From positions 10,592-74,591 of the forward strand of contig NCJT01000003.1 of NCBI GenBank assembly GCA_002282565.1: 64,000 nt of DNA, given 5' to 3'. The notes below the pieces were generated by a model. The model did no database searches and was not told the origin of the DNA. It saw nothing but the letters and a program-made list of their open reading frames with translations. Of this stretch, positions 1 to 64,000 are shown one piece after another (position 1 is the first letter of the stretch; every line of letters starts with the position of its first letter). The DNA is from Hyphomonas sp. 34-62-18. Lineage in GTDB: Bacteria; Pseudomonadota; Alphaproteobacteria; Caulobacterales; Hyphomonadaceae. Made by a program: the position numbers and the translations under genes.

Positions 1-827
1 TCGAGACAGTTCGCCGCGGACTGGCCCCCGTGATGGAGGGCCGGCGCATCCTGAAGCTGGAGCAGCGGCGGGCAGACCTGCGTTTCCCTCTGCCTGAACG
101 CTTCGTTGAACGGGTATCCGGGGCGCGGATCGACCGGCTCGCGCGGCAGGCGAAGTTTCTGGCTGCGCACCTCTCAAATGGCGAGGTGCTGGTGATGCAT
201 CTGGGCATGACGGGGCGGTTTACCATCAGCGGCCAGATTCAGGGCGAGTTTCACCACGCGACCGGCGGGATCAGCGCGCATGACCATGTCGTCTTCCATA
301 TGGAGGGGGGCGAAACCGTAACCTACAATGACCCCCGCCGGTTCGGCTTCATGGAACTCTGGCCCGCCACGACTTTTCCGGCATACCCAAGGTTAACAGC
401 GATGGGGCCGGAGCCGCTCTCAAACCGCTTCTCCCCCGCCTATCTGGATGAGGCGCTGCGCGGGAAAGCCGCGCCGATCAAGGCCGCCCTGCTCGACCAG
501 AAGGTGATTGCGGGCCTGGGCAATATCTATGTCTGCGAGGCGCTCTTCCGGTCCGGCATCTCGCCCAAGCGGCTGTCGAAGTCCATTCCGGGGCAACGCG
601 CCGCGCGGCTTGCCCCGGCGATCAACGCAGTCATCGCCGAGGCGATCGACGCGGGCGGCTCGTCGATCTCCGACTTTGCGGCCACCGATGGCGCGCTCGG
701 TTACTTCCAGCACCGGTTTGACGTGTATGACCGCGAGGGCCAGCCCTGCAAAACCTGCGGGGGCGAGATCAAGCGAATCGTGCAATCGGGGCGGTCGACC
801 TTCTATTGCCCGAACTGTCAGCGATAG
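1..827 (+). CDS. mutM: Formamidopyrimidine-DNA glycosylase (Fpg/MutM), 5' end cut by the window edge
   Basis: The frame from nt 3 reads ETVRRGLAPVMEG and continues into ORF 30..827. H2TH region and C-terminal zinc finger CKTCGGEIKRIVQSGRSTFYCPNCQR are present. Confidence 0.9.
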   Translation, partial: ETVRRGLAPVMEGRRILKLEQRRADLRFPLPERFVERVSGARIDRLARQAKFLAAHLSNGEVLVMHLGMTGRFTISGQIQGEFHHATGGISAHDHVVFHMEGGETVTYNDPRRFGFMELWPATTFPAYPRLTAMGPEPLSNRFSPAYLDEALRGKAAPIKAALLDQKVIAGLGNIYVCEALFRSGISPKRLSKSIPGQRAARLAPAINAVIAEAIDAGGSSISDFAATDGALGYFQHRFDVYDREGQPCKTCGGEIKRIVQSGRSTFYCPNCQR

Positions 828-2020
828 GCCGTCAGCCCCATCTTCTTCAGCGGCGCCCCGAACCCACCGGCGACCAGCCCGGCAAGGACCGGCGGGGCGG
901 GCCAGAGGCGTAGCAGCGGCGCGGCAAGCCGGTCGCGCAGCCAGGGGATCATCGTCCCGTCAGACTGATAGACGGGCGTGAACGCCCAGGTCATCAGCTG
1001 GTAGAGGCGGACATGCCCAGCGCGGATTTTAAGGAACCGGCGCAGCGCGGTGGCAATATCAGTTTCATCCTGCAGCGCATGGGCAAGGCCGTACGCGTCC
1101 AGCAACGCCATATTGGCCCCCTGCCCGAGCTGGGGGCTGGCGGCATGCCAGGCATCTCCGATGTGCACGAGGCGGCCTTCCACGGGCGCGCGGTGGGTGC
1201 GGTGCCGGTAGCGGGCGAATGTCAGCTGCTCATGATCCGTGATCTGATCGAGCAGCGCTTCCGTCTCTGGCCAGAGCGTGTGGGCAGCATCTTTCCAATG
1301 GGAGAGCGGCGCCGCGCGGAATGCCTCATACCCGTCGGCGCGGATGGACCAGAAATAGGTGAGGCTGACAGGCGCCTCCGGCGCGGCGCGCCCCGATGGC
1401 ATCACGCCGGCCATCTTGCGGGCCGCTTCATAACGCTGCTCCAACGCGGCTTTGTTGAACGGGCTGGTATCGGGCCAGGGCAGCGTTGCCCAGAGCGCGC
1501 CATAGGGAAGTTCTGTCCGGGGCGGAGTGGAGAGCGGCGAGCGCACACCGAGCGCATCGATAACCAGATCATACGGACCGTGCTGGCCACCTAAAGCGTC
1601 CGTCAGTGTACCTTCCGATTTTCCGGCCGCGCGGATCCGGGTTGCCGGCACCAGGCGCGCGCCCGCGGCCAACGCGGCTTCCTGCAGCACGCCGAACAGT
1701 ACGGAGCGCTGGATGCCAAGACCGGAGAGGCCCTCACGCAGGGCGGTGTAGCGCACATCCAGAACGGCGCGGCCGGTATCCACTGAAATCCCATGCAGGC
1801 GCGCAATCGGGCTGCCCAGCGCTTCGGCCCTCTCCCTCAGGCCCATGACGCCGAGCACGGCGAGCCCCGTTTCCTGCAGCATCAGGCCAGAGCCGACCGG
1901 ACCGGCAGTCTCGAACTGATCAAACAGGGTAACCCTGTGTCCCGCCCGCGCCAGCAATGCGGCTGCCGCCAGCCCGCCGATCCCGGCGCCTGCGATCCCT
2001 ATGCTGAACTGCTGCGCCAT
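818..2020 (-). CDS. FAD-dependent monooxygenase (class A flavoprotein, UbiH/salicylate hydroxylase-like)
   Basis: 400 aa. N-terminal dinucleotide fold GIAGAGIGGLAAAALLARAGHRVTLFD and C-terminal GDAWHAASPQLGQGANMALLDA motif. Overlaps the mutM end convergently by 10 nt. Confidence 0.8.
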   Translation of the reverse strand: MAQQFSIGIAGAGIGGLAAAALLARAGHRVTLFDQFETAGPVGSGLMLQETGLAVLGVMGLRERAEALGSPIARLHGISVDTGRAVLDVRYTALREGLSGLGIQRSVLFGVLQEAALAAGARLVPATRIRAAGKSEGTLTDALGGQHGPYDLVIDALGVRSPLSTPPRTELPYGALWATLPWPDTSPFNKAALEQRYEAARKMAGVMPSGRAAPEAPVSLTYFWSIRADGYEAFRAAPLSHWKDAAHTLWPETEALLDQITDHEQLTFARYRHRTHRAPVEGRLVHIGDAWHAASPQLGQGANMALLDAYGLAHALQDETDIATALRRFLKIRAGHVRLYQLMTWAFTPVYQSDGTMIPWLRDRLAAPLLRLWPAPPVLAGLVAGGFGAPLKKMGLTAYR

Positions 2021-2101
2021 GCTGCCCCATCCCGGCCAAGCCTCATCGCCTAGCCGCAGACTTGACCATTCAAAATGCAGCGCCCGATGGCAACCCCGCC
2101 G

Positions 2102-3064
2102 CTATTCCCGAAGACGGCTGCCCCGGGCATTCAGGTTGATCGTCATGGCTGGCCCCTCATCGGCGGGCGTTAGGATGAGATAGCCGCGCGCGCGGTCTAT
2201 CTGGACGCGGAAATGAGAAAGAAGGTCCAGCCCCAGCAGCATGGCCGGCTCGTCATTCAGGCCGATATCGTGGAACATCGCCGGGTCCGCCACGATCATA
2301 TTGAGGCGGCTGATATTGAAACGCGCCACTGACAGGCGCTTCACGCTGGCAACGGACACAGACAACGTGCCACCTGTGGCGCCCTGGAGGCTGCGGGTTT
2401 TCTCTTCGTCAGGACGGGCTTTGGCCGCCTGCGCCATCTGCGAATTGATGAAGCTGAAGGGGGAGCCCGTGTCGATGAGGGCCTTGCCTTTGACGCCGTT
2501 GACCTTCACTTCGGCAAAGAGCAGGCCGTTTTCAATCGTCAGCTTGCCCTTGCCGGAGCTGCGGCCATTGCTCTGCGGCCGGCCGTCATAAATGGAGAGG
2601 CGGCCATTCAGGAAATCAAAGTCGAGCACATCGCCGCCAAAGGAGGTAGCGGGGATGACGAGCGGCCCGCCGGGCATCTGCTCCCGGTTGTTATAGGCCG
2701 CGCTGATCTCGAAGGCGCGCACCCCTTCGCGGCTGAGATTGCCAATACTGACCACAGGAAATTCCCGCAGGCCGAGCAGCCCGTAAACAGGCATTTTGAT
2801 TTCGTCCGGAGGCGGCGCATCTATTCCGACGCGCGCCGCTGCCGAGGCATCAATCATCGCAATCGTCGCGGCCGTGTCGATGATGGCGGGAAGTTGCAGC
2901 GTGTCGTTCACCGTGAAGGGCGTTTGAATATAGCCTGCGGGGCTGACCGATAGCGGGAAGACCAAGTGGCGCGCCGAAGCCCCGGCGGGCATCGCGGCGC
3001 AGAGAAAAGCCGCCAGAACAGCGCTTAGCCGGGCAAACCTGCCCAGGGACACCAATCTGCGCAT
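2102..3064 (-). CDS. Secreted retropepsin-like aspartic protease with two tandem half-domains
   Basis: ORF 2102..3121 trimmed to MRRLVSLGRFARLSAVLAAFLCAAMPAGASA (signal peptide). Two catalytic-type motifs, IIDTAATIAMID and LIDTGSPFSFIN. Each is followed by a GxD/LLGLDLL-type flap or dimer segment. Confidence 0.7.
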   Translation of the reverse strand: MRRLVSLGRFARLSAVLAAFLCAAMPAGASARHLVFPLSVSPAGYIQTPFTVNDTLQLPAIIDTAATIAMIDASAAARVGIDAPPPDEIKMPVYGLLGLREFPVVSIGNLSREGVRAFEISAAYNNREQMPGGPLVIPATSFGGDVLDFDFLNGRLSIYDGRPQSNGRSSGKGKLTIENGLLFAEVKVNGVKGKALIDTGSPFSFINSQMAQAAKARPDEEKTRSLQGATGGTLSVSVASVKRLSVARFNISRLNMIVADPAMFHDIGLNDEPAMLLGLDLLSHFRVQIDRARGYLILTPADEGPAMTINLNARGSRLRE

Positions 3065-3157
3065 CAGCGGGTCCTCCCATGTTTCCGGCTGTTTTCCCGG
3101 TATTTGAGCGGAGAATGCCACAGAAAGCTTGTCGCCGCCAGAAGGGTGGCCGCCGCT

Positions 3158-4309
3158 TCAGACCATGCCGCCATCCGTGGGCAGGCCAAAGAGGATGCGG
3201 CCCGTCAACTCCAGTGTCGCCGGCGCTGTCACGATATGCTGGGTGATGGCATGCGCGTCGCGGAAGCGGCGCTGCAGGTCGCTCGCCTCAAACAGCGCTG
3301 CGCCGCCGCCAAGATCATACAAGGTCCGGCAGATGTCCGCGCCGGTGCGGGTCATGTGGGTGCAGGCAAGGCGCAGATCGGCGCGCGCTTCCATCGGAAT
3401 ACTCCCCTCCCCCTGCGCAATCGTCCAGACACGGTCAATCTCGGCAAAGAGATAGGCCCGGGCTGCGCGCCAGGCCGCCTCGCAGCGGGCATAATCGGCC
3501 TGCATGCTCTGGCGTTCGCTGAGCGTTTTCGCCGAGCCCTGGCTTTTCTTGACGGTGGCAAGCGCATTAAACGCGTCCAGCGCGCCGCGCGCATTGCCGA
3601 GCGCCACGGCGGACACGCCAAGCGCCAGCAAGCCGAAGGCGGGAAACTTGAACAATGCGCCAGTCTCATGCGGCGTGTCTGCCACCAGAGATACAGACCG
3701 GCCGCGCGGCACGAGGATGTCCTTCACCTCGATGTCACCCGATCCTGTGCCCTTCAGCCCCATCACATGCCAGGTATCGTGCAGGGTGGCCTCTGAAGCC
3801 GGGAACACCATCATCCGAGTATCCGGGGCGCCGCTGGGCAACCGTTTCATCTCGCCATTTTCCCAGACCGTGCAGCCTCCGCAGAGCCAAGTGCAGTTGG
3901 CCGAACCCGACCCCCACTGCCAGCGCCCGGTGACGCGATAGTTCTCTCCCTCCACCACCGCCTTGCCCATAGGGGCGAACACGCCGCCGGTAATCGTCAG
4001 CGGATCAGCATAGACCTCTTGCGCATGTTCGGGCGCCATATAGGCGGCATTCAGCGCCGTGGTCGCCGCGATCATCACGCACCAGCCGGCGCTGGCATTG
4101 GCGCGGGCGGCCGCTTCGGTCACCTCGACAATCTCGCGCGGGCTGAGCTCCAGACCGCCAAGGGATTTCGGCGTCACCATCCGGAAGGCGCCAGCGGCGG
4201 CGAGCTTTGCCGCGAGGTCTGCCGGAAGGCGGCGAGCCTCTTCCATCTCAGCGGCGCGGGCAGCGAGTTCCGGCAGGAGCGGCGCCAGCTGGTCAAGCAG
4301 TGTCAGCAT
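3158..4309 (-). CDS. Acyl-CoA dehydrogenase-fold family protein (ACAD-like or flavin-dependent monooxygenase subgroup)
   Basis: 383 aa with three-domain ACAD-like layout. The C-terminal helical segment DLQRRFRDAHAITQH is typical of the family. Substrate unknown. Confidence 0.7.
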   Translation of the reverse strand: MLTLLDQLAPLLPELAARAAEMEEARRLPADLAAKLAAAGAFRMVTPKSLGGLELSPREIVEVTEAAARANASAGWCVMIAATTALNAAYMAPEHAQEVYADPLTITGGVFAPMGKAVVEGENYRVTGRWQWGSGSANCTWLCGGCTVWENGEMKRLPSGAPDTRMMVFPASEATLHDTWHVMGLKGTGSGDIEVKDILVPRGRSVSLVADTPHETGALFKFPAFGLLALGVSAVALGNARGALDAFNALATVKKSQGSAKTLSERQSMQADYARCEAAWRAARAYLFAEIDRVWTIAQGEGSIPMEARADLRLACTHMTRTGADICRTLYDLGGGAALFEASDLQRRFRDAHAITQHIVTAPATLELTGRILFGLPTDGGMV

Positions 4310-4312
4310 GGA

Positions 4313-6052
4313 TCAATTCTCCTCGCTTGCAGCGGTATAGATGGTGACGCCTTCCTTGATCGTTTCAAGGATGCGGATCGACTGCATGTCGGCCGGATCA
4401 ATCGTCAGCGGATTATCTGACAGGATCACGAAATCGGCTTTCTTGCCCGGTGTGATGGAGCCTTTCTCGGCTTCTTCAAAATATTGGCGGGCGGCGTTCA
4501 GCGTTACCGCGCGCAGGGCGTCCATAGGGCTCGCCCGCTGATCTTCGCCCAGCACTTCGCCCAAGCGCGTTTCCCGGTTTGCCGCCACCCAGAGCAGGCG
4601 GATCACATCCGGCGGAACAACAGGAGGATCATTGTGCACCGTATACGGAATTCCTAGCGCCTTGGCCGCAGCGAGCGGGCTGATAAAAGCCGCGCGCTCC
4701 GGTCCCAGAATGGCGTCCCGGTGCCAGTCGCCCCAATAGAAGGGGTGCGCCGCGAAGAAGGAAGGCAATATGCCAGCTGCAGCCATCTCCTCCAGCTGGT
4801 CCTGACGTGCGGCCTGGGCATGGATCACCACCGGGCGCTGGTCCTCGCCGGGATATGCGGCCATCACTGGCGCGATCATGTCCAGATACTGGTCGATCGC
4901 CCGGTCGCCATTGGCATGGGCAATGATCTGGATGCCGCGCGCATAGGCTTGATCAAACAGATTGGCGACGCTCTCATCACTGTGGATTCTGTAACCGGAG
5001 TATTCCGGCGGATGACCCGGCCCCTGCGTGGCGTAAGGCTTAGTCAGCCAGCCCGTGCGCCCCTGAAGGGACCCATCAAGCAGCAGCTTGATGCCGCCAA
5101 TGCGGAAGCGGTTATCATAGGCTTTCGACACCTCGAAATCATCGGGAATCACGCCGCCATTCTGGAACAGCTGATAGGCGACCACATCGAGATAGAGGTC
5201 TCCATTCTCAGCCACCTTATCAAGATCGGCGATATTCTGCCCCTGCGCCGCCCCCTCCTGCGCGGTAGTGATGCCATAGCTGGCATAGAGGGCCTGCACG
5301 GGGCGAATGCCGGCCAGCCGCTGGCTTTCCGCCGGCTGTGGCAGCGCCTGATAGACGAGATAGAGCGCGGTTTCTTCCAGAACGCCGCTCGGCGTGCGCC
5401 CATCGTTCTGCCGGCGGATGATCCCGCCATCTGGGTCGGGGGTCTCTGCCGTGATGCCAACCGCTTCCAGGCAAAGCGTGTTGCAGGCGGCGAAGTGGGC
5501 CGAGGTGTGCATCAGGAGGACAGGCTTTTCAGTCGATACCGCGTCCAGGTCTTCGCGCGTGGGATGGCGCTGCTCGGCCAGCAGGGAATCGTCATAGCCC
5601 CAGCCGAGGATCCAGGGCGCATCGGGATGGACCTCTGCCCAGGCATGCAGCTGCGCCTGCAGTTCGGGAATGGAGCGGACGGGACCCGCTGGTGGCGGCT
5701 GAAGATTGGCCATGCCGGCCGCCTGCGCCATCAGGGCGAAATGACCATGGGTATCGATAAAGCCGGGCGCCAGCGTGGCGCCGCCCAGGTCGCGCAGGCG
5801 CGCCCCCGCACCGGCGGCGCGGCTGACCTCCTCGCGCGCGCCGACCGCCAGGATACGCCCGTCGCGCACGGCGACCGCTTCAGCCTCCGGCAGGGCATCA
5901 TCCACTGTGATGATCTGCGCATTCACATAGATCACCGTGCCCTCACCGCCCGCTTGCGGCGGCGCGCTTTTCTGCGGCGTGGTGCAGGCGGCCAGTAGAA
6001 GGCCCGCCACTGCCGCCCTGCGCCATATCTTGAAGCCTGCGCTGACTGGCAT
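4313..6052 (-). CDS. Metal-dependent amidohydrolase (Amidohydro_3 / YtcJ-like), lipoprotein
   Basis: ORF 4313..6268 trimmed to an internal Met giving the lipobox-type signal MPVSAGFKIWRRAAVAGLLLAAC. Contains GFIDTHGHF, the HANGD metal ligand region and a C-terminal GKKADFVIL motif. Confidence 0.8.
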   Translation of the reverse strand: MPVSAGFKIWRRAAVAGLLLAACTTPQKSAPPQAGGEGTVIYVNAQIITVDDALPEAEAVAVRDGRILAVGAREEVSRAAGAGARLRDLGGATLAPGFIDTHGHFALMAQAAGMANLQPPPAGPVRSIPELQAQLHAWAEVHPDAPWILGWGYDDSLLAEQRHPTREDLDAVSTEKPVLLMHTSAHFAACNTLCLEAVGITAETPDPDGGIIRRQNDGRTPSGVLEETALYLVYQALPQPAESQRLAGIRPVQALYASYGITTAQEGAAQGQNIADLDKVAENGDLYLDVVAYQLFQNGGVIPDDFEVSKAYDNRFRIGGIKLLLDGSLQGRTGWLTKPYATQGPGHPPEYSGYRIHSDESVANLFDQAYARGIQIIAHANGDRAIDQYLDMIAPVMAAYPGEDQRPVVIHAQAARQDQLEEMAAAGILPSFFAAHPFYWGDWHRDAILGPERAAFISPLAAAKALGIPYTVHNDPPVVPPDVIRLLWVAANRETRLGEVLGEDQRASPMDALRAVTLNAARQYFEEAEKGSITPGKKADFVILSDNPLTIDPADMQSIRILETIKEGVTIYTAASEEN

Positions 6053-6138
6053 GGCGTTTCCCCCGGACTGTTTCTTCTTTTTCGGGAACCATCGGCCAAT
6101 CCGGCCCAGGATGGCAAGCCCGCGACGCCCTGCGGCGA

Positions 6139-6489
6139 CTATTTGCCGGTGAGCAGCCCGTGCAGCTTCTGCGGGGCGGCGTGGCGCCAGGACATGACGA
6201 GCGCCGAACGCAGGGTCGCAAGATCGCAGGCAGCAAGGCGCAGGGACGTCGCGCCCTTCTCTCCCCATTTGTTCGGCACGGGGAAGAAGATGCCCGGTTC
6301 AGCCTCGCACAGCATCCGCTGTTCCTCCGCGGTGAGGAACACGTTTGAGAACTCATGATGGGGCGGCAGCGTGCAGAAGATTTTCCCTTTGGGCGCATCG
6401 ACGCGGAAACTCGCCCAGTCGAAATGCGGGCGCTCGACCGCGTGGGGCAGTTTCAGCGCTTCGGCGCGCAGCGTTGCTGGTCTGATCAC
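6139..6489 (-). CDS. MmcQ/YjbR family DNA-binding protein
   Basis: Only the last 116 codons of ORF 6139..6846 look coding. The GTG at 6489 overlaps the stop of the upstream gene (GTGA). LKLPHAVERPHFDWASFRV..KGKIFCTL..WGEKGATSLRL resembles the YjbR family. Confidence 0.6.
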   Translation of the reverse strand: MIRPATLRAEALKLPHAVERPHFDWASFRVDAPKGKIFCTLPPHHEFSNVFLTAEEQRMLCEAEPGIFFPVPNKWGEKGATSLRLAACDLATLRSALVMSWRHAAPQKLHGLLTGK

Positions 6490-7613
6490 AGCGACAGCGC
6501 CCCGAGGATCACCGCCGTCAGCAAGGCCGACAGGAGGATGCAGAAATAGATGCTGTCCAGTGTCAGCACCCGGAGCACAGAGCTGTAGACACCCCGGCCA
6601 TACACGACACGGTTCAACCGGTAGAGATACCAGTTGGAATAGATGATCAAGGCAAGCGCCACCCATCCGCCGCCCACAACGAAGCCCGCCAGCACGCCCA
6701 GCGTCATGGCGAAGAACAAGGCTGAATGGAAATGAAGCGATACGATCAGGTGGTCGAAGAAGAAAAACTGCCGCCGCCACAGATAAACCAGTCCCAGCAG
6801 CAACGCATAGACCGGCAGGAGGACGAACATCATCCGCGGGATCCATTTCTCGGTCTGCTCTGCAAGCCGCCCGGGATTGTCAATCACCTCTGCAAAGCGG
6901 GCGGCATCTTCATCGCCGCGCTCGCCTGCTTCCCGCACGCTTTCCAGCGCATCGGCCGGGATGATGCCGGCCCACTCGTCTTCGGCAGGCGCGGGCGCCG
7001 TTTCGTCTGTGGGCGCGCCGGCGTCTTCACCATCAGGTTCCGGCGGGGTCGGCGTCAAAATCGAGGGGCCAGCCTTCCACATGGCTTCCACCTCATTCAC
7101 CCCTTCAAGCGCGCCGCGATATTCCTCTTCGGTAATTTCCCCTTTGGCATAAGCCCGCTCAATCTCGATGCGGGCATCCTCGAAATTCTGAGTGCCCCCC
7201 GGGATCACGTTCAGCCCCTGCCCCGTGACCAGCGGCAGGACGATAAAGAAGACCAGCGAAGCAAGCACATAGAGCCGGAAGGGCGGAATGAAACGCGCGC
7301 GCTGGCCATCGATATAAGCCCGCGTCATCCGGCCGGGGCGCAGCAGCAGCGCCGGAAGGGTGCGCGCTACGCGACCATCGACGGCAAAGAAGGTTTCCAG
7401 CCCCTCGCTGATCAGCGCCCAGAAGGGCCGCCGCAGGCTTTGGGCGCTCTGGCCACACTGATGGCAGAACTCCCCGGCAAGCGCCGCGCCGCAGTTCTGG
7501 CAATGCGTTCCTGCAGCCTTTCCCTTCGCCGCAGTCAGGCCGGCGGCAGCGTCGGCCCCGGCATGTTCGATGGCTGTATCGGCGGCCTCACCAAAGCTGT
7601 CGCTCATCTTCAC
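6486..7613 (-). CDS. DUF3667-type zinc-ribbon membrane protein
   Basis: 375 aa. N-terminal zinc ribbon CQNCGAALAGEFCHQCGQ followed by several hydrophobic helices toward the C-terminus. Confidence 0.6.
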   Translation of the reverse strand: MKMSDSFGEAADTAIEHAGADAAAGLTAAKGKAAGTHCQNCGAALAGEFCHQCGQSAQSLRRPFWALISEGLETFFAVDGRVARTLPALLLRPGRMTRAYIDGQRARFIPPFRLYVLASLVFFIVLPLVTGQGLNVIPGGTQNFEDARIEIERAYAKGEITEEEYRGALEGVNEVEAMWKAGPSILTPTPPEPDGEDAGAPTDETAPAPAEDEWAGIIPADALESVREAGERGDEDAARFAEVIDNPGRLAEQTEKWIPRMMFVLLPVYALLLGLVYLWRRQFFFFDHLIVSLHFHSALFFAMTLGVLAGFVVGGGWVALALIIYSNWYLYRLNRVVYGRGVYSSVLRVLTLDSIYFCILLSALLTAVILGALSL

Positions 7614-7621
7614 CCCTCCGA

Positions 7622-8521
7622 TCAGCGGAACACGCGCGGCTTCTTTGCCATGAAGCGCTGTGTTGCCTCATGGTATCGCAAAGCGCGCCCCCCCGGCGCA
7701 AGCCCATAGGTTCGCTCGCGCAGGAACTCCATCAGATCACGCCGTTTTCCGGCCGCTTCCAGCATCGCCGGGCTCAAAGTTTCACCAATACCGACCGTCA
7801 GCGTCTTACCCATCCGCCGGCGCACCTCGCGGAAGACGAGCGCAAGGCGCAGCTCCAGCGACAGGTGCGAGGCGATCTGGAAAAGGCGCGAATTCTGCCC
7901 CTCGAAGAAAACCGGCGTCACAGCGGCGCGGCCATGGGTGATGAGTTTCGCCGTGAACGGCTTCCAGTCATCATCCACGGCCAGGGGATCAAACGGGCCG
8001 GGCGTTGTCGACACACCGCCCGCCGGAAACACGATCACGCACCCGCCCGCCTTCACATGCGCTAGCGCCGCCTTGCGCATCGAGATATTGGCCGCCACGG
8101 CCTCCCGCGTTCCGGCAAAGTCCACCGGCAACAGATACGGTTTTGCCTCGGGCACGGCATCCAGAACAGAATTGGTCAGCACCCTGAAATCCTGCCGCCG
8201 CCGCCCGACCAGCCAGCTGATGACGAGCCCATCCAGCACGCCGAAGGGGTGGTTCGCCACAATCACCAGAGGCCCCTCGCCCGGCATGGCGGCGAGTCGC
8301 GCCTCGTCAAACAGGACGGAAAGCTGCAGCAAGCGAATCGCTGCATCGAAAAAGCCGGTTTCGCCCAGCTCCCCGGCACGGTAGCGCTCATAGAGGCGGG
8401 CAAGTTTTGGCTGTCCCGTTGCCCGTTCCACGGCGCGCACCAGCGCCCGCTTCAGCGGGTCGTCGAAATACGCCGCATAGGAAAGTTCCGGCGCGGCAGC
8501 AGTGTCCATCAGAGCCGCCAC
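7622..8521 (-). CDS. Lysophospholipid/glycerolipid acyltransferase family protein (PlsC-like)
   Basis: HxxxxD acyltransferase motif in VIVANHPFGVLDG, and VIVFPAGG block. An alternative ATG at 8509 overlaps the upstream stop (TGATG). Confidence 0.7.
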   Translation of the reverse strand: MAALMDTAAAPELSYAAYFDDPLKRALVRAVERATGQPKLARLYERYRAGELGETGFFDAAIRLLQLSVLFDEARLAAMPGEGPLVIVANHPFGVLDGLVISWLVGRRRQDFRVLTNSVLDAVPEAKPYLLPVDFAGTREAVAANISMRKAALAHVKAGGCVIVFPAGGVSTTPGPFDPLAVDDDWKPFTAKLITHGRAAVTPVFFEGQNSRLFQIASHLSLELRLALVFREVRRRMGKTLTVGIGETLSPAMLEAAGKRRDLMEFLRERTYGLAPGGRALRYHEATQRFMAKKPRVFR

Positions 8522-9669
8522 ATCCGCGCGAGGTTGTTCTTCTGCATATCAGATGATCCGCCTACGATTGGCATGCCCAGAAGATCACGCAGGTTGCGCT
8601 CGATATCGTAAGCATCCGACAGACCATAGGCCCCGATCACCTGCTGACAGGCGAGGCCAATCTCAACGCCGGTATCGGCCACATAGAGCTTTGCCATCGC
8701 CGTCTCTGACGAGCAGGGCTGGCCCGTGCCCGCGAGCCACGCGGCGTGATAGAGCATGTGGCGGCAGGCGGCGAGTTTCGTCCGGGCGGTGACGAGCTTG
8801 TGGGCAATTGCCTGATGCTGGCCTATGCGCTTGCCGAACTGTTCGCGCTCGCCGGCATAGCGCCAGGCTTCCTCCAGCGCGGCGCGGGCAAGGCCGAAGG
8901 CGACTGCCGTGATCTCGATCTTCTCCACGTCCAGCGCGCGGCCGGCGAGCGCCTCCCAGCCTTTGTTCCATTTCTCCGGCCCACCGACAATGGCCGTTTC
9001 GGGAAGGCGCACATCATCCAGGAACACATCCATCGAATGGGTATAGCGCAGGTTCGCATGCTCGATCGGCGCCATGGTGACGCCTTTTGCCTTTGTCGGC
9101 ACAAGGACGAAGGTAAGGTTACCATGCCGTGCGCCCGGCTCACCGGAGCGGCAGAGGCAGTAGATATAGTCCGCCCAGTCCGCCCCGGTACACCAGCGCT
9201 TGGCGCCCTGGATGACGATCTCACCCCCCTGGCGCTCCACGCGCGTCTCGACGCTTGGCAGGTCTCCGCCGACATTCGGCTCCGACAGGCCATAGGCGAG
9301 GAAAAGTTCCCCGCGCGCCAGCTTCGGCAGCAGCTCTTCTTTCTGCGCCTTCGATCCGTTCTCGGAAATATTTAGCCCGCCATAGAAGGCGGCATGGATA
9401 TAAGGCCCGGCCATGCTGGGCCCGCCCTGGCAGAGTTCCTCGATCACGGCGGCGGCGGCGTAAATGTCCTCCCCCTGCCCGCCATACTCTTCCGGAATGG
9501 TCAGGCCGATCAGCCCCATTTCCGCAATCTCGCGGAAAAGGCCCCTGTCCCACGTAGCCTCACGGTCCCATTGCCGGCGCTTCTCGCGCGGCATCTTTTC
9601 GGCCACCCAGCGGGAAAGCTGGCGGCGGATTTCAGTCACATGCTCAGGTTCTGCGGCAAAATAGGTCAT
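8509..9669 (-). CDS. Acyl-CoA dehydrogenase
   Basis: 386 aa with canonical ACAD blocks: YGLSEPNVGGD, QFGKRIGQHQAIAHKL, and C-terminal IVGGSSDMQKNNLAR. Confidence 0.9.
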   Translation of the reverse strand: MTYFAAEPEHVTEIRRQLSRWVAEKMPREKRRQWDREATWDRGLFREIAEMGLIGLTIPEEYGGQGEDIYAAAAVIEELCQGGPSMAGPYIHAAFYGGLNISENGSKAQKEELLPKLARGELFLAYGLSEPNVGGDLPSVETRVERQGGEIVIQGAKRWCTGADWADYIYCLCRSGEPGARHGNLTFVLVPTKAKGVTMAPIEHANLRYTHSMDVFLDDVRLPETAIVGGPEKWNKGWEALAGRALDVEKIEITAVAFGLARAALEEAWRYAGEREQFGKRIGQHQAIAHKLVTARTKLAACRHMLYHAAWLAGTGQPCSSETAMAKLYVADTGVEIGLACQQVIGAYGLSDAYDIERNLRDLLGMPIVGGSSDMQKNNLARMWRL

Positions 9670-9683
9670 GCCGCACTTCTGAG

Positions 9684-10550
9684 CTAACCGCCGATTTCGT
9701 CAAGGCTGAACGGCGTGGACTGGTAGGTCTGGTTGATCCAGTTGCCAAACAGGAGATGGGCATGGCTTCGCCAGCGATTGAGCGGCTGGCGGGTGGGATC
9801 GTCGCCGGGGAAATAGCCATAGGGCACCTGGATCTGCTTGCCCGCTTCCCGGTCGCGCTCAAACTCCTCCTTCAGGGAGAAGGAATCGTATTCAACATGG
9901 TTGAACATGAAGAGGCTACGCCGCGCACGGTCCTCCAGCAGGCAGGGGCCGGTATCATCACTGTCAATCAGCAGGCGGAGTTCGGGGCGCTCCAGCACTT
10001 CGCTGCGGCGCACCTCTGTCCAGCGTGAAACGGGAATGGAAAAATCATCCGAGAAGCCCGAAAGATAGGGCGAGGCCGGATCAAGATTGCGGTGGCGGAA
10101 TACGCCGAAGGCTTTGGCCTCGAGCAGATGTTTCGGCAGGCCGTGGAAATGATAGGCCGCCGCCATCGCGCCCCAACAGATATAGAACGGCGAATGCACG
10201 TTCGTCTGTGTCCAGTCGAAGATCCGGGTCAGCTCGTCCCAGTAATTGACCTCTTCAAAGGGCAGGGTTTCCACTGGAGCGCCGGTCACGATGAAGCCGT
10301 CAAACTTCCGCTCCCGGATTTCTTCCCAGGTCTGATAGAAGCTGATCAGATGTTCCTGCGAGGTGTTAGAGGCGCCGATCAGCCGGGCGATCTGCGTCTC
10401 GGTGCGGATCTTGTTGGGCATGAGGTTCAGGAGGCCGATCTGTAGCGGCCGGATGTCCTGCCGGATGGCATCGGTCTCACGCATCACCGCAACGCCTTCT
10501 TTGAGAAGGGTTTCACGCGCGGGCAGCGTATCGGGAATGCGGATCGGCAT
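9684..10550 (-). CDS. metA: Homoserine O-acyltransferase MetA (succinyl/acetyl), with an apparent in-frame internal deletion
   Basis: [69 protein letters not shown] is typical MetA. It is 288 aa and lacks the conserved PLQV..(strand)..R segment between RLIGAS and NTSQEHL. Confidence 0.9.
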
Positions 10551-10644
10551 GGCTCAAACGTCCTCTTCGGCCCGCTTCAGGTCTCACAAACAACGCCGCA
10601 ATTCAGGGGAAAGGCAGGCCCGGAACCCCGGCTTCCCTGCTTCT

Positions 10645-10710
10645 CGGCCCTTTAGCGAGTTGTTTAACGTGGCTGCAAGCCGGCCGGCCAAATCACCACG
10701 AAAGCGCATT
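10645..10710 (-). promoter_or_regulatory. SAM-II (SAM-alpha, metA-type) riboswitch
   Basis: The minus strand reads UCGUGGUGAUUUGGCCGGCCGGCUUGCAGCCACGUUAAACAACUCGCUAAAGG. It has the GAUUUGGC, GGCUUG and GCUAAAG hallmarks and a GUGG/CCAC P1, about 100 nt upstream of metA. Confidence 0.75.
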
Positions 10711-10742
10711 TAGTACGGGCAAGGCGCGGCGTCAAACCTTCT

Positions 10743-10764
10743 CCCCTCTCCCTGGAGAGAGGGG
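10743..10764. repeat. REP-like imperfect palindrome (CCCCTCTC..GAGAGGGG)
   Basis: CCCCTCTC (10743-10750) pairs with GAGAGGGG (10757-10764). Same motif class as 39001..39046 and 56402..56425. Confidence 0.5.
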
Positions 10765-10769
10765 GTGTT

Positions 10770-11582
10770 TCACTCCCCCGTCAGCTTCGCGGCCCGCCGC
10801 TCCTTGAACGCCGCCACGGCTTCTTTCCGGTCGCCCAGATAGTTTGACACGCTCTCCCAGCCGATGCTGGCGTCCATCAGCTGCGCGGCCAGCGCGCGGA
10901 GCGGAATGTTCGCGGTCGTCTTCGTCCAGCGCACAGCCCATTTGGGATTGGCCATGATCTTGCCGACGATCTCGTCCACTTTGGCGTCGAGTTCCCCGGC
11001 CGGTACGGCATAGTTGATAAGGCCGAGCGCCTTGGCTTCTGGCGCACTCAAGAGGTCGCCCGTCATCAGCAGTTCCTTCGCCTTGGCAAAGCCGATCAGC
11101 TGCGGCCAGATCAGCGCGCCGCCATCCCCGGCCACGAGCCCCACCTTCACATGCGGATCGCCGATCTTGGCCGTCTCGTCGGCAATGATCACATCGCAGA
11201 GCAGCGCGATGGTGGCGCCGAGGCCTGCGGCAGCACCGTTCATGCGGCAGATGATCGGTTTTTCCATTTGCAGCAGCGTCACCACGATCTGCTTGGCATC
11301 CCAGCCGATGGCGCGGAAGCGTTCGGGGTGGGCAATCTGCTCCTCGAACCAGTCGAAATCCCCGCCCGCACAAAAGGCCCGGCCTTTGGCGGAGAGGATG
11401 ATGAGATCACTCTCGGTATCACGCTGCAGGCAGTTGAACACGAGCGCAAGCTCTGTGTGCATCGCCTCGTCCACACCGTTCACCGGGTGATCGGAGGTGA
11501 TGTAGGCGGTCAGCACACGCCCCTTCCGCTCGAAGGTGAAACGTTCCCATTTCTCTGCCGTGATGTCGTAGTGCGCGCTCAT
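10770..11582 (-). CDS. Enoyl-CoA hydratase/isomerase (crotonase) family protein
   Basis: 270 aa. Oxyanion-hole segments FCAGGDF and NGAAAGLGATIALLCD. Confidence 0.85.
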   Translation of the reverse strand: MSAHYDITAEKWERFTFERKGRVLTAYITSDHPVNGVDEAMHTELALVFNCLQRDTESDLIILSAKGRAFCAGGDFDWFEEQIAHPERFRAIGWDAKQIVVTLLQMEKPIICRMNGAAAGLGATIALLCDVIIADETAKIGDPHVKVGLVAGDGGALIWPQLIGFAKAKELLMTGDLLSAPEAKALGLINYAVPAGELDAKVDEIVGKIMANPKWAVRWTKTTANIPLRALAAQLMDASIGWESVSNYLGDRKEAVAAFKERRAAKLTGE

Positions 11583-11723
11583 GGTTCCTCCGGCCGGTTT
11601 TGACGCCAGCCTAGGCGCGCCGGGCAGGCTGGCAAGGCCATATTTCCCTGTGTTTCGGGCTGCCTGCCCTTATTTTCCCGCATTTCCGGCCCCATCTGCC
11701 CGGCTCAGGAGACAGGAGCGCAC

Positions 11724-12374
11724 GTGAACCGGCCGGCCATTCAGGACTTCCAGGATACGAAAGACCCGCTCCATGTGACCCTGGAGAAAACGCTGGAGTC
11801 GATCGACATGCCGACCATTTCCCTGCGCCGCTTGTTCGATCTGATGGGGGAACAGGGGCTCCTGTTCCTTTGCGCCCTCCTCACCATCCCGTTTCTTCTC
11901 CCGGTGTCTATCCCAGGCCTCAGCTCCGTCTTCGGGCCTGCCATCATCCTGATCGCGGCAGGCATCACCGCCAATCGCATGCCCTGGCTGCCCCGGCGCC
12001 TGGCGCGCAAGGAATTCGATGCAGGCAAGCTCAAGGGCACATTGAAACGGGGCCTCAGCGCCGTTGCCCGGATTGAACGCTTCATCCGGCCGCGCCTGAA
12101 AGGGCTGACGGCCTCCGGCATGCCGGCGCGGATCAATGGCGTCGCGCTGATCTTTTCCGCGCTGCTGCTGATGGCGCCCTTCGGGATCATCCCCTTCACA
12201 AACACCCTGCCGGCCTACGCCATTCTCCTGATGTCCATCGGCATGTCGCAGCGCGACGGGTTGGTGGTAATTGCCGGATATCTGTTGATCCTGGCCACGT
12301 TGGCCTATCTGGGTGCCCTTGCCTGGCTGGCCACGCAGGCCGGTCAGGGTCTATTTGGTTTTTTCAACACCTGA
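11724..12374 (+). CDS. ExoD-family exopolysaccharide synthesis membrane protein
   Basis: GTG start preceded by GGAG. LLFLCALLTIPFLLPVSIPGLSSVFGPAIILIAAGI and the later TM segments resemble ExoD. Confidence 0.65.
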   Translation: MNRPAIQDFQDTKDPLHVTLEKTLESIDMPTISLRRLFDLMGEQGLLFLCALLTIPFLLPVSIPGLSSVFGPAIILIAAGITANRMPWLPRRLARKEFDAGKLKGTLKRGLSAVARIERFIRPRLKGLTASGMPARINGVALIFSALLLMAPFGIIPFTNTLPAYAILLMSIGMSQRDGLVVIAGYLLILATLAYLGALAWLATQAGQGLFGFFNT

Positions 12375-12391
12375 AACAGGACTCCCTCACC

Positions 12392-12739
12392 ATGCCCCGC
12401 GACACGCTGTTTCTTCTCCCGCCCGGCTTCCAGGCCAATGGACAGCGCGAATTCTGCCCGGAATGCGCCGAGATCTGGGGCCTCATCGCCTGGCATCCTG
12501 CGCTGAAGGAAACACTCGATGTCGTCTATGTAGGCATTGATCATCCCCGCGGCCCGATTGTCGATCTGCTTGGACCGAGCAAGCACAACGCACCGACCCT
12601 GGTGCTCGCAGACGGCTCGCCCCGCGCGGAAAACGTTACCTACAATGAAGCAAACGGCCATGCCTTCCTCCCCTCTGCCCGGCTGATTGCGCGGCATTTC
12701 GCAGGGCTTTACGGCACCCCCATGCCGCGCGGCGGTTGA
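12392..12739 (+). CDS. DUF3088 family protein
   Basis: 115 aa. DTLFLLPPGF..REFCPECAEIWGLIAWHPALKETLDVVYV matches my recollection of DUF3088. Confidence 0.55.
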   Translation: MPRDTLFLLPPGFQANGQREFCPECAEIWGLIAWHPALKETLDVVYVGIDHPRGPIVDLLGPSKHNAPTLVLADGSPRAENVTYNEANGHAFLPSARLIARHFAGLYGTPMPRGG

Positions 12740-12819
12740 TCATCGCCCCCTTGCCTTTCGCCGCATCAGCGGCCTCACTGATCCCGCACATAAAGAAACG
12801 TCCCGGAGGAACCCCGCCC

Positions 12820-13758
12820 ATGACCGCCAAGCCCGTGAAAACCCGCATCACCGATATGCTGGGCATCGAAAAGCCCATCGTCCAGGCCGCCATGGGCTGG
12901 ATTGCGCGCTCTCAGCTTTCCTCGGCGGTTTCAAACGCTGGCGGCATGGGCATCATCGAAACGTCTTCGGGCGAACTCGATACCATCCGTGAAGAGATCA
13001 AGAAGATGAAAACGCTGACGGAGAAACCCTTCGGCGTAAACGTTGCCCAGGCCTTCGTCCGCGATCCGAACATCATCCCCTTCATCATTGACCAGGGCAT
13101 CAAATTCGTCACCACCTCTGCCGGCGACCCGATGAAATATACCGCCACGCTGAAGGAAGCCGGGCTGACTGTGTTCCATGTGGTGCCCTCCCTCTCCGGC
13201 GCGATGCGCGCGATCGAGGCGGGCGTCGACGGGCTCATCGTTGAGGGCGGCGAAGGCGGCGGTTTCAAGAACGCCAGGGATGTCGCCTCCATGGTGCTGA
13301 TCCCGCAGGTGTGCGAGGCGGTGGATGTGCCGGTCGTCGCAGCCGGCGGCATCACGGACGGGCGCAGCATGGCAGCCGCCTTTGCCCTTGGCGCCGAAGG
13401 CGTCCTAATGGGCACGCGCATCCTCTCCAGCGCGGAAAGCCCGGTTCACCCCAACTGGAAAGATGCGATTGTCACCGCCGACGCGACGGACACCGTCTTC
13501 CTGAACCGCCAAGGCCCAGGCCCCGCCCTGAGGGCCCTGCGAACCGAGCGCACCAGCCGCATCGAAAAGGGAGGCAGCCCCAACATCTTCGGGGAGTTTG
13601 CCAAGACACAGGACGTCTATTTCGGCGGCGACCTGGAAGCCGGGATCGCGCTCACCGGCCAGGTGGCCGGCCGCATCAAAGAGGTAAAGCCGGTGGCCCA
13701 GATTTTTGAGGAAACCTTGGAAGAATACCACCGGATCGTAGCCGGCCTTCCCCGATAG
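12820..13758 (+). CDS. Nitronate monooxygenase (NMO / 2-nitropropane dioxygenase family)
   Basis: ORF 12736..13758 trimmed to the ATG at 12820 behind a GGAGGA SD. Contains IVQAAMGWIARSQLSSAVSNAGGMGII and the VVAAGGITDGRSMAAAFALGAEGVLMGT FMN barrel motifs. Confidence 0.85.
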   Translation: MTAKPVKTRITDMLGIEKPIVQAAMGWIARSQLSSAVSNAGGMGIIETSSGELDTIREEIKKMKTLTEKPFGVNVAQAFVRDPNIIPFIIDQGIKFVTTSAGDPMKYTATLKEAGLTVFHVVPSLSGAMRAIEAGVDGLIVEGGEGGGFKNARDVASMVLIPQVCEAVDVPVVAAGGITDGRSMAAAFALGAEGVLMGTRILSSAESPVHPNWKDAIVTADATDTVFLNRQGPGPALRALRTERTSRIEKGGSPNIFGEFAKTQDVYFGGDLEAGIALTGQVAGRIKEVKPVAQIFEETLEEYHRIVAGLPR

Positions 13759-13878
13759 GCCGAAACATGCGCCGCCAGGGCCAGATGAGGGGCTGAATTC
13801 GCCCCTTTCTGCCCGATTGACTGGAAATCTGCGCCCCTGGCGGCTAAACCGCGTGCAATCTTCATTGCCAGAGGAAGC

Positions 13879-16065
13879 ATGATGAAAATGTCCGATGCCC
13901 TGAAGGGCGGCGCTGCCGCTCTCGTCCTTGCTGCCACCGCCGCCTGCGGCGCCCCGGAACCGGCCCAGCCCGAAGCCGAGATCACCACGCAGATCGAACT
14001 GCCCGAGATTGAAATCAGCGATGCCGAGCTGGAAGGAAATCCCTTCCGCGCTGAATGGAGCGGCCCGTATGGCGTGCCGCCCTTCGCCGAGATCAAGGAC
14101 GAGCACTATATGCCGGCGGTCAAGAAGGGCATCGTCGAGATGCGCGCCGAGATCGACGCCATCGTGGGCAATCCCGAAGAGCCGACCTTCGAAAACACCA
14201 TCCTGGCGCTGGAGAAATCCGGCAAGTCGCTCGACAGGGTCATCCGCGTCTTCGGCAACATCACCAATACCGACACCAATGACGCGCTCAATGCGCTCGA
14301 AGGCGAAATCTATCCGATGCTCACCCGTGAGCAGGATGCCGTCACCTTCAACCCGAAACTCTTCGCCCGCGTGAAGGCGGTCTACGATCAGCGGGACCGC
14401 CTGGGCCTGGACGAGCAGGAAGCCCGCCTGCTGGAGCTGACGCACCGCAACTTCGTCCGCGCCGGCGCAGACCTTGCTCCGGAAGTGCAAGCAGAAGTCG
14501 CCAAGCTCAACGCCGAAATCTCCGGCCTGACGACCACCTATGGCCAGAACCTTCTCAACGCCACCAACGCGTTCAAGCTGGAGATCACCGATCCGGCACG
14601 CCTTGGCGGCCTGAGCGAGGACTTCAAGAATGCCCTCAAGGTGGACGGCGAAGAAAAATGGTCCGTGGGCCTCAGCCGCTCCTTCTTTGAAGGCTTCATG
14701 GCAAGCGCCGAAGACCGCGAACTGCGCCAGCAACTGTTCGACGGCTACCGCACCGTCGCCTCCTCCGGCCAGTATGATAACGGCCCGCTGGCCATCAAAC
14801 TGGCCCAGCTGCGCGCCAAGCGCGCCGAGCTGATGGGCTATCAGAGCCACGCGCATTATGTGCTTGAAGAGCGTATGGCGCACACGCCCGAAGCGGCGCT
14901 GGAATTCCTGCAGAAAGTTCTCGAGCCGGGTCTCGCCCGCGCCGCAGAAGAACAGGCAGACATGCAGAAGATCGCCGGCCATGACATTCTCGGCCATGAC
15001 TGGTGGTTCTATTCGGAGAAGGTCCGCGCCGACAAATACGCCTTCGACGAAAACCAGCTGCGCCCCTATTTCCAGCTCGACGCCACTTTCGATGGCGCCT
15101 TTGAAGTGGCCTCGCGCCTCTTCAATATCTCCATCGAGGAAGTGGACGTACCCGGATGGAATCCGGTCGTGAAGTCCTACGAGATCAAGGATAGCGCCAC
15201 CGGCGAGCATCTTGGCCTCTTCATGGTGGACATGTATGCCCGCGATTCCAAGCGCGGCGGTGCCTGGATGAGCACCTACCGGTCAGCTTCCGAGATTGAT
15301 GGCGAGACCATCCGCCCGATCATCACCAACAATATGAACCTGGTGACCCCGGCAGCCGGCCAGCCGACACTGCTTTCGCCGACCGAAGTGGAAACCCTCT
15401 TCCACGAATTCGGCCACGGCCTGCATGGCCTGCTGACGAAGATCCGTTATCCGAGCTTCTCCGGCGTCTATGGCGGGCCCGATTATGTCGAATTCCCCTC
15501 CCAGGTGATGGAACACTGGTGGAGCGAGCCGCAGGTGCTGGCGATGTATGCCCGCCATCATGAGACCGGCGAAGTGATCCCGATGGAACTCGTCGAGAAG
15601 ATGAACCGCGCCTCGACCTTCAATCAGGGCTTCAAGACGACCGAGTTCATCGCGGCCTCGCTGATCGACCTTCACTGGCACATGCTGTCTTCGGAAGAAG
15701 CCAATGCAATTACCGACGCCCGTGAGTTCGAAAAGTCGGTGCTGGCGAAATACAACATCCCGGAAATCATCGAGCCGCGTTACCGCTCGACCTATTTCTC
15801 CCACATCTTTGCCGGCGGCTATGCCGCTGGTTACTATTCCTACCTGTGGGCAGAAATTCTGGATGCGGATGGCTTTGACGCCTTCAAACAGTCCGGTGAC
15901 ATCTTCAATCCGGAGATCGCCGCGAAGCTGAAACAATGGATCTTCGAATCCGGCGGTCTGCGGGAAACTGACGAACTCTACCGCAACTTCCGCGGCTCTG
16001 ATCCGGGCATCGAGCCGCTGCTGCGCAATCGCGGCTTCGGCGAGCCTTCGCCCGCCGAAGGTTGA
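13879..16065 (+). CDS. dcp: M3 family peptidyl-dipeptidase Dcp, lipoprotein-type signal
   Basis: 728 aa. HEFGHGLH zinc motif. N-terminal LVLAATAAC lipobox. Confidence 0.9.
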   Translation: MMKMSDALKGGAAALVLAATAACGAPEPAQPEAEITTQIELPEIEISDAELEGNPFRAEWSGPYGVPPFAEIKDEHYMPAVKKGIVEMRAEIDAIVGNPEEPTFENTILALEKSGKSLDRVIRVFGNITNTDTNDALNALEGEIYPMLTREQDAVTFNPKLFARVKAVYDQRDRLGLDEQEARLLELTHRNFVRAGADLAPEVQAEVAKLNAEISGLTTTYGQNLLNATNAFKLEITDPARLGGLSEDFKNALKVDGEEKWSVGLSRSFFEGFMASAEDRELRQQLFDGYRTVASSGQYDNGPLAIKLAQLRAKRAELMGYQSHAHYVLEERMAHTPEAALEFLQKVLEPGLARAAEEQADMQKIAGHDILGHDWWFYSEKVRADKYAFDENQLRPYFQLDATFDGAFEVASRLFNISIEEVDVPGWNPVVKSYEIKDSATGEHLGLFMVDMYARDSKRGGAWMSTYRSASEIDGETIRPIITNNMNLVTPAAGQPTLLSPTEVETLFHEFGHGLHGLLTKIRYPSFSGVYGGPDYVEFPSQVMEHWWSEPQVLAMYARHHETGEVIPMELVEKMNRASTFNQGFKTTEFIAASLIDLHWHMLSSEEANAITDAREFEKSVLAKYNIPEIIEPRYRSTYFSHIFAGGYAAGYYSYLWAEILDADGFDAFKQSGDIFNPEIAAKLKQWIFESGGLRETDELYRNFRGSDPGIEPLLRNRGFGEPSPAEG

Positions 16066-16091
16066 TCGCGGCCCTCAGCCCACACACAAAG

Positions 16092-16121
16092 AACCCCGCC
16101 TCATTGAGGCGGGGTTTTTCC
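16092..16121. terminator. Rho-independent terminator between convergent dcp and ptsN
   Basis: CCCCGCCTC-ATTG-GAGGCGGGG followed by TTTTT. An A-rich stretch on the other side makes it plausibly bidirectional. Confidence 0.8.
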
Positions 16122-16148
16122 TTATCCGGAATGCCGGGCGAAGACCCG

Positions 16149-16619
16149 TCAGCCTCCAGTGACCGGATCCCTGCAGATCAGCGCCTTGATCTCGGCTTCA
16201 TTGCGGGCCTTGCGCAGGCCGTCGCGCACGGCAACCTGACGGAAGAACCGGCTGACCTGGGCAAGCGCACGCAAATGGTCCGCCCCTGCACCGTCGGGCG
16301 CCAGAAGCATGAAAATGAGATCGCAGGGGCGGTCATCAATCGCTTCGAAATCGACCCCCTGAGCCAACCGCAGGAAGCCGCCGACCGGCGCGGAGAGCCC
16401 CGGCAGGCGGGCGTGCGGGATGGCAACGCCCTCCCCCACACCCGTGGAGCCAAGCCGCTCGCGTTCCATCACGGCGTCTTCGATGGCGCGCGCGCCAATG
16501 CCCGTCGCATCGCTCAGGGCCTCACACAGGACGTGAATCGCCTGCTTCCGGCTGGTCGCCTCATGAAAGGGGATGATCACCCCACCTTGCAGCAGAGCAC
16601 TCAGATCGGTGGCCATCAA
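16149..16619 (-). CDS. ptsN: PTS EIIA-Ntr nitrogen regulatory protein
   Basis: 156 aa. EIIA type-2 domain with active-site His context GVGEGVAIPHARL. Lies immediately downstream of hpf. Confidence 0.85.
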   Translation of the reverse strand: MMATDLSALLQGGVIIPFHEATSRKQAIHVLCEALSDATGIGARAIEDAVMERERLGSTGVGEGVAIPHARLPGLSAPVGGFLRLAQGVDFEAIDDRPCDLIFMLLAPDGAGADHLRALAQVSRFFRQVAVRDGLRKARNEAEIKALICRDPVTGG

Positions 16620-16642
16620 ACAACTTTCCGTGGCGCGTCGCG

Positions 16643-17239
16643 TTAATTCCGGGGCGTGTTGGCAGGGTCAACCCAACCAATGTGCCCATCGGGGCGGCGG
16701 TAGACCATATTAAGTCCGTCATGGCTAGCATTTCTGAACATCAGCGCCGGGACATCCTGCAATTCCAGCTGCATCACTGCCTCAGAAACGCTCATCGTGC
16801 GGATCTGAACCTGGGTTTCTGCAACCGTAAGGGGTGCATCACCGACCTCCACTCCCGTATCCACCGAATCTTCGGTGTCGTCATCGGTGGCCTGGAACAG
16901 TATTTCTGCGGCCACTTCCGCCGGCAAAGCGGGCTGGCCATTGGTGTGATGGTCTTTCAGGCGGCGCTTATAGCGGCGCACCCGTTTTTCCATCTTGTCG
17001 AGACTGACCTCCAGCGCCGCATAGGGATCGTTCGCCTTGCCCGTAGATTGCAGGATGATGCCCGACGGCAGGTGGACATTGCAGTCCACTTCCACGAACG
17101 GGCCCTGCTGGGACACGAAAACATTGGCGTCGCCGGTGCGGCTGAAATACTTGGAGACGGCCGCTTCGAGCCCCTCCTCAATCCGCCCTCGCAACGCTTC
17201 ACCCAGTTCCAAATGCCGGCCGGTGATCTGAATTTGCAT
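16643..17239 (-). CDS. hpf: Ribosome hibernation promoting factor (long HPF / sigma-54 modulation protein)
   Basis: 198 aa. MQIQITGRHLELGEALR..YFSR start, and a C-terminal dimerisation domain ending HIGWVD. Confidence 0.9.
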   Translation of the reverse strand: MQIQITGRHLELGEALRGRIEEGLEAAVSKYFSRTGDANVFVSQQGPFVEVDCNVHLPSGIILQSTGKANDPYAALEVSLDKMEKRVRRYKRRLKDHHTNGQPALPAEVAAEILFQATDDDTEDSVDTGVEVGDAPLTVAETQVQIRTMSVSEAVMQLELQDVPALMFRNASHDGLNMVYRRPDGHIGWVDPANTPRN

Positions 17240-17404
17240 GGGCGTCTCCTTTGCCTGTGACCATAAGAGCTATCCTAAACATAAGTATGCATCAGGAAGC
17301 TGCCAGTGGCGACTCACTTCCGTATTGGTCCGCCACATCTGTCTGAAATCTAATGTGTTCAGCGCTTGCGGCTCTACGCATTTGTCCGGATCGGGCGGCG
17401 CGGC

Positions 17405-18499
17405 CTAGCCGGCGCGTTTGGCATAACCATGCTTTTTGAGAAGACCCCGCAGCTGATGATAGGTGAGGCCGAGGGCCTCAGCGGCCCTGCCCTGATGGCC
17501 GCCCGCATCTGCCAGCGCGTCATCGATCAGCTGCATCTCGAACAGGCGGACAGCATCCTCAAAGCCGCGTGCAGGAGTGGGCGGCCGCTCTGCGGGCTGG
17601 AGACCGGCAGCGCTGGTAGGCGCCGGGGCGCTCACAGAAACGCCAACACCGTTGGAGTTTTCTCGCCCCTGGTTGGAGGAATGGTTGGAGTTTTTCGAGG
17701 CCTGTTTTGGCCGCCAGGGAGAGGCAAACGGATCAAGCGCCGAGGGCTCGAAGCGCACCGGTTCCTGCGGCGCCAAAAGGAGGGCGCGATGCGCCAGCCG
17801 TTCGGCGAAATTGCGCAGTTCCCGGATGTTTCCGGGCCAGTGATAGGCCTCGATCGCCTCCAGCGCAGAGGGCGCAAAACCTGGAAAATCCTGAGCCATT
17901 TCAACCGCCATGCGGCGGGCAAAGAACTGCGCCAGCAGGGTCTTGTCGCCATGCCGCGCCCGCAGCGGCGGCAGCGTCACCACATCAAATGATAGCCGGT
18001 CCAAGAGGTCCCAGCGGAACTGCCCCGCCTCCGCCAGCGCCGGAAGATCGGCATTCGTCGCCGCCACGATCCGCACATTAGTCGACAGCACCTTGGAGCC
18101 GCCAACCCGTTGAAATTCACCATATTCCACGATCCGCAGCAGCTTTTCCTGCACCTGTTGCGAGGCTGTGGCGATCTCGTCGAGGAAGATCGTGCCCCCG
18201 TCCGCCATCTCAAACCGGCCGCGCCGCATCTCGGTGGCGCCGGTAAACGCGCCGCGCTCATGGCCGAAAAGCTCTGAATCCAGAAGGGTTTCCGAAAGTG
18301 CCGCACAGTTCACCTTCACAAATGGGCCTTCCCAGCGCCTGGACAGGAAGTGCAACCGCTCGCCGACGAGTTCCTTACCCGTCCCCCGCTCGCCGATCAC
18401 CAGCACGGGCCGGTCGAGCGGCGCGAGCCGGCTCGCGTGCTCGAGCGCGCTGAGCCAGGCGGCAGATTCGCCAATCAGCTGAGTTGTACGCTGCTCCAT
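17405..18499 (-). CDS. pspF: Sigma-54-dependent activator PspF (AAA+ domain plus Fis-type HTH, no receiver domain)
   Basis: Walker A GERGTGKE, GAFTGA loop, and C-terminal HTH RAAEALGLTYHQLRGLLKKHG. Divergent from pspA. Confidence 0.85.
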   Translation of the reverse strand: MEQRTTQLIGESAAWLSALEHASRLAPLDRPVLVIGERGTGKELVGERLHFLSRRWEGPFVKVNCAALSETLLDSELFGHERGAFTGATEMRRGRFEMADGGTIFLDEIATASQQVQEKLLRIVEYGEFQRVGGSKVLSTNVRIVAATNADLPALAEAGQFRWDLLDRLSFDVVTLPPLRARHGDKTLLAQFFARRMAVEMAQDFPGFAPSALEAIEAYHWPGNIRELRNFAERLAHRALLLAPQEPVRFEPSALDPFASPWRPKQASKNSNHSSNQGRENSNGVGVSVSAPAPTSAAGLQPAERPPTPARGFEDAVRLFEMQLIDDALADAGGHQGRAAEALGLTYHQLRGLLKKHGYAKRAG

Positions 18500-18633
18500 T
18501 TTGTTAAATTAGCCAATCTCTTCGGCTATTTCTACTATATTTTTAGCTTTATTCGCCTTCCAATTCTTAACACCATGCCGCAAAAAAGTTTTTTATTCAA
18601 ACAAAACAATGAGTTATGAAATTAATCCCAAAC

Positions 18634-18649
18634 TGGCACGCCTCTTGAA
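18634..18649 (+). promoter_or_regulatory. Sigma-54 (-24/-12) promoter of the psp operon
   Basis: TGGCACG-CCTC-TTGAA matches TGGCAC-N5-TTGC except at the last -12 base. It sits in the AT-rich pspF-pspA intergenic region. Confidence 0.6.
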
Positions 18650-18710
18650 ATGGAAGTGGCATCAGGGCGACGGGCGTTGCCAACCACTGCAAACCAAGGA
18701 CGAACCAGAA

Positions 18711-18842
18711 ATGAGCTACCAGGACGATCCCTACACACCGCGCACCGATGCCGGCCGCTTTGGCCGCTGGCTCGCCTCGCGCCGGGCGGAGACGTGGATG
18801 TTCTTCGCTGCCGGCGTGCTGCTCGGCGGCCTCTTCTTCTGA
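18711..18842 (+). CDS. Candidate 43-aa membrane peptide in the pspA leader
   Basis: ATG preceded by AAGGA. MSYQDDPYTPRTDAGRFGRWLASRRAETWMFFAAGVLLGGLFF has one C-terminal TM helix. Lies between the sigma-54 promoter and pspA. Confidence 0.35.
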   Translation: MSYQDDPYTPRTDAGRFGRWLASRRAETWMFFAAGVLLGGLFF

Positions 18843-18868
18843 TCTCCAGTCACGAAAGGAATAACCCC

Positions 18869-19549
18869 ATGGGTCTCTTCTCCCGCCTCGGCGACATCAT
18901 CAACTCGAACCTCAATGCGATGCTCGACAGCGCCGAAAACCCCGAAAAAATTGCCCGCCTGATCATCCAGGAAATGGAAGACACGCTGGTGGAAGTGCGC
19001 ACGGCCGCTGCCCGCGCCATGGCCGACAAGAAAGAAATGGAGCGCGAAATCGCCCACTTCACGGCCACGCGCGATGATTGGGCCGCCAAGGCCGAACTGG
19101 CCATCGACAAGGGCCGTGAAGACCTCGCCCGCGGCGCGCTGATTGCCAAGCAGAAATGCGAAACCGAAATCGAGCGCCGTCATCATGCGATGAAAGTCGC
19201 CGAGGAAGCCTTCGACCGCCGCCAGGAAGACCTGACGAAGCTGCAGGCCAAGCTCGACGAAGCCAAGGCAAAGCACCGCGCCCTGGTGATGCGCCGCGAA
19301 GCGGCCGAGCAACGCATCCGCATGCGCAGCCAGATGTATGATGGCCGCGCTGACGAAGCGATCCTCCGCTACAACCAGCTGGAGCGCAAAGTCGACGAGA
19401 TGGAGGCCTATGCCGACACCATCCGCGGACGTGAGCCGAGCCTGGAGCAGGAGTTTGCCGAGCTTGAGCAGAACGAGTCGATCGAGAAGGAACTCGCCGC
19501 GCTGAAAGCCCGCAAAGGCAAGGCGCCGGCGAAGAAGTCGGAGGGCTGA
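18869..19549 (+). CDS. pspA: Phage shock protein A
   Basis: ORF 18650..19549 trimmed to MGLFSRLGDIINSNLNAMLDSAENPEKIARLIIQEMEDTL, the canonical PspA/IM30 N-terminus. Coiled-coil rich. Confidence 0.9.
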   Translation: MGLFSRLGDIINSNLNAMLDSAENPEKIARLIIQEMEDTLVEVRTAAARAMADKKEMEREIAHFTATRDDWAAKAELAIDKGREDLARGALIAKQKCETEIERRHHAMKVAEEAFDRRQEDLTKLQAKLDEAKAKHRALVMRREAAEQRIRMRSQMYDGRADEAILRYNQLERKVDEMEAYADTIRGREPSLEQEFAELEQNESIEKELAALKARKGKAPAKKSEG

Positions 19550-19552
19550 TCA

Positions 19553-19666
19553 ATGGTATTCTCGCTGGTTTGCCTCTTCGGCTTTCTCGCATTGATCTGC
19601 ACGCCGGGCCTCATCGCCCAGGCGCGTGAGGAACGGTCTGCGGCCTCTGCCGCCGGCAAGGAGTGA
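19553..19666 (+). CDS. Candidate 37-aa hydrophobic peptide between pspA and pspB
   Basis: Not in the ORF track because it is under 60 aa. The ATG lies 4 nt after the pspA stop, with a GGAGGG SD 7 nt upstream. MVFSLVCLFGFLALICTPGLIAQAREERSAASAAGKE. Its stop lies just before the pspB ATG. Confidence 0.4.
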   Translation: MVFSLVCLFGFLALICTPGLIAQAREERSAASAAGKE

Positions 19667-19668
19667 TC

Positions 19669-19926
19669 ATGGACGAGATGCTGATCCCGCTCGTCGCGAT
19701 CCTGGCCCTCTTCGTGGTGCTGCCGGGCATGGTGTTTCACTACATCACGCTCTGGCGGCGCCAGAAGACCCTCCAGCCCGACGACGAGCGCATGCTCGAG
19801 GACCTGTGGCGCTCCGCCAAGGCTATGGAGCGGCGCATCGAGACCCTCGAATCGCTGCTCGAAGCCCGGAACGCCGAAACACCTCGCCCGCCCCCGCGCC
19901 CCCGCCGCCCCACTCTTGACGAATAA
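19669..19926 (+). CDS. pspB: Phage shock protein B
   Basis: The ATG at 19669 follows an AAGGAG SD. Single TM then LQPDDERMLEDLWRSAKAMERRIETLESLL, typical PspB. Confidence 0.8.
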   Translation: MDEMLIPLVAILALFVVLPGMVFHYITLWRRQKTLQPDDERMLEDLWRSAKAMERRIETLESLLEARNAETPRPPPRPRRPTLDE

Positions 19927-19937
19927 GGAGACAGGAA

Positions 19938-20354
19938 ATGTCCCGCTCTTACGATCCCTACAACTCCCCCAACCCGAAACGCTTCTACCGTTCGCGCCGT
20001 GACAGTGTGATTGCCGGCGTCTGCGGCGGTCTGGCAGACCGGTTTGGCTGGGAACCCGTTCTCGTCCGTGTACTGTTTGCTGTCCTTACCGTGATCGGTC
20101 TCGGCCCGGTTGCCGTGGTGACCTATATCGTGATCTGGATGATTACGCCGCGGACGCCGATCGGCTACGGCTCCATGAGCCCGGATGAAGACGCGTTCTG
20201 GCGCGGCGTGCAGGACCGCCCACGCGCCACGTTCGGCACCATCAAGTATACCTTCATGGACCTCGACGAACGCCTGAAAAACCTGGAGCGCGCCGTCACC
20301 TCGGATGAATGGCGCCTTCGCCAGGAATTCCGTGACCTCGAAAAAGGCAACTGA
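19938..20354 (+). CDS. pspC: Phage shock protein C (PspC domain)
   Basis: RFYRSRRDSVIAGVCGGLADRFGWEPVLVRVLFAVL is the PspC domain signature. Confidence 0.85.
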   Translation: MSRSYDPYNSPNPKRFYRSRRDSVIAGVCGGLADRFGWEPVLVRVLFAVLTVIGLGPVAVVTYIVIWMITPRTPIGYGSMSPDEDAFWRGVQDRPRATFGTIKYTFMDLDERLKNLERAVTSDEWRLRQEFRDLEKGN

Positions 20355-20401
20355 CCGGGCTCTCCGCCCACCCACACCTACTCCGCCCAAGGACCGGACC
20401 G

Positions 20402-20587
20402 ATGAAACAGGGGCATCTCGTGCATAACAATTGGCTACTCGGCGGACTGGCCGTCGCAATTCTGGCGGCCACCGTCATCCTCAGCTCCATCGCAGGCAAC
20501 ATGTCCCTTGAAGTGGCAGGCCTGTCGGTGAACCTCGAACGCCACGAAAATGGCGGCGTACGGGTCTTCTTCGTGCAGGCGCCCTGA
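20402..20587 (+). CDS. Small membrane protein downstream of pspC (hypothetical)
   Basis: 61 aa. AAGGA 9 nt upstream. One TM (LLGGLAVAILAATVILSSIAG). No family recognised. Confidence 0.4.
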   Translation: MKQGHLVHNNWLLGGLAVAILAATVILSSIAGNMSLEVAGLSVNLERHENGGVRVFFVQAP

Positions 20588-20590
20588 CCT

Positions 20591-22402
20591 TCAGCGCGCC
20601 TTCCTCAGACGCCGGAGGATCTGCCGCGATGGGCTGACAGCCCGGAGGGACGGCAGATCCGCCGGCGGCGGGGCTCCACAAAGCTCTGCCGCAATCAGGC
20701 CAGCCGCCCAGGGCGCCCAGGTAAACCCCCGGCTGCCAAATCCTCCCGCCACATGAACACCCGGCAGCGCGGGCCAGTCATCCCGGTCCGTCCGGCCATC
20801 CCAGATCGCTGTAATTGCGGCCTCATCCGGCGCAGCGCCAATGAGCGGCAAGCGGTCGGGCGTTGTGGCCCTTACAGAAGCGCGGGAAACCGCCCCGCCC
20901 TTCTGCGCTTCATGCACCCACCAGGGCCAGAGCGCGCTTAGACCTGCCAGATTCTCCGCCCGCGCCGCCTCGCTCACCGCCGCGCTGTCGCCAGGCCCGG
21001 CCGGCTCAAAGGTTGCGCCCCAGAGGCGCTGCCCGCCTGTCGCGATGCAGTACGTGCCCGAAGCAATCGCCGACGGCGGCGCTGCGACGGCGCCCGTCAG
21101 ATGCTCCACCTGCCCCTGCCGCCCAGTAAGCTCCAGCGCCGGCAGCAAGGCGCGCAGCGCCATACCGCTGGCGATGACAAGCGCATCAAACGCTTCTCCA
21201 TTCACGCGCCGGCCAGCAAGGTCCACCTCTGGCATTGCGCCAAGGCACAACTCCGCACCCTCCAGCAGCGATGCCACCATCTGCCGGGGACGGAGGATCA
21301 TCGCCCGCTTATGCAGCAGGCCACCCCCTGAAATCGCTTCGAGATCTTCAAGCGGGAATGGCGGGTCCGTCAGCAGCTTTTCAAACCGCTTGACTTCCGT
21401 CTCGTTTCGCGGCGGCTGGCGCACCTCGGTCCACTCGGCGCCGGGGCGGCCAGAATAGAATTCCCGCGCGGCAAGATAAGCATCAATCAGAAGGCGCGCT
21501 TCCGGGGTGTCACCAGCGTCCAGGCGCGGCATCATCAGCGCGAGGGGATTGCCACTCGCCCCCGAGGCCGGTTCCGGAGACGGATCAAAGACAACCGCCT
21601 TAACGCCCACCTGCCCAAGACGACAGGCGACAGACGCCCCTGCAATCCCCGCCCCGAGTACCGCCACCCGGCGTGGCAGCGCTTGCGGCGCAGGAGAACC
21701 CGGAAAAAATGCTTCCAGCCTTTGCCGCTTGCGGCCATGGCCTTCCGCCTTCTGAACGTCAAACCCGGCGGCCGACAGCCCGCGCCGCACATCGCCCGCC
21801 ACGGTAAAGGTCGCTGCCCGCGCGCCGGGCGCTGTGCGCGCGGCGATCAGCGGAAACATATCGTCCGCCCACATGCCCGAATTCTTTGCCGGGCTGAACC
21901 CGTCAAGAAACCAGGCATCAGCTTTGAAACGGCTCGCCGGCAGCATTTGTGCGATGTCGCCCAGATGCAGGATGAGTTCGATACCATCTTCCTCAAAGGT
22001 GAGATGACGCAGGCCGCGCACCGGCCCCGGCCAGCGCGCCAGCAGCTGTGCCGCAAGCGGGCGAAGCTCCGGCCAGGTTTCAAAGGCGCGGGCCGCGTCC
22101 TCCCCCCTCAGCGGGAAGCCTTCAAAGCTGACAAAGCTGAGCCGCGCCTGCGGATGCGGCCGATGCTGACGCCAGAGCTGCCAGAGGGCGAGGAAATTGA
22201 GACCCGTGCCAAAGCCGGTCTCGGCAACGGTGAACTGGCGCCGGCCGGCCCAGGCGTCCGGCAGGCCGCAGCCGTTCAGGAACACTGCCCTCGTCTCGGC
22301 AAGGCCGTCTTCCACGGAAAAATACACGTCCCCAAAGGCGGTCGCGACAGGAGTGCCATCCTCCCGCCACTCGATCTCCGGATGGGTCAGCAGCCGCGTC
22401 AT
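20591..22402 (-). CDS. mnmC: Bifunctional tRNA mnm5s2U34 methyltransferase / FAD-dependent cmnm5s2U34 oxidoreductase MnmC
   Basis: 603 aa. N-terminal MnmD-type SAM MTase ([25 protein letters not shown]) fused to a DAO-type FAD domain ([12 protein letters not shown]). Confidence 0.85.
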
Positions 22403-22505
22403 GCACCTGCCCTAGCCCGCCCGGCCACAAATGGGAACGGGGCCAGGCATTGCGCTTTTGCCGCGCCTGCCCCACCTTCGGCCAAAGCCAGCAAAGGAGC
22501 CCGGC

Positions 22506-22793
22506 ATGAGCGATCTGGACGTCAAACGCGAGGACGGCCCAACCGGCGGGCGCTACCTTGTCACCATCGATGGCCACACGGCCGAAATGACCTATTCCAA
22601 GGCGGGGGCCACGCGCCTGATCATTGACCATACCGGCGTGCCCGACGCCCTGCGCGGCAAAGGCGCCGGTCAGGCGATGGTTCAGCGGGCGGTGGAAGAT
22701 GCCCGCGCAGCTGGCGTGAAGATCATCCCTCTCTGCCCCTTCGCCAAGGCGCAGATCGGCAAGCACCCCGAATGGCAGGACGTTCTGGCTTAA
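22506..22793 (+). CDS. Small GNAT-like acetyltransferase (YjdJ / PF14542-like)
   Basis: ORF 22431..22793 trimmed to MSDLDVKREDG. The GKGAGQAMVQRAVEDARAAGVKIIPLCPF motif is typical of the 90-100 aa GNAT-like family. Confidence 0.65.
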   Translation: MSDLDVKREDGPTGGRYLVTIDGHTAEMTYSKAGATRLIIDHTGVPDALRGKGAGQAMVQRAVEDARAAGVKIIPLCPFAKAQIGKHPEWQDVLA

Positions 22794-22822
22794 CCAGGCA
22801 AGAGACTGAGAGAGGCCGGCAG

Positions 22823-23068
22823 ATGGGCATTCTGTTGAGGATACTGGGCGTGATCTGGATCCTTGCGGGGATCGCGATCACCAGTTTCGCGGTGATCGGG
22901 GTCACAGCCGAAGAGAGCAGCCACGAAGACGCGGCCTATGTTGTCGGCGCCTTCATTGGCGCCGGGCTGGTGGTGACGCCGGTTTGGCTGACTGGCATTG
23001 CCTTCTTCCTCCTGCCCGGCTGGATCCGTAAACAGCTTGCCAGCAAACAGACGGACATTTTCGCATGA
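22823..23068 (+). CDS. Small two-TM membrane protein (hypothetical)
   Basis: MGILLRILGVIWILAGIAITSFAVIG and a second helix GAFIGAGLVVTPVWLTGIAFFLL. No family recognised. Confidence 0.45.
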   Translation: MGILLRILGVIWILAGIAITSFAVIGVTAEESSHEDAAYVVGAFIGAGLVVTPVWLTGIAFFLLPGWIRKQLASKQTDIFA

Positions 23069-23343
23069 GCCAGACCATCACCCATGACGCCGGCCGCCAG
23101 CGCTACAGCCTGATCGTTGACGGTGTTGAAGCCTACCTGACCTATGAGCGCCGCCAGCCTGGCGTGCGCCATATCACCCATACCATCGTGCCAGATGCCA
23201 TTGGCGGGCGCGGCCTCGGCAAGAAGCTGGTCACCGCGATCATGAACGATGTGAAGGCCGGCGGCGAACGCGTCACCTCTTCCTGCTGGTATGCCAGCGG
23301 CGTGATCGACAAGACGCCCGAATGGTCCGCGCTGAAAGCCTGA
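23065..23343 (+). CDS. Small GNAT-like acetyltransferase (YjdJ / PF14542-like), paralog of 22506..22793
   Basis: 92 aa. GRGLGKKLVTAIMNDVKAGGERVTSSCWY parallels the motif in the upstream paralog. Confidence 0.65.
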   Translation: MSQTITHDAGRQRYSLIVDGVEAYLTYERRQPGVRHITHTIVPDAIGGRGLGKKLVTAIMNDVKAGGERVTSSCWYASGVIDKTPEWSALKA

Positions 23344-23347
23344 CGGA

Positions 23348-23803
23348 ATGCCAAGGCCCAAACCCTTCTGGAAAACCAAGACCCTGGAGGAAATGACCCC
23401 GGAGGAATGGGAAAGCCTGTGCGATGGCTGCGGCAAATGCTGTGTCGTCAAGCTGGAAGACGAAGACACCGGGGCGCTCGCCTATACGCGGCTGCACTGC
23501 AAGCTGCTGGATGGCAGCACATGCCAATGCTCTGACTATGCCAACCGCCGCCAGCATGTGCCCGACTGCGTGCAGCTGACCCCTGTGGTGGTCGAACAGG
23601 TAGACTGGCTGCCCCGCACCTGCGCCTACCGGCTGATCGATGAGGGCAAGCCCCTGCCCGCCTGGCACCACCTCGTTTGCGGCGACCGCGAGCGCATCCA
23701 CGAACTCGGCCACTCCATCCGTGGGCAGACTGTCTCGGAAGAGACCGTCTTCGAGGAAGACGAGATCGACTGGGTAATAGATTGGGACGGCACTGAACCT
23801 TAA
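23348..23803 (+). CDS. ycgN: YcgN family cysteine-cluster protein (UPF0260)
   Basis: PFWKTKTLEEMTPEEWESLCDGCGKCCVVKLEDEDTG...WLPRTCAYRL..GKPLPAWH aligns closely with E. coli YcgN as I recall it. Confidence 0.85.
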   Translation: MPRPKPFWKTKTLEEMTPEEWESLCDGCGKCCVVKLEDEDTGALAYTRLHCKLLDGSTCQCSDYANRRQHVPDCVQLTPVVVEQVDWLPRTCAYRLIDEGKPLPAWHHLVCGDRERIHELGHSIRGQTVSEETVFEEDEIDWVIDWDGTEP

Positions 23804-23867
23804 TGGTCCGCCGCTGCAGCCTGCCCCGTTCAGGCCTCCTTAACAGCGCCCATGTCATGATGGGGAA

Positions 23868-24767
23868 ATGGACGTTCTGCCCGCCTTCCTTGACCATCTG
23901 ACCCGTGAGCGCCGCATGGCCGCCAAGACGGTGGAGGCCTATGGCAGCGACCTCTCTTTCTTCCTGGCATTCCTGCGGGTGCATATGGGTGGGGAACCCT
24001 CCCTCGCCCTGCTGGCAGACGTCCGCGCGCGCGACATCCGCGCCTATCTGGCCGAGCGTCGCCGCGAGGGCCTCTCTGACGCGAGCGTGGCGCGCATCCT
24101 CTCTTCCATCAAGGCGCTCTATCGCTGGGTGGACCGCGCCCATGGCATCAACAATGCCGAGGTCGGCTATCTGCAAGGCCCTCGCCGGCCCCAGCGCCTG
24201 CCCCGCCCGGTTTCCATCGATGCCGCGCGCGACCTCATCTCCGAGGCCGAAAGCGAGCCGGATCAGGAGCCCTGGATCGGCGCGCGCGACGCGGCTGTGC
24301 TTTCGCTGCTTTACGGCGCGGGCCTGCGTATTTCAGAGGCCCTCAGCCTGACGGGCGCTGACCTTCCGGCCCCTGAGCGCCTGCGCATCAAGGGGAAAGG
24401 CGGCAAGGTCCGCATCGTGCCGCTGATCCCGGCTGTGCGTGACGCCATTCATGCGTATGCGGAGATCTGCCCCTGGGCGCTGACACGCGACAAGCCCCTC
24501 TTCCGGGGCGCCAAAGGCGGCGCGCTGAACCCGCGCCTCATCCAGGGCGTGATGCAGCGCATGCGCGCCTATCTGGGCCTGCCGGAAACGGCCACGCCCC
24601 ACGCATTGCGCCATGCGTTCGCTACGCATCTGCTGGCAAACGGGGCTGACCTGCGCGCCATCCAGACGCTTCTGGGCCATGCCTCCCTCTCCACCACGCA
24701 GGTCTATACAGGCATCGACTCCTCGCGCCTTCGCGAAGTTCACGCCGCCGCCCACCCGCGCGCCTGA
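23868..24767 (+). CDS. xerC: Tyrosine recombinase XerC (chromosome dimer resolution)
   Basis: 299 aa. Catalytic blocks LLYGAGLRISEAL, HALRHAFATHLL and LLGHASLSTTQVYT. Confidence 0.85.
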   Translation: MDVLPAFLDHLTRERRMAAKTVEAYGSDLSFFLAFLRVHMGGEPSLALLADVRARDIRAYLAERRREGLSDASVARILSSIKALYRWVDRAHGINNAEVGYLQGPRRPQRLPRPVSIDAARDLISEAESEPDQEPWIGARDAAVLSLLYGAGLRISEALSLTGADLPAPERLRIKGKGGKVRIVPLIPAVRDAIHAYAEICPWALTRDKPLFRGAKGGALNPRLIQGVMQRMRAYLGLPETATPHALRHAFATHLLANGADLRAIQTLLGHASLSTTQVYTGIDSSRLREVHAAAHPRA

Positions 24768-24774
24768 AGCCGCC

Positions 24775-25947
24775 TCAGGGCGCGAGCTGCGCAGTCAATG
24801 CATCAGCCAGAAGCCGGCCGCTTTCGGTCAGGGAAAGTTCCGATCCCTGCATTTTCACCCAGCCCTGCTCGGCGAACACCGCCAGCTTGTCACGCGGCAC
24901 CTGTTTGCCCGACACCAGCTCCACCCGGCGCAGGTCTACGCCTTCAGCCGCGCGCAGGCCCATGGCGAGCAGTTCGCGCGCAATGTCGAGGGGGGGAAGC
25001 TTGCCCGCATCGGCCCAGCCTTCTTGCAGCATCTGGAGACCGGCGATGTAGGCTTCCGGGCGCCGCTCAGCCTCGGTGGCATAGCGATTGCCGCTGACCG
25101 AGAGACGGCCATGCGCGCCGGGGCCAACCCCGATCCAGTCCCCGCCCCGCCAGTAAATGAGGTTGTGGCGTGACTGGTGCGCCGGCGACGCGGCATGATT
25201 GGACACTTCATAGGCCGGCAGCCCCGCCCGCGCCGTCATCTGCTGGGTGAGTTCGTAAAGGTCCGCCTGTGCATCATCCGGCATCGGAACAATATCGCCC
25301 CGCGCGGCGGCCTTTCCAAAGGCTGTCGCGGGCTCGAAAGTCAGCTCGTAAAGCGAAAGATGCGGCGCGCCGAGCGCGAGTGCGTCGGCGAGTTCGGCCT
25401 CCCAATTGGCGGGCGACTGGCCGGGGCGCGCATAGATCAGATCCATGGAAACGGACTCGAACACTTTCAGTGCCCGCTTCACCGCCTCCCCGCCTGCCTC
25501 GGCATCGTGATCGCGCCCAAGGAACGCCAAGGCAGCATCGCGCATGGACTGCACACCGATCGACAGACGCGTCACGCCCGCCCGGCGCAAACCCACAAGG
25601 TCCGCCCTCAGAACATCATTGGGGTTGGCCTCAAGCGTCACCTCAGCCCCATCCTGGAGGCCGAAGGTATCAGACGCCGCCTTCAGGATCTCGCCAACCT
25701 GTTCGGGCCGCAGCAGCGCCGGTGTGCCGCCGCCGAAATACACCGTATCCAGCGCGCCATGCTGGGGAAGCTTTCGGCGATGGGCGCGAATGTCTTCGGC
25801 GATGGCAGAAACCAGCGGCTCGGTCACCCGGTCCTTGGCGGCGTAGACGTTGAAATCACAATAGGGGCAGATGCGAGCGCAGTAGGGCCAGTGGATGTAG
25901 ATACCGAAACCGAAATGCGGGCCGAACGGGGCAAAAACCTGCGTCAT
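24775..25947 (-). CDS. hemW: Radical SAM heme chaperone HemW (HemN-like, oxygen-independent coproporphyrinogen oxidase family)
   Basis: 390 aa. [16 protein letters not shown] radical-SAM cluster motif. 4-nt overlap with rdgB. Confidence 0.85.
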
Positions 25948-26543
25948 GCGAGCAGCGCCGCGCGGAGTTTTTCAACCGCCCGCGCCCGGTGGCTCATGGC
26001 ATGTTTCCGCGCAGGCTCCATCTCGCCAAAAGTCTCGGTCTCGCCATCGGCCACGAAAACGGGGTCATAGCCAAACCCCTTCTCCCCTCGCGGCGGCCAG
26101 ACGAGCGTGCCATGCACCTCGCCCTCATAAACCGCTTCGGTGCCATCAGGCCAGGCCACGGCCAGCGCGCAGACAAACTTCGCTGACCGGTCCGGTGAAC
26201 CCGACTTCTGAAGCTCTGCCTCGACCTTTTCCATTGCCTTGTAAAAATCGCGCGGCTCGCCCGCCCAACGGGCCGAATAGATGCCCGGCTGGCCGCCGAG
26301 GGCGGTCACGGACAGGCCAGAATCATCCGACAGGGCCGGCAGGCCCGTCGCCTTCATGGCGGCGCGGGCTTTCAGCAGCGCATTGCCGGCAAAACTATCC
26401 TCGGTTTCTTCTGGCTCATCCAGACCGAGTTCAAGGGCAGAAACCACCTCAAAACCATGGGGCGCGAACAGATCTTTCAGTTCGGACACCTTGCCCTTGT
26501 TGTGTGTAGCTGCCACGAGTTTTCCGGGCACGAGGCGGGGCAT
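25944..26543 (-). CDS. rdgB: Non-canonical purine NTP pyrophosphatase RdgB (HAM1 family)
   Basis: ORF 25944..26600 trimmed to [22 protein letters not shown]. Contains [17 protein letters not shown] and FGYDPVF blocks. Confidence 0.85.
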
Positions 26544-26604
26544 AGCCGTAGCATTATTCACAGTTATGTGGCTCCATTCTTGCTTTATGCGCGAATGCAT
26601 ATAT

Positions 26605-26622
26605 CGTTATTCGGCAATAACG
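26605..26622. promoter_or_regulatory. Perfect palindrome CGTTATT-CGGC-AATAACG in the rdgB / DUF2975 divergent region (candidate operator)
   Basis: 7-bp arms with a 4-nt spacer in an AT-rich 128-nt intergenic region. Confidence 0.35.
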
Positions 26623-26671
26623 GGACGGCGCGCAGGCAAAGTTCCGCTTCATAAACCATCAACCGAACTGG

Positions 26672-27217
26672 GTGAAAAGGCCGGGTATGACAAAGACAGG
26701 CCGGAATTCGATGGCAGAGGCGATGACCGTTCTGGTCACCGTGGCGATGTGGATTGCAGGCGCCTTCGGCGTCATCGGCATTCCCGTGCTGAGCCTTGGC
26801 CTGATCGCGAGCCTCTCCAATGGTGAGGCGTCGCTGCCGGGCATAGAGGCGCTGGCAGACGGCGTGTCGCCGGGCAGCTTCGTGATCGCGCTGGGCTTGC
26901 TGTGCGTCATTGTGCCGGGTGTGATCTTCATCTGCATCCAGATGCGCCGAATCTTGCTGACCCTGGTGGAGGGCGATCCCTTCGTGCCGGAAAATGCCGG
27001 GCGCCTCTCGCGGATTGGCGTCGCCATCGCTGCAATGGAGATCATCCGGATTGTGACACTCCTGGTTGTGCGCGCCATGCCCAGCCTCGTGGGAGACGCG
27101 CCGCCAAAGCTCTCAACCCAGCTCATACTGTGGATTTCCGTGGCAGCGCTGTTCATCCTTTCCCAAGTCTTCCGGGAAGGCACCCGCCTTCGCGACGAAG
27201 AAAAAATGACGATCTGA
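26672..27217 (+). CDS. DUF2975 family membrane protein
   Basis: GTG 26672 or ATG 26687. Four TM helices. LVEGDPFVPENAGRLSRIGVAIAA and C-terminal FREGTRLRDEEKMTI resemble DUF2975. Followed by its usual HTH partner. Confidence 0.65.
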   Translation: MKRPGMTKTGRNSMAEAMTVLVTVAMWIAGAFGVIGIPVLSLGLIASLSNGEASLPGIEALADGVSPGSFVIALGLLCVIVPGVIFICIQMRRILLTLVEGDPFVPENAGRLSRIGVAIAAMEIIRIVTLLVVRAMPSLVGDAPPKLSTQLILWISVAALFILSQVFREGTRLRDEEKMTI

Positions 27218-27232
27218 GGAGCACTGACGGAC

Positions 27233-27472
27233 ATGACCATTCGCGTGACCCTCGACCGTGTGCTTCTGGAACGCCGCATGTCGCTCACTGAGCTTTCCGA
27301 GCGCGTGGGCGTTACCTTGGCCAACCTGTCGATCCTGAAAACCGGCAAGGCAAAAGCGATCCGCTTCTCAACCCTCGAAGCGCTCTGCCGCGAATTGAAA
27401 TGCCAGCCGGGCGACCTGCTCGTCTTCGACACGGAAGGCGAAGAAGACGAACGCCAGGTCGCGGCTGAATAG
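27233..27472 (+). CDS. YozG-type (HTH_26 / XRE-like) small transcriptional regulator
   Basis: 79 aa. IRVTLDRVLLERRMSLTELSERVGVTLANLSILKTGKAKAIRFSTLEALCRELKCQPGDLL is the classic family sequence. Confidence 0.8.
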   Translation: MTIRVTLDRVLLERRMSLTELSERVGVTLANLSILKTGKAKAIRFSTLEALCRELKCQPGDLLVFDTEGEEDERQVAAE

Positions 27473-27474
27473 CG

Positions 27475-27522
27475 ATCAATGGAATTAGATTGATTTTTGT
27501 GGATCAATGGAATATCATTGAT
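27475..27522. promoter_or_regulatory. Tandem pair of ATCAAT-N8-ATTGAT palindromes (candidate operators) directly upstream of the SatD-like gene
   Basis: Site 1 at 27475..27494 (ATCAATggaattagATTGAT). Site 2 at 27503..27522 (ATCAATggaatatcATTGAT, extended to GGATCAATG/CATTGATCC). Starts are 28 nt apart. Confidence 0.6.
27490..27518 (+). promoter_or_regulatory. Predicted sigma-70-type promoter giving a leaderless SatD-like mRNA
   Basis: TTGATT (27490-27495), 17-nt spacer, TATCAT (27513-27518). The ATG at 27525 lies 7 nt after the -10 and has no SD. Both hexamers overlap the palindromes. Confidence 0.4.
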
Positions 27523-27524
27523 CC

Positions 27525-28205
27525 ATGCTCCCCCCCGATCACGCCTGTCTTCTTCTTTGCGACCTCAAAGGGTCAAGTGGTTTCGGCCCTGAAAAAGGGG
27601 GTGAGCTTCTTGCGCAACTGGAAGCCCTGCTGGTTCAGCTGAACGAACGCCACGCAGCTGATATCATTCTGCCGTTGGAGATTAGTTACGGTGACGAAAT
27701 TGCCAGTTTGCTCCTCCATCCGGAGGCCGCTTTCGAGATTGTGCGGGCGCTGCGGAAGGGGCTGGGCGTTCAAATGGCATTCCGCTTCGCGGTCGTGTTC
27801 GGCCAGATTGGGGCCAGAACCTCCAATATCCGCCAAATCGGCGGGGAGGTTTTCACTATCGCCAATGCAGCCATCAGCCGGCTGAAGCGGCAGAACCGGT
27901 TTGGCGAGTGGCATATTTTCAAAGATGCCCGCGATATTGAACTCACCCTGCTGACAAACCTCTGCCAAGGTTTCATCGCCCGGATGACGGACTATCAGTT
28001 TCTAGTTTACATCCTCTTGGCCGAAGGCTTGTCACAGAAAGCGGTCGCCGAACGGCTGGGCAAATATCCGCAATCAGTTTCTGACGCGGTCCGCCGGGCC
28101 GAAATAGATCTTGTGATCGAAGCAGAAAATCAAATAATCGATCGACTGCGAGCCTATAATCAATCGAATCTCGTTGTTTTGGAGAAATCAATTGAATCCA
28201 ATTGA
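27525..28205 (+). CDS. SatD-family protein: nucleotidyl-cyclase-like N-domain fused to a C-terminal HTH
   Basis: 226 aa. LLLCDLKGSSGF and ISYGDEIASLL acidic motifs, then FRFAVVFGQIG, fit the SatD N-domain pattern (GDxxxS..GDEFQ..RFGIG). The C-terminal LSQKAVAERLGKYPQSVSDAVRRAE is a sigma-r4/LuxR-like HTH. Confidence 0.6.
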   Translation: MLPPDHACLLLCDLKGSSGFGPEKGGELLAQLEALLVQLNERHAADIILPLEISYGDEIASLLLHPEAAFEIVRALRKGLGVQMAFRFAVVFGQIGARTSNIRQIGGEVFTIANAAISRLKRQNRFGEWHIFKDARDIELTLLTNLCQGFIARMTDYQFLVYILLAEGLSQKAVAERLGKYPQSVSDAVRRAEIDLVIEAENQIIDRLRAYNQSNLVVLEKSIESN

Positions 28206-28206
28206 T
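28159..28206. promoter_or_regulatory. Second copy of the 48-bp double-palindrome cassette, inside the SatD 3' end
   Basis: ATCAATcgaatctcGTTGTT (28159..28178, degenerate) and ATCAATtgaatccaATTGAT (28187..28206, perfect). Again 28 nt apart. 32 of 48 positions are identical to 27475..27522. Confidence 0.55.
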
Positions 28207-28578
28207 ATAGCCATCCTGGTCGGCATGGCGCTTGGATCGCATATTCTCTCCACGCTGATCATCCGCCTCGGCATCCCCCGCCTCAAATCCGGCGATATCC
28301 CCGCCACCGAGGGCGGCGCCCTTCCCGAGAGCACCAAGGGCCGCGTCTTTGATCTGGGATCGACCGGCTTCTGGATTGGGCTGTGTGAAACACTCCTGAT
28401 TTTCATTCTGGTCAGTGCCCAGCAGTTCAGCGCCCTGGCGATTATCATCGGGGTCAAACAGTTCGTGCGTAGCGACAAGATCCAGCAGAACCCGTCTTAC
28501 TACCTGCTCGGTACCTTCTGCAACCTGACGATCGCCACACTGTTCGCCCTAACGGCAAACCAGATCATCAGCGGCTGA
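28192..28578 (+). CDS. Small 4-TM membrane protein, partner of the SatD-like gene (possibly DUF3307/SatC-like)
   Basis: The TTG at 28192 follows a GGAGA SD (alternatives TTG 28174, ATG 28225). It overlaps the SatD stop (28203-28205). Four predicted helices. Family not verifiable by eye. Confidence 0.5.
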   Translation: MNPIDIAILVGMALGSHILSTLIIRLGIPRLKSGDIPATEGGALPESTKGRVFDLGSTGFWIGLCETLLIFILVSAQQFSALAIIIGVKQFVRSDKIQQNPSYYLLGTFCNLTIATLFALTANQIISG

Positions 28579-28585
28579 AGCCCGC

Positions 28586-29314
28586 TTAGAGCCCCAGCGC
28601 CGCCCGCTGCGCAGCAAAGAGTTCGCCGCAGCCTTTCTCGGCGAGGCGCATCATCTCATCCAGTTCCGGGCGCGACATGGGACGGGATTCGCCTGTGCCC
28701 TGGACCTCAATGAAGCCGCCATCAGAGCTCATCACCACGTTCATGTCTGCCTCGCCGGCCGAATCCTCGGGGTAATCCACGTCCAGCACCGGCATGTCCT
28801 GGAAGAGACCCACCGAAATCGCAGCGGCCTGTTTCAGGATCGGGTCCGCCTTGATCACACCTTCAGTCTGAAGATAGCGGCAGGCCATGGCGAGGGCGAC
28901 AAAGCCGCCGGTGATCGACGCCGTGCGCGTGCCGCCATCGGCCTGGATCACGTCGCAATCGATGGTGATCGTATTCTCGCCGAGCGCAGCCAGGTTCACC
29001 ACTGAGCGCATCGAGCGCCCAATCAGGCGCTGGATTTCCTGGGTGCGGCCAGACTGTTTGCCCGCCGCTGCCTCCCGGCGCCCGCGCGTGTGCGTGGCGC
29101 GCGGCAGCATGCCATACTCGCCGGTCACCCAGCCCTCGCCCTTGCCCTTCATCCAGCCGGGCACACCCTTCTCCCAGCTGGCCGTGCACAGCACATGCGT
29201 ATGACCGAACTTGGCGAGGCACGAGCCTTCAGCGTAGCGCGTTACGCCGGTTTCGAGCGAAATCGGGCGCAGCTGGTCAAAAGCGCGGCCCGAGGGGCGA
29301 ACAAGATTTGGCAT
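28586..29314 (-). CDS. rph: Ribonuclease PH
   Basis: ORF 28586..29851 trimmed to [32 protein letters not shown]. Contains [17 protein letters not shown] and [18 protein letters not shown] blocks. Confidence 0.9.
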
Positions 29315-29404
29315 CTTCGGGAATCCTTCTAGCTGATGGCCTGATTTGCGGGTTTTGCGGCGCCTGTCTACACCGGCAGCTGTCAACGGGAGAGCAGAAG
29401 AGCA

Positions 29405-31075
29405 ATGGCCACGGATATCGAGATTGCCCGCGCGGCGAAGAAACAGCCGATCCAGGAGATCGCCGCCCGCATCGGCGCCGCCCCCGAAGACATCATCCCT
29501 TACGGTCATGACAAGGCAAAACTCTCGGCCGCCTTCCTTCAGCGCCAGTCCGCCCGTCCCGATGGCAAGCTCATCCTCGTCACCGCCATCAACCCCACCC
29601 CCGCCGGCGAGGGCAAGACCACCACCTCTATCGGCCTTGCTGACGCGATGAACCGCATCGGGGCAAACACCCTCCTCTGCCTGCGCGAGCCATCGCTTGG
29701 CCCCTGTTTCGGCATGAAGGGTGGCGCCACAGGCGGCGGCCTCGCCCAGATCGTGCCGATGGAAGACATCAACCTGCACTTCACCGGCGACTTCCACGCC
29801 ATCACGTCGGCGCACAACCTCCTCTCCGCCCTGGTCGATAACCACATCCACTGGGGCGGCGAGCCGAAGCTGGAAACCGCTCGCACCAGCTGGCGCCGCG
29901 TGATGGACATGAACGACCGTAGCCTGAGGAATATCGTCTCCGGCCTCGGCGGGCCCGGCAATGGTTCGCCCTCGGAAACCGGCTTTGACATCACCGTTGC
30001 CTCCGAGGTGATGGCCATTCTCTGCCTTGCGACCGATGCTGAAGATCTGGAGGCCCGCCTCTCCCGCATCATCGTCGGCTACACGCGCGAGAAGGCCGCC
30101 GTCACTGCCGCAGACATAAAAGCCACCGGCGCCATGATGGCGCTGCTGCGCGATGCCATGCTACCAAACCTTGTCCAGACGCTCGAAAACAATCCCTGCC
30201 TCGTACATGGCGGCCCTTTCGCCAATATCGCCCATGGCTGCAACTCGGTCATGGCAACCAGCGCAGCCCTGAAAATGGCAGATTATGTCGTCACCGAAGC
30301 GGGTTTTGGCGCAGACCTGGGCGCGGAGAAGTTTCTCAACATCAAATGCCGCCAGGCTGGCCTTGCGCCGGACGCCGTGGTTCTCGTCGCCACCATCCGC
30401 GCCCTGAAGATGCATGGCGGGCTGGCGAAAGATGATCTCGGCAAAGTCAGCTATGAAGCGCTGGAGAAAGGCCTCGCCAATCTCGCCCGCCATATCGAAA
30501 ACCTGCGCAGTTTCGGCTTGCCGGTCGTCGTTGCCATCAACCGGTTCACCACCGACACTGAAGGCGAAGTTCACGCGCTACAGACTTATTGCGATAAACT
30601 CTCCGTACCCGTCGCGCTCTGCACCCATTGGGCAGAAGGCGGCAAAGGCGCCGAAAGCCTCGCCCGCAGTGTGGTCAAGCTGATCGAAGAGGGCACAGCC
30701 GATTTCAAGCCGCTGTACCCGGACAATCTTTCCCTGATGGAAAAGATTGAAACAGTGGCAAAATCCATCTACCGGGCCGACCGGGTGGAAGCCACGCGCG
30801 CAGTCAAAAACCAGCTTGCCGCGTGGGAAAAGGCGGGCTTCGGCCACCTGCCCGTCTGCATGGCCAAGACCCAGTACAGCTTCTCGACGGACCCTGCCCT
30901 GCTCGGCGCCCCGGAAGGCCATGTGGTCCGTCTTCGGGAAGTGCGCCTCGCTGCCGGGGCGGGCTTCGTCGTCGCCATTTGCGGTGACATCATGACGATG
31001 CCGGGCCTCCCCCGCCGCCCCGCGGCCGAACACATTCACCTCAACGATCAGGGCCAGATCGAAGGGCTGAACTAG
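29405..31075 (+). CDS. fhs: Formate--tetrahydrofolate ligase
   Basis: 556 aa. [12 protein letters not shown] start, [11 protein letters not shown]-loop, [10 protein letters not shown] block. Confidence 0.95.
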
Positions 31076-31118
31076 CCTCCCTATTGAACCGCGAATGATC
31101 CGCCCTTAATCCAGAGAC

Positions 31119-32207
31119 ATGGCGGACCAGTCGGAAATCCTCAGCCTGATGCAAAGGCTCGACCAGCGCTCGCGGGATATTTTCCGGGAGATTGTCGAGG
31201 GCTATCTGGCAACCGGAGAGCCCGTCGGCTCGCGCACCCTTTCCAAGGCCGGCATTGCCCTCTCCCCGGCCTCGATCCGCAATGTGATGGCAGACCTGAC
31301 AGACCTCGGCCTGCTCGATGCCCCGCACATTTCCGCCGGCCGCGCGCCCACCCATAAGGGCCTCCGCCTCTTCGTCGACGGCTTCCTCGAATACGGCGAC
31401 CCGTCCAAGGAAGACAAGAAACAGATCGATGACCGCCTGGCCTCCGCCGGAACCGACATCGAAGCGGTTCTGGGCGAAGCCTCCGATATTCTCTCCGGCC
31501 TTGCCGGCGGCGCCGGGCTCGTCGCCTCCCCTGCCCGGGACGCGGCGGTGCGCCATGTCGAATTCGTGCCATTGGCCGGTGGTGACGCCCTCTGCGTCCT
31601 CGTCACCGAGGATGGCGATGTTGAAAACCGCATCCTCAAAGTGCCTGATGGCCTGCCAGCCACCTCACTGATAGAGGCGGGAAACTACCTTTCCACACGC
31701 CTGAAAGGCCGCACCCTGGCCGAAGCGGCCAGCGAAGTCCGCGCCGAACTTCAGGACCGCCGGGCGCAGCTCGACGCGGCGACCAGCGCCCTCGTCGAAG
31801 CCGGTCTCGCCGAATGGGGCGGGGATACGCCGGGCCGCGGGCGCAGCCTGATCGTGCGGGGGCGCGCCAATCTGCTGGAAGATGCCAAGGCCGCCCAGGA
31901 CCTCGACCGGGTGCGGCAATTGTTCAATGAGCTGGAACGCCAGCAAAGCCTTCTTGAAATTCTCGACACAACGCGCGAAGCGGGCGGCGTGCGCCTGTTC
32001 ATCGGGTCGGAAAACAGGCTTTTTCCGCTGTCTGGTTCAAGTGTGATTGTGGCACCCTATATGGGCGGCACGAAACATGTGATTGGGGCACTCGGCGTTA
32101 TCGGGCCAACACGGCTCAATTATGCCCGGGTAATCCCGATGGTCGATTATACCGCTAAGGTGGTGGGGGAAATCCTCTCATCCCGGCGCGGAAAGGATGG
32201 GAAGTGA
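31119..32207 (+). CDS. hrcA: Heat-inducible transcription repressor HrcA
   Basis: 362 aa. [18 protein letters not shown] winged-helix N-terminus. Followed by grpE with a TGATG overlap. Confidence 0.9.
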
Positions 32208-32773
32208 TGAGCGACGAAAACAAACCGGGTGAAGCCGCTGAAATCGACGCCGGTGTAAACCCTGAAGCCAAGGCGGAAGAGACCGTCACGGTTGAAGAAC
32301 TGATTGTGCGCCTTGAGGCCGAAAAGGCTGACATGAACGGCCAGATCCTGCGCCTGCTGGCGGACCTCGACAACACCCGCAAGCGGGCCGACCGCCAGAT
32401 CAGCGAGGCGCGCGTCTACGCGATCGAGAAATTCGCCGCAGACCTGCTCAGCGTGTCGGACAATCTTGCCCGCGCGCTCGACGCCCTGCCTGAAAGCGAG
32501 CGGGCTGGCCTCACAGATGCCGGCAAGAACCTGCTGGGCGGCATCGAGATGACCGCCAAGGAACTCAACACCGCCCTCTCCCGCCACGGCGTTGTGCCGG
32601 TCGCGGCAGACCCCGGCGCGCCGTTTGACCCCAACGTGCATCAGGCCGTGGCGCAAATCCCGTCCGACCAGCCGAGCGGCACCATTGCCCAGCTCTTCCA
32701 GCCTGGCTGGCGGATTGGCGACCGCACCCTGCGCGCGGCCATGGTGGCCGTCAGCACTGGCCCGGCGAACTAA
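32207..32773 (+). CDS. grpE: Nucleotide exchange factor GrpE
   Basis: LRLLADLDNTRKRADRQ, DNLARAL, and the FDPNVHQAV..RIGDRTLRAAMVAV C-terminal beta domain. Confidence 0.9.
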   Translation: MSDENKPGEAAEIDAGVNPEAKAEETVTVEELIVRLEAEKADMNGQILRLLADLDNTRKRADRQISEARVYAIEKFAADLLSVSDNLARALDALPESERAGLTDAGKNLLGGIEMTAKELNTALSRHGVVPVAADPGAPFDPNVHQAVAQIPSDQPSGTIAQLFQPGWRIGDRTLRAAMVAVSTGPAN

Positions 32774-32783
32774 AGCTGCCCGG

Positions 32784-33423
32784 TTAGCGCCTCAACGGAC
32801 TGGTGGCGGGACCATCCGCCACCGGCTCGCCTTGAGGGCGCTCGTTTTTCAGATCATCGGCAAAGGCGTGATTGACATCGCGGTGGCCGGCCTCATCGGC
32901 CCGCACCGCGATGACGACATCCCGCAGCGTGGCCGTTGCCGGCAGGTTCCAGTAGTCAATCGCGATCTGCGGGGCAGGTGGATTGGGCATCCGGCCTGAG
33001 TCGATCTCCGCAAGATAGGCGGTGTAGCTCACCACCGCCTCTTCCTCGAAGTAGCCGACCAGACGGTGCGCCGTTCGCGGGTGAACGAGGTAGAGCACGA
33101 AGAACGCGTTGAAGAACAATCCTTGCGCGAGAATGATCAGGCCGCGTTCAAACCAGTTTGGCTTGGCCACCGCAATGAACGTCATCAGGTGCATGCGCTC
33201 GTTTTCGGCCTCTTCCAGCAGCGTGCGGATCCAGCCGTCATCATCCCGCATCCGGCGCAGGCTTTTGGTGGCCATAGCGTTTGCGGAAAAACGTGTCCGC
33301 AAACCAGCGCATCACCTTGGTCAGCCCATAGGCAATCTTGTCAGACATGTCCTTGGGACGATGCCGCGCGTCCAGCGCCGGGGCGGTGCTGTTGTTGCTG
33401 CTGGAATTCATATCATGCGCCAT
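32784..33423 (-). pseudogene. Alternative oxidase (AOX, ubiquinol oxidase), disrupted by an internal deletion plus frameshift
   Basis: The N-terminal piece (33241..33423) ends ..[10 protein letters not shown] then runs out of frame. The C-terminal piece (32784..33302) resumes at [30 protein letters not shown] ... EEEA ... [12 protein letters not shown]. The LETVAAVPGM segment carrying the first iron-ligand Glu is missing. Confidence 0.8.
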
Positions 33424-33516
33424 GGGTTACCTCCCCTCTTCAGATGGGTCAGGCTTCCCTAGGGGCAATCCTTTTTCGCCCGGACAGGGCGTCGCAGTCC
33501 CGATGCTGCGGCAGCG

Positions 33517-34428
33517 TCAGTCCTGCACCAACCGCCAGGCGGTCACCGTACCCGGCATCCAGTTGGGCACGATCACCACGTCTCCAAACACGGAAAGGTC
33601 GTTCTGCAGGATACCGCCCGCCTGCGTATCGAGCAGCGTCGTCACCTGGCCATCCTCGCTGACATACTGGATCTGCCCCGGCCAGCTCGACACCAGATAG
33701 CCGCCCCCCGGCACCAGGCCCACTCCATCGGCATCCTTCATGCCGCGCGCCAGGATCTCTTCTGAATCGGCGCTGCGCAGGTCGATGAGATAGCCTTCCG
33801 TCATCGTGGTGATGAGCAGCCGGTCGCCGTCTCCAAGCAGACCATTGATACCGGCCCAGTCGGTCGAGGCGCCGAACAATTGCGGCCCTTCCGGGGTCAG
33901 ACGGTAAATGCTCCCGGACCCGGAATCAGAAACCAGCACCTCCCCGTTCCAAACGGTCATGTCGTTCAGGAACTGTGCGCCGTCGATCATGATCGTTTCG
34001 CCCGGCGTCCCGTTCAGGGCGTCGAACGTGGCCACACGGTCATTGTCAGCCACATACAGCGTCTCGCCCAGAACCGTCATACCCTTTGGCCCATCAAGCC
34101 CTTCGGCCCAACGCTGCATCAGCACCGTGCCATCAGCGCCAACCTTGGAGATGTAGCCGTTGCCATCGCGCGCCGAGCCCTCGCCCACCACATTCGAAAT
34201 GAAATAGCTGCCATCCGGCGCCAGCGCGGCGCCTTCGGGTGCTTCAAAGCCTTCTGCCACCCACAGCTGCTCAAGGCGCGGCGCGCTGGCGGCGGCCGTC
34301 TCGGGCTGGGCCGCTTCCTCTTCGGCGATCGCGGCTTCCACGGCGCCGGCCTCTTCAGGAGGTGCCGTGCCCGCTGAACAGGCCGCCAGCAGAAGCGCCG
34401 ATACGGCGCCAAGAGTTTGAATGCGCAT
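33517..34428 (-). CDS. Beta-propeller lipoprotein (SMP-30 / NHL-like)
   Basis: ORF trimmed to MRIQTLGAVSALLLAACS (lipobox) behind a GGAGGAA SD. Repeated blade-like segments (PEGAALAPDGSYFISN, PKGMTVLGETLYVAD, LNDMTVWNGEVLVSD). Confidence 0.5.
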   Translation of the reverse strand: MRIQTLGAVSALLLAACSAGTAPPEEAGAVEAAIAEEEAAQPETAAASAPRLEQLWVAEGFEAPEGAALAPDGSYFISNVVGEGSARDGNGYISKVGADGTVLMQRWAEGLDGPKGMTVLGETLYVADNDRVATFDALNGTPGETIMIDGAQFLNDMTVWNGEVLVSDSGSGSIYRLTPEGPQLFGASTDWAGINGLLGDGDRLLITTMTEGYLIDLRSADSEEILARGMKDADGVGLVPGGGYLVSSWPGQIQYVSEDGQVTTLLDTQAGGILQNDLSVFGDVVIVPNWMPGTVTAWRLVQD

Positions 34429-34508
34429 GAATTCCTCCCGTTTCTTCGGGGGATCATGCCTCAACGTGTTTGGGCTCACCAGCCCTGCCGCAACGGACTT
34501 TGCCCGGC

Positions 34509-35366
34509 TCAGGCTACGCGGCCACGCGCCTTGCGCTGCAGCTGCGCGCGATAGGCCTTCAGCATCCGCGCCCAGGCCCGGAAGGGGTAGAGCGTCTGGG
34601 TAACGAAATCATTCGGCGGATTGTCCTCTATCCCCGTGGGCACATTAATGGCGGAGCCGGGATTGTACCAGGTGCCAAACAGCCGGTCATAGAAAGGAAA
34701 GATCGAGGCGAAGTTCTTGTCGTAGGCTTCGGGCACATTCGCATGATGCCAGCGATGGAACTGCGGCGAGACCAGCACCTCCCGGAAGATGCCGTGATCC
34801 CAGTCCAGCTTCGAATGAACGTAGTATTGGTGCAGCCCCTTGATGAGGGCGAGGCCCGCAATCTCCTCCAACCCGAAGCCAAGCCAGGAGGTGGTGAACA
34901 CCAGCGCCGCCGCAATCACCAGCTGCTCGGTGAAATGCCCGCGTGACCAGGACAGGAAGTGCAGCTCCGGATCGGAAAGATGTACCGCATGCGATGGCCA
35001 CAGCCAGCTCGTGTGCAGGAACCGGTGCACCCAGTAGATGCCGAAATCATAGACCAGCAGCGCTACCAGCGCCTTGAGCCAGATCGGCTGATCCTGCCAC
35101 ACCTCTGCCTGCAGCACCGGCAGGCCCAACTCCGTATAGGCCAGGCTCAGCGGCGCAATCAGCACCAGATAGAGCGCGCCATTGAGGCTGGAGAACTGCA
35201 GCAGCAGGAAGTTCGTCACCGCTGACTGGCGCAGCGACTTTGGCCAACGCAGCGCCTCGCGCCCGCGGGAGAGGAAGGCAAGCGCCGTGAACACGGCTGT
35301 CAGCACGGCCAGAAAGCCCAGCTGCCAGGCTATATCCTGCAGATATTGCAGCATCTCATCATCCAA
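34509..35366 (-). CDS. Fatty acid hydroxylase / sterol desaturase superfamily membrane protein
   Basis: 285 aa. Histidine boxes HRFLH, HAVHLS and HRWHH with TM helices. Confidence 0.75.
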   Translation of the reverse strand: MDDEMLQYLQDIAWQLGFLAVLTAVFTALAFLSRGREALRWPKSLRQSAVTNFLLLQFSSLNGALYLVLIAPLSLAYTELGLPVLQAEVWQDQPIWLKALVALLVYDFGIYWVHRFLHTSWLWPSHAVHLSDPELHFLSWSRGHFTEQLVIAAALVFTTSWLGFGLEEIAGLALIKGLHQYYVHSKLDWDHGIFREVLVSPQFHRWHHANVPEAYDKNFASIFPFYDRLFGTWYNPGSAINVPTGIEDNPPNDFVTQTLYPFRAWARMLKAYRAQLQRKARGRVA

Positions 35367-35400
35367 CGGCGTGTTTTATTCTTCTCAGCCGTCGAGTGTA

Positions 35401-35652
35401 TCAGGCGCCGCTTAAGATTTCCTGATCCGGCAAGACCTTATCACCCGGCCCGCCCCCGGCCCGCTCCCAAACCCGCTCATGGACGGTGTAGGCTACTGTC
35501 TGCACCAACGGCTCGATCATGCCGATGGCGAGGGCGGCCTGCCAGCTGCCGGTCAGGGCAAAGGCGACGGAAATGGCCACGGCAAAGTGCATGGCGCTGT
35601 AGGTCAGGGTCTTCAGGGCCGGGCGCGGCATGGGGGGAAACCTCATTCTCAT
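35401..35652 (-). CDS. DUF2061 family membrane protein
   Basis: LKTLTYSAMHFAVAISVAFALTGSWQAALAIGMIEPLVQTVAYTVHERVWE matches DUF2061. The start is uncertain (35652, 35646, 35631 or 35712). Confidence 0.6.
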   Translation of the reverse strand: MRMRFPPMPRPALKTLTYSAMHFAVAISVAFALTGSWQAALAIGMIEPLVQTVAYTVHERVWERAGGGPGDKVLPDQEILSGA

Positions 35653-35745
35653 GGGATCGAAAATGCGCTTCTTGAGAATGATTTTCAAATCGGAACGGGT
35701 TGCCCGCGTCATAGAGCGCGCCTATGGGCAAATCTGTCATGGCCT

Positions 35746-35773
35746 CTTGAGCCTGCTGCACAGTTCCCCATAT
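35746..35773 (+). promoter_or_regulatory. Sigma-32 (RpoH)-type heat-shock promoter of dnaK
   Basis: CTTGAG, 14-nt spacer, CCCCATAT. This is close to the CTTGAA-N13-17-CCCCATNT consensus, about 145 nt upstream of the dnaK ATG. Confidence 0.7.
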
Positions 35774-35918
35774 CGAGGGCCAAGGAAGCGAGCGGATTTC
35801 ACCTCCCAACTCGCTGCTCAACACTGAACCCTTGATAGAGCCATCTGGCGGCGCGGGGCTGCTGAGCAGACCGAACCCAAACGAAGCCAGTGGCGGCTGA
35901 CGAAAGAGAGAGACATAA

Positions 35919-37814
35919 ATGAGCAAGATCATCGGTATCGACCTCGGCACCACCAACTCGTGCGTGGCCGTTATGGAAGGCGGCCAGGCCAAGGTCATCG
36001 AAAACGCAGAAGGCGCCCGCACGACCCCGTCGGTCGTCGCCTTCACCGAGGGCGGCGAACGCCTCATCGGCATGCCAGCCCGCCGGCAGGCAGTCACCAA
36101 CCCTGACTTCACCTTCTACGCCATCAAGCGCCTGATCGGGCGCACCTTCGACGATCCGACCGCGCAGAAGGACAAGGAATTGTCCCCCTTCGCCATCGTC
36201 AAAGGTCCCGCCGGCGACGCTTGGGTGAAAGGCCGCGACAAGGATTACGCGCCGCAGGAAATCTCCGCCTTCATCCTCACCAAGATGAAAGAGACCGCTG
36301 AAGCCTATCTCGGCTCCAAGGTCACCCAGGCGGTCATCACCGTTCCGGCCTACTTCAACGACGCCCAGCGCCAGGCCACGAAAGACGCTGGCCGTATCGC
36401 CGGTCTCGAAGTGCTCCGCATCATCAACGAGCCGACCGCGGCGGCCCTCGCCTATGGCCTCGACAAGGGCGGCAACAAGACCATCGCCGTCTACGACCTT
36501 GGCGGCGGCACGTTCGACGTCTCGCTGCTCGAAATCGGAGACGGCGTGTTCGAAGTGCTCTCCACCAATGGCGACACCTTCCTCGGCGGGGAAGACTTTG
36601 ACCTGCGCATCGTCGACTTCCTGGCGGCTGAGTTCAAGAAAGAGCAAGGCATTGACCTGAAGTCCGACAAGCTCGCCCTGCAGCGCCTCAAGGAAGAGGC
36701 CGAAAAGGCCAAGAAAGAGCTCTCCTCGGCCACCCAGTATGAAGTGAACCTGCCCTTCATCACGGCCGACGCCACGGGCCCGAAACACCTCAACATCAAG
36801 CTGACCCGCGCCAAGTTCGAAAGCCTGGTCGAGGATCTCGTCCAGCGCACCATCGAGCCGTGCAAGAAAGCCCTGAAAGACGCCGGCAAGTCGGCCTCCG
36901 ACATCGACGAAGTCGTGCTCGTCGGCGGCATGACGCGCATGCCGGCGGTCCAGGAAGCGGTGAAGAAATTCTTCGGCCGCGAGCCGCACAAGGGCGTCAA
37001 CCCGGATGAGGTCGTCGCCATCGGCGCCGCCATCCAGGGCGGCATCCTGCAGGGCGACGTGAAGGACGTGGTCCTCCTCGACGTGACCCCGCTCTCGCTC
37101 GGCATCGAAACCCTCGGCGGCGTGTTCACGCGCCTGATCGAGCGCAACACCACGATCCCGACGAAGAAGTCCCAGGTCTTCTCCACCGCCGAGGACAACC
37201 AGCCTGCGGTGACCATCAAGGTCGCCCAGGGCGAGCGCGAAATGGCCGCTGACAACAAGCAGCTCGGCCAGTTCAACCTCGAAGGCATTGCCCCGGCTCC
37301 GCGCGGCCTGCCGCAGATCGAGGTGACCTTCGACATCGACGCCAACGGCATCGTGTCGGTCTCCGCCAAGGACAAGGCCACCGGCAAGGAACAGCAGATC
37401 ACCATCCAGGCAGATGGCGGCCTCTCCGAAGCCGACATCAAGAAGATGATGGCCGATGCCGAAGCCAATGCCGGCGCCGACAAGGCCCGCCGCGAACTGG
37501 TCGAAGCGAAAAACCATGCCGAAGCGCTGATCCACCAGACCGAAAAGCAGATGATCGAGCATGGCTCGAAAGTCACCGACGCGGTCAAAGGCGAGATCGA
37601 GAAAGCCATCGCCGACCTGAAAGAGGCCGCTGCCGGCGACAACACCGCCGACATCACCGCCAAGCATCAGGCCTTGATGAACGCCGCGATGAAACTCGGT
37701 GAGGCCATCTATGCCGCCCAAGGCGCTGGCGCGACAGATGGCGAAGCCCCGGCCTCTTCGGGCAATGACGATGTCGTCGATGCCGACTTCGAAGAAGTCG
37801 ACGAGCGCAAGTAA
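35919..37814 (+). CDS. dnaK: Molecular chaperone DnaK (Hsp70)
   Basis: 631 aa. [38 protein letters not shown]. Confidence 0.98.
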
Positions 37815-37837
37815 TCGCAGTTCGTCCCGACACAAAC

Positions 37838-37872
37838 AAAACCCCGCCAGAGAAATCCGGCGGGGTTTTTTG
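37838..37872 (+). terminator. Rho-independent terminator after dnaK
   Basis: CCCCGCC-N10-GGCGGGG followed by TTTTTT. Confidence 0.85.
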
Positions 37873-37895
37873 ATTCTGGAGGTGAAAATGCCGCG

Positions 37896-38879
<984 letters not shown>

Positions 38880-38935
38880 CTAGATCAGTTCCCGGACTGC
38901 CGCAAAGCCGCGCAGGCAAGCGCCCGCCCCGGAAC

Positions 38936-38978
38936 CTCGTTGGAGCCTGATTGGATTTTTTGCAAAAGCTCCAACGAG
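38936..38978. repeat. Perfect 11-bp inverted repeat with a 21-nt loop that itself contains the palindrome TTTTGCAAAA
   Basis: CTCGTTGGAGC (38936-38946) and GCTCCAACGAG (38968-38978). Lies in the pip / hypothetical divergent intergenic region. Confidence 0.6.
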
Positions 38979-39000
38979 ACGATTGCGCTCCCTCACCGGG

Positions 39001-39046
39001 CCCCACCCCAACCCTCCCCATAGCCATGGGGAGGGATAGGGTGGGG
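39001..39046. repeat. REP-like nested palindrome
   Basis: CCCCACCC..GGGTGGGG encloses CCCTCCCCAT-AGCC-ATGGGGAGGG. Confidence 0.6.
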
Positions 39047-39199
39047 TACCTCTCCGCAATCCGCGCCTCGGAAAAAGAGGGATAACCCCCTGCCTATCCA
39101 ACACCTCAAACCGCTTGAAACCCAGCCGCGCCGACAGATCCCGGATCATCTCCCCCCGCCCAATCCGGCGGGCTTCGCGCGCCCTCTATCCTCGCGACC

Positions 39200-39586
39200 A
39201 TGGATTACGCCCCCGCCACCCCGCTGCCCGGCCTCAGCCTGCTTCAGCGCCTTCTCTGGCCGCTGATCTATCTGCAGCTGATTGCCCTGCGCGACTGGGT
39301 GCGCAAACATTATGGCCGCGGCGTGCCCTACTGGATCACCATTTCGAAATTCGGCCGCGTCCGCCTGCGCCATCTGCCTACGGATTTTGCGTTCAGTGAG
39401 GCCGCGCCCGTCAGCTATGAACGGTTCGGCTATGACTATACGTCCGGCCTGACGCGCGCCTTGCTCGCGGATACCTTCGCCGAAGAGGAAACCCCGCCTG
39501 CGCCCGCGCCGGTGCGCGTCCTCCTCTGGCTTGCCATGCCCGAAACGCAATCGGGGCAGGCCACACCCCACCCCGACACGTCTTGA
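39200..39586 (+). CDS. Hypothetical protein
   Basis: 128-aa ORF with one hydrophobic N-terminal segment. No family recognised. Coding status rests only on ORF length and position. Confidence 0.35.
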   Translation: MDYAPATPLPGLSLLQRLLWPLIYLQLIALRDWVRKHYGRGVPYWITISKFGRVRLRHLPTDFAFSEAAPVSYERFGYDYTSGLTRALLADTFAEEETPPAPAPVRVLLWLAMPETQSGQATPHPDTS

Positions 39587-39669
39587 TCTCATTTTCCGTC
39601 CCCGGATTACCGAGGATCAGCGCTTTCGCCGGGCAGCCCAAGGGCTGCGCCGGGCAAAGGCGCTGGAGA

Positions 39670-40659
39670 TCACATCGTCACCACGACCTTGCCTTGTGCC
39701 TTGCGGTCCTGCAGTTCACGGATCGCATCGGCCGCCTGCTCCAGCGGGTAGCTGTTGGAGACATGCGGGCGGATCTTGCCAGCCTTGTAGAGGTCGAACA
39801 GTTCCTTGACGTTCTGCTGGTGCGCCTTCGGGTCTCGCGCCACCGCCGCGCCCCAGAATACACCGCGCACATCGCAGCTTTTCAGAAGCGTCAGATTCAG
39901 CGGCAGTTTCGGAATGCCTGCTGGGAAGCCGATCACCAGGAAACGCCCTTCCCAGTTCATCGCGCGCACGGCTGGCTCGGCATAATTGCCGCCCACACCG
40001 TCATAGATGATGTCGACCCCGCCACCGGAAATCGCCTTGATGTCCTCGGAGAATTTCTTCTGCCCGTCCCGGTCGAGCTCGCGCTCATAGACAAGGCCCT
40101 TGTCGGCGCCCTTGGAGAGGCAGAAGTCCACCTTCTCCTGGCTTGAGCAGGCTGCGATCACTTCCAGGCCCATCGCCTTGCCCAGCTCCACCGCAGCGAT
40201 ACCCACGCCGCCCGCTGCGCCCAGCACCAGCAGCTTCTCGCCCGGCTTGGGGTCACCCCGGTCCTTGATGGCATAATAGGAGGTGCCATAGGTCATCAGG
40301 AAGGCGGCCGCCTCTTCAAACGGCATCCCTTCGGGGATCGGCATGACGCCATGCGCAGGCGCCAGGCAATATTCCGCCATCCCGCCATTGCCGGTCGACG
40401 CCAGAACGCGGTCACCGGCCTTCACATGGGAGACGCCCTCGCCCACAGCGGAGACGACGCCCGCCACTTCCCCGCCCGGAGAGAACGGGCGCGGCGGCTT
40501 GAACTGGTACATGTCCTGGATGATCAGCACGTCCGGATAGTTCACCCCGCAGGCCTTCACCTGCACCAGAACCTGGCCTTTGCCCGGGGTGGGAATAGCC
40601 ACATCCTCGATCACCAGTGCTTCGGGTCCGCCCACCACTTTCGACAGTACGGCTTTCAT
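39670..40659 (-). CDS. NADPH:quinone oxidoreductase family (MDR/zeta-crystallin-like)
   Basis: 329 aa. [26 protein letters not shown] Rossmann motif. Confidence 0.85.
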
Positions 40660-40756
40660 ATGCCTCTCCCTTCAAAGCTTGTTGTTTCGACCTTCAGACG
40701 GTAGCCATGCCGCGAGCAGGCGCCAAGCCTTACGCGACGGGAAAGGAACCATTGCG

Positions 40757-41629
40757 ATGTCGAAAATCTGGGCCATCGCCATCCATGGCGGCGCCGGACC
40801 GATCCCCGGCCGCGATTACGCACCAGAAGAAGCCCACATCGCCGGGCTCCTGAAGCGCGGCGCTGACGCGCTCGCGGGCGGCGAAGCCGCGCTCGATGTC
40901 GTCGAAGCCATGGTGATCGACCTGGAAGCCTCCGGTCTCTATGTCGCCGGCAAGGGCGCCAGCCCCAATACCGCTGGCGAATGGGAACTCGACGCCGCCC
41001 TCATGGACGGGCGCACGCGCAATGCCGGCGCTGTCGGCGCGCTGCAGGGCTTCGAAAGCCCCATCCGCGCCGCTCGCGTGGTGCTTGAAAAAACACCCAA
41101 CGTTCTGATCGTCGGCAAGGGCGCCGCCAGCATCGCCGGCGCCGCAGGCCTCGCCCGCGTCAGCGATCCGGCAAGCTATTATGGCGCGGTCGACGAAGAC
41201 ACCGTCCAGGATGGCAGCGTCCAGATGGGCACCGTCGGCGCCGTCGCGCTGGATGTTTATGGCGACATGGCCGCCGCCACCTCAACCGGCGGCGTCCTCT
41301 CCAAGACGCCCGGCCGGATCGGCGACACGCCGATCATCGGCGCAGGCACTTGGGCGGACGAGCGCTGCGCCATTTCCTGCACCGGCCTTGGCGAATACTT
41401 CATCCGCGCCAATGCCGCCGCCGATGTGTCCGCCCGCATCCGTTATGGCGGTGATACGCTGGGCCCTGCCCTCAAGGGCGCCCTAGATGACGTCAAACGC
41501 CTCGGCGGCAATGGCGGCATGATCGGTGTCTCCGCCAATGGCGATCTCGCAGCTGGGTTCAACTCCAGCGGACTGAAACGTGGCCTGGCTGACTGGAAAG
41601 GCCGCTTCGAAGTGGCAACCTTCCTATGA
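40757..41629 (+). CDS. Isoaspartyl peptidase / L-asparaginase (Ntn hydrolase)
   Basis: ORF trimmed to [14 protein letters not shown]. The autoprocessing-site context is [16 protein letters not shown] block. Confidence 0.85.
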
Positions 41630-41946
41630 CCGTACTTTTCTGGGCCCTCGCCGTCATTATCGTCTTCGCCATCGCGCTGGCCGCGCAGATGCGGATGATG
41701 ATCTCCATGGTTCTGCGCCGGGCGCTGGCGGCAAAGTTCGGCGGCGGCCCGAACGATGTTGAATATCGCGCGGCCATCCTGTCTCTTGGCCGGGGCCCTG
41801 CCGATACCGAGGCGGCAAAATATCTGGAGGCGGAATATCCAAAACCGCTCGCCCATATGAAGCTCGCCCGGCGCGTATCTCTGGCTGGCCCGCTGGCGCT
41901 TCTGATTGTCGTGGCCATCGGGCGCTTCGGGCTGGAGGTGTTCTGA
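41626..41946 (+). CDS. Two-TM membrane protein (hypothetical)
   Basis: 106 aa with hydrophobic N- and C-terminal helices. 4-nt overlaps with both neighbours suggest co-translation. Confidence 0.45.
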
Positions 41947-42476
41947 TGCGGGGCTATTTCGCAATCGGCTCTGAGCGGATTTCCAAACCGATGAACCTCG
42001 GCGCGCTCATGCGAACGGCCCATGCCTTTGGCGCGAGCTTCGTGTTCTCCATCGACGCCGAACGCAATCTGAAGGAAGCCTACGCATCAGACACATCCAA
42101 ATCCGCCGGCCAGATCCCCTATTATCAGTGGGACTCCCTGGATGACATGCAGCTACCCAGAGGATGCCAGCTTGTGGGCATTGAACTGACCGATGATGCC
42201 GTGGAACTGCCCGTCTTCCGGCATCCTCCGCAGGCGGCCTATATTCTGGGGCCTGAAAAGGGGAACCTGTCTGCCGCCGCCCTCGACCGCTGCGCGCATG
42301 TTGTGAAGATCCCGACGCGCTTCTGCATCAATGTCAGCCTGGCGGGCGCGCTGGTGATGTATGACCGCCACCTGTCGATGGGCGGTTATGGGCCAAGGCC
42401 AATCATGCCGGGCGGGCCAGACGGGGTGCGCCGCAAGCATGTTCCGGGTCCGGACAGAAAGAAGCCCGGTAGCTGA
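41946..42476 (+). CDS. SpoU/TrmH family RNA methyltransferase
   Basis: [41 protein letters not shown], and IP..FCINVSLAGALVMYD knot motifs. Confidence 0.75.
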   Translation: MRGYFAIGSERISKPMNLGALMRTAHAFGASFVFSIDAERNLKEAYASDTSKSAGQIPYYQWDSLDDMQLPRGCQLVGIELTDDAVELPVFRHPPQAAYILGPEKGNLSAAALDRCAHVVKIPTRFCINVSLAGALVMYDRHLSMGGYGPRPIMPGGPDGVRRKHVPGPDRKKPGS

Positions 42477-42481
42477 CCGCC

Positions 42482-43165
42482 TCAGCGAACGCCGAGCAGC
42501 TTTTGCACCATGCCCATGACACCGGTAAACCGCAGCCCGCCATCGCGCACGGCCAGGGCATAGCAAACCTCATCGTCATCTGCGACGGGTTGGTGTGTGT
42601 CACGGGGACCATTGATGCAGACATCACCCGGCCCATAACTGCCGCGCTCATCGGTGAAGCCGCCGCTGAGCACCATCGTGAATTCGTTCCCGCCATGGGA
42701 ATGGCGCGGGATTTTGGAGCCTGCAGAGATCCGATAGAGCTCCACATCCATCGATGAGCCGACATCCAGCCGGAGCCGCTTGAGGCCGAGACCGAGCATC
42801 TGCCAGCCTTGGCGGCCAGCCGCATCCAGCGCCGCTGAGCGGACAGGTTCGGGAAGCTCAAGCAGCTCGCTGAGCGCGTCACCGGCAGACTTGCCCGCCG
42901 CGCGCTGCATCTCTTCGGGAGCCTCCAGCGCATCGATCATTGCCAGCGTGCGCTCGAGGGCGCCTTCGCTCAGCCGGGCAACAGGGGCAGCTTCCAGAAA
43001 ACTGCCGGAAATCATTTCACTGAGCGCAACAGAACTGCGCACATCGGCACGCATCAGGCTTTGCGCTTCCAGCATCATCGCAAATGCCGGGTCTATGCAT
43101 CCTGCTGCATAGGCGCTGTAAAGTTCGCTGAAGGCGTTTTGGGAGGCAGCAGTCATAGGCGTCAA
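42482..43165 (-). CDS. chrR: ChrR-type anti-sigma factor (cupin C-domain), N-domain lacking the zinc (ZAS) ligands
   Basis: N-terminal SELYSAYAAG..AFAMMLEAQ aligns to the ChrR anti-sigma domain. The C-terminal cupin RHSHGGNEFTMVLSG retains its metal ligands. Located downstream of rpoE. Confidence 0.75.
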   Translation of the reverse strand: MTPMTAASQNAFSELYSAYAAGCIDPAFAMMLEAQSLMRADVRSSVALSEMISGSFLEAAPVARLSEGALERTLAMIDALEAPEEMQRAAGKSAGDALSELLELPEPVRSAALDAAGRQGWQMLGLGLKRLRLDVGSSMDVELYRISAGSKIPRHSHGGNEFTMVLSGGFTDERGSYGPGDVCINGPRDTHQPVADDDEVCYALAVRDGGLRFTGVMGMVQKLLGVR

Positions 43166-43245
43166 AAAATCTCGTGTGTTCAGGCAAAGATTGTCCGGTT
43201 TGGCCTTTCGTCAAGCCGACACATCCTGAGATTGCAGTTGCTGTG

Positions 43246-43872
43246 TCAGACACCTGCCTCCAGTTCGCCTTTGAGCCGCATGAAGGCAAGGCGGATCCGT
43301 GACTTCACCGTGCCGAGCGGAAGGTTGAACGCCCGCGCGATTTCCGAGTGCGAAAGCCCGTCATAGAAGGCCGCCTGAACCAGGATCAACTGGTCCTGCG
43401 GCAGGCTTGTCAGCCGGTCGCGCACCACAGCGTCGATCTGATCGCGGGCAAGCGTCTCATCCGGGGTCTGGATCTCCGGAGGCTGGAGGATGGGGTCATC
43501 GGCGCTTAACTCAGGACGGCGCTGGCGGCGCTGCGCATCGATCCGGCGGTTGCGCGCGATTCTGAAAATCCAAGTAGAAACAGAAGCTTGATTGCGATCA
43601 TACATTCCCGCCTTCTGCCAGACGGTGATCATGACATCCTGGGCCAGTTCTTCGGCTTCTGCATCCCCTGCTCCAAGGCGGAGCATGAACGCTTTCACGC
43701 GCGGCGCATAAAAGCTGAACAATTCCGAGAACGCCGCGCGGCAGCGGCGCTCCGCAATCGCAGCCATCTGGTCTGCGTGCTGCTCCCGCATTACCGGGTC
43801 TGCTGTGCGGACGGTATGGTCAAACACGCGCCGGGCCTTTCGGGGATACGAACGCGCATTGTCTGTCTTCAT
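43246..43872 (-). CDS. rpoE: ECF sigma factor RpoE (ChrR-partnered group)
   Basis: Region 2 DVMITVWQKAGMYD..WIFRIARNRRID and region 4 LSHSEIARAFNLPLGTVKSRIRLA. Start at 43872 (MKTDN) or 43890. Confidence 0.85.
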   Translation of the reverse strand: MKTDNARSYPRKARRVFDHTVRTADPVMREQHADQMAAIAERRCRAAFSELFSFYAPRVKAFMLRLGAGDAEAEELAQDVMITVWQKAGMYDRNQASVSTWIFRIARNRRIDAQRRQRRPELSADDPILQPPEIQTPDETLARDQIDAVVRDRLTSLPQDQLILVQAAFYDGLSHSEIARAFNLPLGTVKSRIRLAFMRLKGELEAGV

Positions 43873-43998
43873 GAACCGCAAGGCAACCATGGCGCTTGTA
43901 ATTTCCTTTTTACGCTCGTTTCAGGTGTTTTGCTTGAGAATGCCCCCGGTGTATGGGTCTGGGAGCGTCGGAGGTACTGTGTGAGTATTTTATCTAAC

Positions 43999-44514
43999 AT
44001 GCAACAAAAAACGTCACGTGTATTGCGGCCTCTCGGTCTCGTGATCCTTGCGGCAGCCACTGCCGGGGCCGCCGCCGCCGAACCCAAAGCCCTCGGCCGC
44101 TTCAAGGACTGGGCTGTTTTCACCGAGGAAAGCGGGGGCGACCTGATCTGCTATGCCGCCACAGAGGCGAACTCGAAGGCGCCTTCTTCGGTCAAGCATG
44201 GTGAGGTCTGGTATTATGTGACCAGCTGGAAATCCGGCCAGGCCAGGAACCAGCCGAGTTTCCGCGTGACCTATGATCTGAAGGCGAGCAAAGCCCCCAA
44301 GACGGCGATCGGGCGCTCCTCCTGGCAAATGTTTGTTGCCGGCCGCGAGGCTTTCGCAGACGACGCAGACGATCCGCGCATCGTGGACGCACTTAAAAAA
44401 GGCTCAAGCCTGACGGTCACGGCCCAATCGGCGCGCGGAACCAATGTCACCTACCGATTCTCGCTCAGCGGCTCGGCCGACGCCATTTCCAAGGCGGAGG
44501 AAGCTTGCCGCTAG
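43999..44514 (+). CDS. Invasion-associated locus B (IalB) family periplasmic protein
   Basis: ORF 43588..44514 trimmed to MQQKTSRVLRPLGLVILAAATAGAAAA (signal). FKDWAVFTEESGGDLICYAAT is typical. Confidence 0.7.
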   Translation: MQQKTSRVLRPLGLVILAAATAGAAAAEPKALGRFKDWAVFTEESGGDLICYAATEANSKAPSSVKHGEVWYYVTSWKSGQARNQPSFRVTYDLKASKAPKTAIGRSSWQMFVAGREAFADDADDPRIVDALKKGSSLTVTAQSARGTNVTYRFSLSGSADAISKAEEACR

Positions 44515-45152
44515 GATTTTCCGCGCGGCAAAACAAACTGATCGGGAAACTTCCCTTCGGCCGCGCGGTAACTGTCCAGCACTTTCGCCATGTCGGCGGC
44601 CATGTCTCCGGTCAGCGCCATTGGCCCGTCGAGCCGCACGACATGTGTCTTGTAGTCGAGCACGGCCATGATCAGGGGCACACCGGCCGAACGGGCGATG
44701 TGATAGAAGCCGGTCTTCCAGTCCGCATTGGCCTTGCGTGTGCCCTCGGGTGCCACAGCCAGATGCATCACCGGGCGCCCGGCAAATGCGGCGCGTATCT
44801 GTTCGACCACGTCATTTGAACTTGACCGTTCCACCGGTACACAGCCTGCCCGCCGGACCAGCCATCCCAGCGGGCCTTTGACCAGCGCGGCCTTGCCCAT
44901 CCAGCTTAGTTTCACTCTATACCAGCCGGCCACCGCCAGCATTGTCAGCCCATCCCAGTTGGACGTGTGCGGCGCCGCTACAATCACCGACTTCGGGATG
45001 TCCGGCCAGTCAGAACCGACACGCCAGCCTGTGGCCTTCAGATACAGCCAGGATAGCCCGCGTATGAATTCGGACCAGAGCCCCCGATAGGGCGCGCTTT
45101 TGCCGAATGGGCCCCTCCGCGAGGGCGCTTGTGGATCATCATCGCGTGTCAT
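44511..45152 (-). CDS. 1-acyl-sn-glycerol-3-phosphate acyltransferase-like protein
   Basis: HxxxxD motif in APHTSNWDG, and the later APEGTR block. Confidence 0.75.
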   Translation of the reverse strand: MTRDDDPQAPSRRGPFGKSAPYRGLWSEFIRGLSWLYLKATGWRVGSDWPDIPKSVIVAAPHTSNWDGLTMLAVAGWYRVKLSWMGKAALVKGPLGWLVRRAGCVPVERSSSNDVVEQIRAAFAGRPVMHLAVAPEGTRKANADWKTGFYHIARSAGVPLIMAVLDYKTHVVRLDGPMALTGDMAADMAKVLDSYRAAEGKFPDQFVLPRGKS

Positions 45153-45236
45153 TGCGCCACGATCAGCGTTTCGCGGCCGGGCGCCACCTACTCCTGCGGG
45201 AATTCCTGCAGAAATCGGGCCTTCGTCTCAACGGAA

Positions 45237-45266
45237 ACGGGCGGCAGCCTTAAGGCCGCCGCCCGT
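45237..45266 (-). terminator. Candidate terminator hairpin after the OmpA-like gene
   Basis: ACGGGCGGC..GCCGCCCGT stem. On the minus strand it is followed by TTTCCGTT, a weak T tract. Confidence 0.4.
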
Positions 45267-45297
45267 TCAATCCTACCTGCCCTACCGGGCAAAGGGG

Positions 45298-45933
45298 TTA
45301 CTGGGTAACCGGCGTCAGGATGATTTCCACGCGGCGGTTCTGCTGGCGGCCAGCTTCGGTGGAGTTATCCGCCACCGGATAGTCGATGCCCATGCCCACA
45401 GCGGTCATGCGTACCGATTGAACACCCTGATTGACAAGGTAGCTGCGCACAGCGTCAGCACGCTGCTGCGAGAGGCGCTGGTTGAAATCGCGCGCGCCTT
45501 CGGAAGAGGCGTGGCCGCGAATGTCAACCGCCGTCGACGGGTACTCGTTCAGCGTGGCGGCAACCTGGTTCAGCGTCTGGAAGAAGGCCGGCTGGATCTG
45601 GGCGCTGCCCTGCTGGAAGGAGATGCCCGACGGCATGGTCAGCGCGATCTGGTCGCCCTGACGTTCCACTTCGATTCCGGTGCCAGCGGTCTGCTGGCGC
45701 AGTTTTTCTTCCTGCTTGTCCATGTAGACGCCCACCGAAGCGCCGGCGATGGCACCGACGGCTGCGCCGATGGCGGCGTTCCGCTTGTCGTCGCCGCCGG
45801 CCATCATGCCAGCGCCAGCGCCGAGGATGGCACCGGCCGCGCCCGTGGTCAGCACGCGCTGGCTCGGCCCGGTTTCACAGGCATGTACGATCGGCAGCAT
45901 GAGCGCAGCCGCAATGAGAACTGATTTCTTCAT
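45298..45933 (-). CDS. OmpA-family lipoprotein with a glycine-zipper segment
   Basis: ORF trimmed to MKKSVLIAAALMLPIVHAC. GAAGAILGAGAGMMAGG zipper. The C-terminal OmpA domain has NQRLSQQRADAV and RRVEI. Confidence 0.85.
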   Translation of the reverse strand: MKKSVLIAAALMLPIVHACETGPSQRVLTTGAAGAILGAGAGMMAGGDDKRNAAIGAAVGAIAGASVGVYMDKQEEKLRQQTAGTGIEVERQGDQIALTMPSGISFQQGSAQIQPAFFQTLNQVAATLNEYPSTAVDIRGHASSEGARDFNQRLSQQRADAVRSYLVNQGVQSVRMTAVGMGIDYPVADNSTEAGRQQNRRVEIILTPVTQ

Positions 45934-46121
45934 GAGAAGGACTCCCTTTGGATGAAGTTGCGTTGCCGCCTGTGGCATGACCGACATGAACGGGAGCCAA
46001 CCGGGCGGGGATTTTTCTATTTCTCCCCTAAAATGAAGGGATTTTGCCATTCTGGCGCGTTAAAATCTGTCCATGTTCGCGCCGTTTTCCTTGTGCGCCT
46101 GCTCATGCTATAGGCCCGCCC

Positions 46122-47291
46122 ATGACAATCACCCTCGACCTCAGCCGCCGCAGCAACGCTTTGCCTGGCAAGAAACGCCTCACCGGGCTTTCGGTTCCGG
46201 CGCTGAAAGCGGAACTTGAAGCGATGGGCCTTGAGCCCAAACCGGCCAGCATGCGCGCGCGCCAGCTGCGCCGCTGGATTCACCATTTCGGGGTGACCGA
46301 CTTTGCGGCGATGACAGACATTGCCAAGGACCTGCGCGCTCAGCTTGCTGAAAAGTTTGAGCTGGACCGTCCGGACATCGCCGACCATCAGGTGAGCCGC
46401 GACGGCACCCAGAAATGGCTGACCCGCTACGCGCCAGGCATTGAAGGCGAAAGCGTCTACATTCCGGATGTCGGCAAGGCGGGGGCGCTGTGCGTCTCCT
46501 CGCAGGTCGGCTGTACGCTCAACTGCACCTTCTGCCATACCGGCACGCAGGCGCTGGTGCGCAATCTCACCGCACAGGAGATTGTCCAGCAGGTCATCAT
46601 TGCACGCGACGCGCTGGCCGAATGGCCCTCCTCGAATGAAGACCGCCGCCTGACGAATATCGTCTTCATGGGCATGGGCGAACCCCTCTACAATCTCGAC
46701 AATGTCGCCGAGGCGATTGACACGATTTCCGATGGCGATGGCATTTCCATCGGCCGGCGCCGCATCACGGTCTCAACGGCCGGTGTAGCTCCGAAGATCC
46801 CGGAACTTGGCGCCCGCACCGGCGCCATGCTCGCCATCTCGCTGCATGCGACCAATGATGACCTGCGCAACGAACTCGTGCCGCTGAACCGGAAGTATGA
46901 CATCAAGACGCTGTTCGACGCCATCCGTGCGTACCCGGATCTTGGCAATTCGAAACGGGTAACCTTCGAATATGTGATGCTCAAGGGCGTCAACGACACG
47001 CTGGCCGAAGCGCGCGACCTTGTGAAACTGCTGAAGGGCGTGCCCTCGAAGATCAACCTCATCCCCTTCAACCCCTGGCCGGGCTCACCCTATGAGTGCT
47101 CTGACTGGGAGACGATCGAGGCCTTTGCCGAAGTGCTGAACCGGGCGGGCTATGCCTCCCCCATCCGCACGCCGCGGGGCCGGGACATTCTGGCCGCATG
47201 CGGCCAGCTGCGTTCTGAAAGCGTCAAGGTGCGCGCCAGCGAACTGCGCAAGCAGCGGCTCGCCACTGAAGGCTCTGAAGCACAAGGCTAG
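46122..47291 (+). CDS. rlmN: 23S rRNA/tRNA adenine-C2 methyltransferase RlmN (radical SAM)
   Basis: ORF trimmed to [25 protein letters not shown] cluster motif, and the GMGEPL, ISLHA and IPFNPWPG blocks. Confidence 0.9.
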
Positions 47292-47301
47292 CCGCCTGCG
47301 T

Positions 47302-49536
47302 TCAGCGCTTGTCGTGGATCATCCTGTCCCAGATAGCGCCTGGAATATTTGAATAGTCATCCGTCCACGCACGGCCGCCATCGCTTTCCAGTACGCCCCA
47401 GGCCCCGGTTGAATCGAGCGGTGCCAACGCCAGATCATTGCGCCCAATCGCCACGACGGCGCTTGATTGGGCACGATACCCGCTTTCGCGCACCGTGTGG
47501 TATTGCATCCTCGCGGGCACGCCGAGTTCACCGGCCACGCGCCCGGCAACCGTTTCGAGCGCCATATAGCGGTTGGACACATGCAGCAGCAGCACCCCGT
47601 CTTCCTTCAGGCGGGAAAGGTAAAGCGCAATCGCTTCTCGCGTCATCAGGTGCGCCGGCACAGAGTCCGACGAAAATGCATCGATCAGCAGAATGTCGAA
47701 CGCGTCCTCAGGTTCGGCGGCCAGCGTCAGGCGGCCATCCCCCAGCACAATGTCCGCATCCGGCGTACATTCCGAGAGGTAGGTGAACTGCTCCGGATCA
47801 CTGGCGAGACGGGCCACGATGGGATCGATCTCGAAGAAGGTATAACGTTGCCCCTCCTTGGCATAACAGGCAACAGAGCCCGCCCCCAGGCCGATGGCGC
47901 CCACCCGGCCGGGGCGGGTGTGGCCCGCGAATACCTGCCCGATGGGCGTTTCCGGAGCGTAATAGGTTGCCGGGCGCCAGGCCTCCTCGCCCAAGGCCTG
48001 TGCGCCGTGCAGCGTGGTCCCATGCACCATCACCCGGTAGCCGTCCCGGTCATGGATCTTCACCACACCAAAAAATCCGCGCTCTGCATAAGCGCCGATT
48101 GTCGGGCTCGTGGCCGCGCCGATGGCCCAGAGCGCAGCTGCCACGCTGGCGCTTGCGAGCCGGGAGCGGCGCACGGCGTAGAGCGCGACGAGCGACAAGA
48201 CAAGCAGCACGAAGAAAGCGCGTTCCGGTTCACGCGCAAGCGCCGGAACATCGTAGACATACTGCGCAATCAGCACCAGGCCGCCGGCAACAGCCGCAAC
48301 CACGATCATCCAGGTGGGCCCCAGCCAGTAGCGCTGCGGCATGAGGAGCAGCGCCGCGATCAGCATCAGCGGATATTCGGCCACAGTCGTGAAGATGACC
48401 GGCACCAGCAGCGCATTGAACGCGCCGCCCAGAACGCCGCCAAGCGACATCAACAGGTAAAATTCAGTCAGGCGGCCCGTCTCCGGCCGGTCACTCGCCA
48501 GTAGGCCGTGGCAGGCAACAGCCGCAAAGAACAGCGCCAAGAGGTGAACGACAAAGCTGAGCAGCGTTGGGACGCCGGACACCTTCGACAGCGTGAAAAG
48601 GGCAAGCCCGATACAGACTGGCAGAACGGCCATGGCAGCTGGCAGGCTGATTGGCGGGCGTTTGGCAAAGACGACAATGAAGCTGCCAATGTAAAGCATC
48701 AGCGGCGGCGCCCAGAGGAAGGGCGCGCTCGCCACATCTGTCGCAATATGGGTGGTGACGCCAACGAGAAGGCTGGAGGGAACAAAGGCCAGCACCAGCC
48801 ACCAGAGGCGTTGGCGCCAGAGGTTTGATGTAGCGCCTTGCCGGTCTGCGGCCGGAGCGGCGGCGAGCGGCGCGGCGTCCGGCGCCGGGGCGCGCAGGGT
48901 CAACAGCCCGCACCCGATCAGGAGCACGAGCAGCACGCCGTAACCGGCCGACCAGGCCATCGCCTGTCCCGCCAGCGGCGCCAGCGGCTCGAGCAGCAGC
49001 GGATATGCCGCCAGCCCGAGCAGAGAGCCCGCATTACTTGCAGCATAGAGATGGTAGGGATCGTGGGCGTCTTCCCGGCCGGTGCGGGCATACCAGGCTT
49101 GTATGAGGGGCGCCGTCGCAGAGATGATCGCAAAGGGCGGCGCAATCGACACTGCAAACACCCCGATCAGCCAAAGCGCCGGACGTGCCGGATCAGGGTC
49201 GCCAAAAAGGCCCGTCAACTCAAATGGCAGGACAAGCGCAGCCACAACCAGCAGGGCGCCATGCAGCATCACCTGCCGGGAGAGCGACTTCACCAGATGC
49301 GTCAACAGGTGGGCATAGGCATAGCCTGCCAGCAGCGCGGCCTGAAAACAGACGAGTGATACGTTCCACACATTGGGTGAGCCGCCCAGCAAGGGCGTCG
49401 CCATGCGGGCAAACATCGGCTGAACCAGGAAAACCAGCGCCGCGGAGAGGAACACCGTGACGACGAACGGCGTGCCGGCAAATCTGTGCTGAAGCGGGCC
49501 GGAAACCGGCGCCCTGCCAGCGGAAAACTGGTTCAT
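47302..49536 (-). CDS. Fused polytopic membrane domain / spermidine synthase-like methyltransferase-fold protein
   Basis: ORF trimmed to MNQFSAGRAP. About 480 aa of TM helices, then GAIGLGAGSVACYA..FFEIDP..GDGR..FDILLIDAFSSDSVPAHL (spermidine synthase-like). Confidence 0.7.
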   Translation of the reverse strand: MNQFSAGRAPVSGPLQHRFAGTPFVVTVFLSAALVFLVQPMFARMATPLLGGSPNVWNVSLVCFQAALLAGYAYAHLLTHLVKSLSRQVMLHGALLVVAALVLPFELTGLFGDPDPARPALWLIGVFAVSIAPPFAIISATAPLIQAWYARTGREDAHDPYHLYAASNAGSLLGLAAYPLLLEPLAPLAGQAMAWSAGYGVLLVLLIGCGLLTLRAPAPDAAPLAAAPAADRQGATSNLWRQRLWWLVLAFVPSSLLVGVTTHIATDVASAPFLWAPPLMLYIGSFIVVFAKRPPISLPAAMAVLPVCIGLALFTLSKVSGVPTLLSFVVHLLALFFAAVACHGLLASDRPETGRLTEFYLLMSLGGVLGGAFNALLVPVIFTTVAEYPLMLIAALLLMPQRYWLGPTWMIVVAAVAGGLVLIAQYVYDVPALAREPERAFFVLLVLSLVALYAVRRSRLASASVAAALWAIGAATSPTIGAYAERGFFGVVKIHDRDGYRVMVHGTTLHGAQALGEEAWRPATYYAPETPIGQVFAGHTRPGRVGAIGLGAGSVACYAKEGQRYTFFEIDPIVARLASDPEQFTYLSECTPDADIVLGDGRLTLAAEPEDAFDILLIDAFSSDSVPAHLMTREAIALYLSRLKEDGVLLLHVSNRYMALETVAGRVAGELGVPARMQYHTVRESGYRAQSSAVVAIGRNDLALAPLDSTGAWGVLESDGGRAWTDDYSNIPGAIWDRMIHDKR

Positions 49537-49627
49537 GAAGAGACCCCTTTGACCTTCCCTTATCACAGCGGGGTTAGGGAGACCTTTCACAGCAGAAATT
49601 TGGCCCGCAGTTGCGAATCCCCGACCG

Positions 49628-50395
49628 ATGATTAACGTGCGCGAAATGCGTCTGCCTCCCCTTCTCCTCGCCCTTTGCGGCATGGTTCTTTCGGCCTGCA
49701 GCAACGCCGAAGAAGGCCCCTGCAGAACGCAAACATTTGAAAACCTTCCCTATCTCGTCTGCGAGTTCGATGCCTCGCAGGATACGATCCGCCTTTTCCT
49801 GAGAGATGAGACCGGCGCGCCCTTCGGCCAGTTTGACCGGCTGGCCAATCATGTCGCTTCCCAGGGCGGCAACCTTGTGTTCGCCATGAATGCCGGGATG
49901 TATCATGAGGACCGCCGGCCCGTAGGCCTCTATATCGAGGAGGGGGAGGCCGAGATGGGCCTGGTGCGTTCGGCGGGCCCAGGCAATTTCGGCATGCTGC
50001 CCAATGGCGTCTTCTGGATCGACAATGGTCAGGTAGGTGTTTCAGAAACGCTCGCCTTCGATGAGAAGTTCAAGGAGGCGCCGCCCCGCTTTGCCACCCA
50101 GTCGGGGCCCATGCTGGTGATTGATGGCGAGCTCCACCCGGCCCTCAATCCGGATGGCACCAGCCTGCGCCGCCGCAATGGCGTCGGCGTCAGCGCCGAT
50201 GGCCGTCACGTCTTCTTCGTCATCAGCGACGTGTCGGTGAACTTCCATTCCTTCGCGCGCCTCTTCCGCGACGAGCTGGGCACGCCCAACGCGCTTTATC
50301 TCGATGGGGCGGTCTCCAAGGTCTATGTGCCGGCGCTGGAGCGCAGCGAGACCGGGCTCGACATGGGCCCTATCGTCGGCGTGATCCGGGAATGA
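49628..50395 (+). CDS. Phosphodiester glycosidase family (DUF2233) lipoprotein
   Basis: Signal LLLALCGMVLSAC. The NAGMY, QSGPMLV and RNGVGV..DG..VFFVISD blocks resemble DUF2233. Confidence 0.6.
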   Translation: MINVREMRLPPLLLALCGMVLSACSNAEEGPCRTQTFENLPYLVCEFDASQDTIRLFLRDETGAPFGQFDRLANHVASQGGNLVFAMNAGMYHEDRRPVGLYIEEGEAEMGLVRSAGPGNFGMLPNGVFWIDNGQVGVSETLAFDEKFKEAPPRFATQSGPMLVIDGELHPALNPDGTSLRRRNGVGVSADGRHVFFVISDVSVNFHSFARLFRDELGTPNALYLDGAVSKVYVPALERSETGLDMGPIVGVIRE

Positions 50396-50631
50396 AAACG
50401 CTTACCCTCTCCCCTGAACGCCGCACGCGGCTTGTGGCGGAGTTGCGCAAACTGGCATCGCAGGATTTCGATATTTCGCTCAGCGACTTCCAGGCCGGTG
50501 AACTGCTTGACCGGATGACCGCCCTGATCGGCCCGGCCGTTTACAATGAAGCCGTTCAAGACGTGCGCCTGCACCTTCAGCGGCGGCTGGATGACCTCGA
50601 CGGCGAAGTTTTCGTGGAAGATCCCGGCTGA
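50392..50631 (+). CDS. DUF2164 family protein
   Basis: 79 aa. ATGA overlap with the upstream gene. FQAGELLDRMTALIGPAVYNEAVQDV is typical. Confidence 0.6.
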   Translation: MKTLTLSPERRTRLVAELRKLASQDFDISLSDFQAGELLDRMTALIGPAVYNEAVQDVRLHLQRRLDDLDGEVFVEDPG

Positions 50632-50732
50632 TTGGTAAGCCCTGCTGACAGCTCTGATCAGCAGGTTGCAGATCATCCGGCCCAGCCATATCTGCCACCC
50701 GGACACCTAATACAGATAACAAGAGACGCCCC

Positions 50733-51074
50733 ATGACGCGCACACTTTACGGCCTGAAAAACTGCGACACCTGCAAGAAGGCGATGAAGGAACTGGACGC
50801 TTCCGGCAAGCCCGCAGACTTCGTCGATATTCGCGCCGAAGCCGACCTTCCCTCAAAACTGCCCCGCTGGATTGCCGCTGTTGGCGAGAAGCTCGTCAAT
50901 CGCAGCTCAACGACCTGGCGCGGCCTGTCGGATGAAGACAAGGCGCGGGCCAGCGGCGTGACGCTCGAAGGACTGCTCTTGGGCAACCCCACGCTGATCA
51001 AGCGGCCGGTGATCGAGGCAGGCGATGAGGTGCTCGTAGGCTGGACCGCCGAAACCAAGGCAAGGCTCGGCTGA
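50733..51074 (+). CDS. ArsC/Spx/YffB family redox protein
   Basis: 113 aa. LYGLKNCDTCKKAMKEL and LIKRPVI motifs. Confidence 0.8.
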   Translation: MTRTLYGLKNCDTCKKAMKELDASGKPADFVDIRAEADLPSKLPRWIAAVGEKLVNRSSTTWRGLSDEDKARASGVTLEGLLLGNPTLIKRPVIEAGDEVLVGWTAETKARLG

Positions 51075-51175
51075 CGACAAAACTGGCATCGCAGCACGAA
51101 AAATTTCCGGCGCAGGCCGCGACGGATCACAAAGCCGTTATACGTTGAACACGGACCAGCTGCCGGAGACGTGTG

Positions 51176-52060
51176 ATGCGCCCCTTGTTCGCGACCCTGA
51201 TTTTCTGTTGCCTCCTGCTCGGCGGGGTGGCGGCCGCTGCCCCTGGCTCCGCTGCCGGGGCCGAAACCCTCTCCGTCAAAGCCGGCAAGGACCGGCGCGA
51301 GTTCATTCTATATGCTCCGCACACCATCGCCAAAGATACGCCGGTCGTCCTGGTTTTCCATGGCGGAGGTGGCGGCGCGGAGTGGATGGCGTCAAAATCC
51401 CGCAAGCTGACCCACACCTTCACCGAAGCAGGTTATGCGGTAGTCTACATGAATGGCTCCTCGCGCCGGAATGGCGAAAAGCTGCGCACCTGGAACGCCG
51501 CCCATTGCTGCGCCTATGCCCAGCGCCAGAACATCGATGAAGCCGCTTACATCAATGCGGCCATAGACGCGCTTGACCAGAAAATCGGTATAGACCGCAC
51601 CCGGATTTTCCTGTTGGGCCATTCCAACGGCGCCATGCTGTCCTACCGGGTCGCCGGGCAGATGAAAGACGCCCCCCGCGCCATCGCCCCGGTCAGCGGC
51701 GCCATCTTCGCTGACCAACCCGGCATTCCCGCGCGCACGTCGATCTTCATGTATCATGCCAAGGATGACGAGGTGCTGAGCTATTCCGGCAACCCGGATG
51801 ACAAAGCCGAACGCTGGCGCACGCAGCCGCATCTTGGTTTTGAAAAGGCAGAAGCAGAGCTCGCCCGCCTCAAAGGCTGCGGCGCGCCGAGCATCGCCGC
51901 GCCTTCGCCCGGACTGACCGAGACCCGCCGCACCTGCACCGGGGGATCAACCCTCCTTGCCCTGAGCGCTGAAACCGGTGGCCATGAATGGGCATCACGC
52001 GCCGCCGCCGGCTATCAGATTGAAGAGGCGCTTCTCAGCTTCTTCAACAGCCAGCGCTGA
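51176..52060 (+). CDS. Secreted alpha/beta hydrolase, PHB-depolymerase/esterase (LpqC-like) family
   Basis: Signal peptide, VVLVFHGGGGG, and nucleophile elbow GHSNGAML. Confidence 0.6.
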   Translation: MRPLFATLIFCCLLLGGVAAAAPGSAAGAETLSVKAGKDRREFILYAPHTIAKDTPVVLVFHGGGGGAEWMASKSRKLTHTFTEAGYAVVYMNGSSRRNGEKLRTWNAAHCCAYAQRQNIDEAAYINAAIDALDQKIGIDRTRIFLLGHSNGAMLSYRVAGQMKDAPRAIAPVSGAIFADQPGIPARTSIFMYHAKDDEVLSYSGNPDDKAERWRTQPHLGFEKAEAELARLKGCGAPSIAAPSPGLTETRRTCTGGSTLLALSAETGGHEWASRAAAGYQIEEALLSFFNSQR

Positions 52061-52063
52061 TCG

Positions 52064-52525
52064 TCAGGCGTCCACCAGCATGCCCGCAAGATTGTCGAGG
52101 GCGTTGGTCCAGCCCACCTTGACGCCTTCCAGCAGGTCTGAACCGTCCACCGCCACAGTCTGCAAGGTCAGCACCAGGCGTGTCCCGCTTCCCACGCCGA
52201 TGAACTCGGCTGAAATCAGGCTCACACCCAGCAGCGTATCACCTTCGCTGATCGCCTCGCAATATACGATGCGCGCGTCTGGCACGATATCCAGGTAGCG
52301 TCCCACCACTTTGGCCACGGCCTCGCCGCCCGCCATACAGATCTGGACATCTTCGCCACCCACGCGGAAATCCGCTGCATCGTTGCGGATCTCGACATCA
52401 GTGGACGGAGCGCCCCAGACGCGCCGTATCTCCGGATCTTCCCAGGCACGAAACACCCGCATGGGGCTTGCCGCATAAACTCTTTCGAGCGTTTCTGTCC
52501 GGTGCGCCATCGTCTGATGGGTCAT
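52064..52525 (-). CDS. SRPBCC (AHSA1/START-like) family protein
   Basis: 153 aa. Overlaps and follows an ArsR regulator, which is the usual pairing. WEDPEIRRVWGAP block. Confidence 0.65.
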   Translation of the reverse strand: MTHQTMAHRTETLERVYAASPMRVFRAWEDPEIRRVWGAPSTDVEIRNDAADFRVGGEDVQICMAGGEAVAKVVGRYLDIVPDARIVYCEAISEGDTLLGVSLISAEFIGVGSGTRLVLTLQTVAVDGSDLLEGVKVGWTNALDNLAGMLVDA

Positions 52526-52869
52526 TGTGTATCTCCTTTTTGATTGAGCAGGTCACCCAGCCGGTCGAGCCGGCTTTGCCAGGCGGCATGATAACGGGTG
52601 ATCCAACGGTCGAGGTCGGCAAGACGCAGCGTCTCCAGCCGGCAAGTTCTCACCCGCCCGGTTTTCACCGTGGTTATGAGGCCCGCCGCTTCCAGGACAC
52701 GCACATGCTGCAGAAAACTTGGGAGAGCCATGTCATAGCCCGCCGCGAGGTCGGTCACGCTCGCCTCCCCTGCCGACAGCCGCGCGATGATGTCCCGGCG
52801 CGTCGCATCTGCCAGGGCACTGAACCCCCGGTCGAGCAGGTGTGGATCGATCGGTGAATGGTTAGTCAT
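52522..52869 (-). CDS. ArsR/SmtB family transcriptional regulator
   Basis: FSALADATRRDIIARLSAGEASVTDLAAGYDMALPSFLQHVRVLEAAGLI is a winged HTH. Confidence 0.85.
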   Translation of the reverse strand: MTNHSPIDPHLLDRGFSALADATRRDIIARLSAGEASVTDLAAGYDMALPSFLQHVRVLEAAGLITTVKTGRVRTCRLETLRLADLDRWITRYHAAWQSRLDRLGDLLNQKGDTQ

Positions 52870-53037
52870 ACGCCTTAGTATCCCGCACCGCCGGGTAAGT
52901 CAATATACTTAGGTTATCCCCTAACTTTCTAGATGATCGCCCTGGCCTACTGGTTTCCTCGTTGCCCCTCTTCCGGGGGTAGGAGGCGCGCAAAGCCTCC
53001 GCTAGTCTGGCGGGCATCAATCCGGAGCTGCCCTTTC

Positions 53038-54006
53038 ATGCGTCTTGTCCTCGCCGCGTTCAGTCTGCTGATTTTCAGTCTCATCGCCCAAGCAGAGCCC
53101 GAACCGTGCCCAGAGGATGCCGAGCAACGCCTTTACAACATGGTTCAGTCCATCGAGCGGGGCGAGCAATCAGACGCGGCCCCTGTCGCGGCACTGGCGG
53201 AATGGGCGGTGGCAACCTGCCCCGCCAGAACCCATGCTCAGGCCCTTGCTGCCACGCTGCTGGGCGCCGTGATCCAGGCCACCCCGGACAAGCAAAAGCG
53301 GGCCCAGTATGTCGATCTTGCCGAGCGCGCGATCAGTCTCAACGACAGTTCGTGGAACCCGCGAATTGGCCCGGCCATCCTCAAAAGGTCCGACGGCACA
53401 AGTGTCGACTATTTCGGGTACAATCAGGCCACAGCCGTCTTGATCGAACGGCTGCTGCCCCATGGGGTCGGCCTCGCAGAAGCGGGCACAACACCGCGTC
53501 TTCTTTCGGGAGAGCCTTACGCCAGCTGCCCCTATGCGGCCCATTCTGCCAGCCGGCTCGCGGACGAGGCCCAGCTTTGGGACAAGAACGTTTTCATGAA
53601 ATCCGATCAGCCGCTCTATGCCCTTGCTGAAACCCGGCTCAAGATGTTGCACGCCTCCTGCGTCAGCCACCGCCGGGATCTCAACTTCTACCTCGCCCGG
53701 CTATATGGCCAGGAGGTCAACGCGCTCACCGGCTGGGGCCACCATTACAGCGAGGACTTCGTAATGCAAAATGGCGGCTGGTACTGGCGCCATGAGATGC
53801 TGCAGGACCTGATCTTCGACGAGGAGGAAATGCTGGCCCGAAAGGCGGAGTTCGACGCCCGCGCCCGTCCGCTCGCCGAAAAGGCGAGGCCCTATCTCGA
53901 CGCGCTCTACACGCTGCCCGAAACCCTTACGGAAAAGGACCAGGAACAGCTGACTCAGGCAAGCAACTGGAAAAAGGCTGTCGACGCCGCGCTGGCAGCA
54001 GACTGA
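53038..54006 (+). CDS. Secreted hypothetical protein
   Basis: ORF trimmed to MRLVLAAFSLLIFSLIAQAEP (signal peptide). 322 aa with several CP/SC cysteine contexts. No family recognised. Confidence 0.5.
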   Translation: MRLVLAAFSLLIFSLIAQAEPEPCPEDAEQRLYNMVQSIERGEQSDAAPVAALAEWAVATCPARTHAQALAATLLGAVIQATPDKQKRAQYVDLAERAISLNDSSWNPRIGPAILKRSDGTSVDYFGYNQATAVLIERLLPHGVGLAEAGTTPRLLSGEPYASCPYAAHSASRLADEAQLWDKNVFMKSDQPLYALAETRLKMLHASCVSHRRDLNFYLARLYGQEVNALTGWGHHYSEDFVMQNGGWYWRHEMLQDLIFDEEEMLARKAEFDARARPLAEKARPYLDALYTLPETLTEKDQEQLTQASNWKKAVDAALAAD

Positions 54007-54237
54007 TCAGTTCTCGTCCCGCTCATTGGCGATGTCGGCGGCGATGTCTTCGACTGCCGCGTCGGTCGCCTCGACCACCTCATCGGCGGCAGAACTCGCT
54101 TCATCCGCGGCCACGCCCATCATCCGGTCCATCCGCGCGCCCGCCGATTCAAACGACCCGTCGACCAGGCGGAAGATCACCATGATGGCGAAGAACAAGA
54201 CCAGAATGGCCGTCACGATGGCATGAAATGCTTTCAT
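54007..54237 (-). CDS. Small single-TM protein with an acidic tail (hypothetical)
   Basis: MKAFHAIVTAILVLFFAIMVIFRLV followed by an Asp/Glu/Ala-rich tail. Confidence 0.4.
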   Translation of the reverse strand: MKAFHAIVTAILVLFFAIMVIFRLVDGSFESAGARMDRMMGVAADEASSAADEVVEATDAAVEDIAADIANERDEN

Positions 54238-54344
54238 TGGTTTTAGTAGCCCCTGCTCAACCTGTCCGCTTAACCAATGCGCGCCCGCGCCAAAGGTTCC
54301 CCGGCCCCCTTCCCCCGGCGCCGCAATCTGCGTATGGTCTGCCC

Positions 54345-54440
54345 ATCCGAGGGGCGCGCATGGCAAGCGCTGAGATGGGGCCGATACCGCTCCAGCACCC
54401 TTTGAACCTGATCCGGGTCGCGCCGGCGTAGGAACGGAAA
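54345..54440 (+). promoter_or_regulatory. TPP (THI-box) riboswitch
   Basis: GGGGCGCG..GCUGAGA..ACCCUUUGAACCUGAUCCGGGUCGCGCCGGCGUAGGAA immediately upstream of thiC. Confidence 0.9.
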
Positions 54441-54452
54441 CCGAGACGCTAA

Positions 54453-56384
<1,932 letters not shown>

Positions 56385-56401
56385 TTTCCAATCCCCAAAA
56401 T

Positions 56402-56425
56402 ACCTCTCCCGCTCGCGGGAGAGGT
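56402..56425. repeat. REP-like palindrome ACCTCTCCCGC-TC-GCGGGAGAGGT
   Basis: 11-bp arms, immediately after the thiC stop and at the left edge of the low-GC island. Confidence 0.6.
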
Positions 56426-56488
56426 AAGCCCGGCCAAAGGACTGTGGCAAGGCACAGCCAAATCAGCGGATAATGCGTGAATTCCTCG

Positions 56489-57484
56489 TCATAGCGAGAA
56501 GAAGCCTTCCCTAGCCGCCACGCCTAAGTATTTTGGGACATCAGGCGTCCCCTGCCAAATTCTACTTTCTGGCAAACCCATGCGCTTCATCGCCATGAAG
56601 CCGTTCATTTCGCCCGAGAAGTTGAGGGCCGACGCTTTTGAACCCCATTGGCCAGCCTGCAGTAGAGCGCAGTTATTTTCTTCAAATGCAAAGCCCACGC
56701 TGTAGACCGATCCACACTCTTTCAGGAGTTCGACCGCTTCAATTGCCGCAGGAGGCCTCTCAGCAAGACTATCAAGAATGAATTTTATGTTCTCAATCTG
56801 CTTTCGATAAAATGTTGGAGACAGCGAATCGTTGCTGATCTCATCTAGCTTACCATGAACATGCACAACTCGTGGTAAAAGCTCATCCGGTGTATCGCGA
56901 AAACGTTCATTGTTTCTGACAAACCATCCAAAGCTCTCTTCGATCGCTCGATCATAGTTCAATGTGACAAAAGAAAGCCTATTTTGCTCAAGGTCGTCTG
57001 GGTTTTTGGCACCTGACAGGAATTGATTCGCAAGAATGCCCAACCAGTTCGGCCTGCGGGGCCCAGTGGTGATGTAGGGACTTCGCCAAGGGAAACACCT
57101 CTCTCCATATCTCCAGCCGGTATTTTTCTGAAGCATCTGGAAATGTGATTTTATGAGCATCCAAGCTGTGAAGTACTTGGAGATCTTGCTTCTGCTGGGG
57201 TTCTGGTACGCATACAGATCAATCGAGTAACTTGAACTGGAGCTAAGGTGCTCAATCAGTGACGGAAAAGCGTTTCGCGCCTCTCCATCATTTGCGAAAC
57301 AAACAAAATCCCAAAACGACGCAAAGTACTGAGCAAAGTTATCAGATTGGTTGTCTCTGGTTCTAGGGTCTTCCGCAGCGGCAGCGGAATAAATCTGATC
57401 TCCTGTTGGCAAACCGAATTCTGCCGACGCGCCCGCACCGACAAGAATGACCGTGGGCTTGATGAACATTTTGCGCATTTCCAT
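56489..57484 (-). CDS. Stand-alone SIR2-like (SIR2_2 / DHS-like NAD-binding fold) protein, putative NADase
   Basis: ORF 56489..57628 trimmed to Met 57484 (alternatives 57478, 57469). Ordered motifs VILVGAGASAEFGLPTG, TLNYD, VVHVHG, SVGFAFEE. The gene is markedly GC-poor. Confidence 0.7.
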   Translation of the reverse strand: MEMRKMFIKPTVILVGAGASAEFGLPTGDQIYSAAAAEDPRTRDNQSDNFAQYFASFWDFVCFANDGEARNAFPSLIEHLSSSSSYSIDLYAYQNPSRSKISKYFTAWMLIKSHFQMLQKNTGWRYGERCFPWRSPYITTGPRRPNWLGILANQFLSGAKNPDDLEQNRLSFVTLNYDRAIEESFGWFVRNNERFRDTPDELLPRVVHVHGKLDEISNDSLSPTFYRKQIENIKFILDSLAERPPAAIEAVELLKECGSVYSVGFAFEENNCALLQAGQWGSKASALNFSGEMNGFMAMKRMGLPESRIWQGTPDVPKYLGVAAREGFFSL

Positions 57485-57570
57485 CTTGGATATGCAATCA
57501 AGAATAGAATGACTCGCCCAAAGGCACAATGTGATGTTTCGAGAGCCAATATTGTATTCCGGCCTCAGGC

Positions 57571-57885
57571 CTAATGATTCAACAAGCTCGCCCCCATCAC
57601 CCCATTCGCCCGTCTCGCCTTGGCCCATTCAAAGCTCCCGGCACGGAAGGCGCGGCAGGCTTCGGGGCGGTCTTCGTAGATGCTGCAGGCGGCCTTGCCG
57701 TTTGACAGGTCAAGGTGGATGCAGTGGCCGCAATCGAAGCGGACGAAGGTGCGCCCGTCTTCGGTGAAGAGGCCTGTCTCAGGCAGGGAGCGGCCAGCGT
57801 CCCAGGGGAGGAGTTCGAGATAGCGGGGGTTCCGGCTGAAACAGCAGGCGCCGCAGGACACACAGTCAAACGACACATCGGGCAT
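57571..57885 (-). CDS. YkgJ family cysteine-cluster protein (UPF0153)
   Basis: 104 aa. CVSCGACCF plus later Cys residues (CGHCIHL, CSIYEDRPEACRAF). Confidence 0.75.
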   Translation of the reverse strand: MPDVSFDCVSCGACCFSRNPRYLELLPWDAGRSLPETGLFTEDGRTFVRFDCGHCIHLDLSNGKAACSIYEDRPEACRAFRAGSFEWAKARRANGVMGASLLNH

Positions 57886-58033
57886 GGGATTGCGAAAGAA
57901 GGCTCCACCGCCCGGCCCGCGCCTCTCGCAGCTCCCGGCAGCGGGGCTGCGATTTACGCCAACTCATTTTCCCATGCAAGAGGGGCCGCCCCTTCCGGAA
58001 CGGCCCCTCATAAATGGCTGCTTATCGCCTGCC

Positions 58034-58405
58034 TCAGCTGCCGAATTCAGCCCGCAGCTTGGCAAGGGTCGCCTCATCGGTTTCGGCCAGCTGGATAATC
58101 TCCGTATACCGCTTGGGCGTGATGCCTTCGGTCTGGATCGCAGCAGTGATCTGCTGCTCGGCCTTGGCCTGAACGGCCGCGGCCTCGTCCTCGCTCTTGG
58201 CCGCCTGAAGCTCCAGCGTCATCTTGTTGGCCACTTCCGTCACCTTCTTGTTGGCGGCCACGAACTGGGTGGCTTCGGTGTCGGTCATCGGCGCAATGGC
58301 GGCGGGCGCGGCTTCGGTGCCCTGCGCGAGGGCCGCGCCCCCACCCATGACGGCCAGCGCCAGCATTGCCGAAACAGTGCGTGCCCGGAATTTCTGTAGA
58401 GCCAT
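58034..58405 (-). CDS. DUF4168 family periplasmic protein
   Basis: ORF trimmed to MALQKFRARTVSAMLALAVMGGGAALAQG. Helical repeats with ITPKRYTEIIQLAETDEATLAKL. Confidence 0.6.
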   Translation of the reverse strand: MALQKFRARTVSAMLALAVMGGGAALAQGTEAAPAAIAPMTDTEATQFVAANKKVTEVANKMTLELQAAKSEDEAAAVQAKAEQQITAAIQTEGITPKRYTEIIQLAETDEATLAKLRAEFGS

Positions 58406-58564
58406 GATACGTTCTCCTCTCAGGTCTCGTGCGAGGCAGCCAAACAAATGCCGCCCGGCGGCTCAACCCCCGGAGCGCCTTTCTGAGGGGATTGTAATTT
58501 AAAGCTTTTTAATGACATTGCGGACACGAACACGGCCTCTGCCGCGCCCGCAACAGAACGCGGG

Positions 58565-59389
58565 CTAAACCGCGGGCACCTGCGGGCTGAGGCGCCCGCC
58601 CATGCGGATCGGCTCCACGCGCAGGGCGAGGCCTGTGCGGTCATCCGTTTCCACAAAGGTTCCGCACAGCGTGCCCTCGCCAAGGGCGGGCTGATACCGC
58701 TCTCCGGGCAGCTGCGTGGTGAAGCGGTATAGCGACATTTCCTTCTGCATACCGATCACCGAATCATAATCCCCGCACATGCCGGCATCGGTGTGATAGG
58801 CGGTGCCGCCATTGAGGATCATTGTGTCGGCCGTGGGCACATGCGTATGGCTGCCCACCACAAGGCTTGCGCGGCCATCACAGTGATGGCCCATCGCCAT
58901 CTTCTCGCTGGTCGCCTCGCAATGCATGTCCACGATCACAGCATCAGCCACCGTGCCCAGCGGCATCTGGTCGAGCGCCGCATCGGCGGCGGCAAAGGGG
59001 CAGGCCAGCGCCTGGCGCATGAAGACATTCCCCTGCAGCTGCACAACGCCCACCCGGCGCCCATCGGGCAACATGTAGAGCGCGGCCCCCTTCCCCGGCG
59101 CGCCGGCACCGGCGGGATAGTTTGCCGGGCGCAGCAGGCGCGGCTCCCGCTCGATATAGGTGAGCGCCTCGCGCTGGTCCCAGGCATGGTCGCCCAGCGT
59201 CAGACAGTCCGCGCCCGCGCCGAAAAATTCCTCCGCAATCTGACGGGTGAGGCCAAAGCCCCCAGCGGCGTTCTCGCCATTGACCACGACGAAATCGAGC
59301 CCCAGCCGCGCCCGCAGCTCTGGCAGATAGTCCAGCACCGCCGCCCGGCCGGGCTTGCCGACCACATCTCCGAAAAAGGCCAGTTTCAT
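58565..59389 (-). CDS. YmdB-like metallophosphoesterase (TIGR00282 family)
   Basis: MKLAFFGDVVGKPGR, VVVNGENAAGG, GDHAWD and GSHTHVPT motifs. Confidence 0.85.
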   Translation of the reverse strand: MKLAFFGDVVGKPGRAAVLDYLPELRARLGLDFVVVNGENAAGGFGLTRQIAEEFFGAGADCLTLGDHAWDQREALTYIEREPRLLRPANYPAGAGAPGKGAALYMLPDGRRVGVVQLQGNVFMRQALACPFAAADAALDQMPLGTVADAVIVDMHCEATSEKMAMGHHCDGRASLVVGSHTHVPTADTMILNGGTAYHTDAGMCGDYDSVIGMQKEMSLYRFTTQLPGERYQPALGEGTLCGTFVETDDRTGLALRVEPIRMGGRLSPQVPAV

Positions 59390-59485
59390 GCGCTCAAGCC
59401 TATGACTCCATTATCCCTCAAAGAAAAGGGCGCGGCAGCCATTCCGCCCCGCGCCCCTTCCGTAAATGCCGCTTCCGGCAATGGC

Positions 59486-61231
59486 TTACTTGTTGCCAGC
59501 CGCGAAGCCGAGCTTCGTCTTGTCCAGCTTCTTCTCCGGATCGGTCGGGTTGGAAGCCGCATCCATGAAGGTCTGCGCGGTCACCGGCGTTTGCGGCGTC
59601 ATGCTGATCGTCAGGGTCTTGGGATCCTGAACGAAGCTGGAAATCGCGGTGGCAAGCTCTGTGATAACGGCCACATCAATGCCGGTGCCCGAAGCGGCCA
59701 TCGGCGCCATCGCCATCATGCCGGAAACCTGCGCGCGCAGATTGGCCGGATCTTCGCCCGATTGGGCCGCATAGGCGTTGAGGGCCCGGTTGAAGAAACC
59801 ACTGTCGGCAAACGAGATTTCAAACTGGTGGAAGGCCAGCTTGTTCATCATCGCCTCCACCATGGCGTCGGGATTGGCTTCCAGCTGGGCCGCCGTGGAA
59901 GCAGCTGCGATTTCCTTGGAGCCTTCATACTTGGCCGAAACGTCCAGCTTGAAGCCGTCACTAAGCTGCCAGTAGTTCTTGCCCTTCGGCAGGGTCACGA
60001 TGTCCGCATCCGGATCATAAAGTTGCTCGCCCGCCGCTGTCAGGGTCAGCGTCTCATAGCCAAGGGTTGCCAGGGCTCCGGCAAATTGCTCGCCATCGGG
60101 ATTGTCGCGGGCAGCCACCGTCATCGTGAACGGGTCGGTGGTGATCTTGGTAGCCCGGCCCTGGGCGTCGCGGCCCACATAGGAATTGAACGAAGCCAGG
60201 TCGACGCTGGCGCCGATGATGTCGGCCTTCAGGCCCTTCATCACGGCTGCATCAAAGCCCGGATTGCCCGGATCAGACTGCATCGCTTCGGTCATGGCCG
60301 TGGGGTCGCCCGAGCTGTTGGCAGCTGCAGCGATCAGGCCATAGTCGAGACCGGCAAGGCCAAATCCATCCAGTTTGATATTGACGTCGCCGGAGGTTTC
60401 CTCCGTGAACTGGAAGTTCAGGTTCGACAGGCCGACCTTGCCCGCCTTCTCTTCCTTCAGCCCGTCGATGTAGAACGAGCCAAGGTCAAAACCGCCGGTG
60501 CCGCTCGCATCGCTGATGTCGAGATCGACGTTCTTGATCGCCCAGCGGTCAAAGGACAGCGCTGTGCCTTCCGGGAAATCGGCCGGTTCGCCCTGCCCGA
60601 AGAGGCTCGCCACCCAGGCTGCCGTCTCCGGCGACGGGTTGATCAGTTCGATCGTGCCGACAGAGCCCTTGCTCTGGTCTTCAGATCCCTCAACCGGGGT
60701 CACGCTGATATCGGAGAGGCGCATCAGCGAGAAATTCGCCGCGCCATTGACCATGCCGAGGCCATCGAATTCGAGCTTGGCCGCTTTCACAACCGGTGGC
60801 GGGCCGGCTGGCTCGGTCGCATTCATGCTGGCGCTGTAGTCTTCCAGCGTCATTTCCGAACCGTCATCGGCGATGCCATCGCCGTCATAGTCCATATAGG
60901 AGAAGAGTTCCGCAATCTCCTCGTCGGTGTAGAGCGGCTCGGACGAGCCGGTATCCTGAGGGATCGACAGGATCACATTGGTGAAGACCGCCTTGTCGCC
61001 ATCAATGTCCTTGCTGTCAAAAGACAGCCTCCCGGAACCGGACTCAGCCAGCGAAAATGCCGCGAGAGCCTGAGAAGCGGTAGCTGCATCCCCATTCCGG
61101 AGTGAGACATCTGCCAGTTTGGCGACATCGAATTCAACTGCCGAGAGAGCAGCCTCACCACTCGGCTTGTCTTTCTGCCCACATGCCGTAAGCAAAGTTA
61201 TAGCGATCACGCCGGTGAGCAAATACTTCAT
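59486..61231 (-). CDS. Large lipoprotein, hypothetical
   Basis: ORF trimmed to MKYLLTGVIAITLLTACGQ (lipobox). 581 aa. DYDGDGIADDG calcium-loop-like motif. No family recognised. Confidence 0.6.
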   Translation of the reverse strand: MKYLLTGVIAITLLTACGQKDKPSGEAALSAVEFDVAKLADVSLRNGDAATASQALAAFSLAESGSGRLSFDSKDIDGDKAVFTNVILSIPQDTGSSEPLYTDEEIAELFSYMDYDGDGIADDGSEMTLEDYSASMNATEPAGPPPVVKAAKLEFDGLGMVNGAANFSLMRLSDISVTPVEGSEDQSKGSVGTIELINPSPETAAWVASLFGQGEPADFPEGTALSFDRWAIKNVDLDISDASGTGGFDLGSFYIDGLKEEKAGKVGLSNLNFQFTEETSGDVNIKLDGFGLAGLDYGLIAAAANSSGDPTAMTEAMQSDPGNPGFDAAVMKGLKADIIGASVDLASFNSYVGRDAQGRATKITTDPFTMTVAARDNPDGEQFAGALATLGYETLTLTAAGEQLYDPDADIVTLPKGKNYWQLSDGFKLDVSAKYEGSKEIAAASTAAQLEANPDAMVEAMMNKLAFHQFEISFADSGFFNRALNAYAAQSGEDPANLRAQVSGMMAMAPMAASGTGIDVAVITELATAISSFVQDPKTLTISMTPQTPVTAQTFMDAASNPTDPEKKLDKTKLGFAAGNK

Positions 61232-61298
61232 AAGGTGTCCCTCTGATTTCGGTTGGGGGTGCGGTGTGGCCGCTCTGTTTAGTGCGGATTCTTTACAC

Positions 61299-62018
61299 AT
61301 GCTCTACAACAATGGCCAGACCATGACATTGAAGGCACCCGGCGGACACCGGGTGAAAGTACGCCTTGAGGTCAATGCAAAGGCCAGGCGGCTGATTATC
61401 CGGCTGGATGAACGCCGCCGGGAAGCGGTGGCGATTGCCCCCAGCCCGCGCCAGATGGAGGCCGCCGTCGCCTTCGCGGCCGAACGGGTGGACTGGATTT
61501 CCTCAAGACTTCAACACCTTCCGGAGATTGTCCGGTTTGAACATGGCGCCATCTTCAACTATAAGGGGCAGCCCTGTCAGATTTCGGGAGAAGGCGATGG
61601 CCGGCTGGCTAAACTCTCCGCCGGCGATCCAAAAATCCTTTATGTTCCGGGAGATCCGGAAACCATTCACATGCGGGTGGAACGCTTCCTGAAGAAGCAG
61701 GCGCGGGCTGAGCTGACGCGCGCCGTCAAACGCCATACTGATGCGCTGGGCGTTGAATATAAAGGAATTTCCGTCAAAGACACCCGCTCACGTTGGGGCT
61801 CCTGCACGTCTGACGGGCAGTTGTCCTTCTCCTGGCGCCTGATCATGGCTCCGCCCGAGGTGCTTGATTATGTGGCCGCGCACGAATGCGCCCACCTGAA
61901 GGAGATGAACCATTCGAACAAATTCTGGTCTTTGGTGGCAAAATGCTGCCCGGACTGGAAGCGCCACCGGGCCTGGCTGCGCGTTCATGGGGCAGAACTC
62001 CAGGCCGCTGGTGAATAA
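61299..62018 (+). CDS. M48/YgjP-like (DUF45) metallopeptidase
   Basis: RWGSCTSDGQLSFSWRLIMAPPEVLDYVAAHECAHLKEMNHS (HExxH). Start at 61299 or 61323. Confidence 0.8.
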   Translation: MLYNNGQTMTLKAPGGHRVKVRLEVNAKARRLIIRLDERRREAVAIAPSPRQMEAAVAFAAERVDWISSRLQHLPEIVRFEHGAIFNYKGQPCQISGEGDGRLAKLSAGDPKILYVPGDPETIHMRVERFLKKQARAELTRAVKRHTDALGVEYKGISVKDTRSRWGSCTSDGQLSFSWRLIMAPPEVLDYVAAHECAHLKEMNHSNKFWSLVAKCCPDWKRHRAWLRVHGAELQAAGE

Positions 62019-62060
62019 TCCGTGTCAAGACGGATTTTCTGCAGAATCCCGAAATAAATT

Positions 62061-62079
62061 TTCTCCCCAAAAGGGAGAA
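62061..62079 (-). terminator. Candidate terminator hairpin TTCTCCC-CAAAA-GGGAGAA
   Basis: 7-bp stem. On the minus strand it is followed by AATTTATTT. Lies between convergent genes. Confidence 0.35.
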
Positions 62080-62139
62080 TACCGATTCCGGACCGAAGGC
62101 CGCAACCGCCGCCTGAGTTTCTTGGTCTAAATTGAATAC

Positions 62140-62685
62140 TCAGGTATCAAATCCAGATTTGGACTCAGGAAGGGAGAATTCAAACCCGATGGCGCGGGCG
62201 CCATAGGCCCCCTCGCGGTAGCGTTCGATATTCTCTTTGAACCAGTCCTGGATGTGCTCGAAGATGTGCGCGTTGAACGGCCGGGCGTCTTCCTCGCTGA
62301 TCGGCAGGCGGAACTCATATTCGGCGCCTTCCTCGATATGCACGATGAAACTGTCGCCTGCCTTGCGGCAGTGAAGCGCCAGGCGGAGCCAGTCCTGCGA
62401 CCGGGTCACCCTCACAGCCAGGCCGAACGAGACCGGCCCAAGCGGGCGAAAGCCGCGCGGCGGGATGGAGAAAGCCTGATCCCCATAGGACCGGGGCTCA
62501 AATGGCCCGGCCGGCGGCACCAGATGCACGCACACCCCATCACTGGCGCCCAGATAATCGCACAGACCCGAGCGGACCTCTTCAGCGAGGCGCCGGATCC
62601 GGTTGTAGTTCTCTTCGGCGAGGGATTGATAAACCTCAACCGTGGCAACAAGGTCGTCGAAGCGGGACATGGGCAATGGCCTCAT
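62140..62685 (-). CDS. Hypothetical cytoplasmic protein
   Basis: 181-aa ORF (or start at MSRFDD, 62670). No TM and no recognised motif. Lies downstream of motA on the same strand. Confidence 0.45.
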   Translation of the reverse strand: MRPLPMSRFDDLVATVEVYQSLAEENYNRIRRLAEEVRSGLCDYLGASDGVCVHLVPPAGPFEPRSYGDQAFSIPPRGFRPLGPVSFGLAVRVTRSQDWLRLALHCRKAGDSFIVHIEEGAEYEFRLPISEEDARPFNAHIFEHIQDWFKENIERYREGAYGARAIGFEFSLPESKSGFDT

Positions 62686-62741
62686 TCTGAAATGCGGATC
62701 GGGTCTCGGAGAAGCCTAGCCTCTATGTCCGTTGGCGCCAA

Positions 62742-63620
62742 TCAGGCAGCTGGTCTGCGCGTCCCCGCCAGCGGGGTAACCGGCGTCCCGCTCATCCCGG
62801 CCATATCCGGCTGAAGCGCCAGAGGCAGCGTCGTGCGCGCCATCTCGATGGCGAGGGAGGGCGCCGCCCCTTCCCCAAAGCTGCGGATGAGCACCCGGAT
62901 TGTTTCAAGAAAGATCGCCTCTTCCTCGACAATCTGGCCATAGCGCGCCGCGATTGGCCCGACGAGCCCATAGGCGAGAAACACACCGAGGAACGTGCCG
63001 AGCAGCGCCGCCCCGATCATCGCGCCAAGGATCGCCGGTTCCTGATCAATTGCGCCCATCGTGCGGATGATTCCAAGAACCGCCGCGACAATCCCCAGCG
63101 CCGGCAGCGCGTCCGCCAGCGTCTGCAGCGCGCCGACCGCCTTGGCGCGCAGCGCCATATGCCCATCGATCGCTTCCATCATCCGCTGATCCGCCCGCTG
63201 AGGATCGGAGAGATCGAGCGCCATCAGCCGGAAAGCGTCGCAGATCAGCGTCCGGGCTGGCGCGTCTTCCAGAATGCGCGGCGCCGCGCGGAAAAGCGCC
63301 GACTCCTCCGGCATCTCGATGTCAGCCTCGATGGCCACGAAGCCCCGGCGCTTGACGGCGCGCATCAGGCTGCCGGTCAACGTGAAGAGATCAGCATAGT
63401 CCGCCTTCTTCCACCGCGCGCCCTTGAAGGCCCGGGCAAAGCCCCCCAGCGCCTCACGCGCCACGGAAGGCGAGTTTGCCAGCATCACCGTGCCGATGGC
63501 CGCCCCGCCGATCAGCGCCAGCTCGAATGGCAGTGCGTGCATCGCCGCAGGCCCGCCCGTCAGCGCCAGGCCGCCTCCCACAAGGAGCAGCACAATGACA
63601 AGACCGGCAAGTTGGAGCAC
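62742..63620 (-). CDS. motA: Flagellar stator protein MotA
   Basis: 292 aa, collinear with E. coli MotA. ALPALGIVAAVLGIIRTMG and LLGTFLGVFLAYGLVGPIA channel helices. Confidence 0.85.
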   Translation of the reverse strand: MLQLAGLVIVLLLVGGGLALTGGPAAMHALPFELALIGGAAIGTVMLANSPSVAREALGGFARAFKGARWKKADYADLFTLTGSLMRAVKRRGFVAIEADIEMPEESALFRAAPRILEDAPARTLICDAFRLMALDLSDPQRADQRMMEAIDGHMALRAKAVGALQTLADALPALGIVAAVLGIIRTMGAIDQEPAILGAMIGAALLGTFLGVFLAYGLVGPIAARYGQIVEEEAIFLETIRVLIRSFGEGAAPSLAIEMARTTLPLALQPDMAGMSGTPVTPLAGTRRPAA

Positions 63621-63756
63621 CGCGCGTCATTTCCCTTTCAAGACTCAGAAGCTGAGCCTACCCTTCATGCCCGGCGCGTCTTAAAGCCACGTTCACACGG
63701 GGCACATTCAGGCGCACCGCACTCGGCAAAATCCGTGGGGAGCGGAAAACAAATCC

Positions 63757-64000
63757 ATGCCAGGCACAAATGACCGGCTGCCCGATCAGTCCCGCCCGGA
63801 TCGCCGGGGCGCCTTCATTCTTCTTTTCTTCGCGCTCATGGCCATTGGGGCCGGCAACACGATGCTGCTGGCCGCCGTACTGCCCCAGCTGACACGCGAA
63901 ATGGAAATGCCGGATTGGATGGCCGGCGCGGTGTTTTCACTCTCCGCTCTGCTGTGGTCGCTCACCTCCCCCTTCTGGGGCAAGCGCTCCAATATCTGGG
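63757..64000 (+). CDS. MFS transporter, N-terminal part (runs off the window)
   Basis: Open frame from the ATG at 63757: MPGTNDRLPDQSRPDRRGAFILLFFALMAIGAGNTMLLAAVLPQL..AGAVFSLSALLWSLTSPFWGKRSNIW, typical of TM1-TM2 of an MFS transporter. Confidence 0.65.
   Translation, partial: MPGTNDRLPDQSRPDRRGAFILLFFALMAIGAGNTMLLAAVLPQLTREMEMPDWMAGAVFSLSALLWSLTSPFWGKRSNIW

Follow-up and report, generated by a model that had tools for sequence, protein, structure and literature searches.

The position of four plus-strand genes between the minus-strand genes rph and rdgB-hemW in Hyphomonas sp. 34-62-18 raises the question of where these genes came from, and whether they arrived together. The first-pass annotation of the 64,000-nt stretch of DNA analyzed here (the window) had read them as a single acquired accessory module that split a conserved operon. 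In our reading, the block is probably made up of two two-gene operons that are independent of each other, self-regulated and different in age, and that are stacked in a lineage-specific gap between rph and rdgB-hemW.

Profile searches of the open reading frames upheld all the gene identities and coordinates that had been assigned to this region, and these are listed together with the regulatory features in Table 1. The start of rdgB is more likely the GTG at 26561 than the alternative ATG at 26543 (gene 25944-26543), because a conserved GGAG precedes the GTG (GGAGCC, 10 nt upstream, in an alignment of 23 loci) and the gene calls in relatives also give 205 aa. The DUF2975 gene has an alternative start as well, ATG 26687 (176 aa), which is the one called in H. 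neptunium. At the right end of the block, the small membrane gene overlaps the satD stop by 14 nt and converges on rph. As had been noted, only 7 nt separate the two stops (28578 and 28586) and no hairpin lies between them: a site scan found no terminator-like site there, the sole stem across both stops is a weak one of 5-6 bp, and the plus-strand fold z-score is 0.2.

Table 1. Genes and regulatory features between hemW and rph, in window positions.
Feature	Position	Strand	Evidence or remark
hemW (radical-SAM haem chaperone)	24775..25947	-	TIGR00539, 255 bits; distal gene of the rdgB-hemW unit
rdgB (XTP/dITP diphosphatase)	25944..26561	-	Ham1p_like, 214 bits; probable GTG start 26561, 205 aa
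rdgB Shine-Dalgarno sequence GGAG, conserved	26572..26575	-	invariant TGGCTCC block in the intergenic alignment
Conserved TTGCTT, -35-like, candidate element of the DUF2975-HTH operon	26580..26585	+	15-17 nt before TATCGT/ATCGTT
Candidate operator of the YozG-like HTH protein	26601..26617		family consensus TTAYCG-N5-CGATAA
DUF2975 membrane protein (YoaS-like)	26672..27217	+	PF11188, 36.2 bits against a cut-off of 27
Cro/C1-type HTH regulator (YozG-like), 79 aa	27233..27472	+	PF13443 HTH_26, 74.8 bits
Putative SatD box 1 (ATCAATGGAATTAGATTGAT)	27475..27494		50 nt before the satD ATG
Putative SatD box 2 (ATCAATGGAATATCATTGAT)	27503..27522		22 nt before the satD ATG
satD	27525..28205	+	PF16264 SatD, 31.3 bits against a cut-off of 29
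Putative SatD box 3	28159..28178		2 mismatches; inside the satD 3' end
Putative SatD box 4	28187..28206		perfect match; over the membrane-gene start and the satD stop
Short SatE-like membrane protein, 128 aa	28192..28578	+	TTG start 28192; ORF opens at 28174
rph (RNase PH)	28586..29314	-	TIGR01966, 361 bits

The contiguity of rph, rdgB and hemW near hrcA in Alphaproteobacteria had been taken as established, and it was borne out by the comparison with 80 related loci. In 37 of these, the three genes lie side by side on one strand, with hrcA divergent upstream; the gap between rph and rdgB has a median of about 29 nt and is -1 to 93 nt in 35 of the 37. The loci with adjacent rph and rdgB belong to other alphaproteobacterial orders and groups, namely Rhodospirillales, Sphingomonadales, Hyphomicrobiales, Rhodobacterales, SAR116, Micavibrio and others; hemW comes after rdgB in nearly all 80. 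The interruption in Hyphomonas is therefore derived and rdgB-hemW must use its own promoter, which supports the earlier proposal that the operon was split here. The general orientation of the neighborhood is retained, with hrcA-grpE on one strand and rph, rdgB and hemW on the other, but two interruptions mark this lineage: the block of four genes separates rph from rdgB, and fhs separates hrcA from rph.

[quoted passage not shown] The gene order is the same in Hyphomonas, with DUF2975 first and the small HTH_26 protein 15 nt downstream behind a GAGGAG Shine-Dalgarno sequence, and the AT-rich upstream region with an inverted repeat is also common to both. In contrast to the YoaS-YozG operons, the operon here is fixed divergently before rdgB-hemW throughout a bacterial family. 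The pair was found divergently upstream of rdgB in 37 loci and in L002, including every Hyphomonadaceae-like locus recovered, and the taxa comprise Hyphomonas, Henriciella, Ponticaulis, other Hyphomonadaceae and Hyphococcus (Parvularculaceae in the NCBI taxonomy). Across the loci, the identity of both proteins correlates with that of rdgB (r = 0.83 for DUF2975 and 0.60 for the HTH protein), and GC3 is host-like in both genes (0.77 and 0.75, respectively). The HTH protein is 75-95% identical across the family and 100% identical to the H. neptunium and L088 copies, and its gene has a dN/dS of 0.01. Because the position is lineage-wide, GC3 is host-like and divergence parallels that of rdgB, these sequences indicate that the DUF2975-HTH insertion is ancient and vertically inherited, and the earlier proposal of a recent acquisition fails for this pair. 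An operon of the YoaS-YozG type would have entered divergently before rdgB in an ancestor of Hyphomonadaceae and Hyphococcus, severing rdgB-hemW from rph, and would have been inherited vertically thereafter.

The left boundary of the block had been described as an AT-rich region of 128 nt, and this agrees with the measured composition (26544-26671, 47.7% GC compared to 62.5% for the window). The rdgB-hemW operon would start from a short, AT-rich and strongly conserved control region, about 110 nt long, which it shares with the divergent DUF2975 operon. On the DUF2975 side, the block TCTTGCTTT around TTGCTT is kept across the aligned Hyphomonas and Henriciella loci. Since TTGCTT scores under the threshold of the consensus promoter scan, it is put forward only as a candidate promoter element of the DUF2975-HTH operon. 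The window copy of the candidate operator reads TTGCCGAATAACGATAT on the rdgB strand, with three mismatches to the family consensus, and overlaps a perfect inverted repeat, CGTTATT-CGGC-AATAACG, at 26605-26622. When up to two mismatches to the consensus are allowed, the 12.1 kb of intergenic DNA between DUF2975 and rdgB give 41 matches, spread over 34 of the 37 loci. The remaining 668 kb of these loci give seven, and 740 kb from loci without the pair give 13. The enrichment in the intergenic region is about 300-fold. The palindrome always lies 40-85 nt upstream of rdgB, and this spacing is kept also in loci with DUF2975 at a distance of more than 600 nt.

Most likely, the palindrome serves the YozG-like repressor as its operator. 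Unlike in the YoaS-YozG operons, it is conserved in sequence and its distance is kept to rdgB and not to DUF2975, which suggests that it has been co-opted to control the neighboring rdgB-hemW housekeeping operon. Through this site, the repressor would regulate the operon in which it is encoded, and probably rdgB-hemW too. The palindrome could also belong to another regulator of rdgB-hemW that is unrelated to the HTH protein, because in five loci it adjoins rdgB and not DUF2975.

The second pair, satD and the SatE-like gene, fills a variable slot between the converging stops of the HTH gene and rph. Tight convergent packing against rph is ancestral in the lineage; in L001 these stops are 6 nt apart. 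In other relatives the slot reaches up to about 4 kb, and its cargo includes a LuxR solo, CreA, a globin, LigB, an LRAT-like protein, GIY-YIG, a beta-lactamase-family protein, CinA and NUDIX. All four genes are found at this position in H. neptunium ATCC 15444, in GCA_000685255.1 and in several metagenome contigs as well. The first-pass annotation had held that such an arrangement, together with a uniform composition, would speak against acquisition; the shared arrangement bears this out in part. In addition, satD and the small membrane gene occur without DUF2975-HTH in at least seven unrelated contexts (L087, L090, L092, L094, L096, L100 and L101). In these cassettes, SatD is 38-41% and the membrane protein 42-62% identical to the window proteins, compared to 69.5% and 90.6%, respectively, in H. 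neptunium. Judged by parsimony, a gain of the pair in the clade of H. neptunium and Hyphomonas sp. 34-62-18 would be preferred over loss or replacement elsewhere. The portable satD-satE cassette would be the younger, clade-specific layer in this slot.

The right part of the block had also been described as GC-poor. Both hand counts on which this rested were reproduced exactly (30 G+C at 28081-28140 and 23 at 28141-28200), and the 1-kb segments starting at 27251 and 27501 are the fourth and sixth lowest in GC of the 64 kb (z = -3.0 and -2.7, with a tetranucleotide distance in the 96th-97th percentile). The dip is real but narrow. GC3 is low in satD only (0.59 versus 0.68-0.81 for all neighbors); it is 0.74-0.76 in the small membrane gene and 0.75 in the satD orthologue of L088. 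Atypical composition was not found across the whole four-gene block, and the GC-poor part is confined to satD and the AT-rich, operator-like boxes at its ends.

It is very unlikely that the four genes arrived together and recently as a single accessory island between rph and rdgB. Their common orientation, tight packing and interruption of an operon that is contiguous in other orders would fit such an island, as would the GC-poor right part, but the DUF2975-HTH pair stands without satD-satE in about 30 related loci, satD-satE stands alone in the contexts given above, and in both DUF2975 and the HTH gene GC3 resembles that of the host and divergence follows rdgB. Also, no tRNA target was found in the 64-kb window, no flanking direct repeats around the block and no transposase, and tblastn with SatD gave no hit in 72,556 plasmids or 50,697 phages; IMG/VR gave a single partial HTH match only. 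A tyrosine recombinase (XerC/D-like) does lie nearby at 23868-24767, but it is syntenic in the closest Hyphomonas relatives. Because the two pairs differ in phylogenetic depth and composition and each occurs without the other, the block is not one module, contrary to the earlier annotation, and the distribution data already contradict a single four-gene island. It is extremely unlikely that rph, DUF2975-HTH and rdgB stood together in early Alphaproteobacteria and that the other orders lost the pair, as rph and rdgB are adjacent with short gaps in many separate orders, the pair is restricted to one lineage, and a series of precise losses, each independent of the others, would be far less parsimonious than a single insertion. 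Among the loci examined, no outgroup or early-branching lineage was seen with DUF2975-HTH between rph and rdgB.

The SatD protein consists of an N-terminal class-III-cyclase-like domain (about residues 1-130) and a C-terminal HTH domain (about 150-210), and its AlphaFold model has a pLDDT of 89.4. Close homologues have a precomputed PF16264 hit, and the H. neptunium copy is labelled 'putative satD protein'. In a Foldseek search against the PDB, the top hits were the adenylyl cyclases Ma1120 and Rv1900c (E = 2e-5, probability 1.0), with about 125 aligned residues and an rmsd of 2.2-3.3 Å. Every one of the top 27 PDB hits is a class III adenylyl or guanylyl cyclase, and a uridylate cyclase is also among the matches. 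D13, Y55-G-D-E58, R87 and R103 are invariant or nearly so in the family alignment. D13 aligns with the first metal-binding aspartate of the type V adenylyl cyclase C1 domain, D57 in the YGDE motif would be the second, judged by motif and fold, and R87 is at the position of the phosphate-contacting arginine. SatD thus shares with the class III cyclases the fold, both metal-binding aspartates and the phosphate-binding arginine. In contrast to these enzymes, SatD carries a fused C-terminal HTH domain, and its cyclase-like domain of about 130 aa is about 40 aa shorter than the 160-190 aa of active cyclases. Neither the transition-state Asn and Arg nor the base-specifying residues are conserved, and the corresponding positions (about 115 and 119) differ between members of the SatD family. 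The cyclase-like domain probably serves ligand binding rather than catalysis; because the transition-state residues are not conserved, the ligand and any activity are a guess.

The pair resembles the satD-satE genes of the sat (secretion and acid tolerance) operon of Streptococcus mutans, whose SatE we take to be a DUF3307 protein. SatD here is a PF16264 member by the Pfam threshold, and a membrane-protein gene directly follows and overlaps satD; DUF3307 proteins follow SatD in Bacteroidota. In contrast to the S. mutans operon, the pair stands alone and not downstream of ffh, and its membrane protein lacks the DUF3307 domain and is 128 aa long versus about 240-275 aa for DUF3307 SatE proteins. 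This protein is 99% identical to NCBI protein B7X53_00745 and is modelled by AlphaFold as four long helices and one short one (pLDDT 81). It had no Pfam hit, with DUF3307 (PF11750) absent even at E = 10, none of 37 members of the small-membrane-protein family has a DUF3307 domain, and no match to toxin families was found. A family profile search recovered 1715 representative clusters, in which the long members have an N-terminal DUF3307 domain and a C-terminal half that matches the small membrane protein; adjacency of SatD and DUF3307 was confirmed in Gillisia. From these sequence matches, the membrane partner would correspond to the C-terminal four-helix module of the DUF3307 SatE proteins. 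It is highly conserved, with many invariant polar residues.

Around satD, a 20-bp palindrome, ATCAAT-N8-ATTGAT, is present in tandem at -50 and -22. The cassette holds three perfect boxes and one with two mismatches, the other 62 kb of the window hold one two-mismatch match, and across 1.62 Mb of retrieved loci perfect boxes occur inside cassettes only. The -50/-22 geometry is also found in L081, L087, L090, L092, L094 and L100, with an additional box at -78 in L092 and L100, and in L088 and L096 boxes lie directly upstream of satD. A second box or pair of boxes at the membrane-gene start is present in L081, L088/L089, L090 and L101. The HTH helix KYPQSVSDA of SatD is conserved, and its recognition helix KYPQSVS is invariant wherever the box occurs; in Gillisia SatD the helix differs, and so do the tandem palindromes at this position. 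SatD probably binds ATCAAT-N8-ATTGAT, as this pairing of helix and motif suggests. The right half of box 1 provides a -35-like TTGATT (27490-27495) and box 2 includes a -10-like TATCAT (27513-27518). With these consensus-matched hexamers as the putative promoter, the satD mRNA would apparently be leaderless, because the -10-like element ends 6 nt before the ATG. In the literature searched, no description was found of tandem operator boxes and leaderless geometry for satD-satE.

Two other readings of the satD-satE pair were considered. It is possible, although rather unlikely, that the pair is an addiction module of the toxin-antitoxin or abortive-infection type, in which SatD represses a harmful small membrane protein until SatD is lost or its cyclase-like domain senses an infection or stress signal. 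A compact unit of two overlapping, putatively autoregulated genes, with candidate operator boxes directly over the membrane-gene start, a patchy distribution independent of context and a fast-diverging regulator beside a conserved partner, is consistent with such a module. In S. pyogenes, satD has been reported as the only 'essential accessory gene', missing from about 29% of genomes but essential in those that have it, which is the pattern expected for an antitoxin or a repressor of a toxic gene (PMC11323703). However, the S. pyogenes SatD is only distantly related within the family and its partner is a long DUF3307 protein, and the pattern may have other causes, such as polarity. A PADLOC search gave no defence-system match, only a generic HTH (E = 5e-5) and an insignificant CARF_TM (E = 0.037), the plasmid and phage searches gave nothing beyond the partial IMG/VR match, and a highly conserved membrane protein with many invariant polar residues looks more like a specific transporter or sensor than a crude membrane-disrupting toxin. 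It is quite improbable that SatD has nucleotide cyclase or polymerase-like activity and makes a product that acts on the membrane partner in a Pycsar- or CBASS-like manner, with the HTH domain serving only for autoregulation. The class III cyclase fold as best structural match, the uridylate cyclase among the hits, the invariant D13, D57 and R87, and the pairing with a membrane-protein gene all point in this direction, but the domain is short, the positions of the catalytic Asn and Arg are variable, the partner is almost wholly four helices without a cyclic-nucleotide-binding domain, and no Pycsar or CBASS model of PADLOC was matched.

In the preferred reading of satD-satE as a self-regulated operon, SatD, with its degenerate class-III-cyclase-like domain and HTH, would bind the tandem boxes that hold its own -35 and -10 elements and the second pair over the overlapping membrane-gene start, and would repress both genes. 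This repression would be lifted when a ligand, possibly a nucleotide, occupies the cyclase-like domain.

The satD gene is under purifying selection (omega about 0.15), and its dS is 1.45-2.5 versus 0.4-1.0 for its neighbors. This high dS could reflect allelic replacement rather than evolution in place. In the last 16 codons of satD, dS is 0.22, compared to 1.45 for the whole gene.

The block of four plus-strand genes lying between the minus-strand genes rdgB-hemW and rph is best supported as two self-regulated two-gene units, a DUF2975-HTH pair on the rdgB side and a satD-satE cassette on the rph side. All genes named in the first-pass annotation are present where it had placed them, and the features are collected in the table below. 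For rdgB, the start is probably the GTG at 26561, since a GGAG sequence, shared without change by 22 of 23 related loci in the intergenic alignment, is found 10 nt before it and since rdgB is annotated at 205 aa in relatives; with this start, about 110 nt of intergenic DNA remain. The 128-nt left intergenic region had been described as AT-rich, which agrees with its GC content of 47.7% (window, 62.5%), and the two hand counts of 30 and 23 G+C per 60 nt are exact. The GC trough at 28141-28200 is in good part due to the AT-rich boxes 3 and 4, two of the palindromes described below. The converging stop codons are separated by 7 nt. A hairpin had been reported as lacking there, and no intrinsic terminator was found between the converging genes, only a weak stem with a plus-strand fold no better than that of shuffled sequence. 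No Rfam family was detected in the block at gathering threshold.

Features of the block and its flanks (window coordinates)
Feature	Position	Strand	Description	Source
hemW	24775-25947	-		ORF listing, Pfam, NCBIfam
rdgB	25944-26543	-	as first called	ORF listing, Pfam, NCBIfam
Conserved block 1			rdgB Shine-Dalgarno sequence	intergenic alignment
Conserved block 2			TCTTGCTTT; -35-like in DUF2975 direction	intergenic alignment
Conserved block 3			TATCGTT-N3-CGGTAA	intergenic alignment
DUF2975 gene	26672-27217	+		ORF listing, Pfam, NCBIfam
HTH gene	27233-27472	+	79-aa HTH_26 protein	ORF listing, Pfam, NCBIfam
Boxes 1, 2	27475-27494, 27503-27522		directly upstream of satD ATG (27525)	repeat finder
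satD	27525-28205	+	SatD-family protein	ORF listing, Pfam, NCBIfam
Boxes 3, 4	28159-28178, 28187-28206		over satD stop and satE start	repeat finder
Small membrane ORF (short satE)	28174-28578	+	no Pfam match; four long helices	AlphaFold model
rph	28586-29314	-		ORF listing, Pfam, NCBIfam

The first-pass annotation had claimed that the four genes form one acquired module that split a conserved rph-rdgB-hemW operon. The synteny of this region was studied by scanning one genome per GTDB species with an RdgB query; 80 loci with 10-kb flanks were kept, in which the window proteins were placed by tblastn. The premise of a contiguous, co-oriented operon holds, as rph is directly upstream of rdgB in 37 of the 80 loci, with a gap of -1 to 93 nt in 35 of these and with hrcA usually divergent upstream. 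These loci belong to Rhodospirillales, Sphingomonadales, Hyphomicrobiales, Rhodobacterales, SAR116, Micavibrio and others. Since adjacency is verified in other orders, the operon is genuinely interrupted in the lineage of the window. In another 37 loci, and in the incomplete locus L002, the HTH and DUF2975 genes are located divergently just upstream of rdgB; these loci come from Hyphomonas, Henriciella, Ponticaulis, unnamed Hyphomonadaceae and Hyphococcus (Parvularculaceae in the NCBI taxonomy). In the tblastn search, none of the 80 loci yielded SatD or the membrane protein.

How far rph lies from the HTH gene differs strongly among relatives. Among fully covered relatives, L001 is the closest (86% RdgB identity), and its two stops are only 6 nt apart; in other relatives the space is occupied by genes for a LuxR solo, CreA, a bacterial globin, a LigB dioxygenase, an LRAT-like protein, GIY-YIG, a beta-lactamase-family protein, CinA or NUDIX. 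The junction of the converging HTH and rph stops is thus a variable cargo slot, filled by at least nine unrelated gene types in relatives. A second interrupted site of the neighborhood is the hrcA/rph junction, because fhs (formate-tetrahydrofolate ligase; 29405-31075, plus strand) is found between these genes only in Hyphomonas loci, whereas hrcA is about 100-300 nt from rph in most loci outside the Hyphomonadaceae; Henriciella differs again, with a gap of about 1.5 kb. A further indel among close relatives is seen in H. neptunium (L081, 1869-3632), where five genes (one for an ArsR-type HTH protein, a small ORF, two for DUF1801 proteins and one for an AHSA1 protein) lie between the genes for a CxxCxxCC protein and a XerC/D-like recombinase; the equivalent in the window (23803-23868) is only 64 nt.

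The split of the operon is real, whereas a single recent module is not supported: half of the block is ancient and family-wide, and the block is composite. The presence of the same four genes, with uniform composition, at this position in relatives had been named as an observation that would speak against acquisition; it was in part encountered, as the arrangement is shared by H. neptunium ATCC 15444 (membrane gene HNE_3314), GCA_000685255.1 and several metagenome contigs. The GC3 values of the DUF2975 gene (0.77) and the HTH gene (0.75) are within the range of the neighbors (0.68-0.81), and only satD is low (0.59); its orthologs have values of 0.65 in H. neptunium and 0.75 in the homolog locus L088. 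Across loci, identity correlates with RdgB identity for DUF2975 (r = 0.83) and HTH (r = 0.60), and the pair is consistent with vertical inheritance. Operon splitting by inserted genes is ordinary genome evolution, the H. neptunium ATCC 15444 genome, which has been public for a long time, already contains the arrangement, and both operon types are known by name. What is added here is a dated case in which the interruption became fixed across a bacterial family, with the short-SatE variant, two candidate operator motifs and a probable link to rdgB as new details.

The DUF2975-HTH pair is a YoaS-YozG-type operon. It has been described that the YoaS-YozG pair is conserved across phyla and that AT-rich regions with inverted repeats, proposed as operators, are present upstream of it (2026 preprint, bioRxiv 10.64898/2026.09.15.751765). 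The 79-aa regulator has 75-95% identity across the family and a dN/dS of 0.01, and its sequence does not differ between the window, H. neptunium and L088 (100% identity) even though dS at the gene is about 0.5, an unusually strong constraint for a small regulator. Alignment of the rdgB-DUF2975 intergenic regions revealed three conserved blocks, the third of which generalizes to the palindrome TTAYCG-N5-CGATAA in more distant loci. Allowing up to 2 mismatches, 41 matches are found in 12.1 kb of intergenic DNA (34 of 37 loci), compared with 7 in the other 668 kb of the pair-bearing loci and 13 in 740 kb without the pair. The palindrome is invariably 40-85 nt upstream of rdgB, and this distance is kept in five Hyphococcus-type loci in which DUF2975 is more than 600 nt away.

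From its position and distribution, the palindrome is the likely operator of the YozG-like repressor. It would overlap the promoter that rdgB-hemW may have gained after parting from rph; a convincing conserved pair of sigma-70 hexamers for an rdgB promoter was not found on the minus strand. The DUF2975 membrane protein and the repressor would form the first self-regulated unit, sharing control DNA with rdgB-hemW, and in Hyphomonadaceae the repressor may be recruited to control this nucleotide-pool-cleaning and haem-chaperone operon. The orphaned rdgB-hemW unit has gained a short conserved control region, with a family-wide palindrome beside a 75-100% conserved small repressor, and this offers a specific, experimentally accessible way to study what the enigmatic YoaS-YozG pair does. 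Hyphococcus-type loci (L025, 8186-9291; also L048) carry two tandem DUF2975 paralogs followed by the HTH gene, and about 600 nt without a convincing ORF separate these paralogs from the rdgB-side palindromes.

SatD and the membrane protein of the block match proteins of Hyphomonas sp. 34-62-18 with 100% and 99% identity, respectively. The model of SatD (pLDDT 89) has a cyclase-like N-terminal domain of about 130 aa followed by a C-terminal HTH. The best structural matches of the N-terminal domain are the class III nucleotide cyclases Ma1120 and Rv1900c (E = 2e-5). Invariant parts of SatD include D13, the YGDE motif with D57, and R87; these three residues correspond, D57 by motif and fold, to metal- and phosphate-binding residues of cyclases. 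The positions of the catalytic Asn and Arg, in contrast, are variable in SatD, and its domain is short for a class III cyclase; therefore, ligand binding, possibly nucleotide sensing, is favored over catalysis. Between the window and H. neptunium, SatD identity is 69.5%, while that of short SatE is 90.6% and that of the flanking proteins 89-100%. Both dN (0.21) and dS (1.45) of satD are elevated, with an omega of about 0.15, which points to a functional gene that is fast-diverging or allele-replaced.

The small membrane protein has no significant match in Pfam, NCBIfam, PADLOC or PHROGs, nor in the PDB by Foldseek. Its family comprises 1715 representative clusters (E <= 1e-3), and SatE-type clusters range over Bacillota, Bacteroidota, Alphaproteobacteria and Calditrichota. 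Of ten long members examined (233-293 aa), eight carry a DUF3307 domain at the N terminus, and the C-terminal half of the long DUF3307 members aligns with the window protein. In Gillisia, only 1 nt separates a PF16264 SatD gene from the DUF3307 gene downstream of it. Based on this match and this adjacency, the window protein appears to be a short SatE, equivalent to the C-terminal module of DUF3307 proteins alone. The pair of SatD and short SatE is present in at least seven unrelated genomic contexts, such as after uvrA in Rhodothalassium and beside ETF genes, an SSF transporter, trpA and several others. No mobility genes lie alongside satD-satE in these other contexts, and a mobile element was rejected for the block, for which no tRNA, no flanking repeats and no plasmid, phage or IMG/VR homologs were found.

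Four copies of a 20-bp palindrome, ATCAAT-N8-ATTGAT, are present in two pairs, each spaced 28 nt. Three copies are perfect. Beyond these four copies, only one match, with 2 mismatches, occurs in the 64-kb window, and perfect matches in the 1.62 Mb of fetched loci are confined to SatD cassettes. The boxes are located at -50/-22 from the satD start in Hyphomonas, L087, L090, L092, L094 and L100, with a third box at about -78 in L092 and L100; in L096 (Calditrichota) they lie against the contig start, and in L101, where satD is called short, they adjoin the likely true start. A second box or box pair is found at the satE start in Hyphomonas, Rhodothalassium and L101. A single promoter-like site was found near satD, TTGATT-17-TATCAT, which is inside boxes 1 and 2; only 6 nt separate its -10-like hexamer from the ATG, as fits a leaderless mRNA. 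All SatD proteins encoded at loci with this box share the same recognition helix, KYPQSVS, and Gillisia SatD has a different helix with different tandem palindromes at the same position. In the last 16 satD codons, which carry boxes 3 and 4, dS is 0.22 vs. 1.45 for the whole gene. An FNR/FixK box was rejected for these sites, as half-site orientation and spacing differ from the FNR consensus TTGAT-N4-ATCAA. Public calls of the SatD homologs in L098 (2415) and L101 (830) start late and omit the first beta-strand with the conserved Asp; the true start of each borders on the repeats upstream.

In the second unit, SatD, with a cyclase-derived, possibly nucleotide-sensing domain, would sit on the tandem palindromes that hold its own putative leaderless promoter and, as a ligand-responsive repressor, would also gate the conserved four-helix membrane effector. 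This gives the first mechanistic sketch for the uncharacterized SatD/SatE families: a cyclase-like domain with an HTH, a small alphaproteobacterial partner corresponding to the C-terminal module of DUF3307 proteins, and a conserved, promoter-embedded candidate operator of fixed -50/-22 geometry that co-varies with the recognition helix. Direct testing is possible, since H. neptunium is culturable.

An addiction- or defense-like role of satD-satE would fit the architecture and patchy distribution of the cassette, and satD has been reported as the sole "essential accessory gene" of Streptococcus pyogenes (PMC11323703). However, no defense-system model matched, a link to mobile elements is absent and the membrane protein is highly conserved, which makes this role rather improbable. 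The wider proposal, that this widespread uncharacterized module is a new addiction-, stress- or defense-type switch and that, in addition, the YozG-like repressor was recruited to rdgB-hemW, is similarly speculative; if true, such a switch would explain the essentiality in S. pyogenes. Two self-regulated units remain the preferred reading of the block.

Two contigs, L004, deposited as "Candidatus Sulfopaludibacter sp. SbA3" (Acidobacteriota), and L072, deposited as "Gemmatimonas sp.", bear typical alphaproteobacterial hrcA/rph/rdgB/hemW loci and are probably mis-binned; L004 resembles Hyphomonas in its RdgB (83% identity) and in having both fhs and the DUF2975-HTH pair. Elsewhere in the window, the lowest-GC (48-50%) and most tetranucleotide-deviant stretch is 56489-57628 (minus strand), which contains a 379-aa ORF without a Pfam match just downstream of thiC (54477-56384). 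A TPP riboswitch (54340-54451) precedes thiC, and a SAM-alpha riboswitch (RF00521, 81 bits) is present at 10632-10709 on the minus strand.

Follow-up and report, generated by a model that had tools for sequence, protein, structure and literature searches.

The SatD family (PF16264) takes its name from satD of the ylxM-ffh-satCDE operon of Streptococcus mutans, and we know of no biochemical function that has been demonstrated for it. SatD and DUF3307 (PF11750) are catalogued families present in many phyla with almost no literature, and our literature search found nothing published on the biochemistry of SatD or the function of DUF3307. The SatC-type DUF3307 proteins are 240-280 amino acids long and follow a satD-like gene. 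In the mycobacteria, the proteins Rv0386, Rv1358 and Rv2488c combine a cyclase domain and a LuxR-type HTH in one chain; these are large STAND-type proteins, unlike the 226-amino-acid SatD protein considered here, which is paired with a membrane gene. In the PucR/MabR-type regulators (PF17853 and PF13556), a GGDEF/cyclase fold is located directly N-terminal to the HTH in a dimeric or tetrameric regulator, and a GGDEF-like domain in this position can be non-catalytic (PMC11617747). Panoptes (mCpol and 2TM-SAVED), in turn, encodes a minimal palm nucleotide synthase beside a small membrane protein (PMC12657218).

We analyzed a 64,000-nucleotide stretch of DNA from Hyphomonas sp. 34-62-18 (the window), in which a satD-like gene with an ATG start is followed by a gene for a small membrane protein (Table 1). 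The open reading frames, the protein motifs, the GGAGA sequence with its TTG start and the 14-nt gene overlap reported in a first-pass annotation of this DNA are all present. The satD gene ends with a TGA at 28203-28205, its translation contains LLLCDLKGSSGF, ISYGDEIASLL, FRFAVVFGQIG and LSQKAVAERLGKYPQSVSDAVRRAE, and the downstream frame can be read as 134 or 128 amino acids (28174/28192..28578). The TTG start of the shorter version agrees both with the 128-amino-acid NCBI product (P0024, 100% identity) and with the N-terminus MNP[IV]D that is kept in the Hyphomonas relatives. The GC content is 0.51-0.56 over positions 27200-28400 versus 0.63-0.68 in the flanks. The suggestion that the pair resides in an inserted block was borne out to the extent that the lower GC content across the locus is consistent with acquisition; no tRNA, flanking repeat or mobility gene was found at the locus as marks of an insertion.

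Table 1. Features of the satD locus, in window coordinates.
Feature	Position	Strand	Description
satD-like gene	27525..28205	+	226 aa, palm domain and HTH regulator
Palm (class III cyclase/GGDEF-like) domain, as modelled	27525..27920	+	aa 1-132
Helical linker and sigma-70 region 4/GerE-like HTH	27927..28151	+	aa 135-209
Membrane partner gene	28192..28578	+	128 aa; three long and one short hydrophobic helices
Shine-Dalgarno sequence GGAGA	28181..28185	+	6 nt upstream of TTG 28192
Operator-like palindrome 1	27475..27494	.	ATCAATGGAATTAGATTGAT, exact match to ATCAAT-N8-ATTGAT
Operator-like palindrome 2	27503..27522	.	ATCAATGGAATATCATTGAT, 28 bp after site 1
Operator-like palindrome 3	28159..28178	.	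ATCAATCGAATCTCGTTGTT, 10/12, within the satD 3' end
Operator-like palindrome 4	28187..28206	.	ATCAATTGAATCCAATTGAT, 12/12, 28 bp after site 3
Sigma-70-like promoter TTGATT-17-TATCAT	27490..27518	+	embedded in sites 1 and 2

The upstream protein is a member of a divergent SatD subfamily. In a Pfam HMM search it scored 31.3 bits for PF16264, above the gathering cut-off of 29 (E 2.1e-7), with residues 30-192 aligned to positions 22-195 of the 211 in the profile, in support of the family assignment made previously. An identical protein in NR (Hyphomonas sp. 34-62-18) is already named “SatD family protein,” and many homologs carry precomputed PF16264 hits while many close homologs score below the Pfam threshold. 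HNE_3313 of H. neptunium is another SatD protein. The protein also resembles the family in its length and in the adjoining SatC-type membrane gene, and it has the SatD-type layout, in which an alpha/beta domain at the N-terminus carries the D-x-x-x-S-[ST] and G-D motifs and an HTH follows at the C-terminus; the D...S[ST] and GD motifs are kept even in the distant SatD-like proteins of loci L026 and L027. As proposed in the first-pass annotation, the C-terminus is a sigma-r4/LuxR-like (GerE-type) HTH. The matches to Sigma70_r4_2, GerE, Tfx and NarL are weak, the sigma r4 match being below threshold (16.8 bits versus 25.7; TIGR02937, 13.8 versus 42.9), and the recognition helix KYPQSVSDAVRR is nearly invariant.

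For the N-terminal domain of SatD, the modelled structure points to a palm fold of the nucleotidyl-cyclase/GGDEF type, in agreement with the earlier prediction. In the AlphaFold (AF2) model (pLDDT 90.9, pTM 0.87), the DSSP order of the domain is beta-alpha-beta-beta-alpha-beta-alpha-beta. Among the Foldseek matches in the PDB, two class III adenylyl cyclases ranked best, Ma1120 and Rv1900c, with a probability of 1.00, E-values of 5e-6 to 6e-5 and TM-scores of 0.51-0.60 on the target; sGC, GGDEF structures (WspR, SadC), Cas10/Cmr2 and GTP cyclohydrolase III were found at lower ranks, and the uridylate cyclase 8jsz was also matched. The claim rests on structure comparison, since the sequence-only similarity of SatD to cyclases is not significant (E 0.55); Pfam gave no match to Guanylate_cyc at E<=0.1 and none to GGDEF. 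The two acidic motifs are conserved across homologs. D13 lies where beta1 ends, and G56-D57-E58 lie in the hairpin between beta2 and beta3, which reads S-Y-G-D-E-[IF] and is a partial match to GG[DE]EF. These four residues and Y55 are invariant or at least 90% conserved, D13 and D57 so among 21 to 80 sequences and with full invariance in one of the alignments, S17 is also conserved, and further conserved palm residues are R87, R103, G106, G107, F110 and K121.

The likeness to the class III cyclases extends to the two metal-binding Asp residues, as D13 and D57 occupy the same structural places as those in Ma1120 (ILFTDIEEST, KSQGD). However, the domain in SatD is only about 130 amino acids long, and the base-specifying Lys of the class III motif K-S-Q-G-D corresponds to Ile53 in the alignment as read. 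Furthermore, the segment that we take to be the counterpart of the cyclase region G-D-T-V-N-x-A-S-R reads G-G-E-V-F-T-I-A-N-A in SatD (consensus VGGxVFKxA). The Asn/Arg transition-state pair would thereby seem to be missing, a verdict that is provisional. The replaced specificity Lys and the judgment on the Asn/Arg pair make strict cyclase chemistry doubtful. We also considered the DUF2652 cyclase-like proteins, which are a different family from SatD (PMC4886424).

The AF2 model of the membrane protein (pLDDT 80.7) consists of helices and short loops, with no soluble domain for nucleotide sensing. Hydrophobic helices are predicted at residues 3-31, 58-75, 79-92 and 101-127, so the previous count of four transmembrane helices was approximately right, with the qualifications that the third is short and that residues 94-99 form an additional short amphipathic helix. 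By the positive-inside rule, two polar loops that are conserved and positively charged would face the cytoplasm. The protein is conserved more strongly than SatD, with a mean column identity of 49%; relatives other than the closest Hyphomonas-like ones are 49-62% identical to the window protein. Its invariant residues include R25, L44, P45, S47, D54, W61, E66, K89, R93, L106, G107 and N111. A comparison of its fold with the PDB gave no meaningful match (best E 4.1).

The expectation in the first-pass annotation that this partner is of the DUF3307 type could not be upheld. The Pfam search of the membrane protein gave no hit at E<=0.1, DUF3307 included, and none of its 65 homologs carries PF11750. 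Instead, the profile comparison indicates that the partner is homologous to the C-terminal, non-Pfam module of the long SatC-type proteins, which are likewise preceded by SatD-like genes: in hhalign it matched residues 179-259 of the long DUF3307 proteins (99.2%, E 8e-20). DUF3307 occupies residues 3-132 of the long relatives, and the part resembling the window protein spans residues 123-276, with a pattern shared over the C-terminal 80 residues or so (G-x-x-IG-x-x-E-[RT]...A-[IL]-x-x-I-I-[AG]-AK-x-x-x-R...YYL-x-GTL). The window partner differs from the SatC-type proteins, and from the SatD family setting as a whole, in being short and without a DUF3307 domain, in whose place stand one N-terminal helix and a loop containing LPES. 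The motifs H..DF.[LF]Q, H..[IV]D and [DG]Q..H are invariant in the long DUF3307 alignment and absent from the membrane-partner alignment, and the partner thus lacks the invariant His/Asp set (H12, D16, H41, H69, D73 and H110 of P0303). A profile of the DUF3307 N-domain had no match in the window or in loci L001-L025. The membrane-module profile retrieves 1,521 cluster representatives.

The conserved linkage to a membrane partner that had been anticipated was borne out. The membrane gene follows satD on the same strand in 21 of the 22 evaluable loci, which represent at least six phyla, with gaps of -152 to +136 nt and often with an overlap, and in locus L023 both genes have been lost together. 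All-versus-all clustering of the neighbors in a search for a third conserved gene gave only the pair itself and antisense shadow ORFs. The two-gene unit is spread across many bacterial phyla.

The tandem palindrome arrays at the locus, which were missed in the first-pass annotation, are a new finding. The 20-bp palindrome has the consensus ATCAAT-N8-ATTGAT and is present in four copies that form two pairs, with a spacing of 28 bp in both. Four of the five matches in the 64-kb window are located at the satD locus, three of them exact. Counting sites with at least 10/12 half-site matches in 25 loci from across the phyla, we found 55 sites within -150..+760 of satD (22.6 kb) versus 23 in the other 310 kb, which is a 33-fold enrichment. 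The positions relative to satD are stereotyped, near -50, -22, +634 and +662. Palindrome 1 begins 2 nt past the stop codon of the upstream HTH_26 gene, and its position at -50 recurs in L001, L006, L011, L015 and others. Palindrome 4 spans both the satD stop codon and the TTG at which the membrane gene starts; the junction palindrome is located just upstream of the membrane gene start, and in the canonical half-site version it was detected in only about 10 of 21 loci. Half-site variants go with variants of the recognition helix, a covariation that is loose and uncounted, and from this and the co-occurrence we infer that SatD binds the palindromes. An upstream DUF2975/HTH_26 gene pair was considered as part of the module and as the operator binder; it was rejected in both roles, as it accompanies satD only in Hyphomonas (the window and L001), whereas the operator is kept in other loci as well.

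The upstream pair of palindromes coincides with a sigma-70-like promoter. The right half of palindrome 1 together with a T makes the -35-like TTGATT, and palindrome 2, which ends 2 nt ahead of the satD ATG, contains the -10-like TATCAT. The -10 element ends 6 nt upstream of the ATG, and a -10 element ending 6-9 nt before the start codon is also found in L001, L003, L009, L017, L020, L021 and L023. Such a short distance suggests that the satD mRNA is leaderless or nearly so.

We propose that the two genes form an autoregulated signaling unit of the SatD/SatC type, in which an operator-binding SatD with a palm domain works with a dedicated membrane partner, and we consider this reading to be probable on balance. 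SatD would be a sequence-specific transcription factor, the HTH of which most likely binds the 20-bp palindrome as a dimer. Bound to the upstream pair, it should repress satD because these palindromes overlap the -35 and -10 elements, and bound to the junction pair it should also limit the expression of the partner, as these sites lie over the ribosome-binding site and the start codon. The palm domain most likely binds Mg-NTP, since it keeps both metal-binding Asp residues and several conserved Arg and Lys residues, and is probably catalytic, thereby setting or reporting the state of the regulator; by analogy with the class III cyclases, it probably also supplies the dimer interface.

Because the genes overlap, the membrane protein would be made in step with SatD. 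Its cytoplasm-facing loops probably bind or modulate SatD, much like an anti-sigma factor or the sequestration of Mlc by PtsG. The ECF sigma/anti-sigma and Mlc-PtsG systems share with the proposed unit an autoregulated operon, a sigma-r4-like DNA-binding domain, a membrane gene directly downstream and a frequent overlap of stop and start codons. However, SatD has no sigma region 2, its N-domain having a predicted palm fold, and its putative targets are palindromic, which therefore suggests a dimeric repressor or activator and not recognition of a promoter -35 element.

An alternative is that the palm is a dead ligand sensor, as in PucR and MabR, used only for dimerization and effector binding, and that the membrane protein is a regulated output such as a small transporter or a stress protein rather than a partner of SatD. 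The PucR-family regulators demonstrate that a GGDEF-like fold can be joined to an HTH in the absence of catalytic motifs (PMC11617747), and both the loss of the class III specificity Lys in SatD and the operators ahead of the membrane gene would be in line with this view. Yet the catalytic and inhibitory motifs (HGTWL, RHGR) are missing from the MabR fold, whereas SatD keeps both metal-binding Asp residues, the GDE and the S/T that follows the first Asp even in very distant members. Moreover, the PucR regulators have an HTH of another family and no obligatory membrane partner, neither PF17853 (GGDEF_2) nor PF13556 (HTH_30) was among the Pfam hits of SatD, and the strict co-inheritance, the recurrent stop/start overlap and the joint loss in L023 suggest more than the relation between a regulator and its target. 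We therefore regard a dead palm as unlikely. A role in conflict, as put forward in the first-pass annotation, is in our view far less likely still. The palm would then make a nucleotide signal on infection and the membrane protein would kill the cell, following the logic of Pycsar, CBASS and Panoptes. The fold is common to Pycsar-type and class III cyclases and Cas10, the uridylate cyclase included, and the two-gene layout of a cyclase and a transmembrane protein fits, as do a GC content below that of the flanks and a patchy spread across phyla. However, PADLOC gave no hit for SatD or the membrane protein, and a PADLOC and Pfam census of 76 sampled neighbor proteins, which is only approximate because greedy ORF calling mis-picks shadow ORFs in high-GC loci, revealed no defense-island context: the neighbors were varied housekeeping genes with no recurrent theme, and the PADLOC hits were isolated, each in only one or two of the proteins. 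No relatives were found in IMG/VR or in phage or plasmid collections. The 128-amino-acid partner is devoid of sensor domains of the SAVED, CARF or cNMP-binding kind and is more conserved than SatD, unlike fast-evolving effectors, and an HTH with putative operators on its own operon is a feature absent from the known cyclase-effector defense systems. The analysis thus removes a tempting, unsupported assignment to anti-phage defense.

The small size, gene order, overlap and promoter palindromes also resemble type II toxin-antitoxin operons, with SatD as an autorepressor that neutralizes a small membrane toxin, the product of the overlapping gene downstream. This seems very improbable to us, given that the pair is single-copy, chromosomal and located in housekeeping contexts rather than on plasmids or phages, that the membrane protein is strongly conserved from phylum to phylum, and that in other lineages the membrane module forms one protein with a larger, His/Asp-rich membrane domain, an arrangement atypical of toxins; in addition, the palm domain of 130 amino acids would be left without a role. 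Nor do we put much weight on the idea that the palindromes act in the RNA, as hairpins that keep the ribosome-binding site and the start codon inaccessible until ribosomes finishing satD open them, and not as protein-binding sites in the DNA. A hairpin at the junction palindrome would cover the TTG start (dG -10.5 kcal/mol), and the upstream pair and the pair in L004 fold well (z -3.05 and -4.9, respectively), but the hairpin at the junction does not outperform shuffled sequence (z -1.25) and Rfam gave no match at the locus. Furthermore, the half-site sequence itself is kept across phyla with mismatches that are not compensatory, and the promoter overlapped by the upstream pair would start its transcript downstream of the sites, all of which makes a purely RNA-level role hard to credit. 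As a separate point, RNA-hairpin and protein-binding roles of the palindromes are not mutually exclusive.

For the proposed autoregulated two-gene unit, what had been no more than an annotation becomes a model open to testing, with a 20-bp operator of fixed architecture, a promoter predicted to be leaderless and autoregulated, a palm domain in which the metal site is intact and a partner domain outside the current Pfam models. If SatD binds the sites and the palm binds or converts nucleotides, the family would represent a new and compact coupling of a membrane signal and of nucleotide chemistry to transcription. One may speculate further that SatD is a new kind of enzyme, a minimal palm nucleotidyltransferase bound to the tandem operators, with its synthesis of a nucleotide product switched by the dedicated membrane protein in a route from membrane to gene, a scenario that we consider doubtful at present. 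It would imply a widespread signaling route with no relation to two-component systems or ECF sigma factors, in which the His/Asp-rich DUF3307 domain of the long SatC proteins provides a sensory or enzymatic input. The regular arrangement of repeats is not confined to the canonical palindrome: the distant SatD loci keep a period of 28-29 bp with other repeats, which in L027 are palindromes of 20 bp and in L026 direct repeats of 29 bp.

The 226-aa ORF in this window of a Hyphomonas genome encodes a SatD family member that already bears this annotation; the product is 100% identical to a Hyphomonas sp. 34-62-18 protein named "SatD family protein" in NR. The Pfam SatD match expected in the first-pass annotation was recovered barely over the threshold (31.3 versus 29 bits), and all peptides quoted there were found in the ORF translation. 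What is new is the model-based structural evidence that SatD retains a cyclase-type palm with its metal site, the recognition of the membrane partner as the SatC C-terminal module rather than DUF3307, and the conserved operator-like arrays, which the first-pass annotation had missed. No papers on SatD biochemistry or DUF3307 function were found in a literature search, and a widespread orphan family gains a clear, testable model. Both the database product (128 aa) and the conserved N-terminus of relatives agree with the TTG start of the membrane gene.

Features of the satD gene pair and its immediate upstream region in the window
Feature	Position	Strand	Remarks
DUF2975 membrane protein	26672..27217	+	just upstream of satD; E 6.5e-9
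HTH_26 protein, Cro/C1-type	27233..27472	+	just upstream of satD; E 6e-21; weak VanU/TrbA similarity
Palindrome, site 1	27475-27494		directly upstream of satD
Palindrome, site 2	27503-27522		directly upstream of satD
satD-like ORF	27525..28205	+	226 aa
Palindrome, site 3	28159-28178		satD/membrane-gene junction
Shine-Dalgarno GGAGA	28181-28185	+	6 nt ahead of membrane-gene TTG
Palindrome, site 4	28187-28206		satD/membrane-gene junction
Membrane-gene start TTG	28192	+	14-nt overlap with satD end; satD stop 28203-28205

An AlphaFold model of SatD, built from an alignment of 80 sequences, was confident (pLDDT 90.9, pTM 0.87) and placed residues 1-130 in a palm with the order beta-alpha-beta-beta-alpha-beta-alpha-beta. 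Class III adenylyl cyclases, Ma1120 (E 5e-6) and Rv1900c, were the top Foldseek matches in the PDB (TM-score on target 0.51-0.60, prob 1.00), followed by guanylyl cyclases, uridylate cyclase, GGDEF domains, Cas10/Cmr2 and GTP cyclohydrolase III. In the model, D13 is located at the end of beta1 and G56-D57-E58 within the beta2-beta3 hairpin, and in a profile alignment the D13 and D57 regions pair with ILFTDIEEST and KSQGD of Ma1120, whose aspartates are the two metal-binding ones of class III cyclases. Residues D13, S17, Y55, G56, D57, E58, R87, G106, G107, F110 and W129 are invariant in the 21 genome-derived SatDs, R103 and K121 reach 90% conservation or more in the same set, and the D...S[ST] and GD motifs are kept even by very distant SatD-like proteins. 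Ile53 occupies the position of the cyclase specificity lysine in the alignment to Ma1120, and the cyclase Asn/Arg pair is probably absent, the corresponding region presumably being G-G-E-V-F-T-I-A-N-A. Thus, the SatD palm has an intact metal site but not the substrate logic of class III cyclases.

Residues 135-209 are helical and similar to the HTH domains of sigma-70 region 4, GerE, NarL and Tfx; the last 60 residues gave many weak HTH matches in the Pfam scan (Sigma70_r4_2, HTH_23, MarR_2), and the stretch K-Y-P-Q-S-V-S-D-A-V-R-R is nearly invariant between phyla. The HTH also matched UPF0122/YlxM (PDB 1s7o) weakly and non-significantly (E 0.64), possibly by coincidence; the gene for this protein heads the S. 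mutans ylxM-ffh-satCDE cluster.

A genome scan with one genome per species yielded 25 related loci from Pseudomonadota, Gemmatimonadota, Bacteroidota, Verrucomicrobiota, Calditrichota, Acidobacteriota and unclassified MAGs. Of the 22 loci with enough downstream DNA, 21 carry the membrane gene directly 3' of satD and in the same orientation, frequently with an overlap between the satD stop and the membrane-gene start. No further conserved gene was found among the loci, and the 76 flanking proteins are assorted housekeeping enzymes. In the sole exception, a Holophagae MAG (L023, 7977-8640), a truncation or frameshift within the HTH disrupts the satD-like ORF and the partner gene is absent, apparently through joint decay of the two genes. 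The membrane gene of a Bacteroidetes MAG (L019, 8600-9100) is interrupted by an in-frame stop.

The gene pair is accompanied by an imperfect palindrome of 20-21 bp, ATCAAT-N8-ATTGAT, which is present four times and arranged as two pairs with a spacing of exactly 28 bp in both. Allowing at most two mismatches, the 64-kb window contains five matches, four of which are these sites, three of them exact. The positions relative to the satD start are alike in independent loci (about -50/-55, -22/-27, +634 and +662), palindromes are 33-fold enriched near satD (55 in 22.6 kb versus 23 in the other 310 kb), and about half of the loci have the junction sites just ahead of the membrane-gene start. Loci that lack the canonical half-site carry other palindromes in the same places, such as AAACC/GGTTT in L013, TAAATC/GATTTA in L020 and TTGAC/GTCAA in L022, and their SatD recognition helices also differ (KYPQSISRAIKQ, KHKQSVSNSIKR and KSKQSISSAAVR). 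Where SatD is paired with a long DUF3307 protein, a canonical locus has TATAGG-N8-CCTATA repeats with 28-bp spacing, and another has three 29-bp direct repeats. As satD and its partner are the sole genes conserved among the loci, SatD would be the obvious binder of these palindromes.

Sites 1 and 2 harbor a sigma-70-like promoter, TTGATT-17-TATCAT, whose -10 element ends 6 nt before the satD ATG. This geometry is shared with seven other loci and suggests that the satD transcript may be leaderless and autorepressed. A second match, TTGTGA-16-AATAAT (28111-28138), in the 3' part of satD and upstream of sites 3 and 4, could be an internal promoter of the membrane gene; two such matches per 2.2 kb are not above chance (mean 1.1). 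The C-terminal tail of Hyphomonas SatD (..NQSN..EKSIESN, residues ~209-226, window 28150-28205; ..NQSNLVVLEKSIESN) is conserved among close relatives and unstructured in the model (pLDDT below 50). It is encoded by sites 3 and 4, and is probably conserved because its codons constitute these sites, a constraint on DNA appearing as protein conservation.

None of the 65 close homologs of the membrane protein has a Pfam domain, and the protein is better conserved than SatD (49% mean column identity), with the motifs LPES, FD..STGFWIG.CET.LIF.LV, ALAIIIGAKQFVR and NPSYYLLGTL.NL. Its AF2 model (pLDDT 80.7), for which no analogue was found in the PDB, has helices at residues 3-31, 58-75, 79-92, 94-99 and 101-127, while residues 34-48 form a disordered loop; by the positive-inside rule, the two conserved polar stretches R25-K32...D54 and K89-K96 would face the cytoplasm. 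An exhaustive profile search retrieved 1,521 cluster representatives at E<=1e-3, and a scan of 93 more distant relatives revealed seven proteins of 240-276 aa, in which the N-terminal half is a bona fide DUF3307 (E down to 2e-23) and the C-terminal half corresponds to the window protein (hhalign to the long DUF3307 proteins: 99.2%, E 8.4e-20, residues 179-259 of 262). The long proteins have invariant His/Asp motifs that are missing from the window protein, and neither the window nor any related locus contains a DUF3307-type ORF. Taken together, these sequence comparisons indicate that the partner is a stand-alone form of the C-terminal module of SatC-type proteins, which Pfam does not model. 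The DUF3307 match predicted for it was not obtained in the Pfam scan, and such an assignment was ruled out in favor of homology to the SatC module. The link between the SatD family and DUF3307 genes made in the first-pass annotation did hold, in that SatD-like genes also precede long DUF3307 genes: the L027 protein matches the SatD alignment (hhalign 97%, E 5e-11), that of L026 matches more weakly with the same motifs, and in L029 the HTH tail and the membrane gene overlap by 4 nt.

In the long relative P0303, the invariant residues H12, D16, H41, H69, D73 and H110 sit in the DUF3307 helices, which suggests that DUF3307 may be a membrane-embedded metal site or hydrolase. A membrane protein with an HXXEE domain (PF13787) is encoded directly 3' of the long DUF3307 protein in L026 (2061-2585). 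P0247 (150 aa) turns out to be the C-terminal portion of a longer ORF with a DUF3307 domain (281 aa; L028 78-923, start at 78), and some "short" members of the protein collection are therefore mis-called starts.

The model with the best support is that of an autoregulated transcription factor with a Mg-NTP-binding palm and a dedicated membrane partner. SatD would probably dimerize via its cyclase-like domain, its palm would bind Mg-NTP and might catalyze nucleotidyl transfer, and the partner, made in fixed proportion, would modulate or sequester SatD through conserved cytoplasmic loops. The heaviest rival is that the palm could be dead, as in PucR (PMC11617747), and the membrane protein merely a target; the missing substrate logic would suit such a palm and the invariant metal-site motifs would not, and we consider it rather unlikely.

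A role in conflict was proposed in the first-pass annotation, and a cyclase-like fold next to a membrane protein could recall an anti-phage cyclase-effector pair. However, no sign of this was seen: PADLOC gave no matches for SatD or the membrane protein, no relatives were found in IMG/VR, GenBank phages or PLSDB plasmids, and matches to defence models are scattered, none of them occurring in more than two of the 76 neighbour proteins, which makes this reading improbable. The lack of phage and plasmid relatives also weighs against a toxin-antitoxin-like pair, to which two overlapping genes would be suited and to which we give very little credence. That the palindromes work purely as RNA-level hairpins is just as hard to credit: they are able to fold, the junction hairpin is not better than shuffled sequence (z -1.25), and mismatches among loci are not compensatory.

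Around the satD pair, no tRNA, flanking repeat or Rfam element was found in the window. From ORF translations, we take the flanks (24775-26600 and 28586-32207) to be housekeeping, with the minus-strand genes hemW and rdgB upstream, and rph (also minus), fhs and hrcA downstream. GC falls to 0.51-0.56 across the satD pair, and the lower-GC block of four genes (0.51-0.60) between rdgB and rph is common to H. polymorpha (L001), which points to an old acquisition rather than a recent insertion. The DUF2975 and HTH_26 genes represent another pair on the satD strand, in which a small membrane protein is combined with a small HTH regulator, and 2 nt separate the HTH_26 stop codon from the first satD operator. 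This pair is found beside satD only in Hyphomonas (the window and L001), and is therefore a separate module.

Follow-up and report, generated by a model that had tools for sequence, protein, structure and literature searches.

A SIR2-like gene in a low-GC cassette of the Hyphomonas thiC/ykgJ interval: a putative one-gene anti-phage system

The window analyzed in this report is a 64-kb (64,000-nucleotide) stretch of DNA from Hyphomonas sp. 34-62-18. The locus of interest is framed by two core genes, thiC on the plus strand (54477..56384; Pfam ThiC_Rad_SAM, 1.9e-184) and a ykgJ-like CxxCxxCC gene on the minus strand (57571..57885; Pfam PF03692, 5.6e-11). Between them, convergent with thiC, lies a stand-alone SIR2-like gene (56489..57484, minus strand). 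Its neighbours in the window, which also include DUF4168 and YmdB genes, are of the housekeeping type, and their synteny is kept in relatives without the SIR2-like gene. The only Rfam match was the thiC TPP riboswitch.

The gene sits in a low-GC variable cassette of 1,202 bp (56385..57586, no strand assigned) that reaches from the thiC stop codon to the fifth-from-last codon of the ykgJ-like gene. The GC content of the cassette is 0.487, compared with a mean of 0.625 (standard deviation 0.029, 1-kb windows) for the whole 64-kb window, and the lowest-GC 1-kb window in all 64 kb starts at 56601. An earlier note on this DNA had described an abrupt low-GC island at 56426..57570; our GC counts confirm the drop, and the true borders fall slightly outside those limits. 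In 200-nt windows the abrupt drop is reproduced: thiC and the ykgJ-like gene lie at 0.62-0.67, and values fall to 0.43-0.50 within 56600..57500. The GC3 is also low, at 0.52 for the SIR2-like ORF compared to 0.73-0.82 for six neighbouring genes. No second strongly GC-poor island was seen in the window. Close homologues in other genomes likewise have a GC content 10-15 points under that of their own flanks.

The borders were located by comparison with relatives. In blastn alignments with the relatives L012, L014, and L016, homology is lost at 56380, 56345, and 56311, respectively, on the thiC side and at 57587, 57592, and 57590 on the ykgJ side, giving island borders of 56381-56385 and 57587. 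The thiC gene is 97.6% identical to its L012 counterpart. Among Hyphomonas relatives, the identity of the ykgJ-like gene is 84-92% as far as the residues ANGVMG(A), and the tails diverge beyond that point; its last five codons (57574..57588, SLLNH) are part of the cassette. The suspicion that the insertion had replaced the 3' end of ykgJ is therefore borne out, since the homology of the relatives ends at 57587, five codons ahead of the stop, beyond which the C-terminal tail varies from genome to genome. None of the 41 ykgJ loci compared in other genomes carries the SIR2-like gene, and the closest relatives have other cargo at the same junctions, so that the empty-site comparison suggested in the earlier note favours its reading. 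The 1.2-kb cassette is foreign DNA, which supports the earlier proposal that a single gene was acquired horizontally between thiC and a gene of the CxxCxxCC/YkgJ family. An assembly artefact or chimera was considered and rejected, because isolate genomes and other metagenome-assembled genomes hold different low-GC cargo at both of the same junctions.

We found no integrase, transposase, or tRNA at the thiC/ykgJ site. A weak junction repeat had been suggested, but chance alone would give 1.3 occurrences of the sequence in question, CCAAAGGCACA, in the window; both copies lie within the island and neither is at a border. It is one among about 10 chance-sized repeat families of 10-17 nt. Target-site duplications and mobile-element terminal repeats were likewise rejected as candidates, with the direct and inverted repeats of 56300..57700 being only 10-17 nt long and imperfect.

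In 13 relatives the thiC-ykgJ interval measures between 0.6 and 7.7 kb. The cargo found there includes AbiU (PADLOC, 2.6e-183), a GmrSD_N+HNH protein (NsnA, 1.3e-33), a PD-T4-6-like kinase (3.6e-31), an AriA/OLD-like ATPase accompanied by a Beta protein and an ImmA/IrrE peptidase, HEPN_AbiU2, and a DndB-like protein with a D12 methylase. A 257-aa ORF in L012 and the ORFs in L014 are cargo of no recognisable function. Since known defence genes occupy the same junctions in relatives, the interval is a defence hotspot, i.e., a variable segment between core genes that holds defence genes in other genomes. As evidence for a defence role of the SIR2-like gene, location in such a hotspot is indirect.

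The SIR2-like gene is annotated as encoding 331 aa (P0001, 100% identical) and lies within a maximal minus-strand ORF of 379 aa (56489..57628) that overlaps the ykgJ-like gene. All 13 homologues start at the position equivalent to M6 (57469), which here gives a protein of 326 aa, and because all of them begin with MF, M6 is the probable true start. The single credible minus-strand ORF of about 330 aa noted earlier thus holds at the annotated 331 aa, with 326 aa being more likely. The gene belongs to no operon and is monocistronic, unless transcription reads into it from the core ykgJ-like gene. A sigma-70 scan returned no promoter upstream of its start, and the upstream regions of six homologues have no promoter or RNA element in common, showing a mean column identity of 42% with no conserved block.

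A hairpin is located 63 nt downstream of the stop codon, inside the variable cassette. It is a perfect, GC-rich inverted repeat of 12+12 nt (56401..56426, arms 56401-56412 and 56415-56426) and is followed by UAUUUU on the minus strand. The hairpin is missing at this position in L012 and L014, and folding of the 111-nt 3' region gave a z-score of only -1.9. A search of the 64 kb gave one exact match and one poor match with three mismatches. The palindrome had been described as REP-like and abutting the island; the inverted repeat is indeed perfect, but the REP identity was rejected, given a single good copy in the window and a terminator-like form on the strand of the gene. It looks like the intrinsic terminator of the SIR2-like gene.

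Searches with the window protein by itself gave little. The Pfam SIR2_2 model (PF13289) scored 18.1 bits (E 0.003), below the gathering cut-off of 24.5 bits; PADLOC gave weak matches (E 7e-4), NCBIfam had no match, and phmmer against the PDB returned only noise (E at least 0.5). The classical sirtuin model, Pfam SIR2 (PF02146), had no match at E<=1, and the sequence contains no CxxC pairs, so that it lacks the Cys4 set of a Zn-ribbon. The earlier note would have given up the SIR2 assignment for want of a significant SIR2-family HMM match, and these results came near to that outcome. With the single-sequence HMM score below its cut-off, the assignment is based on profiles of the family together with the fold. 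SIR2_2 matched 13 of 14 close homologues at E<=0.1 and 28 of 80 wider members at E<=0.001, and its cut-off was passed by 3 of the 10 wider relatives scanned (P0090, 33.3 bits; P0110, 25.3 bits; P0027, 25.0 bits). Profiles built from the family matched KomC at 7.7e-4 and 5.2e-6 and EfAvs5 at 1.7e-3. Among viral resources, PHROGs had no match for six family members, and the BFVD viral folds returned two giant-virus sirtuins (E 6e-3 to 2e-2), with nothing significant.

The AlphaFold2 model of the SIR2-like protein has a pLDDT of 92.1 and a pTM of 0.90. Foldseek comparison with the PDB gave matches of probability 1.0 with E from 2e-5 to 1e-3, namely SIR2-HerA (top, at 2e-5), KomC, SPARSA, DSR2, CobB, Sir2Tm, and SIRT3/5; all 31 matches at E<=1e-3 are SIR2 proteins. 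The TM-scores are modest (0.40-0.46) because of a large insert. In the model, the SIR2 fold starts at about residue 10 and fills the whole 331-aa chain, with a helical and beta-hairpin insert of about 140 residues between strand 1 and strand 2 that takes the place of the Zn module. The C-terminal ~110 aa had been put forward as a possible sensing part, a role that the secondary structure and the fold coverage do not support: they appear as strands 4-6 of the SIR2 Rossmann sheet and include the family-invariant G264 and N271. Since the entire chain is modelled as one SIR2 fold with a helical insert, these residues do not form a separate sensor domain, and no recognisable sensor domain was found elsewhere in the protein. 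Judged by its profile matches and its modelled similarity to solved structures, the window protein is a divergent SIR2 of the SIR2/DHS-like superfamily.

The four motifs quoted in the earlier note (GAGAS, NYD, HVHG, and VGFAFEE) were all found in the stated order, and the succession of GAGxS, Asn/Asp, and His-Gly is that expected for the SIR2 superfamily at the sequence level. Conservation was counted over 154 family representatives of 20-60% identity. The NAD-binding glycine loop, assigned from sequence and conservation, is G16-A-G-A-S20 (57425..57439, minus strand), in which G16, A17, G18, and S20 are family-invariant (at least 151 of 154). N176-Y177-D178 (56951..56959, minus strand) is equivalent to TQN(I)D of sirtuins and to T140-N141-Y142 of EfAvs5. 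N176 is present in all 154 representatives and aligns with the NYD of both KomC and EfAvs5; in the latter, the N141A mutation abolished defence (PMC11897194). In H208-V-H210-G211 (56852..56863, minus strand), H210 is the canonical HG histidine and aligns to KomC H146, and H208 is the family-conserved histidine, found in 151 of 154 representatives and aligned to the His of the EfAvs5 'HING' motif. Position 210 itself is H in 70 representatives, Y in 66, and N in 14. Since roughly half of the wider family thus has Tyr or Asn in place of the HG histidine, the putative chemistry may not be classical. Two residues of the insert, D89 and K103, are also family-invariant, as is G264 in the C-terminal strands.

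The family comprises 9,396 representative clusters (E<=1e-3, 50% identity), almost all annotated as 'hypothetical', and the 150 best-scoring representatives are 181-444 aa long. Across 11 homologue contexts there is no shared neighbour gene, and the upstream neighbours have no common Pfam family. The sites include one between truB and rpsO, one after uvrB, integrase elements, and a position beside an IS3 transposase, the last adjoining one homologue only (L008). In agreement with the earlier reading of the locus, no TIR, HerA, Argonaute, or SLOG partner, and no STAND partner either, was seen within about 9 kb of the gene or beside the 11 homologues, nor does an antitoxin-sized conserved ORF adjoin the gene or the homologues examined. 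The SIR2-like gene is a member of a new and largely unannotated branch of stand-alone SIR2 genes.

The closest precedents for a stand-alone SIR2 are AbiH of Lactococcus lactis (PF14253) and sole-Sir2. AbiH, of about 346 aa, resembles the present case in being a single gene of similar size found in mobile or variable DNA, but the window protein has no AbiH match at E<=1 in Pfam or PADLOC. Some family members show weak AbiH matches, 3 of 80 at E<=1e-3, with the best of those listed (P0060) at 28.0 bits compared to a cut-off of 30.9. AbiH is a single-gene abortive-infection protein with a sirtuin-like fold predicted by HHpred and AlphaFold (PMC13064643). Sole-Sir2 is a lone Sir2-like protein, CRISPR-supervised and proposed as a complete defence system, that produces ADPR from NAD+ in vitro, and E. 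coli is protected from T2 and T4 by one of its close homologues (bioRxiv 10.1101/2024.12.27.630466). By description it has about 440 aa with an extra N-terminal substructure before a C-terminal Sir2, whereas the window protein is all Sir2.

Other likenesses are to effectors that act with a sensor or a partner. KomC of Kongming (PDB 8zsf, 9v0g), a small NADase consisting of SIR2 only, is the best PDB sequence-profile match (the 5.2e-6 above) and ranks among the top fold matches; GAGxS, NYD, HG, and G[FY]S motifs are common to both proteins. However, KomC has 264 aa and acts in a KomBC filament triggered by dITP made with KomA, whereas the window protein has the ~140-residue insert and no komA- or komB-like neighbour, here or beside the homologues. 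EfAvs5 (PDB 9jap), a proven NADase activated by filament formation, has in common with our protein T-N-Y-D and the unusual H-x-[N/Y/H]-G, in which the conserved His sits two residues before the canonical position. The alignment is limited to the SIR2 part, residues ~137-266 of EfAvs5, and Avs5 differs in its length of ~850 aa and in its STAND NTPase and C-terminal sensor, neither of which is found in the window protein. ThsA, DSR1/DSR2, SIR2-HerA (Nezha), and the SIR2-APAZ of SPARSA resemble it in using the SIR2 fold as an NAD+-depleting abortive-infection effector. Thoeris, however, adds a SLOG (or Macro) domain on ThsA and an adjacent TIR gene, thsB, neither of them present here, and the single-domain model leaves no room for the former; DSR1/DSR2 have about 1,000 aa with a large C-terminal sensor, compared with 326-331 aa; and SIR2-HerA and SPARSA have an adjoining HerA ATPase or short pAgo/APAZ, absent here and in the 11 contexts. 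We note, as a point against a one-gene system, that the solved small SIR2-only proteins (KomC and the SIR2s of SIR2-HerA and SPARSA) are all partner-dependent, and that no partner is present at this locus.

On balance, we lean toward reading the cassette as hotspot cargo that carries a putative SIR2-fold, NAD+-hydrolysing anti-phage system of one gene, and the SIR2-like gene is probably such an NAD+-consuming system. The cassette occupies a recombination hotspot where the 3' ends of thiC and the ykgJ-like gene converge and where Hyphomonadaceae collect anti-phage genes. In an uninfected cell the SIR2-like protein would be kept inactive. An infection cue, for which the fast-evolving insert (residues ~31-50 and ~111-130) is the probable reader, would alter its assembly state, perhaps by inducing oligomers or filaments as in ThsA, KomBC, and Avs5. 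The active site (the G16-S20 loop, N176/Y177/D178, and H208/H210) would then hydrolyse NAD+, the loss of which would halt phage replication by abortive infection. A more specific version is that the bare ~330-aa SIR2 with its insert is fully autonomous, the insert sensing infection and the protein assembling and destroying NAD+ by means of the shifted His (HxxG); we put this forward tentatively, with more doubt than confidence.

SIR2-fold enzymes include deacylases and ADP-ribosyltransferases, and the protein might accordingly be an NAD+-dependent modifier that ADP-ribosylates or deacylates a specific phage or host target rather than a bulk depleter, a function that could still be of use for defence or when mobile elements compete. 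The invariance of D89 and K103, and a conserved His displaced from HG to HxxG, point to an active site unlike that of classical NADase SIR2s. However, the same H-x-N-G motif occurs in EfAvs5, an NADase; sequence and fold both match best to defence NADases (KomC, EfAvs5, SIR2-HerA, and DSR2) and not to SirTM-type transferases; and the Zn-ribbon or peptide-binding module of true sirtuins is missing. We regard a modifier as unlikely. Less likely again is an orphan effector activated in trans by a small-molecule signal from an unlinked sensor, such as a Thoeris-like TIR or Kongming-like KomA/B, a possibility raised by the need of KomC, the nearest solved relative by sequence, for partners and a nucleotide signal, and by the lack of a sensor domain in the SIR2-like protein itself. 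Against it stand the moves of the single gene into unrelated sites in varied lineages, never near TIR, KomA/B, SLOG, or Macro genes, since dependence on an unlinked partner would make single-gene transfers useless; the 64-kb window of this genome also holds no other strongly GC-poor island.

The cassette could also be selfish or neutral hotspot cargo, e.g., a toxin, an addiction gene, or a decaying passenger, and this would fit the lack of any direct tie between the protein and phages (no PHROGs matches and no significant viral fold matches), as well as the functionally unrecognisable hotspot ORFs of some relatives (L012 and L014). Against this reading stand an intact ORF and a high-confidence fold prediction, and the strict conservation of catalytic-type residues over the 154 representatives implies purifying selection on an enzyme. 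No antitoxin-sized conserved ORF adjoins the gene, and the identifiable cargo at the thiC/ykgJ site is mostly defence genes; we therefore rank selfish cargo as improbable, below both of the preceding explanations. CobB and Sir2Tm among the Foldseek matches might point instead to an AT-rich housekeeping sirtuin of the CobB type, but the closest relatives lack the gene at this locus, and sister genomes effectively refute the idea. The protein has neither a classical-sirtuin Pfam match nor Zn-binding cysteines, and with its foreign composition and mobile contexts a housekeeping role is extremely improbable.

SIR2 NADases are a recurrent bacterial immune effector, and nearly every solved mechanism uses a fused sensor or a partner protein. 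SIR2-only genes that travel singly into defence hotspots pose the question of how a bare effector detects infection and otherwise stays harmless, and the putative one-gene system described here offers a small, tractable object for addressing it. The family is overlooked by PADLOC, NCBIfam, and mostly also by Pfam, so that defence inventories of environmental Alphaproteobacteria are probably undercounts. Should the autonomous reading be true, a very large one-gene immune family (~9,400 clusters) would have in this protein its first characterised member, and present defence-annotation tools would be overlooking the family. Several cargo ORFs of the thiC/ykgJ interval match nothing, and the interval is a place to seek new defence genes of the Hyphomonadaceae.

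The low-GC DNA between thiC (54477..56384, plus strand) and a CxxCxxCC/YkgJ-family gene (57571..57885, minus strand; Pfam PF03692, 5.6e-11) is a foreign, single-gene island, as the earlier note had proposed, and this is borne out by its composition, its GC3, and its borders relative to related genomes. In 200-nt windows its GC content is 0.43-0.50, compared to 0.62-0.67 in both flanks; the cassette as a whole (56385..57586) has a GC content of 0.487, against a mean of 0.625 (sd 0.029) for 1-kb windows across the 64 kb, and the lowest of those windows lies here. The sole credible ORF of the island is a SIR2-like gene (56489..57484, minus strand; 331 aa as annotated) with a GC3 of 0.52, compared to 0.73-0.82 for six neighboring genes, and its product matches a "hypothetical protein" of the MAG Hyphomonas sp. 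34-62-18 at 100% identity. The maximal ORF extends to 57628, into the ykgJ-like gene. Since all 13 homologues begin at the equivalent of M6, position 57469 (326 aa) is the likelier true start by this sequence comparison.

Nucleotide comparison with the loci of three relatives (L012, L014, and L016) places the loss of homology at 57587-57592, five codons before the ykgJ stop, and at 56311-56380, which is the thiC 3' end or slightly within it. The shared part of the YkgJ products runs to ...RANGVMG(A); after it come SLLNH in the window, RARDAP in L012, and a longer tail in both L014 and L020, the latter another relative's locus; the thiC tail is replaced as well in L014 and L020. Because the C-terminal tails diverge in this way, the suspicion that the insertion had rewritten the ykgJ 3' end proves correct. 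The weak junction repeat put forward along with it is no better than ~10 other chance repeats and is located inside the island borders.

Across the Hyphomonadaceae, the site where thiC and the ykgJ-like gene converge at their 3' ends is a core gene-flanked defense hotspot, newly defined here. With the YkgJ-like protein as the query and one genome per species, we obtained 41 loci, none of which contains the SIR2-like gene. The closest relatives, Hyphomonas sp. DS1.007 (L012), H. polymorpha (L013), and Hyphomonas sp. NPDC076881 (L014), have syntenic flanks that are 90-98% identical at the protein level; thiC bounds the interval at one end, and at the other lie the genes for a 604-aa protein, YmdB, DUF4168, and the YkgJ-like protein. 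In 13 relatives the ykgJ-thiC interval measures 0.6 to 7.7 kb and is usually GC-poor, and its identifiable cargo, judged by Pfam and PADLOC matches, is overwhelmingly antiphage: AbiU (L023:12727-15357; PADLOC, 2.6e-183), GmrSD_N plus HNH (L034:8029-9312; NsnA, 1.3e-33), a PD-T4-6-like Ser/Thr kinase with a HEPN_AbiU2 protein (L027:11542-15308), an AriA/OLD-like ATPase with a "Beta protein" and an ImmA/IrrE peptidase (L021:11907-17166), a DndB-like protein with a D12 methylase (L033:15367-17831), and an AAA ATPase resembling PDC-S59 (L017). The L020 interval has a weak match to a DUF4145-like protein. Three low-GC cargo ORFs that we scanned had no Pfam or PADLOC match, namely, those of 257 aa in L012 (10427-11200, minus strand; Gly-rich N terminus), 195 aa in L014 (10555-11142, plus strand), and 259 aa in L023 (12727-13506, plus strand); L014 has another, of 157 aa (11425-11898, plus strand). 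We regard the low-GC ORFs of these loci as candidate defense genes of unassigned type. We found neither an integrase or transposase gene nor a tRNA or terminal repeat at the thiC/ykgJ site, and the simplest reading is that the conserved flanks would mediate turnover by homologous recombination.

By itself, the SIR2-like protein is only marginally recognizable from sequence: its Pfam SIR2_2 score (18.1 bits, E = 0.003) is below the cutoff of 24.5 bits, PADLOC "SIR2" models match the first 40 residues only (E = 7e-4 or worse), NCBIfam gave nothing, and phmmer against the PDB gave noise. The family-level evidence is much stronger. The close relatives amount to 14 proteins in 5.8 billion; SIR2_2 is matched by 13 of the 14 (E ≤ 0.1), and their profile matches the SIR2 NADase KomC (7.7e-4). 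Searching 1.84 billion representatives by profile yielded 9,396 proteins at E ≤ 1e-3 (564 at E ≤ 1e-30), the best 150 of which are nearly all 270-445 aa long and match end to end. A profile of 80 wider-family sequences matches KomC (5.2e-6), KomBC (2e-4), and EfAvs5 in its SIR2 domain (1.7e-3). This large family has been overlooked: nearly all members are labeled "hypothetical protein," one is named "SIR2 family protein," and 52 of the 80 wider-family members scanned have no Pfam match at E ≤ 1e-3.

The AlphaFold2 model, built from the 14-sequence alignment (pLDDT 92.1, pTM 0.90), is a single domain with a SIR2 fold. With it, Foldseek gave 31 PDB matches at E ≤ 1e-3, every one a SIR2 protein, including SIR2-HerA (2e-5), KomC, SPARSA, CobB/Sir2Tm/SIRT3/SIRT5, and DSR2. 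The model has six parallel strands (residues 11-15, 170-174, 205-208, 259-263, 284-288, and 309-311), the first two of them separated by an insert of helices (28-112) and a beta-hairpin (115-129). The last ~110 residues, which had been suggested as the sensing part, supply strands 4-6 with the invariant G264 and N271; they therefore belong to the catalytic fold, and we reject a separate C-terminal sensor domain. Better candidates for a recognition surface are the most variable segments of the close clade, at residues ~31-50, ~111-130, and ~211-230.

Every motif that the earlier note had pointed out is present in its place, and the catalytic-type residues are conserved. Among 154 family representatives, G16, A17, G18, and S20 are kept in 150-151, N176 in all 154, H208 in 151, Y177, D178, and E182 each in at least 144, and G211, G264, and N271 each in at least 153; in the helical insert, D89 is invariant (154/154) and position 103 is Lys in 135 and Arg in 15. 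The near-invariant His208 sits two residues upstream of the canonical sirtuin "HG" position, residue 210, which aligns with H146 of KomC and varies across the 154 (His, 70; Tyr, 66; Asn, 14). The window protein and most of the close clade have both histidines (VHVHG; codons H208-V-H210-G211 at 56852..56863). EfAvs5 has an H-I-N-G arrangement like the H-x-N-G of this family, with Asn, as its authors point out, in place of the usual His at its residue 180, yet it is an active NADase, and its N141A mutant loses defense (PMC11897194); N141 corresponds to N176 in the profile alignment. By analogy with EfAvs5, the HG-motif variation is thus consistent with NADase activity.

The gene stands alone and moves alone. 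No neighbor family recurs in the homologue contexts examined, and no Pfam family is common to the upstream neighbors; in the window, the genes within ~9 kb are housekeeping ones (NAGPA-like, alpha/beta hydrolase, AHSA1, DUF4168, YmdB, and MotA), in agreement with the stand-alone status first proposed. Close homologues, 10-15 GC points under their flanks, lie between truB and rpsO (L002), within an integrase/AAA_25 element (L003), and between a DPRP photolyase-related gene and a GST gene (L004 and L005). A 62%-identical homologue (L001:8001-9029) is convergent with thiC (9244-11121; 87.5% identical), and across from thiC that genome lacks a ykgJ-like gene; either the hotspot is anchored by the 3' end of thiC or the homologue has long occupied the site and was replaced in most lineages. 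A 45%-identical homologue is convergent with ymdB, in the window's chromosomal neighborhood at a different junction (L007:276-2128), and on another contig the same protein has an IS3-family transposase pair immediately upstream (L008:300-2693). Distant members follow lepA/DUF1697 (L067) and uvrB (L069) among housekeeping genes, and 14 viral or proviral contigs carry relatives of 22-26% identity. On a Bradyrhizobium contig (L068:5757-7104), a distant member in an integrase element has a 77-aa HTH_3 (XRE-type) gene 10 bp upstream, with no counterpart seen in the remaining contexts; regulators of this type are often paired with defense genes, and this one may be a transcriptional regulator.

By sequence and fold, KomC and the Avs5 SIR2 domain are closest. 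By architecture, the protein would work most like AbiH, whose single gene encodes a protein predicted to have a sirtuin-like fold (PMC13064643), and sole-Sir2, an NADase in vitro of ~440 aa with a close homologue that protects against T2 and T4 (bioRxiv 10.1101/2024.12.27.630466). It belongs to none of the known families: it gives no match to the AbiH HMMs; sole-Sir2, set apart by its description, has a different domain order; and ThsA, DSR, SIR2-HerA, SPARSA, Kongming, and Avs5 each need a domain or partner missing at this locus. The interpretation as a foreign single-gene island coding for a stand-alone SIR2-like protein stands at the computational level, the protein being an unannotated variant among known SIR2 systems.

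A bare SIR2 protein raises the question of its regulation. As we infer its chemistry, trigger, and phenotype, we lean toward a one-gene abortive-infection system, in which the enzyme would be held inactive until an infection cue turned it on to hydrolyze NAD+; the variable insert would probably sense this cue, which would be coupled to a change in assembly state. That it is instead a specific NAD+-dependent modifier, an ADP-ribosyltransferase or deacylase, seems unlikely. Slightly less likely is an effector that a signal made elsewhere would activate in trans, a reading against which solitary transfer into unrelated genomes counts, and a little further down is selfish or neutral cargo, against which strict conservation of the enzyme residues counts. 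A housekeeping sirtuin is effectively excluded by its being missing from sister genomes.

Downstream of the abortive-infection candidate, 63 nt past its stop and inside the variable cassette, is a perfect 12+12-nt GC-rich hairpin (56401..56426) followed by UAUUUU on the minus strand. It had been likened to a REP element, a reading we reject since it has a single copy in the 64-kb window and is terminator-like; the best reading is an intrinsic terminator belonging to the cassette itself, which may be bidirectional and serve thiC as well. Upstream, the 86-101 nt separating ykgJ from the SIR2-like start contain no sigma-70-like promoter, and no terminator was found between the two genes, so read-through transcription from the ykgJ-like gene is possible. 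A stretch at 27525..28578 (plus strand), second only to the island in low GC content within the window (0.538 per kb), contains an ORF of 226 aa overlapped by a membrane ORF of 134 aa, with function unassigned. Two long ORFs, of 770 aa (58793..61105, plus strand; antisense to YmdB and the 604-aa gene) and 468 aa (55044..56450, minus strand; antisense to thiC), are probably high-GC artifacts rather than genes. Directly upstream of thiC is a TPP riboswitch, as expected for this gene (54340..54451, plus strand; Rfam RF00059, 67.2 bits).
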